A stretch of 61,639 bases of DNA, counting the filler, from Circinaria calcarea (Eukaryota), in the NCBI GenBank assembly GCA_051942165.1. It is 9 parts of 9 records of this genome, joined end to end, with 100 filler letters (N's around TTAATTAATTAA, not from the genome) between each part and the next. Parts side by side here need not be neighbours in the genome. Positions count along the whole stretch, not along the records: positions 48,031 to 54,785 come from JAVECS010001499.1; 8 more parts are not named here. One strand, given 5' to 3'. Below, one piece after another: positions 1-61,639 of this stretch (the first letter of the stretch is position 1; every line of letters begins with the position of its first letter). Below the pieces are notes generated by a model that did not search any database, was not told the DNA's origin, and worked only from the letters and a program-made list of their open reading frames with translations. The translations under genes and the position numbers were made by a program.

Positions 1-213
1 GGGTTGGGGGGGGGAAGGGAAACTCGCCCCGTTGGTTGGCATTTCACGGTATTTATTTTAAAACAATGACTGTATTGGTATCTGAAAGGGATGGATAGAT
101 AGATTCTTCGAGATATATATTCATAACGGCGCCCCCGCCCCCACATTTTACCCGGATACAGATGCCAATGAAAACGTTTTGCCGGTACCCAGGCACCAGC
201 ACAGTCGTAGATA

Positions 214-2300
214 TCACCAAACAGAGGAAACGCCCCGAGTAAAAGTAGGAGATGGACACCCGGAGTTCCTTCCCCCCCCGAGACATCCGCCAAATACCCG
301 TAGTTTGTGGACTTCCCTCGCCGTTTTCCCTCTAGCGACCTTCCTGGCTCCAACGAAGTTCGTAAAGGGGTCTACTCGGAACTCCCGGTCCAGCGGTTTT
401 GCAAGGTCTGTGTTCTTATACCGCGAGTTTGAACCGGAAAATCTCTGCCCCTGTTTAAACATTTCATTCTGTCGGTATTGCACGACTTGGGCACGTATTT
501 CAGGTCGTACATTGCTAGGTTGTAAATCTCTCGGTCGTTCGAAAATCTTCAACTGTGAGGGGTGACGCGTCCTTATTTTAGTAAGACAGCTGCATAATGC
601 TAGACCGCAAATGTGGTGTAGTGGCCGTGAATGTTCGATGAAGTTTGTCAAGGATGCTAGTGCCCTCCGCTTCTGGCCCTCTTGGAGTTTGCCGTTGAAG
701 CTATTCTAGGATTTGTTAAACTTGGCGAGTTCTCGCTATTCGATGAACTGATCTCGTCTCTGGAACGGTCCGATCCAGCAGTTTCGACTTCTATCACGAT
801 CTTTGTTTGGTAAAAAGAGCGCCGGTCTACCGAACCATAGCGATTGCTCACTTATTCTCAGTATTACTGGCTGCACTATTCGCCTTTCGTATACAGCACG
901 CATTTTCATAATAGCTTCCGGATTTCTAAACGCCACCGCGCCGTCGATGTTCTTCTACAGACTGCCAATTTGTCCTAGTAGTAGGTACTTGAAGTCTGGA
1001 TCTTTACCCTAGCTGTTAGTGGCCATTACGCTCAAGTATCCGCGCAACCCTGATGGACCGTCGGCAAATAGAGTTCTGGAAAGAGCCTATATTCGGGGTA
1101 GCCATTTAGCGGTTAACATATTCCGGAGACGTACGGGAGACCTTATGTTGCATATGCTGTTTGTGGAACTCATCGACGTAGATAGAGTATGGCTCGAAGG
1201 GGATCATGGCGTCGTTTTGAAATTGGTCCCGCTCATCTTTGTTCAAAGAGGCTTGTTGGTTCGGGGAGACTTTGATATTCTGTATTTATTTCAGGCCTGT
1301 GAATCGTGCGAGTACTTGCGTGTTGTAACTTTCGAGGGTCGTGAAGAACACGCACTTATTGTGCAACCAATTTGAAAAGCCGTAGTCACTAATTATTAAC
1401 AATTCTGCATGTTCTTAACCCGAAATTCTCGAGCTCTTCCACTTTCTTGCCTGCTGCGGTTTATAGCAAATACGTGATGCTCATGCTCATCGTCCATCCC
1501 AGAAAGTCCTTTGCCAAGTTGAAAGGATCGTGCCCGGTGAATACGCGGTCCTACATGGCTTGTGGATGTTTTAAGATGTAGGTTTGTATTTTTCCATTCG
1601 AGTCGAAGAGATTCGCCTATGATGGCTTGTGCAGCGACAGAAGTTGAATGGCATCGCGTCACACCGAAGGACCGTGTCTGATATGAACCTGTCCAGTATA
1701 TTGCCCCTTTGGTTCATGTAATAGTTGGAGATACCTTTCATATTTCCTGTGAACTCTGTTTTTTACCCACTTCTATGGGGCAGCAGCGACCCGCAGAGTA
1801 TTGATAGCCGATAGGCCTTTGCACGATGTCCCAAATCTGCTTCGTCTCGGTTAAGGAGACCCTTTTCTTAAGAGTGAATCCACGTGGATACCTGATTATA
1901 CACACAATAAATCATCCACGTAGCCGGCTCAACCCAAGCATTCTAATTTCTTCGATCAGGATACTTCTTTTCATGACGCTGGTTGGATCTGAATGTTTCG
2001 GTAAAATTCCCTTATCGTTTTGATCTGTACTAAGTGTACCATGATACACCCATGGATGATCCATGTAGCGAGATCTAAGGCGAAGCGCTTTGGGAATCTA
2101 GCGAATGGACAGCTATACACATAGAGCCCATGTATAGTACAAAAGTGTTCATGGGATTCCGTTCCTGCTCTGAGGATTTGAAGCATTTAGACCTGGACAA
2201 AGGGATTCGGTGATGTTGTGCTACTCGGCCATATGAGCGCTGATTTCCTTCTCTTCCCAATCAAAGCCGCAGATCCAGGTTTAGTATGCCTTGCCATTAT
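214..2300 (-). pseudogene. Decayed coding relic of unknown family (possibly RIP-mutated)
   Basis: One minus-strand frame runs from ~1203 to 214 interrupted only by five TAG codons (1087, 1009, 955, 736, 706). Further protein-like segments with stops and frameshifts extend to ~2300. No family motif recognised; boundaries approximate. Confidence 0.4.
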
Positions 2301-4336
2301 CTTTCAATCACATTCCATTTCATGTCCGTAAGGGGAGAGTAGAAATAGCAGTGGAGGCTGATGTCTTTAATTGCAAGCTTTGTTTACATAGGATAACTGT
2401 GATCTTTTCGTGAAATTGAGGGGATCATATATATATGTAAGCCCCTGATTTAGAGAGAATATTCCATGTTTGACGGAAATAGTTTCTGACAGGATAGATT
2501 TTCTGATGAATTTGTATACATGAAATGACATGACACCAACATCAAATAGAATCTCCAACATAACACACACAGCATCAAAGTTTTTATAGTCAGCGGATAG
2601 TAGGTGAAATAAGCAGAGGACCTACTTCTTATCAACCATTCTTCACTTGAGCTAGGATAGGTTACGGAGAACCGCATGCGGCCTTTTTCCTTCCAACCTA
2701 TCCTTTCTCAGCCTCTTTCAGAAGCCTGCTGCTGACTTTGCTTGTTCCAGATGCTTTTTACCCACTTCATTAGACTGGATCGAGCTCCCGTTTGAATCAC
2801 CAAAAAGAAAAAAAGATACTCGACGGGGTCTGGTGCCAAGAAAGATTACTTGATTATACAGATCGAAAGATTGTCGTCAGCCTCAACCAACAGCTCTTAT
2901 TTACTCACCCGTCACTCCGTCTGGTTGTCGTTCTGCCTCGTTTCGTACGCGCCCAAGGAATCCTCTCATCACCTTTAGAAAACAAGCTTCTCGCGACCAG
3001 CTCTAGTACGGCTCTGCTTCTATGCTGGTGCCGACTGGTCATAACCAGCCCCCATCTTGCGCTTACGCTCTTGGCCAGTAGCGGAGATTAGCCTACCGCT
3101 GCTGCTTCCGTAGCACGTTGCAGATGTGTTGCTTTTTGGCTTAGTCTGGATTGCATACGTGACGAACGCACAGGTCGAATGCAGGATCAACCCTTTTTAA
3201 CCAAAGGCCGCAACACATGGTGACGGGGACGAAAGGTTACCGGTGGAATGTGGGCGTTTGTAACTGCACTGATCGGGTGGTGAGAGGGAAGGCTTCGTCA
3301 GGATCGATCTTACAGAGGTTCTCTGTCTGCAAGTGGAGAAGAAAATGTGTCAGGGTCGCAGTAGGAATGGGCTGGCCGAGGCGAGAGTCATGCTTCCCGG
3401 CCGCCGTTGGAATGATCTGGACTAAAAGTTGACTCGCACAAGGTCCGATGATTGTTCCTGACTGGGTGACAGACTCCGTTATCCCAGAGAGAGAGGCACA
3501 GGCCGAGTTGTTTGTTTGTTCTGTTCCTTGGCGCACGGGCCGGTAGCAAGTGTCAAACAGCGTCCTCCGTATGTGGAGAAGGATACCTGTATGTATTGAT
3601 CAATTGTACGCAGTAGCGGGCATAGGGTAATAATAGACGCGTTTGGCTAAACCGTTCGGCGAGCCCGAGAACCCAGTCACTCCTCACTCCTTTGCTTGGC
3701 TGTAGGGTGTGAGCAGTCGGAAGGGAAGTTTGGGGAAAGGTGGGAAAGACGGTCGCGCCCAATCACTTTCTGTCACCGTCGGTTGATAAGCCACCTCTGC
3801 AGAACCCCTCGGTGCCTCGAGTTTTTAGTTTCTTGCTTCCCGCTACCGCCATATTGCCGCAACTTCCGTGGTTGTTGTCCCTCGTTCACTCCCAGAGGAC
3901 GGCGACGACAACTGTCTGGCCCTATCGTTGACGGTCCACCAACGCCTCCATTTCACCCGCTCGAACACTCGCCATTTCGACGCTCGAGGACCGGCCACAG
4001 CGGCCTCGGCGCACGTTCCTGTCGCATTCGTACACACAGTCGCAACGGCTAACGCTGGAGTTCCTTGGCAATCGCGGCATTCCAATCTCCAGCTACCAGA
4101 GAGTTCTCCGAGGGGTGGGAATTGGAAGCAGAGAATGCACCGCAGAATGGCTACGGATCTTTCGCTGAATCCTTGGTAGGCTCTTTCGTTGGGCTCGATT
4201 TGCCCCTCAGAGTGCCCTCCAGGCCACGGTATCTGGAGGTGGAGTCTTATAACTTGAGCATTATTGATGCGAGTGGCCACGTACAGCGTCGTGTACAGCT
4301 ACCGCTTTCAAACCAACGAACCCAGGCGTCGACAAC

Positions 4337-6769
4337 ATGAACGGCTTTTACGGACGACAGTACTCGGGCGATGACCTGCATCGCCTTGCACAGGTCAATA
4401 GCCAGAATGCGATGATGAGTATGATGGTTCCCGGTGGTATGGGGGACACTGGCATGGCAGGCGGGCAAACACTCGACGAAATTATCACTCAGAACAACAA
4501 GGAAATCCAGCGCAGGCGGAGTTATCAGCAGCACTACAATCCCACATCCAATCCCACCGTTGACTCGAGGAGGTCATCTATGATGGAGTTTGGCGCGGGC
4601 CCGACTACGGAGCTAGAAGGCTTCCAGTTCGATCCAGCACCTACGCCTGTTCCCAACGGCCTCGTTCGAGGAGTCGGTATCGCACAGAGGAGGCTTGACA
4701 GCCAGAGAGCACGCAGACGACAGTCTGGTGATGGTTTGGCCTTGAATACGCAGTTTCAAACCATTGGATCTGGCTTCAATGGGATCACGCAGTCGCCGGT
4801 CTATCACCACTCACTTAATCCAGCCGATCCCCTAGATTTAGATGTTGCCGGCACCTACCTGCCACAGAGCATGGGAATAGACATGGACTACTCCACATCG
4901 AGACTCGATCCTGATTCTAGTGGGGATATCATGCCTATGAATATATACTCCCAGGCCAGTTTCGCGTCACCTTTGACGACCTCCCCAGTCCATCAACATA
5001 TTCCCGGTTCAATACAGGGTCCAGCCCAAGACCCTGGCGGGGGTACAATGATGAACGGTGAGGAACAAGACATGATGGATAAGATGCCGAACATGAACAT
5101 GTCAGATCCGCTGCAGAACATCCAGAGTGGCCCGACTGCCCAGAGCGGTCAAATGTCAGGATCTGCCCCGGCAAGACCCCTATCTGACTTTGCTCAGTCG
5201 ACAGATCAACAACAGGTTGCTAACCATGACACTCCAGCGTTTGGCAGGAATACTTTTTCCACTGCTGATCCTTTGCCCAACTGCAATCATCAAAACCATG
5301 CAAGTATCCCGCAGTATCGAAATGTTTACTCTTCCAGTGGCTTTGATATGCTCGGTGTTCTCACGGGGGTAGCCAGACGTCCAAAGCCGCAGATAAATAT
5401 AGGCGCAGTGGATATGTCCTGCGCTTTTGTTGTCTGTGACGTTACTCAATATGATCTCCCTATCGTCTACTGCTCCGACGTCTTCGAGCGCCTTACTGGC
5501 TATACTAAGCATGAGATACTAGGTAGGAATTGCCGCTTCCTGCAAGCCCCAGATGGAAAGGTACAGTCTGGCGTAAAGCGCAAGTATGTCGATGACCAGG
5601 CAGTGTTACATCTCAAGAACATGATCAACCAGCGGCAGGAAGCCCAGATTAGTCTGATCAACTACCGGAAAGGCGGTCAGCCATTCATGAACCTTCTCAC
5701 CATGATTCCAATCACATATGATAGCGATGAAATCAAATACTTTGTGGGATTTCAAGTTGACCTGGTGGAGCAGCCAACATCTATTACCAACAAGAATCCA
5801 GGTACATAGTCTCCAGTGCTACCAGGAGTTCACTGACTGACTCTCGCAGATGGCTCCTATGCTATCAACTACCAACGCGGTTTACTACCGAGATACGTGT
5901 TTAACACTCCGGAGTCTAACGTCCATAGAGATACAGAGCTGGGACAGACAATCGGCCGTGACGAGGTCTCTACTGTTCTGAGCACCATAGGAACAGGTGA
6001 ATCCGAGCTATCCAAGCGGATATGGGACAAAGTACTTCTGGAGAACACAGATGATGTCGTTCACGTGCTATCGTTAAAGGGACTTTTCCTATACTTATCG
6101 CCCTCAAGTCGGAAGGTACTTGAGTATGATCCACATGAGTTGGTTGGTACAGCTTTGTCGTCCGTATGCCATCCTAGTGACATTGTTCCGGTCACGCGAG
6201 AGCTGAAAGATACTTCGACCGGAGCTGCCGTGAATGTAGTTTTCAGAATCCGGCGGAAACACAGTGGCTATACCTGGTTTGAAAGTCATGGCTCACTCCA
6301 CACAGAGCAAGGCAAAGGCAAAAAGTGTATCATCTTAGTTGGCCGACAACGACCGGTTTACGCATTGGCGCGCAAAGACATTGTTGCCGCGGGTGGAATC
6401 GGAGAAAGTGAGTTATGGACAAAGATGTCAACTTCTGGCATGTTTTTGTTCGTATCGTCAAACGTGAGGATATTGTTGGACCGGCAACCTAGCGAACTGG
6501 TGGGCTCCAGCGCCCAGGCGTTGATGCGGTCGGAGTCGAAGATTGAATTTGGCCGTATGCTCGAACGCGCTCGTACTGGTCTCCGAGCCACGTTCAAGCA
6601 TGAAGTACATAACAAAAGGGGGCAAACCCTACACGCGCAAACCACCATCTATCCAGGCGATGCAGACGAAGGTCAGAAGCCGACATTTCTTGTTGCGCAG
6701 ACCAGATTGCTCAAGCTCTCCCGAAACACCTCTTCCACCAACAAGCAAGGCTCTGGAGGCCTCAGCAAG
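4337..6769 (+). CDS. wc-1: White collar-1 blue-light receptor (LOV-PAS-PAS), 3' end truncated by contig end
   Basis: YSSSGFDMLGVL...INIGAVDMSCAFVV, LOV motif GRNCRFLQ with the photoactive Cys, PAS-B LLENTDDVVHVLSLKGLFLYLSP, PAS-C ELWTKMSTSGMFLFVS. Intron 5802-5849 restores NPDGSYAINYQRG. GATA finger would lie beyond the contig end. Confidence 0.96.
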
Positions 6770-6869
6770 NNNNNNNNNNNNNNNNNNNNNNNNNNNNNNN
6801 NNNNNNNNNNNNNTTAATTAATTAANNNNNNNNNNNNNNNNNNNNNNNNNNNNNNNNNNNNNNNNNNNN
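6770..6869. other. Artificial contig-joining spacer
   Basis: N44-TTAATTAATTAA-N44; the 12-mer gives stops in all six frames. Confidence 0.99.
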
Positions 6870-7193
6870 GGTGCGGCTTTGGCCTGGCCAGGGGGTTTCC
6901 TTGGAGGCATTTTGAAGAAGATAATCACCAAGTGAGGCGCAGGCAGGTAGCTAATGAGGAGCAGCAGAAAAGAAGAGCATAACAAGGGGTTTTCAAAAGC
7001 AAATTCGGAAACAGCAGTAAAATTATATATATAACTTATAGTCTAGGGGGATAGCTGAGATATAGAAAGCAAAATGCGGGCAACTAGCGTAGTTTCCCCG
7101 CCTCCTTCTCCGCGCGATCCAACCATAATATTCGCCTCTTTTTCGCGCTTTCGGCGCAGCCGGTTTTTCACCCTATCGTTCTAAAAGCAGTAT

Positions 7194-8492
7194 TCAAATT
7201 TTTGAACATAGTTCTTGGCGTCGGATTCCAAGTTTGTTATCCAGAAAGCGGAAAGTATACTCATTGCTAAGATCGATTGCGCCGATCTTTGCCTGCAAAG
7301 CGCCATCGGCCGGCGTTGTAGCCATCCATAGCTGCTTATCACATTCGTCAATGTGCCTTAAGCCGTTCCAAACCTGCGTGGTATGGGCTTCTATACTCAG
7401 ATAGATAGACTTATCGGCGCCAGAGATGAGAACGGGACATTTGACCCGATCCAGAAAGCTGCTGCCGTCTTTAAGTCGGAGGGTGTACTTTTTCATTTCG
7501 AGCAGGATGTCTGTCGGCCTGTCGAGTTGCCAGAATGCTCCGGCCACGGAGACCTCCCACTTGAGTTGGAAAGTAAATCGGGCCATCAGCCCGATGATTT
7601 TGTCAACCATTCCATTGCTTAGCCACCCGCCCATCCATGCGCTCATGAATGCTGGTGATATGTGGGCAGTGGCAAAGTCCCACATGTCGTACAGAGGGTC
7701 GATGGACACACAGACCTTGATGCGCGGATCCGATGCCGCCCGGAGGGCGTAGTAGCCGCCCATTGCCGACCCTGAAACTGCTAGTCGGTTCACATCGAGC
7801 TCTAGCTCGGGATGCTCCTTTGAGTAGGTGAAGACGTGGTCGATGACCTTTGATGTAACGACCTCCCAATCCGGTCGCATCTTCAACCGGGACTTTCTCA
7901 ATGACATGCCCTGACCGGGCCCGTCCACAGTGACGCAAGCATAACCAAGGTCCGGGCCCACGGATGGATTCAGGAAGTAAAGTTCTTCTTGGATCGAGTC
8001 TCCGCCGCCACAGTTGAGGAGAATAGGAATTTGGCCCGGGAGTCTTTTCGAGGCCGGAGGTAGATAGAGGTAGGCGGTAAGTTTATGCTCTCCTTCGTAG
8101 GGGATTTCCAGAAAATGAACGTCGCCCTCGAGGAGTCTAATTCCTTTTCTAAACAGCTCGCTGACCTTTTCTGCAATAGGAAGGCTTCGCGGATCTTGTT
8201 GAGAAGGTATTGCTCCGACGAACATGTATCCACTGGCGCGAGTGTAATTGGCCGCGCGGAGATATGCTCGTCGCGCGAGTTTCACATTCCCAGCTTTGAT
8301 GCACCTCTGCGCAGTGGCCTCCGCCCTATCTGCTTGTTCTTGCCACGCGCGATGCCAACTTTCAGGGTCGCCTTCTTTGATCTGGCCTACGGCTTCCAGG
8401 ACCTCGCATAAGTCCGCACCACCGTTTGGGGCTGTACCAAGTATGCGAAGGGTCTCAAAATTGAACCATATTCCTTTGAAAAATTGATGCAT
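7194..8492 (-). CDS. Alpha/beta-hydrolase-fold protein, CcsE/PoxO-like (FrsA/esterase superfamily)
   Basis: Intronless ORF from ATG 8492: MHQFFKGIWFNFETLRILGTAPNGGAD...GDPESWHRAW, YLRAANYTRAS, GGDSIQEELYF, DGPGQG...MRPDWEVV, GSAMGGYYALRAASDPRI, GALQAKIGA. Confidence 0.8.
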   Translation of the reverse strand: MHQFFKGIWFNFETLRILGTAPNGGADLCEVLEAVGQIKEGDPESWHRAWQEQADRAEATAQRCIKAGNVKLARRAYLRAANYTRASGYMFVGAIPSQQDPRSLPIAEKVSELFRKGIRLLEGDVHFLEIPYEGEHKLTAYLYLPPASKRLPGQIPILLNCGGGDSIQEELYFLNPSVGPDLGYACVTVDGPGQGMSLRKSRLKMRPDWEVVTSKVIDHVFTYSKEHPELELDVNRLAVSGSAMGGYYALRAASDPRIKVCVSIDPLYDMWDFATAHISPAFMSAWMGGWLSNGMVDKIIGLMARFTFQLKWEVSVAGAFWQLDRPTDILLEMKKYTLRLKDGSSFLDRVKCPVLISGADKSIYLSIEAHTTQVWNGLRHIDECDKQLWMATTPADGALQAKIGAIDLSNEYTFRFLDNKLGIRRQELCSKI

Positions 8493-9570
8493 GGTTGAGA
8501 TCACATGGATTGGCGACCTAAAAGTAAAAGGAGCGGTGAAAGAGCAGCTATAACAGACTCTACCCCATACTTTTATTCACCTTTTTCCTTTAATTGGTTA
8601 ACGGGGGTAACATTCGTTTCTATCGGAGTCCGGTGCATTGGCTTCGAGACCGATTCGGATTCGGAGGCCGAATTAGAGGTTCGCGGCCGGGAGTTGATTA
8701 CTAAATTAAATCAAAAAGGGAGCTCGGGGATCTATATCGCCAGCTAATTATTGTAGCAATTTTCATTACCGTGTCCATCAATATCAAGTTAAATTATTGG
8801 CAGCCCGATCTATCGTGTCACCATGTACTGGGAGTACTGAGTACGGAGTACGGAGTACCGCATCTGGATTAACTGTGGCCCGCCCGGCTCTCCCGGCCCG
8901 ATCTTCCCTTCGCCTAGCCCCAACTAATCCCAACTAGCCTAGCCCCCTGCATCCCACACAAAGCCAAACCTCTCTCCTTCTTCCTTCTTCTCTTCTCTTT
9001 TCTCCCCACGAACAACGCAAAAAACCAACCATCTCCAAAAAGCATTTCCCGTGTCTCTCTCTCTGTGTCTCACAGGGAAGAACCCATAGCATGCGGAAAC
9101 CGTCCGTCCGAGAATGGGAGAATTGAAAAACACTTTTTTCGCAGCGGATCTTGGGTGCGGCGCTCCTTCTTGGAGTTCCCTTTTCTTTCGCTTTTTTTTT
9201 CGTTCTGTCAGCTTGTTGACTGGGACGGATTGGAAGGGGAGGAATTTGGGAATGTGGGTGAGGAGGGTCGCAGTGATTGGCTGTACATGATAATCGTTGC
9301 CCTTTCCTTTAAATAATGATAGTTTGGTTCTTTTCTTTCTGGAGAAGGGGGGCTTGTAGTAAAGGTTGAGCTGGAAGGGCATTCTTCTAGTATCGGAACT
9401 TGGTTTAGAGTTGCTGATTTTTCTTCCGCTGGGCCGTGGACTTTTCAACACCCGCATAATAAAATAGTCAAATGTTTGCGGTACAATAAACATACGTTCT
9501 ACAATTGATCAGACACTGCAAGGTATAGCTTGAATGCAAGCTGAGTGGTGATGATCTATAATAGAGAGTA

Positions 9571-10784
9571 CTACGATATACTTTTCCGCCTTCCAAGCTT
9601 TCCCAGAGCAAGCCGTCGCCCTATGTTTCCGAAACATACGCAACTGCAAAACAAAACGCTGGCAATCCATGTCGATACTCCGATACTTTCATTCGAGATC
9701 AGTCCATCAGCTATAACCCTCTCATACGATATGTTGGGAGCATTAGCCTTGGGTGAAGGTGTGGCTGGTGGAGGTACCATATCCGGATTAACTCCAAGCA
9801 GAAGGGCGGTCCCAGTAATGCCAACAACAGCAGAGAGGATGAAACCTGGCTTCGAGCGATCGATGAGGTACCACAGCACGGGGTTAACAAGTGCTAAGGT
9901 CAGAGAAACCTGTAACGTAGACTGCCACGGGAGCCTCCGCTGCACCCAATGTCAGATATGATCGGGAGGAGGTCGATGGGTTGACTTACGATAGCAAAAG
10001 CAATCCCAACAAAAGCCCCAACACTGCGAACAACCGGATTCCAGTCTGCTCCCAAGCCGCTTTCGGCCCTCGAGGAAGGTGTGACTTCGTCCTCATCTTT
10101 TGACTCTGAAGGTCCCAGATCTTCCGTTGGTAACTCCTCCAGACCATCAAAGTCATCGTCTCCCAAAGCCTTCTCCCAACGCACATCCACCCAAGGCAGT
10201 AAAGTTCCCAGGCCGACGCCTGCAATCCCCCAGAATATCAAATACCGCCAGGAAAAACGATCGATCCCCTCAACTTTCACCGGTGCCAACCGCTGATCGT
10301 CATGTAGATGCGTGACTATTACACCATAAGCCACACCAAAGATGAATAACAACGCCGTCCTCGATGCTGCCGTAGCAATAGTCTCTGTGATTTTTATATG
10401 CCCACGCGACTGTGTCTTCTGTGGCCATTGTTGCTTCTGAATTCCCGTTACCAAGGGCCTTTGGTCGTCAACGCTCGCACGAAGGCAACTTGGTGTCGGT
10501 GGGCTCTGGGGAGTTACGGTACCGGTGCCCCAGGGCGTATTAATGTCTTCACGGGATCCGTCATTCTCGGTAGGTGAGTAGATTCCGAATAGGGTAGAGG
10601 ATGTCAAATTCAGGATCGAACGCGTTCGATTGGGGGGAATTCCTCCATTGAATCTGCCATCACGCGAGTCTGGTTGATTGCTTTCGTTGTCCGGAGAAAG
10701 TGGTGAGGAAGGCTCTGTGGACGCGGGAGTGACTTCGAAGGATCGTCGAGGTAGAGGACGTAAGAGTGGCGGGCCGTAACTCAT
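9571..10784 (-). CDS. INSIG-domain (Nsg1/Nsg2-like) ER membrane protein
   Basis: SILNLTSSTLFGIY, LLFIFGVAYGVIVTHLHD, WNPVVRSVGAFVGIAFAI|RRLPWQSTLQVSLTLALVNPVLWYLIDRS, TWIASVLFCSCVCFGNIGRRL; intron 9989-9940. Confidence 0.9.
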
Positions 10785-13006
10785 TTTGAGGTGTTTTCAA
10801 TGGCTGGAGAAGAGCGTCAATGGATTTGGCCAAGTGTATGAAGAGTTCCCCTCACGCTGTTGGTTCCATGCACCAGAGGATAGATCCGAAGATTGTAATT
10901 CAAGGTTCAATGGTCCGAATGGGGAAGAGGAAATTTGTGTTTGGGATGAGAGCATTGCTCAATATGGATAGAGGTGATGGGAACAAAATAACTGAGAGGA
11001 AAAGTCACACGATGATCCCGCTGGCAATGCCTCTGTTTATCAAAAAATGAAAAAGGGCAAAAGCATGTGAAATTTGAGATCGACGACCGGGACCGGGGAG
11101 ACACCTCGGACAGGGCCACAGCATAATAGCTGCTAGCGCAGAGCTAGTAGATCATTACTTTACATGGCAGAATTTCCATAGTGCGTGGAGAATGTATGTC
11201 ATATTTAGAATTTTGTATGCATGCCATTAGCATCAATTATTACTTGACAGCGTGCTCGCATCGATTTAATTAAGTCACGTAAATGCTCTTCTGTGAAAAA
11301 TTCCCAGGCCTCCCTTACTGCTTTTCTTAACGGTGGAAGCTCCATTACTAGAAGAATAAGGGTGAGTAGAGTGATGATTAAACAGCCAGCATGGCGCGCA
11401 GCATAGCACGCAGAAAAAATACGTAAATTAACAAGAAGCTCAGAATTGTGACGAAACTTTGGGCAGGGGATTTAGCGCCACGCTAGCAATAAATATGCCT
11501 GTCTACCAGTATATCGATTGATCTTGCTGAACAAGCAGTGTCACATACATTATGGTGACTGAGTTCACTGTCTCGGCTTATCGTTGGCTGATTTGCGAAA
11601 CGAGGTTGGGGCTTGCATTTCCTCTGTCTTTGATAAGATTGATAGCATCTAGAATATTAGAGCTATCCCTCAGGAGTTGTTCGCGTCGAAATCTCTCGGA
11701 TATTCTCTGATCAAGATGCCCCCAATCTCTACATTCTTTACTTGAAGTACGCCAGGGTAATCTGTTTCAGCTTTCGCCTCAAGGGAACTGGGAAAATTTG
11801 AATCCACCCCAGAAACCAGCAGCAATGGTTTAGAAGGTGGACTGTTGTCTTAGAAATTGTGCATTGGGATTGCCGGGCCACATCGCTCTCCGATACGCGT
11901 CCAATTTTCGAGCATCTGTTGAGGAGTGGCAGCCAGCCTCAGAGGCTCCGGGAGGTCGCCAAGCTTTCAGACCTGTCCGCCCAGCATGTTCTCTTATGGG
12001 ACACGTTCTTTGAGCGAGCGTGGAATCTTATATCAAATAAGACTCTTAACGTCCACTTCAGAGCAACTCCAATACTACGCTATACAGACAGACAGCGAGG
12101 GGCGAAATCGAGAGAAAGGATTCCAAGAGCCCTAACCAAGCATCTCAGAGCTTCTGTGAATAGTGAAAGAAGGTTTGTTGGAGGGACTGCGGGGCCAGTG
12201 AGGTCGGTGACTATATGTAAACCTTTCCATGTAAATAATAGGTGATAGGTGAGCAAGGCTGTGTTAGTTACTCTGTATCGGCAATGCTTTTTTTTTTGTG
12301 GTTAAAGTCTTTGGTGTGGAATTGAAGTCAAAACCACCCTTTTGAAGCAATTGAAGAGTTCATGCTACCGTTAGCTACCTATGCATTCGCCAGTTCAAGT
12401 TTCATACGGAAATCGGATCGAGTCAAAGGCTAGAGAAGTGGAGGTTTGCTAAGTATGGTCATGGGTCACATGATTTCACCGAAAGTTGTGTCTACAAGGG
12501 AATACATGTAGCCCAGAAGGCAAAAATAGAATCCAGCTTTTGAAATCCATGCTATAAGAGCTTTAGTGAGAAGTTGGTGAATCCACGTAAGCGTCGTCAC
12601 TCATTTAGTAGAAATAGAGAAGTCGGTATTATCTTCACGCCTGCTCTAGAGGCAAGTTGGCAAGCAAAGAAGCCAAGAAGTACCATGGTCTCTGAAGTCG
12701 AGTTCAATCTCTATTACCATTTACATGTTCTGCTCCATCTCATCTCCTTGAAGAACAGGTCCCCAACCACCATCATTGCAACTCCGGCGGACCGAAGCGA
12801 CCAAATTGGCAACACTACAATCTGCGATTTCTTAAATAAACTCCAAGTCTCCAACGACCAACCCATACCAGCTCAACCTCACCTTCCTTTTCCCTGCCAC
12901 TCACTTAGTGATCATTTGAAGTTGTACCCTCTGCCTCTTCCTCTCGCCGGGCCCTTGCAAGTTACGACACCTCAACCCATGATCACGGTCCGATAAAACT
13001 GCAATC

Positions 13007-13634
13007 ATGGCGAGCGCCTTGCCAATTCGTTTTACTGAGCTACTTCAGGTCCGTTGCGCGTTCTATTTAAGTTTGGCAATATTGAGCTAGAGCTGACAGT
13101 GTGTACCTCGCAGCTGACCCAGGTTGATATAACTGTACGTCTGCGCAGGATGGCTATCCTAAGGCAGCCAAATCACACCCCTACTCTGCTGGCCAGAGCT
13201 AACACCACTAAAGCCGTCAGCAATAGGTTTCAACTCATGCGTAAGTTCGCCACGCTGCGCGACAGCAGGAAAGCCAAGGCGCTTTGCTGACTCAAACTCA
13301 GACCTTAGAATCCGATACATACATCTGCGTCCGCCAAAAACCTTCTGAGGACGCTCAACCAGAAGTCATAATTATCAATCTCAAAAACAACAATGAAGTC
13401 ATCAGGAGACCGATCAAAGCCGACAGTGCCATCATGCACTGGCATAAGCAGGTCATTGCTCTCAAAGCCAACCAGAGAACTCTACAGATCTTTGACCTTG
13501 GCCAAAAGCTCAAACTCAAATCTTATACCATGAATGAGGACGTCCTCTTCTGGAAATGGGTTAGCGTGGATACTATCGGCATGGTGACGGAAGCTTCAGT
13601 TTATCATTGGGATGTCTTCGATCCTAATCAAGGA
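13007..13634 (+). CDS. CHC1: Clathrin heavy chain, 5' part (truncated)
   Basis: Exons 13007-13048 (MASALPIRFTELLQ), 13114-13134 (LTQVDIT), 13214-13240 (PSAIGFNSC), 13302-end (TLESDTYICVRQK...RRPIKADSAIMHW...TLQIFDL); all introns GT-AG. Confidence 0.96.
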
Positions 13635-13734
13635 NNNNNNNNNNNNNNNNNNNNNNNNNNNNNNNNNNNNNNNNNNNNTTAATTAATTAANNNNNNNNNN
13701 NNNNNNNNNNNNNNNNNNNNNNNNNNNNNNNNNN
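13635..13734. other. Artificial contig-joining spacer
   Basis: N44-TTAATTAATTAA-N44. Confidence 0.99.
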
Positions 13735-14150
13735 AATTTTAACCACATCGGTCTTCGAAAGAAAGGTTCACGGAACGAACGACCGCGTGGTCAGTTCTGG
13801 GACCAGATATGGTTAAATGCGGCACAGGAGGGTGCGCGCCAGCGCTGAAAGGCTGGAATAAGCGGGAAGGAGAGGAAAGGGGGCAAGGACTTCGAAGGAC
13901 TAAAGGACTCTGGAGGGGGGCTGGCGAGTCGGGATGTGGGGGTCCGTCTTTGTAGGCCTTTACCTTTGCTCTACACGTTCATGATAGCCAAGAAGGGGGG
14001 AAATACAATGAATGTTTCAAACCCTCGGCGAATTCTAATTCAACCATGGGGGTTTCTCGTGTTCGTTTTCCGTTCGTGCGGAGATTTATGCAGTCCGAAA
14101 AACCACCCAAACGACATAATCTATATTTCCACTTCTGAAATTCAAATCAA

Positions 14151-15971
14151 CTAAGCCCTCAAATCTTTCCCTCGTGGCCTGATATTCACAAAGACATCCT
14201 GTGTAGTTGGCATAGCAGACGATGACGGCACCTTCAGATCCACTACTGGAGGCGTCTGACCCGGTGCGACCTCCAGATGAAGTCGGTCCAACGCCGTCGC
14301 CACAAAGATATAAATCTCAGACCGCGCGAAGAACCTACCGGGGCAGTAGGTGTTCCCGCCGCCGAACGGATGGTAGCCTTTAGCGTGCTGCAGACTCTTG
14401 TTGGCGAGAAAGCGAGTGGGGTCGAATTTCAATACCCCCGGACCAAATATGGACGGGTCTAGGTGGAACTGGCGGAAGGGACCGAGGACAGTCTCGCCGG
14501 CGTGGACTGTTTTACCACTGACAACTGTGTCTTCGGTGGCCTTGCGGGCGATAGCGGCATTGTTGTAGATGCGAAGAACCTCGTACCATACGGCGTCAAG
14601 GTGGGGGCAGTCTGATAGGAGGACATTCAGGTCTAGGGAGCCGTTGACCGAGAGTGCTTTGCGGGTCTCGAGGCGAATTTCAGTGAAGAGAGCCTGGTCG
14701 TAGAGAATATGGGCAAAGACCCAGAAGGATATCCGATGCGCATTGTGGTTGATTCTACAGTGGAGTCAGATTCTGTATATCATGAATGAGGATAGCCGCT
14801 GGATTGCGATGACTTACGCCCATGTGATCATCATCATGATTCCAGCTCTGTCGCGTGGATCGAGGCCTAGACTCTCGAGCTCAGAGTCCAAGGTCCGGAA
14901 TATCCACGCCAGTTCTGGTCGGTCCTCCGTCGGAAGCGCAAAGTACCTGACAAGATCGTCCAAAGCCTTGTCCTTGAGCTTATGTACATCTCTTGCCATG
15001 AATCGAGGATAGTTGTAGAAGATCTTCCAGCTTTCGTCCTCATAGGCTTGATAATTGGATAAAAATAAAGGGGACGTCTCGAAAAGCTTCGTGCCGAAGA
15101 AGCTTTTCATTGCACAATCCCCAAGTATATGTCTCGTGAACCGTTTCAATGAGATCAACTTCACATCTTCGTTGGAGGAAATGGAAAACAGGTCCGAGAG
15201 CTCAGGCCAGGATACCGACTCCATGAGGTAATGAGTGTACCTGTCTTGAAGACCCTTAAGATTCCCATTACCTCCGGGATGAAGTTGGTGTCGGAGCCAT
15301 TCACTTTGCATCTTGAAGTAGCACTTGCCATTTGGATTCGCTTTCGATAATAGAGCCGAAGTCCTGGCGTCCATTGATAATAAGTGCGCCGGGTCGTCAT
15401 GGAACATGTTTTCTATTACAGTGTGTCCGAATCCAAACGCCTTCATTATATTCTGAACGAATGGCTCGAAGGTAAACATGACTGGTTTTTTCCATATGGT
15501 ATTGACCTCTTGAATGGTTTGAATGATCACAATTTTCTGGCCGACGATTGTAAGCGCATAAGGCTCCTTGCTAGGGAAATATGAACTGCCGACGGTTCAG
15601 TTATTTGACTGCTTTCTTTATCCGCTTCAAATGGGCCTCTACGAAAATAGTAACTCACCGTCCGCGGTTGAATAGAGCTTGGGAACGGTGCATGAACTCC
15701 CAACTATGTCCTTCATCGAAGAATTAACTCAACTCCACTGAAGATCTGGCAGCAGATCTGGCAACAGAAGCAGCCTACCTACGAAAGGAATCCAATAAGG
15801 CAATGGCTTTGGCTCATGAGGCCAAAGCAGCGGGGCAACAGTAAACCTCCACAGCCGCCATATGAGCAACGGTGCCAAAAGAGATGCAGTGGCAAGTAGT
15901 ACAGTATAAGAGAGGGCGGCGAAAGGGAGCACTCCTCGGAACAGCAAGTGGTCTCGGTTGAAGTCCAACAT
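14151..15971 (-). CDS. Cytochrome P450, CYP7/prostacyclin-synthase-like group
   Basis: N-terminal TM plus PKPLPYWIPFVG|H, I-helix WA|INHNAHRISFW (intron 14817-14755), ExxR WYEVLR, FDPTRF, heme motif PFGGGNTYCPGRFFA; four exons splice in frame. Confidence 0.9.
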
Positions 15972-16450
15972 CACACTGGCGTACAATGAGTGCTCCGAAG
16001 CTTTGCGGATTTCATCAACCTCTTCATTCTACCGTAAACGAAAGCACGTAGTACAAACATGCTGTTGTGTGTATTATGGAGGATTTGATCTTAGTCCGAC
16101 TGGCCAAATTCGCGTGGTTTGATTGGCTCTCTCATTCCGGTGAAGTATCCTTGACCCTTGACTGCAGGTGTAGCGTCGGTGATAAGATCAAATCCTGATA
16201 CCATCCCATAGCAGATGACTTGCATGCATCAAGTCCGATGCTCTGGATCCGTTTGATCGACGACTCAAGTCCCAAGTCCCAAGCGAGGATCAACGGGCGG
16301 GTCGGCACGCACTAGTCGACTCCATACTGACCTGCATTACGGAGTAACACGAAGCCATAGAGGCACAGCTTCTACAGGGGATAAATTGGAATGGCGAGAT
16401 GAGCGAGATCGGCGTCCGCTGCAATAAAGAGGCGGGGCTACTAGCAAGCA

Positions 16451-16584
16451 TACTGTACCTTGACAGATCGGGTCGACCCGCGACTTAAGAATTGCAGCTT
16501 CTGATTGGTAGGGAGATATGCTCCAGCCAGTCAGAAGTTCTTCCGGTAAGCGCTAGGGTTGACCCGATCTGTCAAGGTACAGTA
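16451..16584. repeat. Perfect 24-bp inverted repeat with 86-bp spacer (MITE-like or hairpin)
   Basis: 16451-16474 TACTGTACCTTGACAGATCGGGTC is the exact reverse complement of 16561-16584 GACCCGATCTGTCAAGGTACAGTA; both outer ends are TA. Confidence 0.9.
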
Positions 16585-17340
16585 CTTGGATCCGTTTGCC
16601 CTTGTACGGCAGAGCTAATCTTCCCAGATGTTTCATCTCTACTGGATTGCTCCCTGGAGAGAGGCAGTAAGAATTACTGCATCAGTGACAAGGCAGAGAC
16701 ATTGCATAAGCCCTGTCTGAGCTAGAGCTAATTACACCTTCCTCTTTAGGGAAACAAAGGATCTGCAAGGTACATACAGTCCCCGCCGATCAGCAGCAGT
16801 ATCTTCGCTTGCACTGGTCGAGGATCAGCCAAGGCAAGATAACATCGATGGGCTAGAAATGCAGCTCCCGGCCCATACCCCGTGTTTTGCTCGGACAGTC
16901 CCACTCGTGGTTACCTGTATAAGGTACGTGCCCTATCGTGAAATCGGCTATTCATTGGCTGGTACTTGGAGAGATGCACATGCACGTTTGACGATGACAA
17001 CAATAACGACGCTTCAAGCGCGTTACCTTGCAGTGCAGCACTCCTTCAACGCTTACATCAATTAGCTCTGGATCTAGGCCACTCGGAGGCCTACAATGTG
17101 AACTATGACTCTGTTAAGCGTCTAGGAACCCTCCTAGCCAATGCCCCATTCTTTCCAAAGGTTCGAAATTAAGCACCGAGGGCGTTGTTGACGATGTCCA
17201 TGTCACCTGTAAGAATAAGCTCAAACTAACATCGTCTTTCCAACAAGTATTAATTGGAATCCTATGAGATACATTCGAAACTACTGAAACTTAATATTAA
17301 TATCGTTTGGCTCACCTGGGCTACATTCTCTGATCCTAAC

Positions 17341-19302
17341 ATGTATAACGTATGTCAATCTCCTGGAATGCTTTGTATTCTTCTTCTTTCCTGTATGATC
17401 CTGGGTAGCCTTGTGAGCCGGGTTTTCCACCTCAGAAACATTCCGGGGCCATGGTGGGCCCCATATACCAGATTTTGGCTGTTCAAAACACTGGCGTCGG
17501 AAGATTCTCCAAGTCGGTATATCGAGGTGAATAATAAATATGGTATATCCAGGGCTCCATTTCCATTGGATTTAAAAAATTGCCTCCCTCCCCACTTAGG
17601 TTTGTCCGCGATGATATCTGGTTTGATTGATATCTCTCAGGTCCTCTTGCGCGTATCGGTCCCAACCATCTCCTCACCAATGATCCAATCACTTTCAGAA
17701 GAATTCTTGCGACCCGTTCCGGTTATTTGCGCGGGCCTTGGTTTAACAGTCTTCGTTTGGATCCTAACAACGCCAGTCTAATCACAGAGAGAAATACGCG
17801 GAGGCATAGTACGTTACGCCACCAGATGGCGCCTGGTGTAAGTATTCTTTTGCCTAGTTTTTAAACCTTTGAGCAATGTTGACTGCGAGCTGAATGCCCG
17901 CAGTACCACGGTAAAGATATTGAAGGGTTTGAAGAAGGTATAGAGAAAAGCCTCCAAGACTGGATTTATTTCGTCGAGGAGCACGGAGTCTCGGATCCCA
18001 ATATCGCTTGCAAAGAATTCGAAATCGGGAAAAGTATTCAATATCTTGTTACGGACATGATCTGTCGCCTGTGCTTTGGTCAACCGTTCGGTTTTATAAC
18101 AAAGCACGCAGATTGTCATGATTTCTTGAAAACGTTGGAGGAAAGACTACCTATCGTGGAAAAATTTTCCATTTATACCGAAGTTAGCAGCTTATTACGT
18201 TTCGTCTCTTATATCCCTTGGCTCAAACGTATTCTTCCGTCAGCAGATAACCAAACCGGTATCGGTAAAATTATAGGGGTAAAAATAACCAGAGCGCCAG
18301 CTTATCCGGTTAAGCCTTCATTCTAACCAACTTGGCAGATATCCCGTGAAGTCATTAACGAGAGATTTGCGCAAGGAATTCATGTCAAGAACGATATGCT
18401 GGGTTCATTCCTGAAGTCCGGACTCGATAGGCGTCAAGCCGAGCTCGAAATCACTATTTCTTTGTAAGAGCCTTTCGCCGACCCTCCACTCAATACGGAA
18501 ATACTGCAAGTAAACTCACAGCATCTTCCCAATAGATTCGCTGGCTCCGATACTACTGCCACATCCATACGCGCCATTCTCCTCCACATCATAACCAACC
18601 CTCTCATATACAACCGACTACGCATCGAAATCGACACCCACATCGCTAATGGCGCCCTCTCATCTCCCCCCCTCGAAGACCAGGTCCGAAAGCTCCCATA
18701 CCTCCAAGCATGTATCCGTGAAGGCCTCCGCATCTTCCCTCCCATCACCTACCTCCGTGAACGCGTGACACCACCGAAGGGTGATATACTTAACGGCTTT
18801 GTCCTCCCTGGTGGCGTAAACATCGGATTCAATCTCCCCGGGCTGCTCTTAGACCCTGTCTTCGGCCCCGATCCCAAATTCTACCGGCCCGAGCGGTGGC
18901 TGGACGGAGTGCTCCCAGAGCGCCTCCACGAAATGGAGCGAGTGATGGAGCTTGTTTTCGGGTGGGGTTCGACGCGATGCCTCGGAATTCGGATGGCAAA
19001 TGCGAACCAGAGCAAGTTCTTCGTCGAGGTTGGTCTGGCCGCCCCTCCTCTCCTCCTGCTGCCTTTGCTTTTTTTGTTTATACTTTTTTCGATTAATTCT
19101 TATTGGAAACCATAGCTTACTTGTGCGATGATTTTACTGCAAGGTCTTTCGACGCTGGGATGTGGTCATAACGAGACCCATTAAACCGTGGAGCAGTCGT
19201 TGCCATGGTATATTCTATCAGAAGGACTTCTTTGTGCGGATTACACCTCGAGAAACGGTAACTGCTGCGGGTGGCGCGGATCCGTGTGTTGTCGCATCGT
19301 GA
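17341..19302 (+). CDS. Cytochrome P450, pisatin-demethylase/benzoate-hydroxylase-like group
   Basis: LRNIPGPWWA, YG|PLARIGPNHLL, CFGQPFGF, I-helix FAGSDTTA, IREGLRIFPP, FYRPERWL, heme FGWGSTRCLG; multi-exon, stop TGA 19300-19302; start could be 17341 or 17368. Confidence 0.9.
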
Positions 19303-20498
19303 TTACGGATACTTTACGGGCCTGTGTACCAGAAGTGAAATGTGCGAGACGCTTGGAAAGAAGCTGATATCGAATCAAAATTGAGCGCACCACTCCGTGT
19401 TATTTCGTTTAGCGAGGCCTCATTCGTGAATCGATCCGGCTCACAGTCGACCCCTCCCCTTTTAATTCTAGCCTGAATGTAGTACTCAATTCTCGGCATA
19501 CTCCGTGCCTTCTAATCCGCATGCTTTAAGTAGTCTCTAGTCAGCTCCCCTCTAACGTCCCCTTTCACGGATCCAACGACGCTGAATGGTAAGGGAGATC
19601 ACTGGCCCCCTGCGCCCGTGTTGCGTCTCAGCTGCGGAAACACACAGAGAGGCGCCGCCCACGAGAATAAAAGTATTACCCATAGGCAACCCAGAGCCTG
19701 CTGCCACCCTACTGCCTGCGTGGTCGTATCTTTTCCCTACTTTCCGCCTTCGAGTCCCGTCCGCTAGCCCAATCAACCAATTTCCCCTGCGTCCATATTG
19801 CTCCATCCTTAACCATAATCCGCCAGCTATGAGTGTGGAAAACTGTACTGCTCCACTGTCCTGCCACATGCCCTGCGTTACCTCGATGATCTGATGTAGC
19901 ACGCCGCAGACTAGAAAAGCAAGGGCAAGCTGCCTGTAGCGTGCGAGAACATCAGGAGTTGGCGGAACGCGAAGAACATCGAATGTGAGCTAGCGGGCTA
20001 TAGTGGTAAACTTCTTGCGCATGTATTAGGTGCCAGAAGATTCTGCGGGGCCCCGCGTTGGTGCGGGGGAAACGCTGTTAATATTTCCACGAAAAGGGTA
20101 GGATAATGGGAGGGACAAGTACAACAAGAGAGGTAAAGTGAGACAGACGGTTTCTGCATCCTTACCCCTAGAATCGGCGGATGGTGTACGCGTTGACAGG
20201 TGAGCCGAAGGTCGGACGGCGGTCCGCAGTGGTAGACAGGCCGGAAACGACAGCGAGGAATGCAGTACCGAGCAGTAGCGCTGAAGGACGATGTATGCAA
20301 CGAACCAGAAGCCGAGGGTTGTGGAGATACGGGTGAGAATTTGGGAGGCAAGAATATCACTCGCGAGTAGACGTGAAGAATATGAGAAATTTTGTCGCGC
20401 ACAAAGAATGGAGTGTGAGGGTGGGGGTTTTTGGCAAGGAGGAGTAAGTCAGTTACCTATCAGGTAGCAGCTTATGAAACCACAGCCACGGGGAGGGG

Positions 20499-20598
20499 NN
20501 NNNNNNNNNNNNNNNNNNNNNNNNNNNNNNNNNNNNNNNNNNTTAATTAATTAANNNNNNNNNNNNNNNNNNNNNNNNNNNNNNNNNNNNNNNNNNNN
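20499..20598. other. Artificial contig-joining spacer
   Basis: N44-TTAATTAATTAA-N44. Confidence 0.99.
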
Positions 20599-20775
20599 AG
20601 AAGACTTGGTTGGGAAAAGTATCAAATATCATTGGTCTTAGAGTACTCTTCATCGAATATCTTTGTTAGTGTAGAGGCGTCTCAATCGCAGGCACAGTCT
20701 TCATCTTATTTAATTCGAGGGTATCCTGCACTTCCTCATAAAATCCGAGCATGCTAAATACATAGAGCCACCGTT

Positions 20776-22138
20776 TCACTCGTCCCAGACCACACAAGTC
20801 ACTTGTCCTAAATCGTCAACCTCGGCCACCACGTCTCCCAGCGTTCCGGTTTCGACATTGCGGCTGATGATCACCACCTTGAAGCTGAACTGTAGACCCA
20901 CCGCTACTAAATCTCCTGCCTTATTGATTGAGAAGTGCCGGGGAAAGGTTCCGCCTGCGGTAGATAGTGTTCGGAACTGGAATTCGTTGTTGTTTCGGAG
21001 TGAAAACGTGGCAAGGGAGTCGGAAGCATTGGTATTCGGCACTGCGCTAGGGAAGGATTTGTCGTTGCGGTTCGAGAGGTAGATTTCGTTGCCCTTGAGA
21101 TCATGGTGTTAGTAATTTCCTTGCCGGGGGATGATAAGAATCGTTCATACTGCTATGTGAATCTCTGCCACAGCCGAATCACTCGGTGCAGTCTTGTTTC
21201 CAAAAGTACTCTCGACTTCAATTTCCTCAAACGCCAAGCATCCTCGTGTAGGATATGTGACATTGAATGCGGTAATGGTATTCACTAGTTCACTAACCAC
21301 ATACAGAGCCACCGAGGCAAGACTCTTTGGCACAGGTTCTGGTTTCGGCCTGCATGGCTGTCCATCTTCTTGCTGAACGACCATACTAATTTCACTCTGG
21401 GCTGCTCGGAATACCGCATGCCTGGGTCCAGAGCCGGGTGCGATGGTGAGGCTAGGACATGCGTCTAACTTACCGTTTGTAGCATTAATACTGAAAACGC
21501 GGATGACATCGCCCCCGAGGTCCGGTGAGAGGATGAACTTCCCTGTAGGGTCGAGAATAACTTGGTGCTGATGAGGAGCATCTTGCCGTGCTTGATTTGG
21601 ACCGTGACCGGGAGGAGGCAGAGTAAAAGGGAGAGTCTGGTAAAGTTTGGGGGTGGTGGAGTTTAGGAGAGACCAGGTCGTGACAGCACTGCCACCGCTG
21701 TGAGAGTTCTAGCATTAGGATTCGGATTCCTCGAGGTGTGTATTGCAAGGAGAGTACTCACTAGTGTGCCAAAGCAAGGAAGTTGCCTCCAGAAGCAGAG
21801 TTGTATTCTACAGCACTAACGCCGCCACCAGTGACTGTAACGGTCTGCGACTTGGTGATGAGGGAACCATCTTTTCGAGCTTGGAAGGCGGCAATACCAC
21901 CATAAGTAGTAATGAGTCCTTCACCGATGCAGTACAAAGCTCTAGTCGAAGGGTTGAAGGTCAACCAAGAAGGGGAATAAAGGCAGTCACTTGTTGTGGC
22001 AGTTTTGGCAAGAGAATACGCCGACTCCTTCCGAGTCAAGGATAGTGTGGTGACCGTACCATCGTAGGAGGATACCCAGAGGTTAGCCGCTGAGGCAAGA
22101 ACAGGAAGCAGTACAGAGAGGAAATATGCCGAGTACAT
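20776..22138 (-). CDS. Secreted 7-bladed beta-propeller lactonase (3-carboxymuconate cyclase / YkgB-like)
   Basis: Signal peptide, ANLWVSSYDG, PSWLTF, AH|YGGS, RQDAPHQHQVILDPTGKFILSPDLG, PGSGPRHA, SNRND, PRHFSINKAGDLVAVGLQ, C-terminal VVWDE; three exons. Confidence 0.88.
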
Positions 22139-23546
22139 GACGGCAGTTAAGAGAGCAGCGGGATGACCAGCACCGTATCTAGTAGAGATTTAGATGGCGA
22201 GAAAACCAAGCTGAAGATTTCTAATCCAAAAGGTCACGATCGGGGAGAGAGCCAGAGGATAAGTTGAATAGACTATTGCAGTGGGAAGAGACCCTTTTGT
22301 AGTGCACGAAAGCCAGTCATGCTTGATGAGAGGCTGTCCCCGATTCACTCATGAAACAAAACAGATGAAGCTCGATTTAGGCAAAAAGGCGGCCGGAAGA
22401 GGGGCGCGGAAAAACGCGTGGTGCGATGAAGGGTCCCCGCATTGTACACCGGACACTGGCCGGGGAAGTGAAATTTCCCTCGATACGTGTACTCCGTAGA
22501 TAGAATACATTACGGTTCCCCGCCGACTTCGGTTTCGCGTTGTTTATCTATTATAGCTAACCCGAGGGAAGCAGAGTCCTCGATGTGAGGCTCAAATCAC
22601 ATCGAGACCGCAGTTCCAGAACGCGTCGTCCGAACTGTCAGGCGTGTCGTGTGGCGTTTTCAACTCCGTACTCCCACATGGTAAACCTAAACAAAGGCCG
22701 GGGATCATCAGCTCGAATACATAGTTTAGAGTCCTGCACGTCGGTCTTACGGCTCATACTACGTAAGACCGTGAAACCTTATCTTCTGAAGAGGCACAAG
22801 GTGAAGAACTCATCACGCAAGAAAAACCACACGAAAAAAGCAATCAACAGGGAGCTTCCCTCGGCACTACGGTACACCATCTCCTACCTCCCTTCCGATT
22901 CCTGATGTGCAAAAGAACCCAAGGGTAGCAGAAATGACAGCTGAGCTTGCCAGATACCTATCAGGAGAACAGCAGAGTAGGTAGTGCAAGATGGACAGAA
23001 TGGCTAGTCATCGGTCAGTAGGACAGGCGAAAGACTGCAGGGCTCTACGTTACAATACAACGTCCCTGAGCTTACAGGAGCGTGTACTCATTCACAGCCA
23101 TGGACAACAAGGGGCAATCATCACGCAAAGCTTTCAGCAAAGTGAACATCATATCTCATGTTTTCGTTTATTCATCGGCCAGCCTAACGCAGACCAGTGC
23201 GACTATGCCGACATATCATAGAATACACACGAAGAGGTGTCAGCCTGGACCGCCACCAGTAATTATATCCTAATGTACCTGCAAAGAGGAACTGCTGTGC
23301 ATTTGTACCTCGTGAGATCCACATCAATCCATCTCCAGCTTCGTAATATTTTCATTGCATAACAAGACCTCCGAATAGCCCAGTCAAATGCAGTCGATGG
23401 TGTACAGAAATCACAAATGGGTATATCCCGCTCGGACATATCCAGAAGATGAGTCGGCTGCCAAAGCTCCAGGCAAACCGAGAAGCAAGGGATGGTGTCA
23501 AGATACTTCAGAAGAAAATAAAATGAGAGCAATCGATGCAAGATTT

Positions 23547-26030
23547 TCAAACCCATGCAATCTCCGCCGTGACGAGCTGGTACTCGCTCCTCACCGAAGA
23601 AGGATCTTCCCCAGTCGGTGCAGTCCAACTGATTAGCATTCGAGATCCTCCATTGGTAATGTCCTCAGCACCGTAGTAGCCTTGGTGAACTCCACCGGAA
23701 TAGATGTATCTATTGCCCGCACCTGGGGTTGCTTTGTACAAAACCTGTTCCTCGGACCAGTCGTACTTGACCAAGTTTTCAACAAAATCGCTTGATGGAT
23801 TTCCCCCAGGAGCGTATGGCGGTAAGATGGCTCCATCGGCTTTGAGATGGCGGTAATAGAAGGTGTTGTCTGCATATTTGGTCATGTAGACGGCGATGAA
23901 AGTAAGATGACGAGGCGAGTAGAAGACATCCACTTCCAAAAGGGGTCCACGGATAAAGTAAGCAGTGGACGACGGCGAAAGCACTCCCTTACTCCAAGAA
24001 CTGCCCGTCCAGTACTCGTACTATGCACAATTAGCATGTAAGCGGCTATAAAACTCGTTGCGCTCGACTCACGTTATTTCTATTAGTAACACCTCCATAT
24101 CCTGTCCTAGCCAACAGGAGCCCGCCGGGCACACTACCGAAGATGTAGACTTTACCATCTGTACCACCAACACCCGATGCACCCCAGGACCGGATACCAC
24201 CAATGCAGCCCCATTCGACCTCGTCTTGGTTGAAAAGTCTATCTACGGTGCGCTGAGCCACAGGTCCACCCTTGCCTCCAGCGGTGATAGTCAACAGTGT
24301 GGCTCCGGTATATGTGAAGACAGCGGCTCTAGTGGCCATGTTGACTGCGTCATATACTATCGGTGCATATATGAGCGCATGTTCCTTGTCCAATGGGATA
24401 AGAGACGATTCTGGCCACACAGCGTAACGATGGCCATCACCCTGCATGACAGTGTTATAGCCCTCTTCGCCTTGGGTCATCGGGGCGAATCCACGCATAC
24501 GGCCAGCATCATCGCTCCATTGGCCAACACCGTCCTCAAGATGCAAAGCATTCCCGTACAGTCCATTCATTCCCGTATCAGTAGCACAGGAACTGCTGAC
24601 GAAACCAAGAAAGTTACCGTTCTTTGCATCCGTGGTGGTTGTGTAAGTGCCTGTGTCGCAAAAAATAAATAGATGCTGACCATTGAGATAGCCCCCTTTA
24701 CCTCCATCTCGAGAAATGTGTGGCGTATTAATCAAGTCTGCGAGTAGTCCTTGGGTGGAGCCGTTGACTTCAAGAACACCAGTAGCAAGGGAGACAGCAT
24801 AGTCAACCGAAAGATCTCCTTCGACGCCGACGGTCAAGAGAGATTTCGCCAGTGCGTTACTTGGAGGGGCTTTCCAGTTCACATACTGTGTCGTAGGTCG
24901 ATTCTGACTTGGCCCTTGCAAATGCGACGCCGCCACCTTTGGTAGCACAACTTTGTTTCCCGAACCGTACGTTACGCCGTTCGCAGAACTGGTAGCACCA
25001 GCTGTGGCTGTCGCGGGCACGGATGCACTAGAGATCGAACTTGGAGTTGTGGTTGGAGTTAATGAAGTTGAAGCACCAACTTGCAAAATTGCCCCTTGAA
25101 CAAGTACTGTTGACGGCACCTGGTCTGCGGTGGAATATTTCAAATAGCAGTCATCGTTGTCGTCTTGGCGATGCGGTACAAAGATAGCAGCGAGACATTC
25201 GATACTGCCCGCTTTCTTGTTGATCAAGTCACACTGCGCAACGCATGCGTCAAAAGACTCAACTAGCTGGTACGGGAAGTCGTGACCCACGATATTGATG
25301 TTGCATATGACCTGATAGTTGCTACCACCACTTGAGGTATACGTCGTTCCGTTACCGGCTGGGCAGATGGAGGACGGAGTGCTGAGTGCAACCGAAACAG
25401 AAGCACTTGACGGAGCGCCAGGAATGAGTTTGAATGATTGATACTGACCACCGATTGCGCTAGAGTGGGGAGACAGGAGATCTGCAGCATGAATCACGTT
25501 GAGTTGCGAAGGGGAGCCAGGTGCTTCAAACACATCAGAGGTTGCTGAGGCAACCGAGCTTCCCGCCAGAGCAGCGCTCATTACTACGGTACTTGTAGTA
25601 GCTTTACTGGACGTCTGCATAACAGCTAAGTGACAAGACCGAATTAGTCAAGAAACGCAAGATGATGTCTTTGCGAAATCTTACGTGACACTGTGACTGT
25701 GACATATACCAGTGAGGTAGAGGCCTCATAGCTACCTGCAGCAGCATGATCGTCTCGCGGTGCATTGAACGGTCCAGATGAAGAGCCCTCGACCTCTCGG
25801 GCATGAATGCCCACCTGAGGAACCGGAGTTGCTAGGCGTCCAATGCCGTTGACAGAGCTAGAGAGATCGGTGTGAGCATCCTGATGCCCGTAGTGGCCGT
25901 GGCCGTGTCCATGAGCGTGAGCGTGATTATGATGAAAATGCTTCTGTGGGCGAGCGTCGGAAAAAAAGACGAGAACAGCCAAAAGGAGAGTGATGAGCGT
26001 CAAGCCAGGAGAGAAGGTGAGAGCTCTCAT
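23547..26030 (-). CDS. Secreted protein: signal peptide, His-rich tract, S/T-rich linkers, PAN/apple-like module and DUF4185-like propeller domain
   Basis: Exons 26030-25685, 25625-24073, 24020-23547 join in frame; CPAGNG...YQVIC...CVAQC...C...CYLK apple pattern (~25365-25138); SRDGGKGGYLNGQHLFIFCDT, YEYWTGSSW, YSGGVH, LISWT. The gene model is solid; the DUF4185 assignment is by eye. Confidence 0.72.
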
Positions 26031-26964
26031 CGTTGCTATGAACAAATGATATGAGATTAGTAGGAGTCGGCCAGATACATATTACCTTAACAACAGAGCC
26101 ACACACTGAGTGGACAAAGTTCGGAGCGCGTTGGACGTACCTTCAGAGGTTGCAGTGTTTACAAACGAGTGTAGCGGCAACTACAGTTGAACTGCGAGAA
26201 CGAGTGACGAAAAGGTGAATGGTTAATGAGTGACTGAACAGCCTCGCCGCAACTGATGATCCAATTCCTGGAGTTGAACGAAAGTACAGGAGAGTTGAGT
26301 TGGGTTGAACGGATGAAAACAAGAGAATGACGAAGACTTTCGTTTATGTTCCATCCTCTTAGCGCTGGATAGAAGACGCTTAGGGCATCTAATTTCGCCA
26401 TACCCCTACTAGCGTAGTTTCCGAAAGTCATACAGCTTCTTCATTTCGGGTTGTACAGGAAGGAATCGGGCCATGCACGGCCCCGGACGAACACTCTACG
26501 GACCCACCAATTCCTTCCGTTCGGACTTCACCACGTTGTGAGGCTGCAGGTTCTGACAGACGCAGGTCTCCGCTTCATTGTGTTTCACAGGCGCTTTCAC
26601 GTACATGCGGAGGAGAGCTTGGTGCAGGTAATGGTGGTTTCTCCGAGCCAATGATTCTTCTTCGAATGTACATTCTTGGACAAATCCATCAATGGTGATG
26701 TCAAGAGCTCGAGTGGATCAACATGATCATCCCTTTGAGAGAGTTGGAAATGGCATGATTGAACGTTCAAGAATGGGATTGCCATTGGCACCGTGATGCA
26801 AAGAGACCGATCAGGACCAAAGCCCAAGACATTATTCTGGCTATGAGAGAGATAGGTACTACCACCTAAAAATGCCAACCTTGATTGCATGATCCATGCC
26901 TGCCAGGCCCTAATTCATTCACCCCTGGCCACATAAGAATGTACGCGGTAAGTGTGTTTGAGAT

Positions 26965-27358
26965 TTACTCCGCCTTCTTGGCCTGTTCACGTAGATTTGG
27001 TGCGGTCCCATGGGCTGTAACGTTTCCCTTTTCCATGTCTGCAGCCCATAGAGCTGCACCGACAGTGTTCGTGAAGGCGAATAGGATGGAAGCGATGGGT
27101 ACGAGTTCGAGGAGAACGGCAGCAACGCCAAAGCTATTCAAAGAATTACTATCAGTAACCAAAAGTTGAAAAGGAAGCCGGCTTTCTTACCTCGTGTAAG
27201 CTGCTTTGTGCTGCTCGATATGCTTCTCACGTTGCGCTCCATTCCATTCCTTTAGCTGGAAATACCTCGTGTGGGCCACTGGTCCGGCCCTTCTTCCCTG
27301 CAAAATGACAAACATAATCGTCCCGACAATGGGGATGAAGTTCAAAGGTAGATACATT
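26965..27358 (-). CDS. RRT8/Lds (EI24-like) membrane protein, 3' part
   Basis: LPLNFIPIVGT...GPVAHTRYFQLK...AAYT|SFGVAAVLLELVPIASILFAFTNTVGAALWAAD; 5' end lost at contig boundary. Confidence 0.82.
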
Positions 27359-27458
27359 NNNNNNNNNNNNNNNNNNNNNNNNNNNNNNNNNNNNNNNNNN
27401 NNTTAATTAATTAANNNNNNNNNNNNNNNNNNNNNNNNNNNNNNNNNNNNNNNNNNNN
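27359..27458. other. Artificial contig-joining spacer
   Basis: N44-TTAATTAATTAA-N44. Confidence 0.99.
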
Positions 27459-27977
27459 GGATTTCGGTGAGGGGGAGGGGGTTGCTGGGCATGGTGAGTA
27501 ATGTGGTGATCTCTCGTTCTTGTGATGATAAGAATTGGCTTGGTGGTTGCTGTGAAATTGAGGGGCTGAAGAGGATGAATGAGAGTATGAGCGAGCAGAT
27601 GGTGAAGGATTGTTGGGTGAACCTCGCTTGGATATAAGCCCTTAGGGCTGTGCGGTATCTACTCGAGGGGATTTCATCCCCCACATTGATTATGAAGACG
27701 TCAACACGTGGACTTCTCACTTCAGTCACTTACAATACTTGGAAGTTAGGCGGATATGAGCCTTGATACAATGTTAATAATGCAATTACCATTCCGCTAA
27801 GTTTTTAGAGTTATGGCTTGGCTACCATATACTGGCACGGCTAGGTCCTTCTATCAATCGATCATCACCAGTCCACCTATTCTAAAATTCGCCGTTCGCA
27901 ATCTAGAATACACGCAGAGAAACATGACAGAAGAGTAGCCGAAGTGGATAGAGCACTAATAAACACTTCGACAAAGT

Positions 27978-30035
27978 TCAAGTCCCTTTTCCGGCATCCT
28001 CTTTGAGACTCACAATTCTATTCAGCACAATCTTATCTTCCGTACTATCCTTATCCATTGAAAAGTACGCAACTCGGAGGCCTTGGAAGCGTACAGTCTC
28101 CAGGCCTGGGCTGGAGGGATGTTCCGGGTCTGTGGTATCTGTTCCATCGTCTTGCGTATCCTTTGCGGATAAACCTTTTTCTCCCTCCTCCTCTGGCCAT
28201 GGTGCTCGCCTCCGCACTTCATTCATTCCTGTTTCTATAAAGGCATTGGGGTATATCTCCTCGCTGTTAGGGTTGAGGTCGTTCATAAAGCCTCCCTCCG
28301 CTGCGTCTGGGTTTTCTGACTTGAACAGGGAGGAGAAAATCCGAACTTCAGCTTTAATAGGAGATTTGTGCTTTTCCGATAATGCTACCCATTGAATGTA
28401 AGTTTTAGGCTTCTTGAACGCGCCCCCTTCCTCTGGTTTTTCATAAGTTGCGTGGACTTTGGTGATTTCTCCAGTCGCTTCATCCTTGTCGAAAGCGGTC
28501 GCTTTGATAGGAAAAGGGACTTTCAGCAGGCCCACCGATTTACCGGGGGCTAGCCGGAAGTAGTCTTTGCTATCAACTTCGCGAAAGTCGCTTCGATCTA
28601 TGTAGACCGTTTTGGTAAAAGGAACAATGTGGTTGCCCATCGCAGGGTCCTTGGGAGAAAATGGTAGCTCAATCTCTTCTAGGTAGTCCTCTGGTAAATC
28701 GTCAATGACCACAGGTATCGGATCCAGGACAAGCATCAGGCGAGGAACAGTTTGTTCAAGGTAGCGACGGACAGTCTGTTCAAAGCGCACTAGTTGAATG
28801 TTCGTCAAAGCGGTCGATACGCCGAGCTCATTGACGAATGATAGAATGGCACCGGGAGGTACTCCTCGCCTCCGCAAGGCTACCAAAGTGTAAAGCCGAG
28901 GATCATCCCATCCTCGTACGATGCTCTCACCAACTAGCTTTGCTATTTTCCGTTTGGAAAGGACTGTTCCCGTTACATTCAGACGACCATACCTACATTC
29001 TAAAGTCAGTGAATTGTGGTCGCAAAACCCTACAGAGTACGTACTCCCTCTGCATAGGTTTATAAACCCCCAACGCGTCACAAAGCCATTCATATGAAAC
29101 CCTCGACAGTTGGAACTCGGTCGTACATAGGGAATGAGAGATGCTTTCAAAACTATCACAAAGACAGTGCGTATAGTCGTATGTCGGGTAAATCTTCCAC
29201 TTGTTACCTGTTCTGTGGTGCGTAGCGTCTAGGACCCGATATGCCGTCAAATCCCACATTTGAGGGTTCCCATCTTCCATATTCTGCTTCATGCGTAGCA
29301 CCGCTTCTTGTGGTTTGTACTTGCCGTCACGCATTGCACGAAATTGGATCAAGGAGTCTTCAGTCGGCCTGTCACGATGCGGGCAATTATACCTTGGCAA
29401 GCCTTTACCTTCTCCACGTTGTTTCTTCACCTCAGTATCTGTACCGTAGTATGTCAACTGGAATCAGCTGCTAGATCACGCGTAAGACGCTCACCTGAAC
29501 AATGGCAGACATATGCACCATCTCGCTTTATAAGCTCTTCCGCTAGCTCGTAGAGCCTCTGGAAATTGTCACTGGAATAGGTGATCTTGAACGGTTTGAA
29601 GCCTAGCCACTGGATCATTTCTCGGATGGCAATGAAATATTTTTCCTCCTCGGCTGCTGGATTCGTGTCGTCAAAACGGAGATAGCAGTCTCCGCCGTAG
29701 TACCTAGCAAATCCAAAGTTGATTGCAATGGCCTTACTGTGACCGATATGAAGATATCCATTGGGTTCTGGGGGAAACCGGGTGATGACATGCTCAACTG
29801 GTCTCTCATTATAGACAGCCTTCAAGAAGCCCTCTTTAAACATGGAGTTGGGATCTAAAGGTGTAACTGGAACATTTGGGGCTTTCTCCTTTTTAGGCAC
29901 GGGGGGTTTGGGCTCTTTTTGTTCTTTTGGCTCTTTGGCCGGCTTAGGCGCTTTTGTCTTCTTCTGGGCCTTGACCAACTTCTCCATGTCCTTTGGCCTC
30001 TCTGAAATATCCGAAATATCTGAATTATTGCTCAT
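27978..30035 (-). CDS. GLN4: Glutaminyl-tRNA synthetase
   Basis: [18 protein letters not shown] (HIGH), [32 protein letters not shown]...VLSKRK, GWDDPRL; introns 29494-29439 and 29044-28993; start ATG 30035 is the best guess. Confidence 0.95.
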
Positions 30036-30341
30036 ACTGACTGCGGAAGTGAAGACGTTGTTACTTGCATGGGAGAACCTTCCAATTGACTCATCCAAAT
30101 ACACCCTATTAATCGTAAATGGAATACCCGACAATCCCAAAGACCCCTGCAAGTGTAGGGCAACCGGGCCGAAGATGATCCATCTGGATACATGTAGAAT
30201 CCGATTTCTTCTAAAGTCTGCTGTAACACAACAAATTTCGCCGCCACCAAGTGAAGGAAGAATCCATAGGGTGTCAGACCAGGATATGTCCGATTTACCC
30301 ATCATAGTCTAACGAAGGTCCGGACCCTATCTTCCACAAAT

Positions 30342-33300
30342 ATGTGAGTACTCCCTGCTCTAGACATGCCCAGCTTTGCTCATTCATATGCCACAGGGCG
30401 GCGCCGCTCGTTGATAGCCCTCAGATCCAGTCCGCGACTCTCCGCAATCCTCTCCCATTCTTTGCCCATCTTTACATCTGGCCCTTTCTATTCGTCTGGC
30501 CGGTGTTCTTTGCCTACTACTTATCCGAAGAGCGCTACAATACCTATATTGGCGGAGAAGAATGGACTTTCGTCTGGGCCGGTTCAATCATCACAATAGA
30601 GGCTCTTACTTGGTTATTAACGAAGTGGAATGTCAATCTTGATGCGCTCTTCACTACCACGGCAGCAAAAGATGTTCCGACGGCGAGGCTCATCAAGGTC
30701 ATACCAGTCACCAATGCAGGCTCAGCAGAGATCTGTACCCTTATCAGAGATACCGTACGTTACAAAACGTTAGACATGTGGCACAAGACTAACTCCTTTT
30801 CCAAACAGAATGGTGGGAAGAAGAACATCTCCTTTTTGTTCCAGAAGAGGCGCTTTCTTTATGACTACGAAAACGGAAGCTTTGCGCCGCTATCGTATGC
30901 TCTTGATTCGGATCCGGCACCGTCCATAGGATCTTTCCAAAGATCTCACGGTCTGACGTCGAGAGAAGAAATAGACCGGATACAGCAGCATTATGGAGAT
31001 AATACTTTCGACATTCCTGTCCCAACTTTCACGGAACTTTGGAAGGAGCATGCAGTGGCACCATTCTTCGTTTTCCAAATCTTTTGCGTAGGTCTCTGGC
31101 TGCTGGACGATTACTGGTATTACTCGCTCTTTACGCTGTTCATGCTCGTTGCTTTTGAAAGTACCGTAGTCTGGCAGAGGCAGAGAACTCTGAATGAATT
31201 CCGAGGGATGAGCATTAAACCCTACGAGATTTGGATATATAGGGAGAACACTTGGTTACAGACTACCAGTGATAAGCTTCTACCAGGAGATTTGGTCTCT
31301 GTAGGTCGGACTAAGGAGGACGGCGGTGTAGCTTGCGACATGCTTTTGGTTGAAGGATCTGCCATCGTTAATGAAGCTATGCTATCGGGAGAGAGTACGC
31401 CGCTACTGAAAGACTCTATACAACTACGACCAAATGACGCTTTGATCGAGCCGGAAGGACTGGACAAGAACGCTTTTCTGTACGGTGGGACGAAAGTCCT
31501 GCAGATCACTCATGGAAATGCAAGTGAAGACTCACCAGAAACTGTGCCAACCTTTGCATCCGGAGTGGAGCCGCCACCAGATAAAGGGGCAATGGCAATT
31601 GTTGTCAAAACTGGTTTCGAGACGAGCCAAGGTAGTCTTGTCCGTACTATGATATATTCCACCGAAAGGGTATCCGCAAACAACTCAGAAGCCCTCTTAT
31701 TCATTCTATTTCTACTGGTCTTCGCGATTGCCGCCTCGTGGTACGTTTGGCAAGAGGGCGTTAGCCAAGACCGGAAGCGCTCCAAGTTACTGCTTGACTG
31801 TGTCTTGATCATTACCAGCGTGGTACCTCCAGAACTACCAATGGAGCTCAGTCTTGCCGTAAATACCAGTTTAGCTGCTTTAAGCCGGTACGCAATCTTC
31901 TGTACGGAGCCTTTCAGAATACCATTTGCAGGCCGTGTTGACGTTGCCTGCTTCGACAAGACCGGAACGCTGACCGGTGAAAACTTGGTGGTCGATGGTA
32001 TCGCAGGGCTTTCTCTAGGAGATAGCAAAGCTGCTAAGGAGAAGAATGTTGCACATACCAAAATGACACCAGTGACGGAAGTAGGATTACAAACAACGTT
32101 GGTCTTGGCTACTGCTCACGCGCTTGTGAAACTGGACGAGGGCGAAATTGTCGGCGACCCAATGGAGAAAGCTACCCTAAGTTCACTGGGATGGGAACTC
32201 GGCAGCCGTGATACTCTCACAAGCAAGGTTACCTCGACATCGAAAGGAGGTACAAGTGGCGGGGACCTTGTTCAGATCAAGCGACGCTTTCAATTTTCGT
32301 CGTCCCTGAAAAGGCAATCATCTGTAGCTACAGTCGTCACTACGGATCGCGCAACATCACGGAAAGTCAAAGGAACATTTGTAGGAGTGAAGGGTGCGCC
32401 GGAAACAATTCGGACTATGCTTAGGACTACACCGCCCAACTATGAAGAAACTTTCAAGTACTTTACGAGGAATGGGGGAAGAGTGCTGGCTCTTGGCTAC
32501 CGGTATCTCTCCACGGATTCGGAATTAGGCCAGACCCGGATCAACACTCTCAAGCGAGAAGAAGTGGAAACCGATCTGACGTTTGCTGGTTTCCTGGTGT
32601 TGCAGTGCCCGCTTAAGGAGGATGCAAAGCAATCTGTACGGATGCTCAACGAAAGTAGCCATCGAGTGGTAATGATCACTGGTGATAATCCTCTGACAGC
32701 AGTCCATGTCGCACGACAGGTTGAAATCGTTGACCGTGAGGTACTTATCCTGGACGCCCCCGAGCATGATGACAGTGGCACAAAGCTTGTCTGGCGCAGC
32801 ATTGATGACAAGATTAATATTCCGGTGGATCCAAGTGCGCCACTTAACGAAGAGATCATCGAAACCAAGGATCTTTGTGTCACTGGGTATGCTTTGGGCA
32901 AATACAAGAATGAGCCGGCTTTGAAGCAACTCTTGCGATACACATGGGTTTATGCTCGTGTGTCGCCTAAGCAAAAGGAAGAAATCCTGATTGGATTGAA
33001 GGCTGCTGGCTATACAACTCTCATGTGCGGTGATGGCACCAACGATGTGGGCGCTTTGAAGCAAGCTCATATTGGTGTTGCATTACTTAATGGCTCGCAA
33101 GATGATCTGAACAGGATCGCGGAGCATTACAGGACTAACAAGATGAAAGAAATCTATGAAAAGCAAATTTCGATAATGAAGAGGTTCAACCAGCCGGAAC
33201 CGCCAGTGCCTGTGCAGATAGCGCATCTTTACCCACCAGGTCCAAGTAACCCTCATTACGAGAAGGCGATGATTCGCGAAGCCGAGAAAAGGGGAACTGC

Positions 33301-34217
33301 TAGCGCAGTGGCAGTACATTCGGATGCTGCGGATAAGGCCAATGGCGTTCCCACCATAACTTCACCTGGCGCAAAGGCATCGCAAGAGGCCAACAGCACC
33401 TTGACGCCAGTGCAGCAAAAACAACGGAACGCCCAACAGGCAGCTGCTGGGTTAGCTGATAAACTCACTGCATCGATGATGGAGCAGGAACTGGACGAAA
33501 ATGAGCCGCCAACTATCAAGCTTGGTGATGCATCTGTGGCAGCTCCCTTCACAAGTAAATTGGCAAATGTCATTGCTATCCCCAACATCATACGCCAGGG
33601 TCGCTGTACACTTGTGGCCACCATACAAATGTACAAGATCTTGGCATTGAACTGCTTAATTAGCGCGTATAGTCTGAGTGTGTTATATTTGGAGGGGATT
33701 AAGTTTGGAGATGGTCAGGTCACGATCAGCGGGATGCTCATGAGCGTCTGCTTTTTGTCGATCTCTAGAGCAAAGGTTCGTGGTTGCAGCGATCGGAAGG
33801 TAACCTCTGCTAACCTTGTCTATAGTCAGTCGAAGGGCTTTCTAAAGAGCGTCCGCAACCAAAGATCTTCAACCCTTACATCATCGGATCAGTCCTCGGT
33901 CAATTCGCCGTCCATATTATCACCCTCATCTACATATCTAGATACGTTGAACAGATCGAGCCTCGTAAGGATAAAGTCGACTTGGAAGGCGAATTCGAAC
34001 CGTCCCTACTTAACAGCGCCGTCTACCTGTTGCAGCTCATACAACAGATCTCAACGTTTGCAATCAACTATCAAGGAAGACCTTTCCGGGAAGGCATCAG
34101 AGAGAACCGCGGTATGTACTGGGGTCTTATTCTAGTGTCCGGAGTCGCTTTCTCGTGCTCCACGGAATTCATACCGGAGATCAATGAGAAGATGAGGCTT
34201 GTCAAGTTCTCCAGCGC
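30342..34217 (+). CDS. SPF1: P5A-type ATPase Spf1/Cod1, 3' end truncated
   Basis: APFFVFQIFC, LSGESTP, PPELPMEL, phosphorylation site CFDKTGTLT, KGAPE, MITGDN, MCGDGTNDVGALK, KLGDASVAAPFTS; introns 30344-30396 (inside the start codon), 30755-30808, 33776-33825. Confidence 0.96.
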
Positions 34218-34317
34218 NNNNNNNNNNNNNNNNNNNNNNNNNNNNNNNNNNNNNNNNNNNNTTAATTAATTAANNNNNNNNNNNNNNNNNNNNNNNNNNN
34301 NNNNNNNNNNNNNNNNN
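34218..34317. other. Artificial contig-joining spacer
   Basis: N44-TTAATTAATTAA-N44. Confidence 0.99.
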
Positions 34318-34834
34318 GAAGGGGAAAGGGGAGGGATGTGAGTCGGTGGAAACTGACATACGGTTATTCGAAGGAGGAGGGATTCGAGGAAGGCGTCGTC
34401 GGTGGCGAGGGTTCGGAGGACTTGGGGGTCGGAGGAGATGTTGATGAGGATGGTGAGGGCGTTCTTGGCGATGGGCTACTTTGGTGGTGAGTGAGATTTC
34501 TTTTCCACCTGCGGCATTATGAACGGGTGATGGCACCTACGCCATAGTCCTTGACGAGCAGCTTCAGATCTTTGACCGGCGTCAGTGAGCCCGTCTTGAA
34601 GACTGCTGGCTCTTTCTTAGAATAGGGTACAAGAGCCTCAACCGCTAATTAAGAAATAAGTTAGATGTGTGTCTACCGTGGAGGCTTGGAAAATGTAAGC
34701 TCACCTGTCTGCCGGATTTGAGTGTTGCCATGATGGAGGAATTCAACAAGCTACAAGGAAAGATGCATCAAAGTCTGCGTGAAGGATTTTCTCATATATG
34801 GCTGTTTGTGTACCTCTTCTAGTTCTGTGAGCAT
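34318..34834 (-). CDS. HGH1: HGH1 (FAM203, eEF2 chaperone), 5' part; missed by the ORF track
   Basis: Spliced: MLTELEE|LVEFLHHGNTQIRQT|AVEALVPYS...LKLLVKDYG|PIAKNALTILINISSD...FLESLLLRIT; exons 34834-34814, 34750-34705, 34644-..., truncated at contig end. Confidence 0.9.
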
Positions 34835-35333
34835 ACTTCTTCTGAACCTTGTCTACTCAAATATGATACAAGGATTTATTAGGCATACTAAAACAGTCAA
34901 CAGACAGTGCCGGATGAAAAAGTTTCTCGCACGAAGCCGTTTAAACTCCAAAGAACATATGATTTTCCTAAACATCACATGCTTTAATACTAAGTCTGAC
35001 ATCGCCAATACTCCATCGCCGGTATCACCGACTATCTAAGAAATCCCAAAATCCTGCTTCCAATGCTCCTGTATGCCTGGGTATCGTTTAGTGCCTTGTT
35101 CCTTTTTCATAAGTCGTGTACTCGAATTAGAGAAATCAAGCTTCGAAAATCGTCGTCGCCCTAGAGTAGAGGCATTTTCATAGTTCATAAATGTAGTCCT
35201 CTAGGCATCGTATAGAACCGCCAAATATACCACCGCAGTGAGAGTTCCCTGTCAAATCGGCGCCGCTGATCCTCTATAGTCGTCCGAAAAATATCTACTG
35301 ATGACCTGCTGACGGTATCCTTCAGCAAGAGCT

Positions 35334-36746
35334 CTAAGCTCCAGGGATTTTGTAACCTAGCTTAATAGATGGGTTGCTGACTTCTGTTAATCTGACTTCT
35401 TCCCACAGTGCCCGCAATCCATCAACATCGCAATCTGGAATCCCGATAGGATCTTCAATGAACCATCTTCGACCGCCGCAATTCTTATGATAAGCTTTCA
35501 GTGAGCCACCGTCCCACTCGTGAAAGGCGACGCTTCTGAAAAGTGCAACAGTGCCTGGAGGAGGCATGAAATGCAATGGATCAACAAACACACTAAGCTG
35601 TACTTTCTTCTTCGTACTCAGGTCCATGAGGCGAAAGTCTCGCTTGTCTGTTATGCCCCTCCGCTGTACGATATTCTCGCCAGTCGAGCAAATTATGGCA
35701 CAGACGTCATACAGTTTATTGCGGAAGGCTCTTGCCCGAGGAAGATCTACCAATGGAGTCACTCGAAGCGGTCGAAGCACTGGTAGTATACGCTTCAAAG
35801 GAGTTGAGATGGTGCGCGGGTTCTCAGGACTCTGCGGTTTGACTGATGGTTCGATCTCGATCGCCAATTCCGCCTGCGTCGCTTTTGGAGCTTTGTTTGG
35901 TTGTGAGTTGGCATTTGAGTTGATTGACGAAAGCGGGCTTGGCCGTTCCTCGTTTATCCATTTCCTCCTCTTTGGCTGGCGCTCTTCCTCCAAAGTATAT
36001 TCATTATTCGCCATTGTAGCCTTCGCCAATGCGTTCTCATCGTAGTATGGGACCAAATCAACTGCATCGTCCGCCGATGTAGTGCTCCCGGGACTGTTAT
36101 GTTCATCGAGGCCGGTGGGAATTGCTGTACTAATTTTGTCGAATATTGTTGCTACCGATTTATTTCCCTTTGCACTTGAGGTTGGAGTATGTGAAGCTTC
36201 CACAGGGCTTTGCTCGTATACCAGGCCATCGTCTCTTGTATTCTCTTCCCTACCGCGTGGATAGAAGTCGGCGATGAGTAAACATCTACGGTTTACGTCA
36301 GGTACTCGAAAAACTGAGGGTTAGAGAGAAAACATACAGTATGCTTCCATTGCCGGCTGTTCTTTGAACTCTAGCCAACTCATACTTGGTGACATCCACA
36401 TATGAGCCTAGGCTTATGTCGCCAGTCGTTACGAAAGGATGTATTTCGCGCTTCAGTATAGCTGATTAGATTTAAGGCAAGCATCAGCATGTTATCACCA
36501 GATTAGATTGATTCATGAGGGTTTCCAACCTTGAATAAGTTTCTCTCCATCACTAAGCCAGAGTCGATAGGCTTCACGCCCTGCGCTCCCCGAACCTCGC
36601 AGACGCGCTACATGTATCCTGTCAACCAACAGCCTCAAAGGGCCTTGGCATACACCTGTGCGGACGAGCTCCCTGATTACTGGTCTAAGGGGCGTCCGGA
36701 TCGTGTCATGGGCCATAGTCGGGGTGACGTGCATGGTGCCGGCCAT
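35334..36746 (-). CDS. Uncharacterised protein with RPA70N-like N-terminal OB fold and a C-terminal OB fold
   Basis: AYRLWLSDGEKLIQ|AILKREIHPFVTTGDISLGSYVDVTKYEL; low-complexity linker with KRRK; KLYDVCAII...KRDFRLMDLST..KVQLSVF...GTVALFRSVAFHEWDGGSLKAY; three exons. Confidence 0.7.
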
Positions 36747-37377
36747 TCATATAATTCAATCGCAACAGTCCCGAACGATGGCTCGGCATATTTATCAACC
36801 TTACTAAGAAGGAAGATCCTGTTCAGAAAAGAGGGATATGTGAATGAAGATGAAGGTCGAGCTATTTCTTAACACCGCGCGATTGCGGGTGGAGAAGTAG
36901 GAAGGTAGAATAGGAGTCGTAACAGTGTTAGCGCGAATCGACGATCAGATAAGATAGAATGACTGATAGAGTTGGCCTCCCTGATCTGAATTGTACTTGT
37001 GTTTGTATCTTCAATTAGGAGGTCTTATAATATGTATAGAAAACGATTGAGGCGCTCAGGGAAGAAACATGTGATCCTATCTAGCGCTTGCTTTTTCGAT
37101 CCCACCTCGACCGGTCTCATGCAGGCGAGTGCCACATGACACACAATGGAAGCGATTTTGCTACGAGAGGGCAGATAGAAAATTTATACAGACAACATTC
37201 CACTGAACCAGAGAAGGCCGTCGTCGAAAAAGACCTTTGACCGCGGCTGAGGAAGACGTCCATCCAGATTCGGACGCCTCACTCCTCCGTAAGCATCTTG
37301 ATGATGATAGTGACCGGCAGAATGACATTCTCTCGGATGAGAGTCCACCACTTCATCTGAAGAGGCTGCTAGCAGCC

Positions 37378-40300
37378 ATGTTGAGAACGCCACTGTTGTC
37401 TCAATTGCCAAATTCTCGACGGACTGGATTATATGCTACCCACCCATCTAGTGGGTTAGCTGATGAAGGAGAAAACCCCGGGCCTGAATCATATAGTACA
37501 GATCACGTACCCACGAGAGACTGTCAAAAAGGATATGCCCAGACCAGGCAAGCAGAGCATTGCCTCAATCCAGAGTTTATAATGGCAAACGGCGCTGAGA
37601 CTCCAACCCGGGACGGGGCAACATCCTTCGAAGGTCTCGAGCCTCTTCTAGGTAATGGGTCCGCCAGCAAATCTATCAGTTCCGCAGAGGAAACTGTAGA
37701 TGTCAACAGGAAAAGTAGAGAATGGGGTGACGAAAACCCATATGATAATTCACCGTTAGTTACACTATTGCCTAGTTGATATGCCACACTTCGTACAATC
37801 TTCTTCTATGTAGTCTGTCAAATGGGGAGCGATCTCCTATCTACACTGAAAAGCATACGAGCTGCACTGGTCTGTCGCCTGTGCATAAACATTTGTTTCG
37901 TTTCGTACCGGTTTAAATTTTAACACGACGAAACTCACCAATGTCTACTCAGCATTAGTAGCTGCACTGGCTGACTTTCTGTAGTTATCCACAGGTTCGC
38001 GCTTCTGTCTCCACCATCGACAATACTTCCCTATCTATCTGCAGTAAGCCGCCGCTCATTATGCACTGATAGCGGATTCTGATCATAAATAGCTCCGCGG
38101 ATGTGGATTCTCTCCCTGCTATTCGCTCTTATGGGTTCTGCTGCAAACCTATTTTTCTCCCTGAGGTATCCCAGTGTTGCCATCACGCCTGTCATTGCCC
38201 TTGTCCTCGTCCATCCCCTTGGCCGTAGTTGGGATATGTTCCTCAAACGAGATGATGATCCTGATGAGGACTTTGAGAATGGCATCAAGGTGCAGGGTAC
38301 AACTACTCCATCACATAACATAGCTGCGTCTAGCATGAAGCGTCTTAGACTGTTTTTAGCTCAGGGTAGGTGGAATGAAAAGGAGCATGCATGCGTGTAT
38401 ATTAGTAGCAATGTATCCTTTGGTTTTGCGTTCGCAACAGATGTATACCTTCCCAGCTCCGCCTATCGCTCCAAAACAGTCTGACTCCTTTCAGGTTATA
38501 GTCGAGCAGCACAAGTTCTACCATCAGAATCCCACCATTGTCTACCAGTTACTGTTGACAATCTCTACTCAGATTCTCGGATATGCCTTTGCTGGCCTTA
38601 CAAGACGGTACCTTGTGCGGCCCTCATCTATGATCTGGCCGAGTACCTTGATGTCTACTGCTATGTTCTCAACCATGCACAAATCCGAGAACAAAGTAGC
38701 GGACGGCTGGAAAATATCGCGCTGGAAGTTTTTCGTCTATGTGTGGATGGGGGCATTCTGTTGGTATTTTGTGCCCGGCTTATTGATGCCTGCTTTGAGT
38801 TACTTTAACGTTCTTACATGGTTTGCCCCGTCCAATGTGGTAGTTGCTAACTTGGTAAGCGGTAACCGTTACATTTGGAGGACTAGCATTGACAACCGTA
38901 TAGTTTGGTGTATCATCTGGCCTTGGCCTTTTCCCAATGACCTTTGACTGGGCTCAGATTGCGTATATTGGCTCACCACTAGTGACCCCTTGGTGGGCTG
39001 CTGCTAATGTTGTCGGTGGACTGGTTATTGTCATGTGGATTCTAGCACCTGCACTGTGTAAGAATATGTTCTTTCCATGTCCTAAAGCGAGGCTAATCGC
39101 TTCAAGATTACTCGAATGCTCTGTATAGCTCCTTCATGCCAATACTATCCTCGGCTGTCTTTGACAATACAGGAAAACCTTACGATGTTAGTAGAATACT
39201 TACGCCAGACTTTGTGTTTGATCAAGAGGCCTATCAGAAATACAGCAGGGTCTATTTACCCATTACATATGTTTTATCTTATACAGCTCAATTTGCCAGT
39301 TTATCAGCGTTGGTTACCCATACGATCTGTTGGCATGGCAAAGATATCTGGCAACAAACGAAACAATCATTGGTGAAAGGCGACGATGAGAGGAAGATAG
39401 ACTACCAGCCGATTAGTCAAGGAGAGACATCACCTCGGACTAGTATCAGGACCAAGTTTCTGGCAGAGCCCAGACTTAACAGCATCGGGGGTAGCACAGA
39501 TGTACACAACCACTTAATGTCCCGTTATGATGACTGTCCCATTAGTTGGTACATAACGACTTTTGTTGCCATGTTAACAATTGGCATATTTGTTGTTGAG
39601 TAGTAAGTACACGCCGTTCATTGAACAATAGTTCATAACAGATATAGCTACCCAGAAGTGCGATTACCCTGGTACGGTCTATTCCTCGCCCTCGGAATCA
39701 CCAGCATCATGTTCGTCCCAGTCGGAATCATCATGGCAATCACCAACCAGCACAGCAGCCTCTACCTCATCTCCCAGCTCATCTGCGGCGTCGTCTTCCC
39801 CGGCCGCCCAGTCGCCAACATGATCTTTGTCACCTACTGCTACATCAGCTCCGCCCAAGGCGTCAAATTCGCCGCCGACCTGAAACTCGGCCACTACATG
39901 AAAATCCCGCCCAAGCTCCTCTTCGCCGTCCAGATGACCGCCACCCTCGTCTCCAGCATCACCCAGATCGCCGTCCTCAACTGGATGTTTGTCAATATCC
40001 CGCGCATCTGCACCCCCGAAGCCGTCAACGGCTTCACCTGCCCCATTGCGCGTGTCCACTTTAACGGCAGCATCCTCTGGGGCGTCGTCGGTCCGGGCCG
40101 CTTCTTCGGCGAAGGTGCACTTTACAGACACCTCATCTGGGCCTTTCTCATCGGCGCCATCGCACCCGTCCTCCTCTGGCTCATCGCCCGCCACCGCAGC
40201 ACCACCAACAGCCAACCCAGCCTTCTCCGCAAAATCAGCCTCCCCGTCCTCTTCGGCAGCCTGAGCTGGATCCCTCCCGCCACGGGGCTCAACTTCTCCG

Positions 40301-40673
40301 TCTGGGCGCTCGTCTGCTTCGTCTTCAACTACGTACTCCGTCGCCGAGCGGGCAAATGGTGGGCCAAGTACACGATGACGCTGTCTGCGGCGCTGGACTC
40401 GGCGCTGGCGTTTGCGGTGCTGGTTGTGTTTTTCGGCGTCGTGTATCCCGGGTGGATGGAAGGCTTTTCGTGGTGGGGGACTGAGGTTTATAAGCAGGTG
40501 AGTTGTTCTTCTTGGGAATGAGGGAAGGTGGAAGGGGGGTTTGTGTTTTTAGGGGTTTAGGGAGAGGAAATGGGGAAATTTACTAATTCTTTTGAATTTG
40601 GATTTAGGGGTGTGATTGGAAAGCTTGCTCTTACCGGAGCGTAGCGCCGGGAGAGCGGTTTGGGCCGGATTAG
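37378..40673 (+). CDS. OPT-family oligopeptide transporter (start uncertain)
   Basis: NSP|YPQVRASVS, TPRMW, WNEKEHA, LVRPSSMIWPSTL, TFDWAQI, FDNTGKPYDVSRIL, DLKLGHYMKIPP, WGVVGP, LSAALDS; last exon 40608-40673. Confidence 0.92.
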
Positions 40674-41074
40674 GGACGTAGGTATTTGAGATTGCGGGGT
40701 GGTGGTGGCGTGGGAGAGGAGAAGCCCCCCCTGAGATCTGGGGGGAAAATTCCCATGGGGCGGAATTAATGTGGAAGACTAGTGGAATGTACCCGTGGAG
40801 CCAAGATAACCACTATCTGAACTTGAGAAAGAGAAAAAAGCTCCGAATGCATCTGCGGTAGAGCCATGGTGCACTGTGCGAGCTTTTGAATCTCTTTGGT
40901 GGAAAAGGGTTGGAGCAGATAAAAGCCTAATGTCACCATTTGCAGGGAATGAAGCCACGAAATAACAACCTCGTTATGATGAATAAAAGACTCGTAAATG
41001 GGGCAATATATTCAAATCTGGGAAACCGGATATCTATTCCAAACATCGAGTTTTTCAGTCTCAAACCTTCCACC

Positions 41075-41174
41075 NNNNNNNNNNNNNNNNNNNNNNNNNN
41101 NNNNNNNNNNNNNNNNNNTTAATTAATTAANNNNNNNNNNNNNNNNNNNNNNNNNNNNNNNNNNNNNNNNNNNN
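41075..41174. other. Artificial contig-joining spacer
   Basis: N44-TTAATTAATTAA-N44. Confidence 0.99.
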
Positions 41175-41237
41175 CCCTCTCCCCTCATCCGCCCCAATCT
41201 TATCCACCCAACTAACCTCTCCCCCTTGCCTTCGCAG

Positions 41238-41583
41238 TCCACCCTCCACCACAACATCGCCACTCTAACCGCCCAAATAACCTCGACGCGCGCCCAAATC
41301 GCCGCCATAGCACCCCAGCTCACGTATTTATTTTTCCCTTTTCCCTTCTCCCCTCCCCCCAATACACCCTCCAAAAAAACCAACACCTCATTCCTAACTA
41401 ACCCCCCCTAATCCATTACTCCCCAGATCCCCCGATCCAACCGCAGCCGTGACGCGGCACATCCGCCTGCTGCACGAGTACAACGAGATGCGCGACGTCG
41501 GCCAGGGCCTACTGGGCATCGTTGCCGAGAACCGGGGCGTGCGGGTGCGGGACGTGTATGAGGAGTTTGGGGTCGGGGAGGGG

Positions 41584-41589
<6 letters not shown>
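41238..41589 (+). CDS. swi5: Swi5/Sae3 DNA-repair (Rad51/Dmc1 accessory) protein, 3' exons
   Basis: Exons 41238-41323 and 41427-41589: ...RHIRLLHEYNEMRDVGQGLLGIVAENRGVRVRDVYEEFGV. Confidence 0.88.

Positions 41590-41619
<30 letters not shown>
41584..41619 (+). repeat. (GATT)9 microsatellite
   Basis: Nine perfect GATT units overlapping the swi5 stop codon. Confidence 0.97.
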
Positions 41620-42129
41620 AGGAAGGGCGGCTCGAACGAGAAGGGAGGAGAAAGAAGGGAAGAAGGGGAAAATAAGGGAGGCAAGAGAGGTGATGGGGAA
41701 CGAAAGAGCAGATAGATGGCTTTGGTGGACTGACTTTGCTACTCCAAAGGTATGAATGGGATGATCGAGCACTCAGTGGAGGATACAATCTCTAACAGTT
41801 TCATTTATTGTTCGACCTAGGACTTGTACGCGCATGTGACTTGGTAACTCAAAGTACTAGGTTGGGAGAGACCTTTTCATTTTAAGATGAACCACCTGAT
41901 GGCTAATATGTAAGGCTCGCCCAAGCAATCTATTTCTCCAGCGCCACAAAACCCCCTCGCCATCTATGCATATAGAATGTAAAAGTCCGCTCTCGAGGTA
42001 TCATCTAATGACAAATGGTATAAAACACATGAATCTGCCCAAAAAGCTGAATACCCAGGGATCGTATTCGTAATAAATACAATGAAAGATACTAAATGTT
42101 TTGAAAAGTTCCTCTCCAACTCAATCCCA

Positions 42130-45100
42130 TCATCCCATCTTGCCTAGACTCTGTAGGTTGACGAGTTCAAAGTACTTCCCCCTGAGCTTCAACAACTCAG
42201 CGTGTGTGCCGTTCTCAACGATTCTACCTTGGTCGAAGACATAGATCATATCGGCTTTTTGGATCGTACTCAACCGATGCGCTACCGCGATGGTGGTACG
42301 GCCTCGAGCTGCTGCATCAAGAGCTGCCTGAACAACCTTTTCGGATTCCGAATCGAGTGCGGAGGTGGCCTCGTCGAGGAGAAGAATCTTGGGATTTCGG
42401 AGAAGAGCACGTGCTATAGCCACGCGCTGTTTTTGACCACCTGAGAGTAAGCTACCCTTTGAACCAACAACCGTGGAGAAGCCGTCCCTAGAGAAGTATT
42501 AGTACTATGTCGACCGGTGGGAGAGCGCAGGACTCACGGTAGAGACATGATGAATTCGTAAATGTTCGCATCCTTGCATGCCTGTACAATAGCATCGTCC
42601 GGAACGTTATCGTTGTCTGCCCCAAGAAGAACATTGTCTCGGAGTGTTCCCTGGTATAGAGTAGGTTCCTGGCTGACCAGTGCCAAGTGGCCTCGGTAGT
42701 CATTGATGTTAAGACTCGATATCTCCTTGCCATCAGCAAAGATACCTCCAGCGAGCGGATCATAGAAGCGCTCCAGAAGAGCAATAGTCGTACTCTTGCC
42801 GCATCCACTGGCACCGACCAGGGCAACATACTGGCCAGGTTTGACTATCAAGTCCAATCCTCGGAGTACTGGCTGCTCCGGTCGAGTTGGGTATCGGAAA
42901 TGGACGTCTCTAAATTCTATCGTCCCTTCCATGTGTTGAATGCGTTCACCGTCTTGCGACCATGAATCTATCTCCGGCTTTCGGTCAAAGAGCGTCTTGA
43001 GTTCTCCTGCAGCTGATCTCGCCTTGCCCATGTCCGGTGCAAAGGAGAAAATGGTACCAGCTGACTGGGCGCCAAAGATGATGGCAGAAAAGCAAACGAA
43101 GAATTGAAACAATGAATACTCGCCAGCTGCAATTCGCTCACCTCCGTACCAGAAGCCAAGACCAATGCAGAGGAACATGAATGATTGCGATGATGCGTAC
43201 AAAATAGAGGACTTGAGCACAGAAACCAAGCTTTTGGATGCCTGAGCTATAAGAGACTGATGGTAATGTTCCCATACGTCCGCCTCACGGGTCAAGGAAG
43301 CCACGGTCCTGATTGCCGAAGTAGCCTCGCACGCATAACTCGCCGATTTCTCGTAGGCTTTCTTAGCTCTGTTTTGAAATTGAGTGAGCATCCAGAACCT
43401 AAAAAACCCACAGCAAAGCAAAATTGGGATTGTCGCAGTGCAAACAAGAGATAGCTTCCACCCAATCGCGGTAGCTAGCGCAATAGCTGCTATAAGTGTC
43501 GTTGAGACCACCAAGATTGTCCCCAGTGTTATTCCACTCATGCCGGCTACATGAGTTGCCTCGGTAGACAGAAAAGACGTCAACGCGCCTGCTGAGTTCT
43601 CTTCTTTGTCGAAGAAAGCAATGTCCTGGCGGAGCATCGTCCGGAAAGCTTGATCTCTCACCCTGTGTACGAGTCGCTCAGAGCAGATGGCAAACGCTAT
43701 TCCCTGACCGGCAAAAGCGATGAACTGTACAAAAGCTAGCATCAAGTACATTCCGGACCAGAAGTTGGCCTGCTGTCTTAGTTGTGCGTACATTGGGGCA
43801 GGAAGGGACAATGCAACGATGGCTTTCGCAAAGAACACGGATTGGGTAGGGTTGCCTCCACCGGCGATGATGCAACAGAACAGCCCGAAAAGCATAAGGT
43901 ATTTCTCGTTTTTATTGAAGTTACCAATAAGCTTGATCAGAGTCCATAAGGAATATTTGGACGACGAAGCTTGATCCTTCTTTTGCAACACCATACTGGA
44001 AATAGATTTCTCGGAAACGGTCCGATTCAACTTATTCTTGACATCGACATCGTCCGGATCGACCTTCAAAGCCGTTGCTTTCTCTGAGGTCTGGGTTTTA
44101 TAGAGCTTCTCCTCGATTTCGTCCAACTGCGCATTCACCTCTGCGTTTTTCTCTTCCAATTCCGCGGTGATACGCTGTGCTTCGACAAGATTATAGTAGG
44201 CACCTTCAGCATTGAGTAGTTGATTGTGTGTTCCCTGCTCGACGATCCTTCCGTGCGACATGACCACAATGTTATCGGCTGTTTTGATTGTTGAAAGCCG
44301 GTGGGCGATGACGATTGTAGTCCTGCCTTGGGAGGCAACATCCAATGCCGCTTGTACAACCCCCTCGGACTTCGTATCTAGGGCCGATGTAGCTTCATCA
44401 AGCAATAGGATCTTAGGATCACTGACCATTGCTCGAGCAATGGCAATTCTCTGTTTCTGCCCGCCACTCAGAAGGAATCCTCGCTCTCCAACATTGGTCT
44501 CATAGCCTTCAGGCAAGGATGATATAAAGTCATGCGCATTCGCCATCTTTGCAGCACCGATGATAAGCTCCTTTTGCTTCTCCTCTTCGACACTTTCGTA
44601 CTTGGTACCAATCAGACCATGTTGGATGTTGCCGTAGATAGTTGTACCAAATAAAGTAGGTTCCTGACTGACCAGAGATATTTGTTGTCGAAGCCAGCGG
44701 AGATTTAGACTCTGTATATTGTGGCCGTCAAGGAAGACATGACCTCCGATTGGGTCGTAAAATCTCTCGACGAGTCCGATGATTGTACTTTTGCCAGATC
44801 CCGATGCGCCAACCAAAGCCGTTGTTTTTCCGGCCGGTACAACAAGGCTGACGTCTTGCATCACTACAACTTCAGGCCGAGAAGGATAGATGTGCTTGAT
44901 ATTCTTCAGTTCGACAGTACCTTCCACACGTTCAAGCTTGTCGCCGGCTTCGGACATGGGATTGATAGGAGAGAGTCGATCAATGGTGTTGAATATCTTG
45001 CCGGCCGCAGCAACACTAGTGGTGAAAGCTTGAGCATTCGGAGCAACGTTTCCAAGGGCGAATGCACCAATGACGATGGACAGCAGGATTGTAAGGATTT

Positions 45101-46356
45101 GCGCCAACTGAACATCTCCGGCCACGAGATATCTTGATCCTTGCCAGAATGCAAGGCCATAGTTGAGATAGAGCTAGAGCAAAGTCAACCTCTGATTTGA
45201 ATAATGAATTTTGTTTGGAAAACCTACCACCGTAAACATTCCCGCAACCATGACTGCTAGAGTAATCTTTACTTTTGCGCCCCATTTCTCAGCTTCCGTC
45301 AAGTGTGCATCATACTGCCGTGCAAGCTTGCTTTGAGTGCTGAATGCCGTGGCGTTTCGTATTGAGCTCACGACCTCTTCGACGACACTTCCGCCCAAGG
45401 CATATGACTCCAGCGATTTCTTGTTGTACTTGACGATGAATCTTGATCCGGAGCCCATAACGAAAATGATAGCGAACATCGTGGATGATAAGATTAATGT
45501 CAACCTCCAGTATTTTATAAAACCTATGACAAATGCAGTGATGAAGGTTGCAAGAGCTGTAAGCGTGAGGGCAATCTTTTCCGATATACCGTCCTGGACC
45601 AAATTGGTATCCGATGTTATTCGAGTGGTGATTTCTCCTGCTCCTAGCTTATCGAAAAAGGCAATGTTCTGTCGCAGGATAGCAGCTAGGTACTGTTCTC
45701 TAATCTTGGAGGTAATATGCTCGCCCGAGTAGATGAACCCGACGGTAGAAATGTAAATTGTAACGAATTCACCTATAGCCAAATATATAAAGTATAAGGT
45801 GAAACGGGACAGGTCTGAGGAGAATTGCGGACGCGTGGTTTGTCCATTGAAAAAGCCCTGAAAAGTACCCGCCAATTGACCGAAGATAATCTGCGTCCGT
45901 TAGGAGGGATACCTATGTGGCTCTCCATGCCCGAGTGTATAATTCATCACTTACCGTCATCAGTGGCATCACAGCGCCACCAATTATCGCACACACGGCG
46001 GAGAGAATTATGATCAGGATGTCATTTCGCGTGGCATACCGGTACAGCGTCAGGAAGGAAACCTTGATCGGGGGTATCTCCAGCTGCCTCTTGACGATTT
46101 CCCTCTCATGTTCTGGGAGATGTGCATAGGCTGCGTCTCCATCTTTAACATCCTTGACCTTGATGACGGAGTCGAGCTTCTCCACCGCCAAGGAGCTCTG
46201 CGAAGATGAACCCGAGGAATTTATCTCTTCTTCATGCTTTTCGCCCACAACATTCCGACTCGACTTTTCATAGTCCAGGGAATGTAAAGAGCGCTCCTCG
46301 ACCTTTTCGTCTATTTCTTTGGCGGCATGCGCCAGATCTCCCCCAGTGCTATCCAT
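42130..46356 (-). CDS. ABCB/MDR full-length multidrug transporter (AtrD/Mdr1-like)
   Basis: [47 protein letters not shown] twice, GASGCGKST; four exons. Confidence 0.95.
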
Positions 46357-47689
46357 ACCACAGTGGGTCACGCAGAACAAAGTAATAGCCTCGGGTAGAT
46401 TGAGATTGTCCGACTAGAAATTCTTGGTATTCTCCCAGCGAAAGGACCGACGACGGTGTCGGTGGTGCTGTTAGGAGATTCGTGCGGGGAATATTAGATT
46501 CTAAGAGGCCGATGAAGTAATGTGTGGATGTGAGGCAGGTACAATGGATTTGTGGAAAATTAACTGGGGTAAAAGGAAAGACGTGGAAGTAAGCTGACTG
46601 TGAGCGAGAGAAGAGGCAGCAAAGGGCCACATCATGACTACCTATATTCCTGCTCTTTGGGCGTCTTCATAAACTCTGTATACGGAACTGTCAACACCCG
46701 GTGCCTTAGCGCATCGGCTCTCGGAGCTTTGACGAGTAGTCCACTCCCCCATGAGTCATGACGATGCCTAATACTACTTACTGCCTTAGGTCCTATGATA
46801 TAAGCCCTCACTCCGGAGCCGATGTGATTCATCCCTATTGCGCATTTGCCGCCAGGGTATAACGTCAAATAACGCTGCAACCTAGTGGTTGTCAGCATTG
46901 GGACCAGTAAATTCTTTCGGATCTATCCCCGGCTCCACACACGCATGGGTCTGACCGTACCGCATCAGGGGATTCGAAGCGAGTACTCTGTAACCACCGA
47001 CTCTCCGATACCCGATCTCTCCTATCTCCAAAGATGGGTGATGGCTTTTGTTTGCAGCATCACATTTCAAGTTGACGGGTTCGTTTGACTCATCAGCTGT
47101 ACCTGTACAGCATGCATGCCGCACAACCAGCGGTCAGTCCATTACGCTCTCGGATGTCATCCTTCAGAGCCGTAAGGTAGCATACTCCGTCCATGTCTGA
47201 ATGCGAGGCTGGAAGCCGGCAAATGTGGCTTCCGAGGGGAATTACTATGGTGAAAGGACCCCAGCGGAGCATCGTGTACATATCATAGATGGATCAAGTC
47301 CCAATGCACGACGTGAATGTACTCGAGAGTCCATTGTGCTTTGATGGGCTGATAACAATACATAGACGGTGTATTTACTTATGCCGACGGCAACCTCTGC
47401 TCATCCGCCTCGAGTCAAGTAGGAAGGGAACACATAATGGCGCATCTAAAAATACACAGTAGAGAAGTTTTCCAAACCGGTGGACTCAATCATTCAAACA
47501 TCTACCAAACGAGCTGAAAAAGGAACCTCATACTGGTAGACCTCTCCGCCACGTGACCATCACTCCGCACATACCACAAAATTAACCGAACCCAACCCTC
47601 GCACACCACTTGTCGCAGCCTAACATCACCATACACCACGAGAACCCTCCAAAACCAACTCCTCGACATCACAAACGCAAACCGTCACC

Positions 47690-47930
47690 ATGCCGGTAAG
47701 CTCTCCACATTCCACTCCCCACCCCTCAAACCCATCCTCTCTTCCCCTACTAAACATTCCCGCTAGAGCCACAAATCCTTCCGCACAAAGCAGAAACTCG
47801 CGCGCGCGCAGAAGCAAAACCGACCCATCCCGCAGTGGATCCGCCTGCGGACGGGCAATACAATTCGGTATTCCCATCCTCTTATTTTTCCTCCCCTCCT
47901 CTCACCCTCCTCCCCCTCTAACATCCCAAT
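47690..47930 (+). CDS. RPL39: 60S ribosomal protein L39 (last exon missing)
   Basis: Exon 47690-47695 (MP) plus 47767-47867: [34 protein letters not shown]. Confidence 0.96.
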
Positions 47931-48030
47931 NNNNNNNNNNNNNNNNNNNNNNNNNNNNNNNNNNNNNNNNNNNNTTAATTAATTAANNNNNNNNNNNNNN
48001 NNNNNNNNNNNNNNNNNNNNNNNNNNNNNN
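47931..48030. other. Artificial contig-joining spacer
   Basis: N44-TTAATTAATTAA-N44. Confidence 0.99.
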
Positions 48031-48621
48031 AGAGCTCCAATCCTATCCACATGAGCCAAATCCTGCCCTTCTCCAACTCAACCCAGTCGATGAATCTCAG
48101 CTGTTCCATTGGGAAGCTGTAATGAAAGGTGTATCGGGGAGCGCATACGAAGGTATATATTGCCATTGCAAGCCACTATTCCCCATGCGCGCATCAATCA
48201 ACAGCCGAGTCAAAACTGGAAGGCTGATTTTGTTGCCGGAAGCTGGGCTATGGAAGCTTGATATTGGAATACCAGACAATTACCCCCTCGCTCCTCCAGC
48301 AATAAAATTTCTAACCCCCATATGTCACCCGAACGTTCACTTCAAGGTAGGCTCTCCCATGGAACCCCTCGCTTGAAGAGACCAGTTACCGACTTCCAAG
48401 GATAGACTGGGGAGATCTGCCTAGACCTACTCAAGACCTCCTGGACGCCCGCATATACAATATCATCGACTCTGACATCAATACACCAGCTTCTGACCTA
48501 CCCCGAGCCGGATAGTCCGCTCAATGTGGATGTGGCCTCACTACTGAGGCAAGGGGATCTCATAGGAGCGGAGGGACTGATCAGATGGTGCTGTGAGGAG
48601 TGGAGGTGGGACGGACGATAG
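48031..48621 (+). CDS. PEX4: Ubiquitin-conjugating enzyme E2, peroxin-4-like (5' truncated)
   Basis: LFHWEAVMKG...YE|AGLWKLDIGIPDNYPLAPP...ICHPNVHFK|TGEICLDLLKTSWTPAY...PEPDSPLNVDVASLLRQGD. Confidence 0.85.
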
Positions 48622-49390
48622 AGAACATCACATGTGAATATGGTAAATCTCGGTTGTGGGACTCCTGGAGCATAAAGGTCAGTGAACAAGGGTAGGCATT
48701 GAAAGTGTTTTGGATAGTGCCGAGTCTGATGTTTACAACGAAGTTCAGTGATTTAGAAGGTTGGTCAGGTTACTTATCAACAAGCCCATCGGTTCAATGG
48801 ATCAAAATACTTGAAACTTCCCGATAGTGCCTTTCAGTAATCCCATCTATTGGTACTATCTAAGGCCATACAAGGCTTCAAGGATTCAATGAACAGCCTA
48901 ATTAAGATCAATCGAACCGGGAGAAAGAAGTTCAACAAGCCCAACGATGGTCAACATTTCCTAGCCGTGGTTTCCAGCATCATCGTCGAATGGTAACGTC
49001 AATGTATCAAGCCTCATAAGGCTTTACGGGTTTTAAACCCTGTACGGATGAGAACATTCTCTGATTGAAGGTTTTCAAGTTTGATCGTCTGGACGTCTGC
49101 ATGGATCTCAATAAACCATATGAAGGCTTCGTGAACTCTTATAAGCTCTATCAGATGAACAGTAGACGTAAACAGTGTTCCTAGCATCACTGTTGAACAT
49201 CGGTGACGGGAAAAGTGCCGTTACCCCTCCCAATCTTCCAAGTCTATGCGTTGTCAGTGGGTGGCTGAGTAAGGGTGTGGCTGCGCAAGGTAGCTTCTCA
49301 GCCTGATTGGCTGAATACAATATGCATAAAGGTTGGGACTGCTGGTTGACCTCTCCACAACAAGACATATCTAAATAGCAAAAAGGAACT

Positions 49391-51597
49391 ATGGACCCGG
49401 CATCCATAATTGCTCTTGCAGCATCAGTCATCAGCATCATCGATGTGATCGGGAAAAGTCTCAGCTTCTTGCTCGATTTGCAAACAAAGTACCGAAAAGC
49501 TAGCCTTACGGTCAGCCTTCTGATCGGACAACTCTCTACAGTGAAAGCGGCGCTGAACCAGATTTCGCAATGGATCACTACGAGCCTGGTTGGGGTTCCT
49601 CAGCATCAGCAGCTCGTGGCAGATCTCGATGTTTCACTCGAGGCGTGCAAGGTTTTGGTTTTGGTCTTGGACGATCGCATCTTCCGTCATGAAAGCAGTC
49701 TAACCAGTCAAGTGAAGGCCGCGGCAAAAGCACGCTTTTTATGGGAGGAGAAGGATATGAATGATTATTTGAATCTTTTGAACAACCAGATCAACGCTCT
49801 GAACCTCCTTCTTACTGCTTTACAATGGTGAGCTCAGCACCGCGTTCAGGGCAATTGCGAATCTACTGACGAAGGCAAGCCGAACTTTGTTTGAGCAGAG
49901 AGACCTATTGCAAAGCAGTGAGAGCCGCCATATTATCAAGATGGTGGAAGATGACACCTCTTCACTCCTCTGGATAAGAGATACAGAGTCATATTCATGC
50001 TATAGCCGGAAAAGTGCGTTGACGGAGAATTCCGTTATGTTAGATACGGTTTTCGACTTCGACCGCGAGATCTTCCATTCCAGGGCATATCAAGTGGCAG
50101 CAAGGTCTAACATGAAGCAGGCACTCATAAACGGGAAACGTACAAATATGCAGCATGAAGTCTCAGACCTAGCTCTTGATAGTGGTCTAGCTAACTTCAT
50201 AAAACTTGATGATGACGATCAAGACATACAGACCATAAAGGAAGTACATACCAATTTCTCACAGCCATTGAGCAACACGACTGACGCTCAGATCTCCAAA
50301 GATTCACCTCTCAGACTCAACTTATTGACAAAAGAAAATTCGGCTTTACCAGATCCTCTAACTGGTAGAAGTCACCGTTTGGTAGAGTTTCTTGGGGATA
50401 GAAAAGAATCTCGCCGAAAACCGTGGAGTCTGGCCAACGCGTTCAAGTCTCGAAAAATCCAGCACGCTCGTGAGAAAGCACAACCCACTACTACAAGTAG
50501 AATGGAAAGCCAACGGAAAGAGCTCAACTGTTGTAGAGTTCTCCTCCTCGGCGCTTCGGAAAGTGGCAAAACGACTATCCTCAAGTCCCTGCAGCTTCTC
50601 CTTAGGGGTGGGTATACCCTCGCCGAACTTGGAGTTTTCAAGAAAATCATATTTAGTTATATGATCCAGAGTATGCGCGTACTCCTTGAAGAAATGGAAG
50701 GTTTAGAGATGCCTCTGGATGATCAGAAGAATGTGGATCACGTTTCAACAATTTTAATGCAACCCGTAGCTATGGAAGTGGAAAGCTTAGCGCCCGGAGT
50801 TATGGACGCAATGACGGCACTATGGAAGGATTCGAACGTACTAAAATATTTCCACAGGCCTAGGAAGCACTCATCTTCGGGTAATGCCGAGTAGTAAGCT
50901 CACAGTATCATTCTTGCACCAGTAAGATCTGTCTGATTGGCTCTTTTTTGGTTTTTTCGATTCTTTGAGCCGCATTGGCCAGGTCGAGTATTTGCCTACT
51001 GAGCAAGACATCCTTCGAAGCTACGTCAAAACCACAGGTATTAGCAGGAGCACTTTTCTGACCGAAGACGGCTACCTCGCCGATGTATTCGATGTAGGTG
51101 GCGCTCGAGCTGAGCGGAAGAAATGGGTACATTTGCGCGAGAATGTGGACTCTATCCTCTTTTGTGTAGATATATCAGCGTATGACCGAGTGCTACATGA
51201 GGATGGGATGACTAATCGGATGCAAGAAGCTTTGGCTTGGTTTTCTATCATCTGCAACTCGTCTCGGTTTGCGAAGACGGATATAATGTTGTACTTCACA
51301 AAGACTGATTTACTGGAGCCGAAACTCGCGATTACTCCGATTCAGAGTTGTTTCCCCGGATACAGCGGTGATCCGACAGATCCGCATGCGGTGATGGAAT
51401 ACATCTGCGACAGATTTGTGGAACTGAATCAAAATTCAGAAAAGAGAATCCGTGTGCAGTTTTCAGATATCAGAGATGTATGGAAGACCGCAACGACTAT
51501 CTCAGAATCTATCGATGATTGTATCCAAGAAAAGGGAATGGCGCTCACACGTGTCGGCTTAAACGCCCTTAGGGCAGAGAGTTTGAGCATTGAATAG
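49391..51597 (+). CDS. Fusion of a HeLo-like fungal N-terminal domain and a divergent heterotrimeric G-alpha domain
   Basis: Exon 1 49391-49827 MDPASIIALAASVISII... (HeLo-like); intron 49828-49879 in frame; exon 2 to 50893 with FDFDREIFHSRAY and P-loop VLLLGASESGKTT; exon 3 EQDILRSYVKTTGI, DVGGARAERKKW, FTKTD. Confidence 0.85.
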
Positions 51598-54032
51598 TAT
51601 CCAACGAAAGAGTGGAAGGGTACGTGAATTTTCTACGTAAACACAGGAAATAATGGCTGATCGCTTTAAGCTGTTGCCTTGGCATGGGAGCTATTCGATC
51701 TTCACCCTTCGAGATCTCACACCAGGGTACGTTTCCTTCGACCATATGAGAATACGACGAAATGCCAGACTCGGAAACCCAGCTTCCGGGGTATCCAAGA
51801 GGGGTGGTGGTAGGGAGTGTAAGATAGGACGATTTTCCCTGTGCTCGGAGAACAAGCGATGCAGGAAAGACACCGGGGGTGGGTAAGAGAAATTGAAGTT
51901 TGCTTGCTGGGATAAGTGCTACGACAGAGGGAGAGCATAACTATGTATGTACCCTCTATTGGCGGAAGTTGTATTCTCGGCCGATGGAATAAGCTATGAA
52001 GTCATTATAGCAGACGACCCTGGCATGCTCGGTACGAATGTTATGTTGCATGAAATCCAATAACTCTCTCAAAACTGATCTGCTGTATTACCCTTCACCA
52101 AAGAAGCTTCTTTATACGATTGAATAATGCCAATGCTATGGGTTGTTGTCGTTTGACATCCGTCTGCAAAAACGAAAAACTGAGTGCGACTGTGGGAAAA
52201 TGGTAAAAGAGTAACTAACCACCTACTAAAGTGGCGCAGGAATGGAGGTAATGGACAAGAACTCCAGATGGATATCGCTGAACACAGCTTCCCTGGCTAC
52301 GCATCAATCAGTCTCCCCTCTATCTAATCCCATTTCCCACTATCAAGTCGAAGCTGTTGAGCGACATGGTGGCATATATTACTATCTGAGTGTGTAACTA
52401 TCTAAGCTAGCATACAGCGAAGACCGCTTTGAAGAGGTGTGTAGAGAGCGTTTGAGCATGGACCACGCATTACCCCTTAGGTAACACGTGAATCGGTAAG
52501 CCCTATGCCTTCCAACGGAAACTCCCTTTCAACCTACCAGCACCCTTTCTTTCTCCCTCACTTTCCCTAAAATACTCCCCTTCCACCCTCTATTTCCCTT
52601 TCGCTCTACTATTCCAACTCCAAACACCCCACTCACCTCTCCAAACCCCATCTCCTCCACCAAAGCGCAACGTTATCAAAACTCGTTCTACACCGAGCAC
52701 GCCTGTCCGTCCCGCCCATTCGCCCATTGGTACCAGCCTGAGCTTTCTGCAAACTAAGACGATAGCGAAGGGTTGCCGGAGCTGGCTTCCGCCAGAGACC
52801 CTGGGGGCCCGGGGCAGGTGGGGATTATTGCGGTACTGGCTGTGCGGTGGGTTCGGACGGTGGGAGCGGAGAGTCGGTGGATTTTGGCTTAAATGAAAGA
52901 AGGGAGTCCCATCGCCTGGGAGTTAGCATTCAAGGTTATTTGTCGTGTGTAGGTGCTCTCTTGGCGGCTATCCTGTCTAGTGTATGTTCCCCGGGCTTTG
53001 GACATTTTAATGCATTGCTGAAGAAAATCGTAGAATGGTTTCGAACTTTGGAAATGTTCTCCGTTGTCTCTGACGTTTTGGTGGATGGCTTCGATTTGGT
53101 AAGGGTACTTCGCTGCTGCAATGACAATACGTATGCTTTTCAAACTGCAGTATTTCTGCTGGCAAACTCGAAATGAATCCTGCAGCCGCATACATGATTT
53201 ATCCTTGTCGATAGTTTCAGAGTAGGCCGCATTGCTTGTCGTAGAGAATCGCAGAAGAGACCTGCGGCAATGCGGTCCTTCAGATTATATAAACGCCCAC
53301 CATAAGCCATATCAGCAAAAGGTGCCTTTGCTGGAAATGGACAGGACATGTCATTAACTCTCATGCGGGCACGCAATATTGCGCTGCTTTCAAATAATAC
53401 ACGATAAGTTTTGCAGGTACATGGGAAAAATGACCGGACGTTCCTTCTGCACTGTACAGGATGATCACTCTTGAACGGCGCTACAGAGGGTGAAGCTAGA
53501 TTTTTGAATACAGAATAAGTTAGGGTTGATAGAAGTTGAAAACGCGAGGTAGTAGATAATATCTTCTCCTACCGGTAAAAATTTTTCATTAAATGCTGCT
53601 TCAAAAGACTCGTGAGAGTATATGGCTTCTGAGCCTAGTAGGCAATATGTCAATTATAACTCACGTATTTATAAATCATTTTGTTGGAATCGCGGAATTG
53701 ACTATCAATTTCTATCCTCCCAAAAGCCCTTGGGGGTTGCGCTAAACAAGCATAGCATGGTGGTATTCAGTACTTTGGAACCGAACAATCCAATCGGGTT
53801 ATGATGCCTCTAATAGGTGAGGTCCATACAAAAAGGCCTTGAAATATGGTAGCAGATCGCTGTATAACCTTTGACACCATGCTATATTAGGACTGCTTGA
53901 TCCATATAGCAGCGCAGTTGAAGTAGTGCGTGTCGTATCCAGTCGGGATATAAGCTGCCTTATTTTCAGCATGACCTACGCCTTAGAGAAGGTATCTAAC
54001 AGTCCTCTATAACTTTATCACGGATGATGTTG

Positions 54033-54785
54033 TCAGTCAAACGGTACTCGTCTTAGACTTTCGCCAGCTTCTTTCTTCTTAGCTTCTTGCGCAGCAGCAA
54101 CCGTGCTCGGTATTTTGATCCCACAGCAATCGCCCCATGCATCGTCACGATGGACATGCCTTGGTCCTTCTCCATGGTCTTGGTTTTCCCCCGCTTTCTC
54201 AATTTCTGCTACCTCAACCTCACTCTCCTTTCTCATCCCATCCTCCGCAGGGATCATACTTCCGAAAAGGAAATGTTGCATAATGGGCAATTTGCCCAAC
54301 ACCTCCTTTACAAACATCCTTCTCATACCCTGCTCCACTTTCTCCCAGCTTTTTGCCCCAGAGATGTCATCCAACATCGGTTGTGTCCACTTCAGACCCT
54401 TTATGCTTTTCGTCGCCATTGTCCAACGTACCATGTCCAGATATAAGTACTCGTTCCCTTCTTCTTCAAGCACCAGATCGTTATGAATACTTAGCGGTCG
54501 AATATATGGGTGATGGAGTAATTGAGAGGCGCCGAATAGGAAAGGCAAGAAGTGATAGTCGTCAAGTCCCCAGACTCCATGAGAACCAGCGGGTTCTAGA
54601 TAGTATGTCGACTGTATCTTCCGAAGTAGCCTGACATAAGAAGGAAAGACCACGAGAGTAACGGCTGGAAACGTTGGTGGGGAGAGTAGGGAAAGGCGGT
54701 TGAGGCACAGGAGCCACAGAACGAAATTGAGTTCATGGCCTGAACCATAGTCAATGCGGGCGCGTGATCCAAAAGCATGCTGGAG
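54033..54785 (-). CDS. RRD2: PP2A phosphatase activator PTPA/Rrd2 (5' truncated)
   Basis: [70 protein letters not shown]-terminal VPFD. Confidence 0.92.
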
Positions 54786-54885
54786 NNNNNNNNNNNNNNN
54801 NNNNNNNNNNNNNNNNNNNNNNNNNNNNNTTAATTAATTAANNNNNNNNNNNNNNNNNNNNNNNNNNNNNNNNNNNNNNNNNNNN
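54786..54885. other. Artificial contig-joining spacer
   Basis: N44-TTAATTAATTAA-N44. Confidence 0.99.
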
Positions 54886-55837
54886 TTAATCTATCCCGCC
54901 ACTCTTTTGTTCGAATTGCTGCAATATCGGCCCTTGCAGCCGCTACTTCTGTTGCATTGGCCACGACTTCTCCATGAGTGTCATCAGACTTCTGCCTTAG
55001 TTCCGTGACGCCCTGATCTAGAGCTACTGCTAACGCCTTTTTATTACTTGACTCCTGTGCTCGGTCCGCCGCAATATCGGCCATTGCAGCTGCTACCTCC
55101 GTTGCAGTGGCCGCAACCTTTGTCTGGATGATATCGGATTTTTGCATTAAGTCCGTTAGGCCTTGGTCTAGAGCTAGAGCCAACGACCTTTTCTATGAGT
55201 CAGCATCGAGTGTCAGGAATAGTATAAAAAGTTGATGGAGGTATATTGTAAACAACAACGCCGAAGACAGCCTTCGAGAGAATATTTGCTAAAAATTTCA
55301 GGAAGAGTAATACCAGCTCGACAATATCTCCAGAAGTTAAGTTCGAGAGCATGGTGTAATAAGCTTGGCTAAAGCAGACAGGACAAATAGAAGCAGTCAT
55401 CGCACATACGCATGCTCGGTGGTCAAAGCCAGGTTGAAATTCGCCTTATATCTTTCAATCTTCGCGATGACTTTGTCCACCTCCCTACTGCTGAAAGGCC
55501 ACTTCAGAGCTTGGAACCCGAATTTCCTCATCTGATCCGTCCCATCGCCCGGCTGCAGCCTCGTCTCCAAATCCGTCAAGTCGATCTTACATTGATGCAA
55601 TAGCCCATCGGGTTTATTCAACAGATCCAGCACAGTTAGCTTTGCGGACTTAGGGGCATCAGCAAGCTCAGATATACCAACTAGAACGTCCTGCAGAGTC
55701 GTCACTTCATCGCGCAGGCGTTGAATGTCCTTCCGGGAGTTCTTCATTTCGAGGTAGTATCTCCGACAGTGATCGAAGACTCGGCTTGCTAGAGCGACTA
55801 CAGTGAGTACGCTTGCGGCTCCGCTTAGTGGATCCAT
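54886..55837 (-). CDS. HeLo-like N-terminal domain protein, probable fungal NLR/STAND (3' truncated)
   Basis: MDPLSGAASVLTVV...IQRLRDEV...ALKWPFSSREV...IERYKANFNLAL; intron 55409-55188; then two ~50-aa helical repeats. No NACHT is visible before the contig end. Confidence 0.75.
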
Positions 55838-56779
55838 TTTACGATCTTATCATGTAGAGCGGAGGAAGCATGGTGGTAGATCTTGAAGGTCGAGCATTTG
55901 TGCGGTCGGGGAGGTTTTTTAGTAAGTGGTTTGCCGTCCACGCAAGGCTACAATCCTCTCACAGCAGCTAATGAGAAAAGCCACTTGGTAGCACCCAATT
56001 GAAGTCTAAAGCCAGCCACCATATCGACACGTAGAAAGCGGGATAAATTTAGTCTCAGGCATACAGGAGTGTGTCCAAGCCATCGAGCTCATAACGCATA
56101 GAATCAAAATACTTAGATAACAAGCCTGAGCGAGGTGGTGGCGTATGACCCAGACCCGTAGCTCGTACGCCTCTGGCCACCGTCCGCTCATCTAAACCTT
56201 CCACCCTTCCACTCCAACCGTGTACTACTCCAAAACTTCCAACATGCCGGCGTTCTATCTTCCGAAATCCCCAGACTAACCTCGCAACCTAGGTACACAA
56301 CTTCCCTCCCTCTCAGTGCTGGTGGAGCGGGCCGGCGGGCCCGTGAAATCACTCGCCGAGAATATTAATATTCGATTCCCGAATCCACATGTAGCAAAAG
56401 GGAAAAGACGTGTCTCATCCGCCGCATCATTCGTCGTCGCTGCAGAGATGTACTTCGAACCCATCGTTCATTGTTCGGATAAGATGTCTATTATAAGGTC
56501 AGTGAGGTAGACATGTTCCAACCTATGGTCTTTTACAAGTGAAGAACTTTTCCTTATTACATGAGTCCTGCGGTTGGTCTATTTAATAAGCTGGGGCAAT
56601 TATCTTTCTAGACACGAGGAGGAGTAGTAAGAATAAAGACATGCTATCCAAATATCACAACTACCACGCCAGCTTAGCGCCACCTGAACAAAATCTTCAG
56701 AGTAACTCCGCTCGTTCTCCCTGAGCACTATATACCTCAAAGATCTTTACACAGCCCCTTCTCTGATCCCCATATCCCC

Positions 56780-57569
56780 TCAAAGACCCAATCTCCTGCC
56801 CAGCATCCTCGTCCGTCCCACATCCCTCCGGAAATTCTCCCAGCTCCTCTCTCTCTCTCTCCAGTCCGTCATCTGGCTCAACATAAAGTCCCAACTCTTA
56901 TTCTCCTGCCGAAGCACCAGCTGCTCGCTTTCATGTTTCTCGAGATACAGTCTCCTCTCCCTGGCCTGCTGTGCGGCATGGGGTCCCACCAGTACAGGAT
57001 CCTCGTGCGGGTAGCGCGCCGCTTCGGAGTCGATGTCGATGTCAGACCTAACGGTGGAGTTCATGTGAATGTTATTGTCGATGGAGCTTTGGACGATGGC
57101 AGATGAGCAGGGAGGCGGGGCGGTAAGGTTACGAGCAAAGGCGTGCACGTCCATGTTTTCCAATGTGGCACGGCGGTGGGCGACGGCCTGGTAATGGCGG
57201 GCTTGCGGCCCATCGGTGACGGAAGACCATTCGCTGATGTTGAATCTATGGTTGGAGATGTCGCTTACGGTGTTGGTATAAGCGCGGCGGAAGCCAGGCG
57301 CGAACGTGGGAGTGGGAGTAGAGGTTTGGGCGCGCTGAAGAGGGTGTAGACGGGCGGAGGAGTGGTAGGTAGGTGCCTTGGTGGGAAGAGAATTAGAATG
57401 AGAAGATAATTCGCTAGGGGTTGAGGGGGTGAAGAAGAGGTACCTCGGAGACATAAGAAGGAGCGGAAGAGCGAATAGAGCTGGTCTCCGGATCATGACG
57501 AGTATAAAGTGGGAGGGGTTCGGGGACCAGAGGCGTGGAGGGAACATCTATGAGGGGAGTAGAAGGCAT
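56780..57569 (-). CDS. Conserved fungal hypothetical protein
   Basis: SSIRSSAPSYVSE|APTYHS (intron 57443-57377), ARHYQAVAHRRA, EDPVLVG..AA..ARERRL, ENKSWDFMLSQMTDW.ERERSW. Confidence 0.7.
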
Positions 57570-58229
57570 CGCTGTGCTGATGGACGAGAAGGGTGCGGCA
57601 GAGGGGTGAAAGTCTTCGATGCTTGAAATCAGGAGTGAGTGAATAGTGACGTGTTGGGCCATGCACTGTGCCTTGGAAACCGGAGGAGACGGGGACGGCT
57701 GGATGCTATTCAGATCCGGTCAAGCAGCATCCACGGACCACGAGGAACATGCGCCTCCCTATATTTCTTTCTCGAAATTCCAGGGCATTGGGCTAACATC
57801 AGTAAAGGGGCGCCGGGTCGTGTGCCTTAGCGGGTGGGACATGAGATGCAGGTTTTCTTAGATGCGCATCTTTTCTTCCTTTCGGCAGCTGAGGGGGATT
57901 CGTGGATGAGGAAGCGGGGTAGATCTAAAATTGGCTTAGCCGGAAGCGCCTGAGCCTCGACCTTATCGTTGGCGCGATAGCAATTGGTGGATTGCGGGAA
58001 GCGCCGGACCTATCGCTTAGCTGCGGCACACTTCCCGCTCGGTCGATAGGCCCAATGGAGAATAGTATTCCAGTTTGAAATTCGCCTCAATGCAAGGTCC
58101 CTACCTGATCTGACTACGGAACCACAGTCTGCAATGCCAAGTAATCGCATGAGTCCACATGGTAGAGTACACGTGCTCCGTCCTTGTATGCTGGATCCCA
58201 ACGCGAGTCTCCATCCATCGATATATCCG

Positions 58230-59860
58230 TCATACGCTGGGTTGGCTATCTCTGCTCACGTCTCCGACATATAGAGCATCCCCGCTGCTGTTATCAAAAA
58301 TATGGGACTGGAACTGCTCGCTTGGCACCGTCCTGTCGAACATCAAGTCCGGCTGCTCGAGCGTTCTCCCCTTCGTCTCCGGCAAAGCCAAAAAGCACCA
58401 AGTCAAATACAGCACCGAAATTCCCAGGAAGGCAAAGGCCATCTCCGCCCGTAGATTACCGGCATCGGGGTTGTAGCCCATAAGGGAGGCCCACGGCACA
58501 CGCCACTTTGATAAGAGCATCGACGGCTGTAGCGAAGGCAATGGTCTTGCCGCGAAGTTTGGCGAACGAGGTCTCGGAAGTACTGACAAAGCATAATGGG
58601 CCAATCGTGAGATAGTGGAAGAAGTTGTAGACTACCATCATAGAGCTTTCCGCTCACGGGATATTGGAGTGCGTTGCATAATTCGACAGGACATCAAGAA
58701 CACCGACGAATAACATGATCAAAGCCAAAGTAACGAAGCCATAGTTATATATCGAACGCCGACCATAATTCGCAATGAGAGGCCACGAAAGATATATGCT
58801 GACAAATCCGAGCGTAAGGACACCGACGCCGAGATGAAATGCTTGGGTAGTTTGAAGACCCGCGAGCGTAAAGAAGTATACGGCGTAGTCAACAACCAGG
58901 AAGTTCCCCCCGAGAGGTTGGATGGCATATATCATGGTTGAAGTGGCCGTTCTCCGCAATTGAGTACGCCTGAAGCATTCTAGGAAGCCAACGTCGGTAC
59001 TCTCCTCCAGTCCAAGTCTCGTCGTCTGCTGGATGTTTGCCAGTAGACTTCTTCTGTCAACAGAAAGGTGAGTTGAGCAGGTTAGGGCTCTTTCCGCCTC
59101 AGCCATCCCCCTCGTAATCAGCCACCAAGGACTTTCAGGACAGAAGGCAATGCAATCAAAGTTGCGAGTGGGAAGATCTATTGGCAGGCAAAAGAAACAT
59201 CATAAATCCATCGGTCGCCTCGAGCTTGTCTACCTGCGAGAACTTCTGAAGCTATCAACTAACCAATGAATGATAGGTTGACGAATGCCGCGCCTATACC
59301 TCGTAGAACCACAGGCGTGACTTTAGAAATGTACGTAGGCGCGATGACAGGATACGCGCCGGGGACAACGCCATTGGTAAGTTCGGCTAGGAGAATATGG
59401 GGCTTGTCTTGGGCTGAGAATTGAATAGTGACTGCAACACAAGAAATGATACAGCAAATAGCCAGCGTCCATCTCCTACGGATTCTTTCCAGTGGATCCC
59501 CAGCTCCAAAGGAGCCAAGCACCTAATCAACCGGCCCTCCGAGATTGAACACCGACTGCCACTCTGCCCTCACGACTTAATGAGCCGTGATAGGTTTACC
59601 AAAGTCGCACTGGCATGCTGCTATGGCAACGAGAGTCACGACCAGTTGAGGGTCGAACCCGACTGTGATGACTCCTATACTGAACAGGGACGACCACCCT
59701 ATGGCCGGGGCGTAGAAACAGAAGGCTTCTCTAACGCTAAGACTATATTCAGTAGCGGTGGCTTCTCGCGCTCTTTCTGCCGTGAGCAGTTCAGTTTCAG
59801 CTCGACGACTGTTCGGGTCATGGCCCATGATTCCATCGTCTGTAAAACTTTTCCATGGAG
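58230..59860 (-). pseudogene. Maltose/alpha-glucoside permease (MFS sugar porter) pseudogene
   Basis: AIGWS...GFD, APTYIS.VTPVVLRG, FCPESPWWL, GRRSIY, ETSFAKLRGKT, PETKGRT; in-frame stops at 59577, 59523, 59259, 59178, 58654 and at least two frameshifts (~59145, ~58480). Confidence 0.88.
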
Positions 59861-60514
59861 AGTCGAGCTTGACAGTCTTGGGACTCTTACTAGCTGCCCT
59901 TCAATGCTCCCTGCTCCTCAGATGCCAGGGTGCAATGTGTAACTCTTTTAGGACTGAGGTTGGCTCAAAACAGTAGAATAGAAAGAAGTCAAATGCTTCT
60001 TCGTTCTGTTATTGTTGAAGTTGGAAACCGAGTGGACTATAACTTTGGCTTAACTCACCCACCGTATCCAGCACCGACAGCTAATCTTCGTCTCTGCATG
60101 TTGCCTTGTTGTCTGTCTCCAGCCCTCCAATTGCAGGTAGAGTGTCATAGCTCAAGTGGCTTATGCTGTGAGTTTCTCCAGCTGTCTTTCGCAAGCCATA
60201 GTCGAGGAACTGGGAACGTAGATGCAGGACCTCTTTAGTCTCCATTGTAGACTTTGCTTTATCAAGCCAATGAACAATAAAACACTTGTAGAATATATGC
60301 AGTCCAGAGGTTGAGAAATTCATCCCACCTTAGCGGGGTATACTGCTGTTTTACACCAATTGCGATTTGGACGTCATTTCCGTGTAGCACACTTCGTCCT
60401 CAATATTTTGATTAATGATGAAAGCCTGTATCCGTAACGTCGGATTCCCGTATCATTTCTTCTTCTCCATCCTGTGATCGCTAGCCGTATACGTTGATTA
60501 TATGCGAAGAGAAA

Positions 60515-61639
60515 ATGCCTCCAGTCACGGGCTGGGCTTGGTGGAAGGAAGCTATCGTCTACCAAATCTACCCGTATAGCTTCAAGGACACTACTGGGAC
60601 CGGCATAGGCGACCTCAACGGCATTGCTTCCACGCTTCCATATCTACATGACTTGGGTGTCGACGTGATATGGCTGAGTCCTATCTATGCCTCTCCTATG
60701 AAGGACATGGGCTATGACATCTCCGACTACCGTGCCATCAACCCGGCAATTGGGACGATGCGTGACTGGGAGATCCTTGTTGAAGAGGCACATAAAATGG
60801 ACATGCGGATCGTAATGGACTTGGTCGTCAACCACACAAGTGACCAGCACGAATGGTTCCAGGAAAGCAAAAGTGGGGGGGTTTCCGGAAAGAAAAGAGA
60901 CTGGTATGTGTGGAAGCCAGCAAGGGATGGCAAGGAGCCGAACAACTGGGGCTCTATCTTTGGAGGCTCGGCCTGGCAGTATGATGAAACGTCCCAGGAA
61001 TATTATCTCCACGTATTCGATGTGAGCCAACCAGATCTCAACTGGGAAAACCCTGAAGTTCGAGAAGCCGTGTGGGACATAATGCGGTTCTGGCTTGAAA
61101 AAGGGTGTGATGGGTTCCGGATGGATGTCATCAACTGCATTTCTAAAGTGTGGAGTGATGTGCCGATAGTAGATACTGAGAACGAGTTTCAATTTGGCTT
61201 ATTGCATAGGTTCAACGGTCCCAAGGTGGTTGATTATCTTCTAGAAATGAACGAACAAGTCCTTGATCACTACCCAAACGTGTTCACTGTTGGAGAAACT
61301 CCGGGTGTCGCGACTCCCGAGGATGCCATCAAGTACGTTCAAGGCGGAAAACCTCTCCAGGTACGTTTCAGTCGCCACTGAACCTGTGGCCATAGTAACG
61401 CTCGAAGATGATATTCCACTTCGAGCATGTGTACATGGATATCGAGAAAGGCAAAAGGGCCTTCTATCATCGAGATTGGAAATTGACAGATCTGAAAGAT
61501 ATTCTCGGTACATGGATGGAATACATGCAAGAAAACAATGGCTGGGATAGTCTGTACTTGGAAAACCACGACCAGCCGAGAATCTTAGGCCGCTGGGCAG
61601 ATGATAGAACTTATAGGAGTGAAAGTGCCAAGATGCTGG
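60515..61639 (+). CDS. GH13 alpha-glucosidase / oligo-1,6-glucosidase (3' truncated)
   Basis: WWKEAIVYQIYPYSFKD, DMGYDISDY, DLVVNHTSDQH, QPDLNWEN, catalytic GFRMDVIN, VGET and YLENHDQPR; intron after KPLQ splices in frame. Confidence 0.95.

Follow-up and report, generated by a model that had tools for sequence, protein, structure and literature searches.

A predicted three-exon gene joins a HeLo-like-type domain to a G-alpha

The window, by which we mean the whole 61,639-nt stretch of Circinaria calcarea DNA analysed here (filler included), consists of nine contigs joined by N/TTAATTAATTAA spacers. One of them, the 6755-bp contig JAVECS010001499.1 (48,031 to 54,785), carries at 49391-51597 a plus-strand gene whose three exons, joined by their coordinates, give 2109 nt, or 702 codons and a stop, with no internal stops (Table 1). 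The ATG of exon 1 is preceded by an in-frame TAG. Reading of the exons, Pfam matches and the bridging exon 2 confirmed, for what is a predicted gene model, the original prediction that a single gene encodes an N-terminal domain of HeLo-like type, a linker and a full G-alpha domain. The fusion is independent of the predicted splice, because exon 2 by itself, unspliced, runs from the tail of the N-terminal module, with its FDFDREIF motif, through the linker and P-loop into the G-alpha helical domain, most of which it contains.

Table 1. Coordinates of the fusion gene and of the replaced G-alpha motifs
Feature	Position	Strand	Content
Exon 1	49391..49827	+	N-terminal four-helix domain; residues 1-145 and two bases of the Cys146 codon
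Intron 1	49828..49879	+	52 nt, GTGAGC...AG, phase 2
Exon 2	49880..50880	+	Tail of N-terminal module, linker, first part of G-alpha
Exon 2, start	49880..50090	+	Conserved tail of N-terminal module, ending in the FDFDREIFHSRAY motif (50052-50090)
Linker	50091..50489	+	Poorly conserved; no Pfam match
G-alpha, first part	50490..50880	+	Alpha-N remnant, P-loop GASESGKTT (50550-50576), most of the helical domain
Gly42 position	50556	+	TCG, Ser; in the P-loop
Intron 2	50881..50926	+	46 nt, GTAATG...AG, phase 1
Exon 3	50927..51597	+	End of helical domain, switch I, switch II, TKTD, degenerate G5, divergent extended tail
Arg178 position	51022	+	TAC, Tyr; switch I
Gln204 position	51103	+	GCT, Ala; switch II
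NKxD box	51298-51309	+	TKTD; Asn replaced by Thr
Stop codon	51595-51597	+	TAG, end of exon 3

The codon split at the first junction (TG/C) encodes Cys, and the same alignment column holds Cys in 10 of the 11 family rows shown. The codon split at the second junction (G/AT) encodes an Asp that aligns with a conserved Asp of the G-alpha helical domain, and a four-residue insertion in the window protein follows directly. The position of intron 1 is shared with two metagenome relatives, L002 and L013. The deposited model P0004 (679 aa) splices both introns otherwise and is missing some 30 residues that are conserved in the helical domain.

Most apparent neighbours of the gene are not real, because the window is nine concatenated contigs. 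A gene-cluster reading that counted an ABC transporter, an OPT transporter and another PigL_N gene among its neighbours was ruled out by the N/TTAATTAATTAA contig joins, and the only companion of the fusion gene on its own contig is a partial PTPA gene. Pfam search of 51650-54030 gave no recognisable ORF, and a canonical G-alpha used as tblastn query matched the fusion gene alone in the window. No synteny was conserved among the window, L002 and L013.

The N-terminal domain is related to the HeLo-like family

Exon 1 was compared with Pfam family PF17111 (PigL_N, formerly Helo_like_N). The match had an E-value of 2.9e-4 and 20.7 bits, under the 27.2-bit cut-off. Six of the seven first homologues also matched this profile (E 1.6e-4 to 3.9e-3, all under the cut-off), and among N-domain relatives 45 of 96 did so at E <= 0.01, the best at 8.9e-9; the N-domain of P0144 clears the cut-off with 33.6 bits. 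By hhalign, the N-domain of the window protein matched an above-threshold PF17111 domain (67.9 %, E 4.9e-5). When the ESM Atlas was searched by features with the N-domain, PF17111 sets made up 23 of the 30 nearest clusters, with scores up to 0.97. PF17111 is described as a HeLo-like family in PMC9815663.

The window protein starts MDPAS and goes on with helix 3-33, its first helix, which is hydrophobic. Across the family, residues M1, D2 and P3 vary little or not at all, and a separate ORF elsewhere in the window, with an above-threshold PF17111 match, starts MDPLS. The AF2 model of the N-domain (pLDDT 83.9, pTM 0.81) has long helices at 3-33, 39-65, 70-98 and 120-144 and a short one at 110-117. 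Structure comparison with VIA-align placed designed proteins on top; the MLKL executioner domain aligned with Z 10.3-10.7 and rmsd 2.5-2.6 over 100-116 residues, which lies in the range of generic helical bundles, and plant CC/CC-R domains aligned with Z 9-12, a level at which generic helical bundles score alike. The HeLo domain of HET-s was not among the 50 VIA-align matches listed in either of two runs, Foldseek of the model against the PDB gave no match at E <= 0.001, and PDB sequences searched with an N-domain profile gave noise only, topped at E 0.0088 by a coronavirus spike heptad repeat.

The tail of the module is conserved in family members and in the ankyrin-repeat protein P0054. A search for related loci with an 11-row family alignment found distant relatives of the N-domain at the head of an ankyrin protein (L016) and of a NACHT-ankyrin NLR (L022). 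Taken together, the profile matches and the model suggest that the N-domain is a helical bundle related to the PF17111 (HeLo-like/PigL_N) kind, with a score under the Pfam cut-off.

The G-alpha domain appears complete and lacks its hydrolytic residues

Residues 204-329 of the exon 2 translation matched the G-alpha profile PF00503 with 82.1 bits and exon 3 matched it with 198.3 bits (cut-off 48.8), together covering profile positions 8-134 and 144-326 of 333. Of the two profile matches that the original prediction had led us to expect, G-alpha is thus above its cut-off and the HeLo-like match below. In homologue P0005 the G-alpha model superposes on transducin and Gi alpha-1 with a TM of 0.91-0.93 and an rmsd of about 2 A. 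The G-alpha domain of the window protein is accordingly predicted to be complete, with both the Ras-like and the helical parts, its fold being modelled in P0005. The linker counterpart in P0005 has a pLDDT below 50 and is predicted to be disordered in this relative.

G-alpha proteins are receptor-cycled switches. The best solved-structure matches of the G-alpha part are Go and Gi. Measured along the tree, the fungal P0058 (start MGCAQS, end CGLL) is the closest canonical row, with 39 % identity to the window protein over 351 columns. A branch with 100/99 support parts the family from the canonical rows (n=11, with no recognisable group II/III member). These matches bear out the suggestion that the helical domain is Gi/Go-like, of group I type, in a comparison that holds no group II/III rows. 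Like the group I proteins (FadA, GNA-1, MagB) and animal Gi/Go, the window protein has a complete G-alpha fold as predicted; unlike them, it has about 350 extra N-terminal residues, neither the MGxxxS start nor the CGLx tail, and replacements at Gly42, Arg178, Gln204 and Asn269 alike. No MGxxxS start precedes the G-alpha part. By alignment with canonical proteins, the C-terminal tail is unlike ...CGLL and longer, as had been predicted; it ends about 20 residues past the G-alpha match and is not conserved among family members.

All three classic GTPase positions, 42, 178 and 204, are replaced in the window copy, as first noticed, by Ser, Tyr and Ala, and the NKxD box has become TKTD (Table 1). 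The mapping of the three positions agrees with a HMMER alignment to G(o) alpha. We know of no study of Ser at position 42. The catalytic Arg of switch I and the catalytic Gln of switch II are both absent. Residues that bind phosphate, Mg and guanine are kept, namely the GxxxSGK[ST] P-loop, the Thr of switch I (VKTTG), DxxG (as DVGG) and the Lys and Asp of NKxD. The G5 box is degenerate, with SDI in place of TCA, and because of this and the TKTD box nucleotide affinity could be low or absent. We conclude that the window protein has a G-alpha fold and is not a canonical GTPase, with impaired hydrolysis predicted.

The original prediction had treated substitutions at these positions as established GTPase-deficient alleles. 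This holds for Gln204: as described by Bosch et al. (2012; PMC3285607), the GTPase activity of Gi alpha-1 is abolished by Q204L, and also by G42V. It does not hold for G42R, which in the same account hydrolyses GTP normally, is unable to reach the active conformation, and favours binding of G-beta-gamma and GoLoco whatever its nucleotide state. Position-42 substitutions therefore need not abolish hydrolysis.

The fusion belongs to a widespread family

The architecture is not unique. The N-module is common to 52 proteins named from Lecanoromycetes, Leotiomycetes, Eurotiomycetes, Sordariomycetes and Trypethelium; the fusion architecture spans five Pezizomycotina classes and is already annotated in databases, as the original prediction had thought possible. 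Among the best 150 N-domain matches, 50 representatives had a length of 280 aa or more, and 35 of these have a G-alpha at E <= 1e-5; Pfam found no non-GTPase domain in any of the 50. A literature search gave no paper joining HeLo-like domains with G-alpha, and supplements of the papers may list such architectures. The terms 'G protein' and 'GTPase' have 0 occurrences in a 2025 review of fungal cell death (PMC12881547), and 'G-alpha' and 'GTPase' have 0 in a paper on fungal NLR effector domains (PMC9815663).

Motifs were tallied over 66 aligned family rows. The binding residues are mostly retained (Lys46 in 57 rows, a switch I Thr or Ser in 45, Asp200 in 50, Gly203 in 49, Lys270 in 50 and Asp272 in 54). 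Gln204 is kept in only 2 of the 66 rows and Gly42 in 4, with Ser at position 42 in 48; Asn269 is kept in 2, with Thr in 36 and His in 14. Of the 54 rows with a residue at position 178, 21 keep Arg. The closest relative, P0056, has Tyr at 178 and Thr at 204, and the switch II stretch past 204 (R.ERKKW) is well conserved in the family. The hallmarks of the family are therefore only the loss of Gln204 and the change of Gly42 to Ser; loss of Arg178 is not one.

Selection was estimated from two relatives, L002 and L010, and not from the window copy. Their dN/dS is 0.53 over 2157 nt, without an indel or a stop, and synonymous changes are in excess (p = 0.006). By part, dN/dS is 0.07 in the tail of the N-module, 0.75 in the linker and 0.74 in the second half of G-alpha. 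This is weak constraint in the relative, yet significantly below 1.

These data bear on whether the gene is a decaying or functionless relic, that is, a drifting inactive G-alpha duplicate with a chance fusion to an N-terminal domain. In favour of this, catalytic residues have been lost, dN/dS in the relative is high, above all in the linker and the second half of G-alpha, the branches in the tree are long, and the probable Aspergillus member GaoC (see below) has been labelled 'probably catalytically inactive' with no further study in the report that describes it (PMC5869405). Against this, the 702-codon ORF is intact with canonical splice sites, the architecture is kept across five fungal classes, binding residues have been retained selectively while catalytic ones went, the G-alpha scores of the window protein (82 + 198 bits) fall within the range of its relatives, and the relative's dN/dS is significantly below 1, with zero indels across 2450 nt between two lineages. 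We regard decay as very improbable.

GaoC of Aspergillus as a probable family member

GaoC (AFLA_124830) is described as the fourth G-alpha in A. flavus and A. oryzae, with a G_alpha domain only, a P-loop without its glycines and Ser at Gln204; it is called "probably inactive", and in the passages of that report that deal with it, it was not deleted and its role was not studied (PMC5869405). Two A. flavus proteins, P0030 and P0217 (673-690 aa), share the N-module and G-alpha architecture of the window protein and have Ser at Gln204, which matches published GaoC, and a 358-aa model from A. oryzae RIB40 (P0219) belongs to the same 90 % cluster. In an alignment of the window protein with P0217, P0030 and P0032, the N-module, the G-alpha part, a residue other than Gln at 204 and a GxSxSGK[ST] P-loop are common to all. 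The Aspergillus members differ in having HKxD and DASG where the window protein has TKTD and DVGG. Judged by these shared features, GaoC very probably belongs to the same family. Unlike the GaoC described in print, the long A. flavus models have an N-domain and an intact P-loop, GSSKSGKST, so a truncated gene model probably underlies the published account; AFLA_124830 was matched here by description, not by sequence.

Comparison with NLRs, XLGs and MLKL

The original prediction had proposed an NLR-like system in which G-alpha replaces NACHT, perhaps as a sensor or decoy. On this reading G-alpha would stand in for the NACHT/NB-ARC nucleotide switch of an immune receptor, and the protein may be a decoy or guard for molecules directed at G-alpha, RGS or G-beta-gamma. 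HeLo-like domains do head fungal NLRs (PMC9815663, PMC12881547). A distant relative of the N-domain heads the NACHT-ankyrin protein L022, a convergent NACHT gene is found about 1.6 kb away from L013, and the family's patchy distribution and long branches would also fit this reading. Such a NACHT neighbour occurs, however, in only one of the three independent contexts compared (the contig of the fusion gene, the L002 group and L013), and NLR genes are numerous in fungal genomes. Unlike fungal NLR/STAND proteins, moreover, the window protein ends after its G-alpha: Pfam found no NACHT or NB-ARC in the three exons or in the 50 long representatives, and WD40, ankyrin and TPR repeats are likewise absent from both. 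G-alpha is not known to form NLR-type oligomers. Gln204 and Arg178 are the known target residues of G-alpha-modifying toxins, and since Gln204 and, in the window copy, Arg178 are absent, a decoy for such enzymes is weakened. With NOD and repeats absent, the NLR reading is unsupported, and we consider it improbable.

Plant XLG1-3 proteins resemble the fusion in having an N-terminal extension and a C-terminal G-alpha-like domain whose catalytic motifs deviate (PMC8584482). They are described as binding G-beta-gamma and RGS independently of nucleotide (PMC8584482) and as having roles in immunity (PMC8584482; PMC4846371). Their N-terminus differs, being Cys-rich and zinc-finger-like with an NLS (PMC8584482), whereas that of the window protein is a bundle of PF17111 type with one Cys in exon 1. 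By the features described, the two families are likely of independent origin. The shared layout nevertheless raises the possibility that the fusion protein is a scaffold G-alpha that binds G-beta-gamma and/or RGS largely independently of nucleotide, its N-domain being a membrane tether or coiled-coil adaptor that replaces the lost lipid anchor and has no role in cell death. The conserved R.ERKKW stretch and the hydrophobic first helix of the N-domain would suit such a scaffold, as would the preference of G42R for G-beta-gamma and GoLoco in any nucleotide state (PMC3285607). However, the alpha-N helix that contacts G-beta is mostly replaced by the linker, which is predicted to be disordered in P0005, and N-domains of the PF17111/SesA kind are effectors rather than anchors in other proteins. 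The nucleotide-binding residues are also conserved, which argues that nucleotide binding still matters. We grant the scaffold a real if minor chance of being correct.

MLKL and the fungal HeLo/HELL executioners (HET-S, HELLP and HELL-kinase fusions) start with a four-helix bundle that has a hydrophobic first helix, as is predicted for the window protein, and in MLKL, as seemingly here, the C-terminal regulatory module is a catalytically dead enzyme fold, namely a pseudokinase. Some HELL domains are reported to be fused to kinase or pseudokinase domains (PMC12881547). The putative regulator in the window protein is of another kind, a G-alpha in place of a pseudokinase, amyloid motif or NOD, and any cell-death activity would be hypothetical.

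A proposed mechanism

On the analogy of the MLKL pseudokinase, the reading that we prefer, and to which we give about even chances, is that a GTP-binding, hydrolysis-impaired G-alpha regulates or localises a HeLo-like membrane-targeting domain. The G-alpha module would retain binding of GTP-Mg and turn it over very slowly. It would probably not be cycled by GPCRs, because the lipidation start and a conserved receptor-binding tail are absent. Instead it may be a long-lived nucleotide-state or partner-binding module and as such restrain, localise or release the N-terminal HeLo-like domain, in parallel to the MLKL pseudokinase, which controls a four-helix bundle, and to the HELL-kinase fusions of fungi. 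Related proteins use the N-domain as a membrane-targeting executioner; whether it would serve here in membrane attack or mere tethering is a matter of speculation.

A bolder proposal, to which we assign only a small chance, is that the family represents a novel class of fungal effectors of regulated cell death or immunity. Here a GTP-locked G-alpha ('pseudo-GTPase'), in the role of the MLKL pseudokinase, would silence a pore-forming HeLo-like bundle until the state of a partner changes. Possible triggers would include loss or capture of G-beta-gamma or RGS, and interference of a competitor or parasite with the G-protein pathway.

Fungal HeLo-like domains are controlled by amyloid templating, by the NOD modules of NLRs or by kinase-like domains. 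The family described here is conserved and fast-evolving, and couples a HeLo-like domain to a G-alpha from which the hydrolytic residues have systematically gone while the binding residues are kept. Since GaoC was apparently described from a truncated model, it would offer a member amenable to genetics for testing these ideas. If the family is active, MLKL-type executioners would gain a third kind of regulator, and the plant XLGs a fungal counterpart. If the cell-death-effector reading is true, surveillance of heterotrimeric G proteins would be wired straight to membrane attack.

Gene structure and genomic context

Sequence and reading frames were examined over 48800-52200, and the predicted three-exon gene model (see table), which rests on homology, joins by coordinates into 702 codons plus a stop with no internal stops. 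In the family alignment, the codon split by intron 1 encodes a Cys that recurs in 10 of the 11 rows displayed, and intron 2 splits a conserved Asp codon in the G-alpha helical domain. The position of intron 1 is shared with two metagenome relatives. One uninterrupted frame in exon 2 spans the conserved N-module tail (FDFDREIF motif), the linker, the P-loop and the bulk of the helical domain, and the fusion is thus independent of splice prediction. The fusion put forward in the original prediction is real and extends further than its author knew. P0004 (679 aa; hypothetical protein, Circinaria calcarea MAG) is the model deposited for this gene; it covers 96% of the translated exon 2 with 100% identity, and its splicing differs at both introns.

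The window comprises nine pieces of ~6.7 kb separated by eight spacers (N44-TTAATTAATTAA-N44). Because the spacers join separate contigs, gene adjacency across them is meaningless; an ABC transporter and a second PigL_N gene were ruled out as neighbours, as both lie on other pieces. On the gene's own piece, the one neighbour that could be recognised is a partial PTPA gene, and nothing recognisable was found in 51650-54030. The second PigL_N gene, which starts with an above-cut-off PF17111 match (35.8 bits), continues towards 54886 with two similar ~45-residue units, is interrupted by a spacer and is unrelated to the fusion gene. No neighbours shared with relatives were seen in the three independent contexts compared. 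In a single case among these three, a NACHT/NPHP3_N ORF (metagenome locus L013, 13759-15627, minus) converges on a family member from ~1.6 kb downstream.

Features of the fusion gene and its surroundings, in window coordinates
Feature	Position	Strand	Detail	Basis
Exon 1	49391-49827	+		sequence and frames
Intron 1	49828-49879	+	52 nt, GTGAGC...AG	sequence and frames
P0004 at intron 1	49828-49879		partial read-through, ~11 additional residues	deposited model
Exon 2	49880-50880	+		sequence and frames
P-loop	50556	+	GASESGKTT; Ser (TCG at 50556) for Gly42	HMMER alignment to G(o) alpha
P0004 at intron 2	50838-50990		~30 conserved helical-domain residues spliced out	deposited model
Intron 2		+	46 nt, GTAATG...AG	sequence and frames
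Exon 3	50927-51597	+		sequence and frames
Switch I	51022	+	Tyr (TAC at 51022) for Arg178	HMMER alignment to G(o) alpha
Switch II	51103	+	Ala (GCT at 51103) for Gln204	HMMER alignment to G(o) alpha
NKxD	51298-51309	+	TKTD	HMMER alignment to G(o) alpha
Piece with fusion gene	48031-54785		6755 bp, the same length as P0004's contig record	
Partial PTPA gene	54033-54785	minus	same piece	
ORF following PigL_N	54886-55192		two ~45-residue units	
PigL_N gene start	55400-55837	minus	different piece	
Spacers	6770-6869, 13635-13734, 20499-20598, 27359-27458, 34218-34317, 41075-41174, 47931-48030, 54786-54885

A fungal family of HeLo-like/G-alpha fusions

When the first 250 residues of P0004 served as query, 52 proteins were found, most of them with a G-alpha domain, in Lecanoromycetes (Xylographa, Lasallia, Calogaya), Leotiomycetes (Venustampulla, Sclerotinia, Stromatinia), Eurotiomycetes (Aspergillus section Flavi, Talaromyces), Sordariomycetes (Xylariaceae, Monosporascus, Paramyrothecium) and Trypethelium. 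Some are entered in databases as ‘G-protein alpha subunit-domain-containing protein’ or ‘Fungal N-terminal domain-containing protein’; the guess that similar fusions already exist as annotations held true. For one member, P0033 (1184 aa), the annotation gives a fusion to short-chain dehydrogenase domains (‘atnD’), which probably reflects the merging of gene models.

Searched exhaustively, exon 1 matched 796 clusters (50% identity) at E <= 0.001, 341 of them at E <= 1e-10. Among the 50 representatives of at least 280 aa from the best 150 of these clusters, 35 carried G-alpha (E <= 1e-5), 15 had no match, and none had NACHT, NB-ARC or repeat domains. The suggestion that the protein is an NLR-like system with G-alpha in NACHT's place is not supported, as the defining NOD and repeat features are missing. 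Many of the remaining matches are ~145 aa long and stop at the start of intron 1, which is what prokaryote-style gene calling would produce.

Maximum-likelihood analysis of the G-alpha parts gave a tree in which a single branch (support 100/99) split the window sequence and 29 family rows from 11 canonical G-alphas, and terminal branches were far longer in the family. Seven rows are not in the tree, six of the family and one canonical (P-loop pattern not found in six, cut piece too long in one); its set is without fungal group II/III sequences, and it shows separation from the 11 canonical rows rather than a parent group.

The family probably extends to a published protein. GaoC, the fourth G-alpha reported for A. 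flavus and A. oryzae, is described as having Ser in place of the catalytic Gln, as ‘probably catalytically inactive’, and as a G_alpha domain alone whose P-loop lacks its glycines; the gene was not deleted in that study (PMC5869405). The A. flavus family proteins (673-690 aa) share a 90% identity cluster with P0219, an A. oryzae RIB40 model of 358 aa. This model begins within the gene, lacks the P-loop and is a short form of P0217, a 690-aa protein with N-domain and G-alpha. The long Aspergillus models have both the N-domain and a P-loop, GSSKSGKST. We infer that GaoC (AFLA_124830) belongs to this family, and the published P-loop statement probably stems from a truncated model such as P0219.

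The N-terminal domain

Exon 1 matched PF17111 (PigL_N) at E 2.9e-4 and 20.7 bits, below the Pfam cut-off of 27.2 bits. Formerly named Helo_like_N, this family corresponds to what papers on fungal NLRs call the HeLo-like domain (PMC9815663). PF17111 matched 45 of 96 N-domain relatives at E <= 0.01 (best 8.9e-9), and no other family recurred among the 96. One family member, P0144, exceeds the cut-off (33.6 bits). The family profile aligned end to end with the above-threshold PF17111 ORF at 55400-55837 (67.9% probability, E 4.9e-5), and in the ESM Atlas PF17111 sets made up 23 of the 30 nearest clusters, with SesA among the others. Distant N-domain relatives (23-30% identity range) directly precede NACHT-WHD-ankyrin in metagenome locus L022 (926-5322), a classical NLR-type architecture, and ankyrin repeats in L016 (9950-13203), a classical PigL-type architecture; another heads the Talaromyces ankyrin protein P0054.

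The fold of exon 1 predicted from 96 aligned relatives (pLDDT 83.9, pTM 0.81) has long helices at 3-33, 39-65, 70-98 and 120-144 and one short helix. Foldseek returned no solved structure at E <= 0.001. VIA-align matched the model to the MLKL executioner domain (Z 10.3-10.7, rmsd 2.5-2.6, 100-116 residues) and to plant CC/CC-R domains (NRC2, NRG1.1, Sw-5b, MLA13, Rx; Z 9-12), all within the generic helical-bundle range: the program itself warns that Z below ~13 is frequent among helical bundles, and designed bundles and unrelated helical proteins equalled or exceeded these scores. For this domain, sequence supports the assignment better than structure does.

Altered GTPase motifs

The G-alpha part matched its Pfam profile with 82.1 bits in exon 2 and 198.3 bits in exon 3 (cut-off 48.8). 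Besides the changes in the table, the G5 box reads SDIRDV versus canonical TCATDT, the MGxxxS start is absent, and the tail does not resemble the usual ...CGLL terminus. The earlier description of the three GTPase positions, NKxD, start and tail was right in every detail that sequence and HMMER alignment could check.

For an alignment with the window protein we then took 65 proteins, each 500 aa or longer, from the searches above; two of them are not G-alpha fusions, and several are fragmentary models. Across the 66 rows, Lys46 is kept in 57, Asp272 in 54, Asp200 and Lys270 in 50 each, Gly203 in 49 and the switch I Thr (or Ser) in 45. Gln204 is kept in 2 (Ser 15, Ala 9, Thr 9, Val 8, others 12, gaps 11), Gly42 in 4 (Ser 48), Asn269 in 2 (Thr 36, His 14) and Arg178 in 21 (Tyr 14, gaps 12). 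The family is defined by a missing Gln204 and by Ser in place of Gly42. All three positions are replaced in the window copy, but loss of Arg178 is not family-wide; it is a lineage feature common to the window protein, Aspergillus and the closest relative, P0056 (Tyr at 178, Thr at 204).

According to PMC3285607, Gi alpha-1 G42V and Q204L are GTPase-deficient and every residue except Pro at Ras Gly12 is activating; G42R, cited in the original prediction as established to be GTPase-deficient, retains normal hydrolysis and is unable to adopt the active state, so that statement was wrong. Kept binding residues and removed hydrolytic ones are the pattern expected of a protein that would bind GTP with scarcely any hydrolysis.

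For the full-length fold we used the homologue P0005, 45% identical to the window protein. Its G-alpha domain is confidently modelled (pLDDT about 90) and superposes on transducin/Gi alpha-1 (TM 0.91-0.93, rmsd about 2 A); the N-domain is less confident (pLDDT 59-74), and ~150 linker residues fall below pLDDT 50.

Selection on a related gene

A metagenome scan for relatives yielded 22 loci, eleven of which (L001-L010 and L012) represent one related gene from eleven assemblies, with the same three-exon layout. Eight were aligned (L005, L009 and L012 left out) and formed two lineages with 91-100 differences per 2450 aligned bases (~3.9%) and no gap columns. For one pair of this relative's gene, L002 and L010 (Nei-Gojobori, 2157 coding bases), we counted 27.7 synonymous and 51.3 non-synonymous differences (dS 0.059, dN 0.031, dN/dS 0.53). 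By part, dN/dS was 0.41 in the N-domain, 0.07 in the N-module tail, 0.75 in the linker and 0.44-0.74 in G-alpha. With a synonymous excess over neutrality (p = 0.006), this ratio indicates that the family is under weak constraint and evolves fast, which argues against a pseudogene. The pseudogene reading is unlikely. The pattern is compatible with relaxed function or with mixed selection as in conflict-related genes, between which one sequence pair cannot discriminate.

Possible function

Altogether, the best-supported mechanism for the window protein would be a non-cycling G-alpha-like regulator or localiser of the HeLo-like bundle: the G-alpha-like module would bind GTP without cycling, be tethered to the bundle by the flexible linker, and regulate or localise it in analogy with MLKL. 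The main rival is a scaffold G-alpha resembling the plant extra-large G proteins (XLG). A plant G-alpha review lists Dictyostelium, Naegleria and plants, and not fungi, as carriers of deviating catalytic motifs (PMC8584482). A 2025 fungal cell death review notes HELL domains that are joined to a kinase or pseudokinase domain, and the terms ‘G protein’ and ‘GTPase’ do not occur in it (PMC12881547). A literature search with HeLo-like or atypical-G-alpha terms, covering the main texts of papers, found none linking both. The window gene adds a member to a family already annotated and still uncharacterised, whose architecture, read as a HeLo-like domain with a pseudo-GTPase, appears to be undescribed, and the related gene from eleven metagenome assemblies provides a ready-made population sample.
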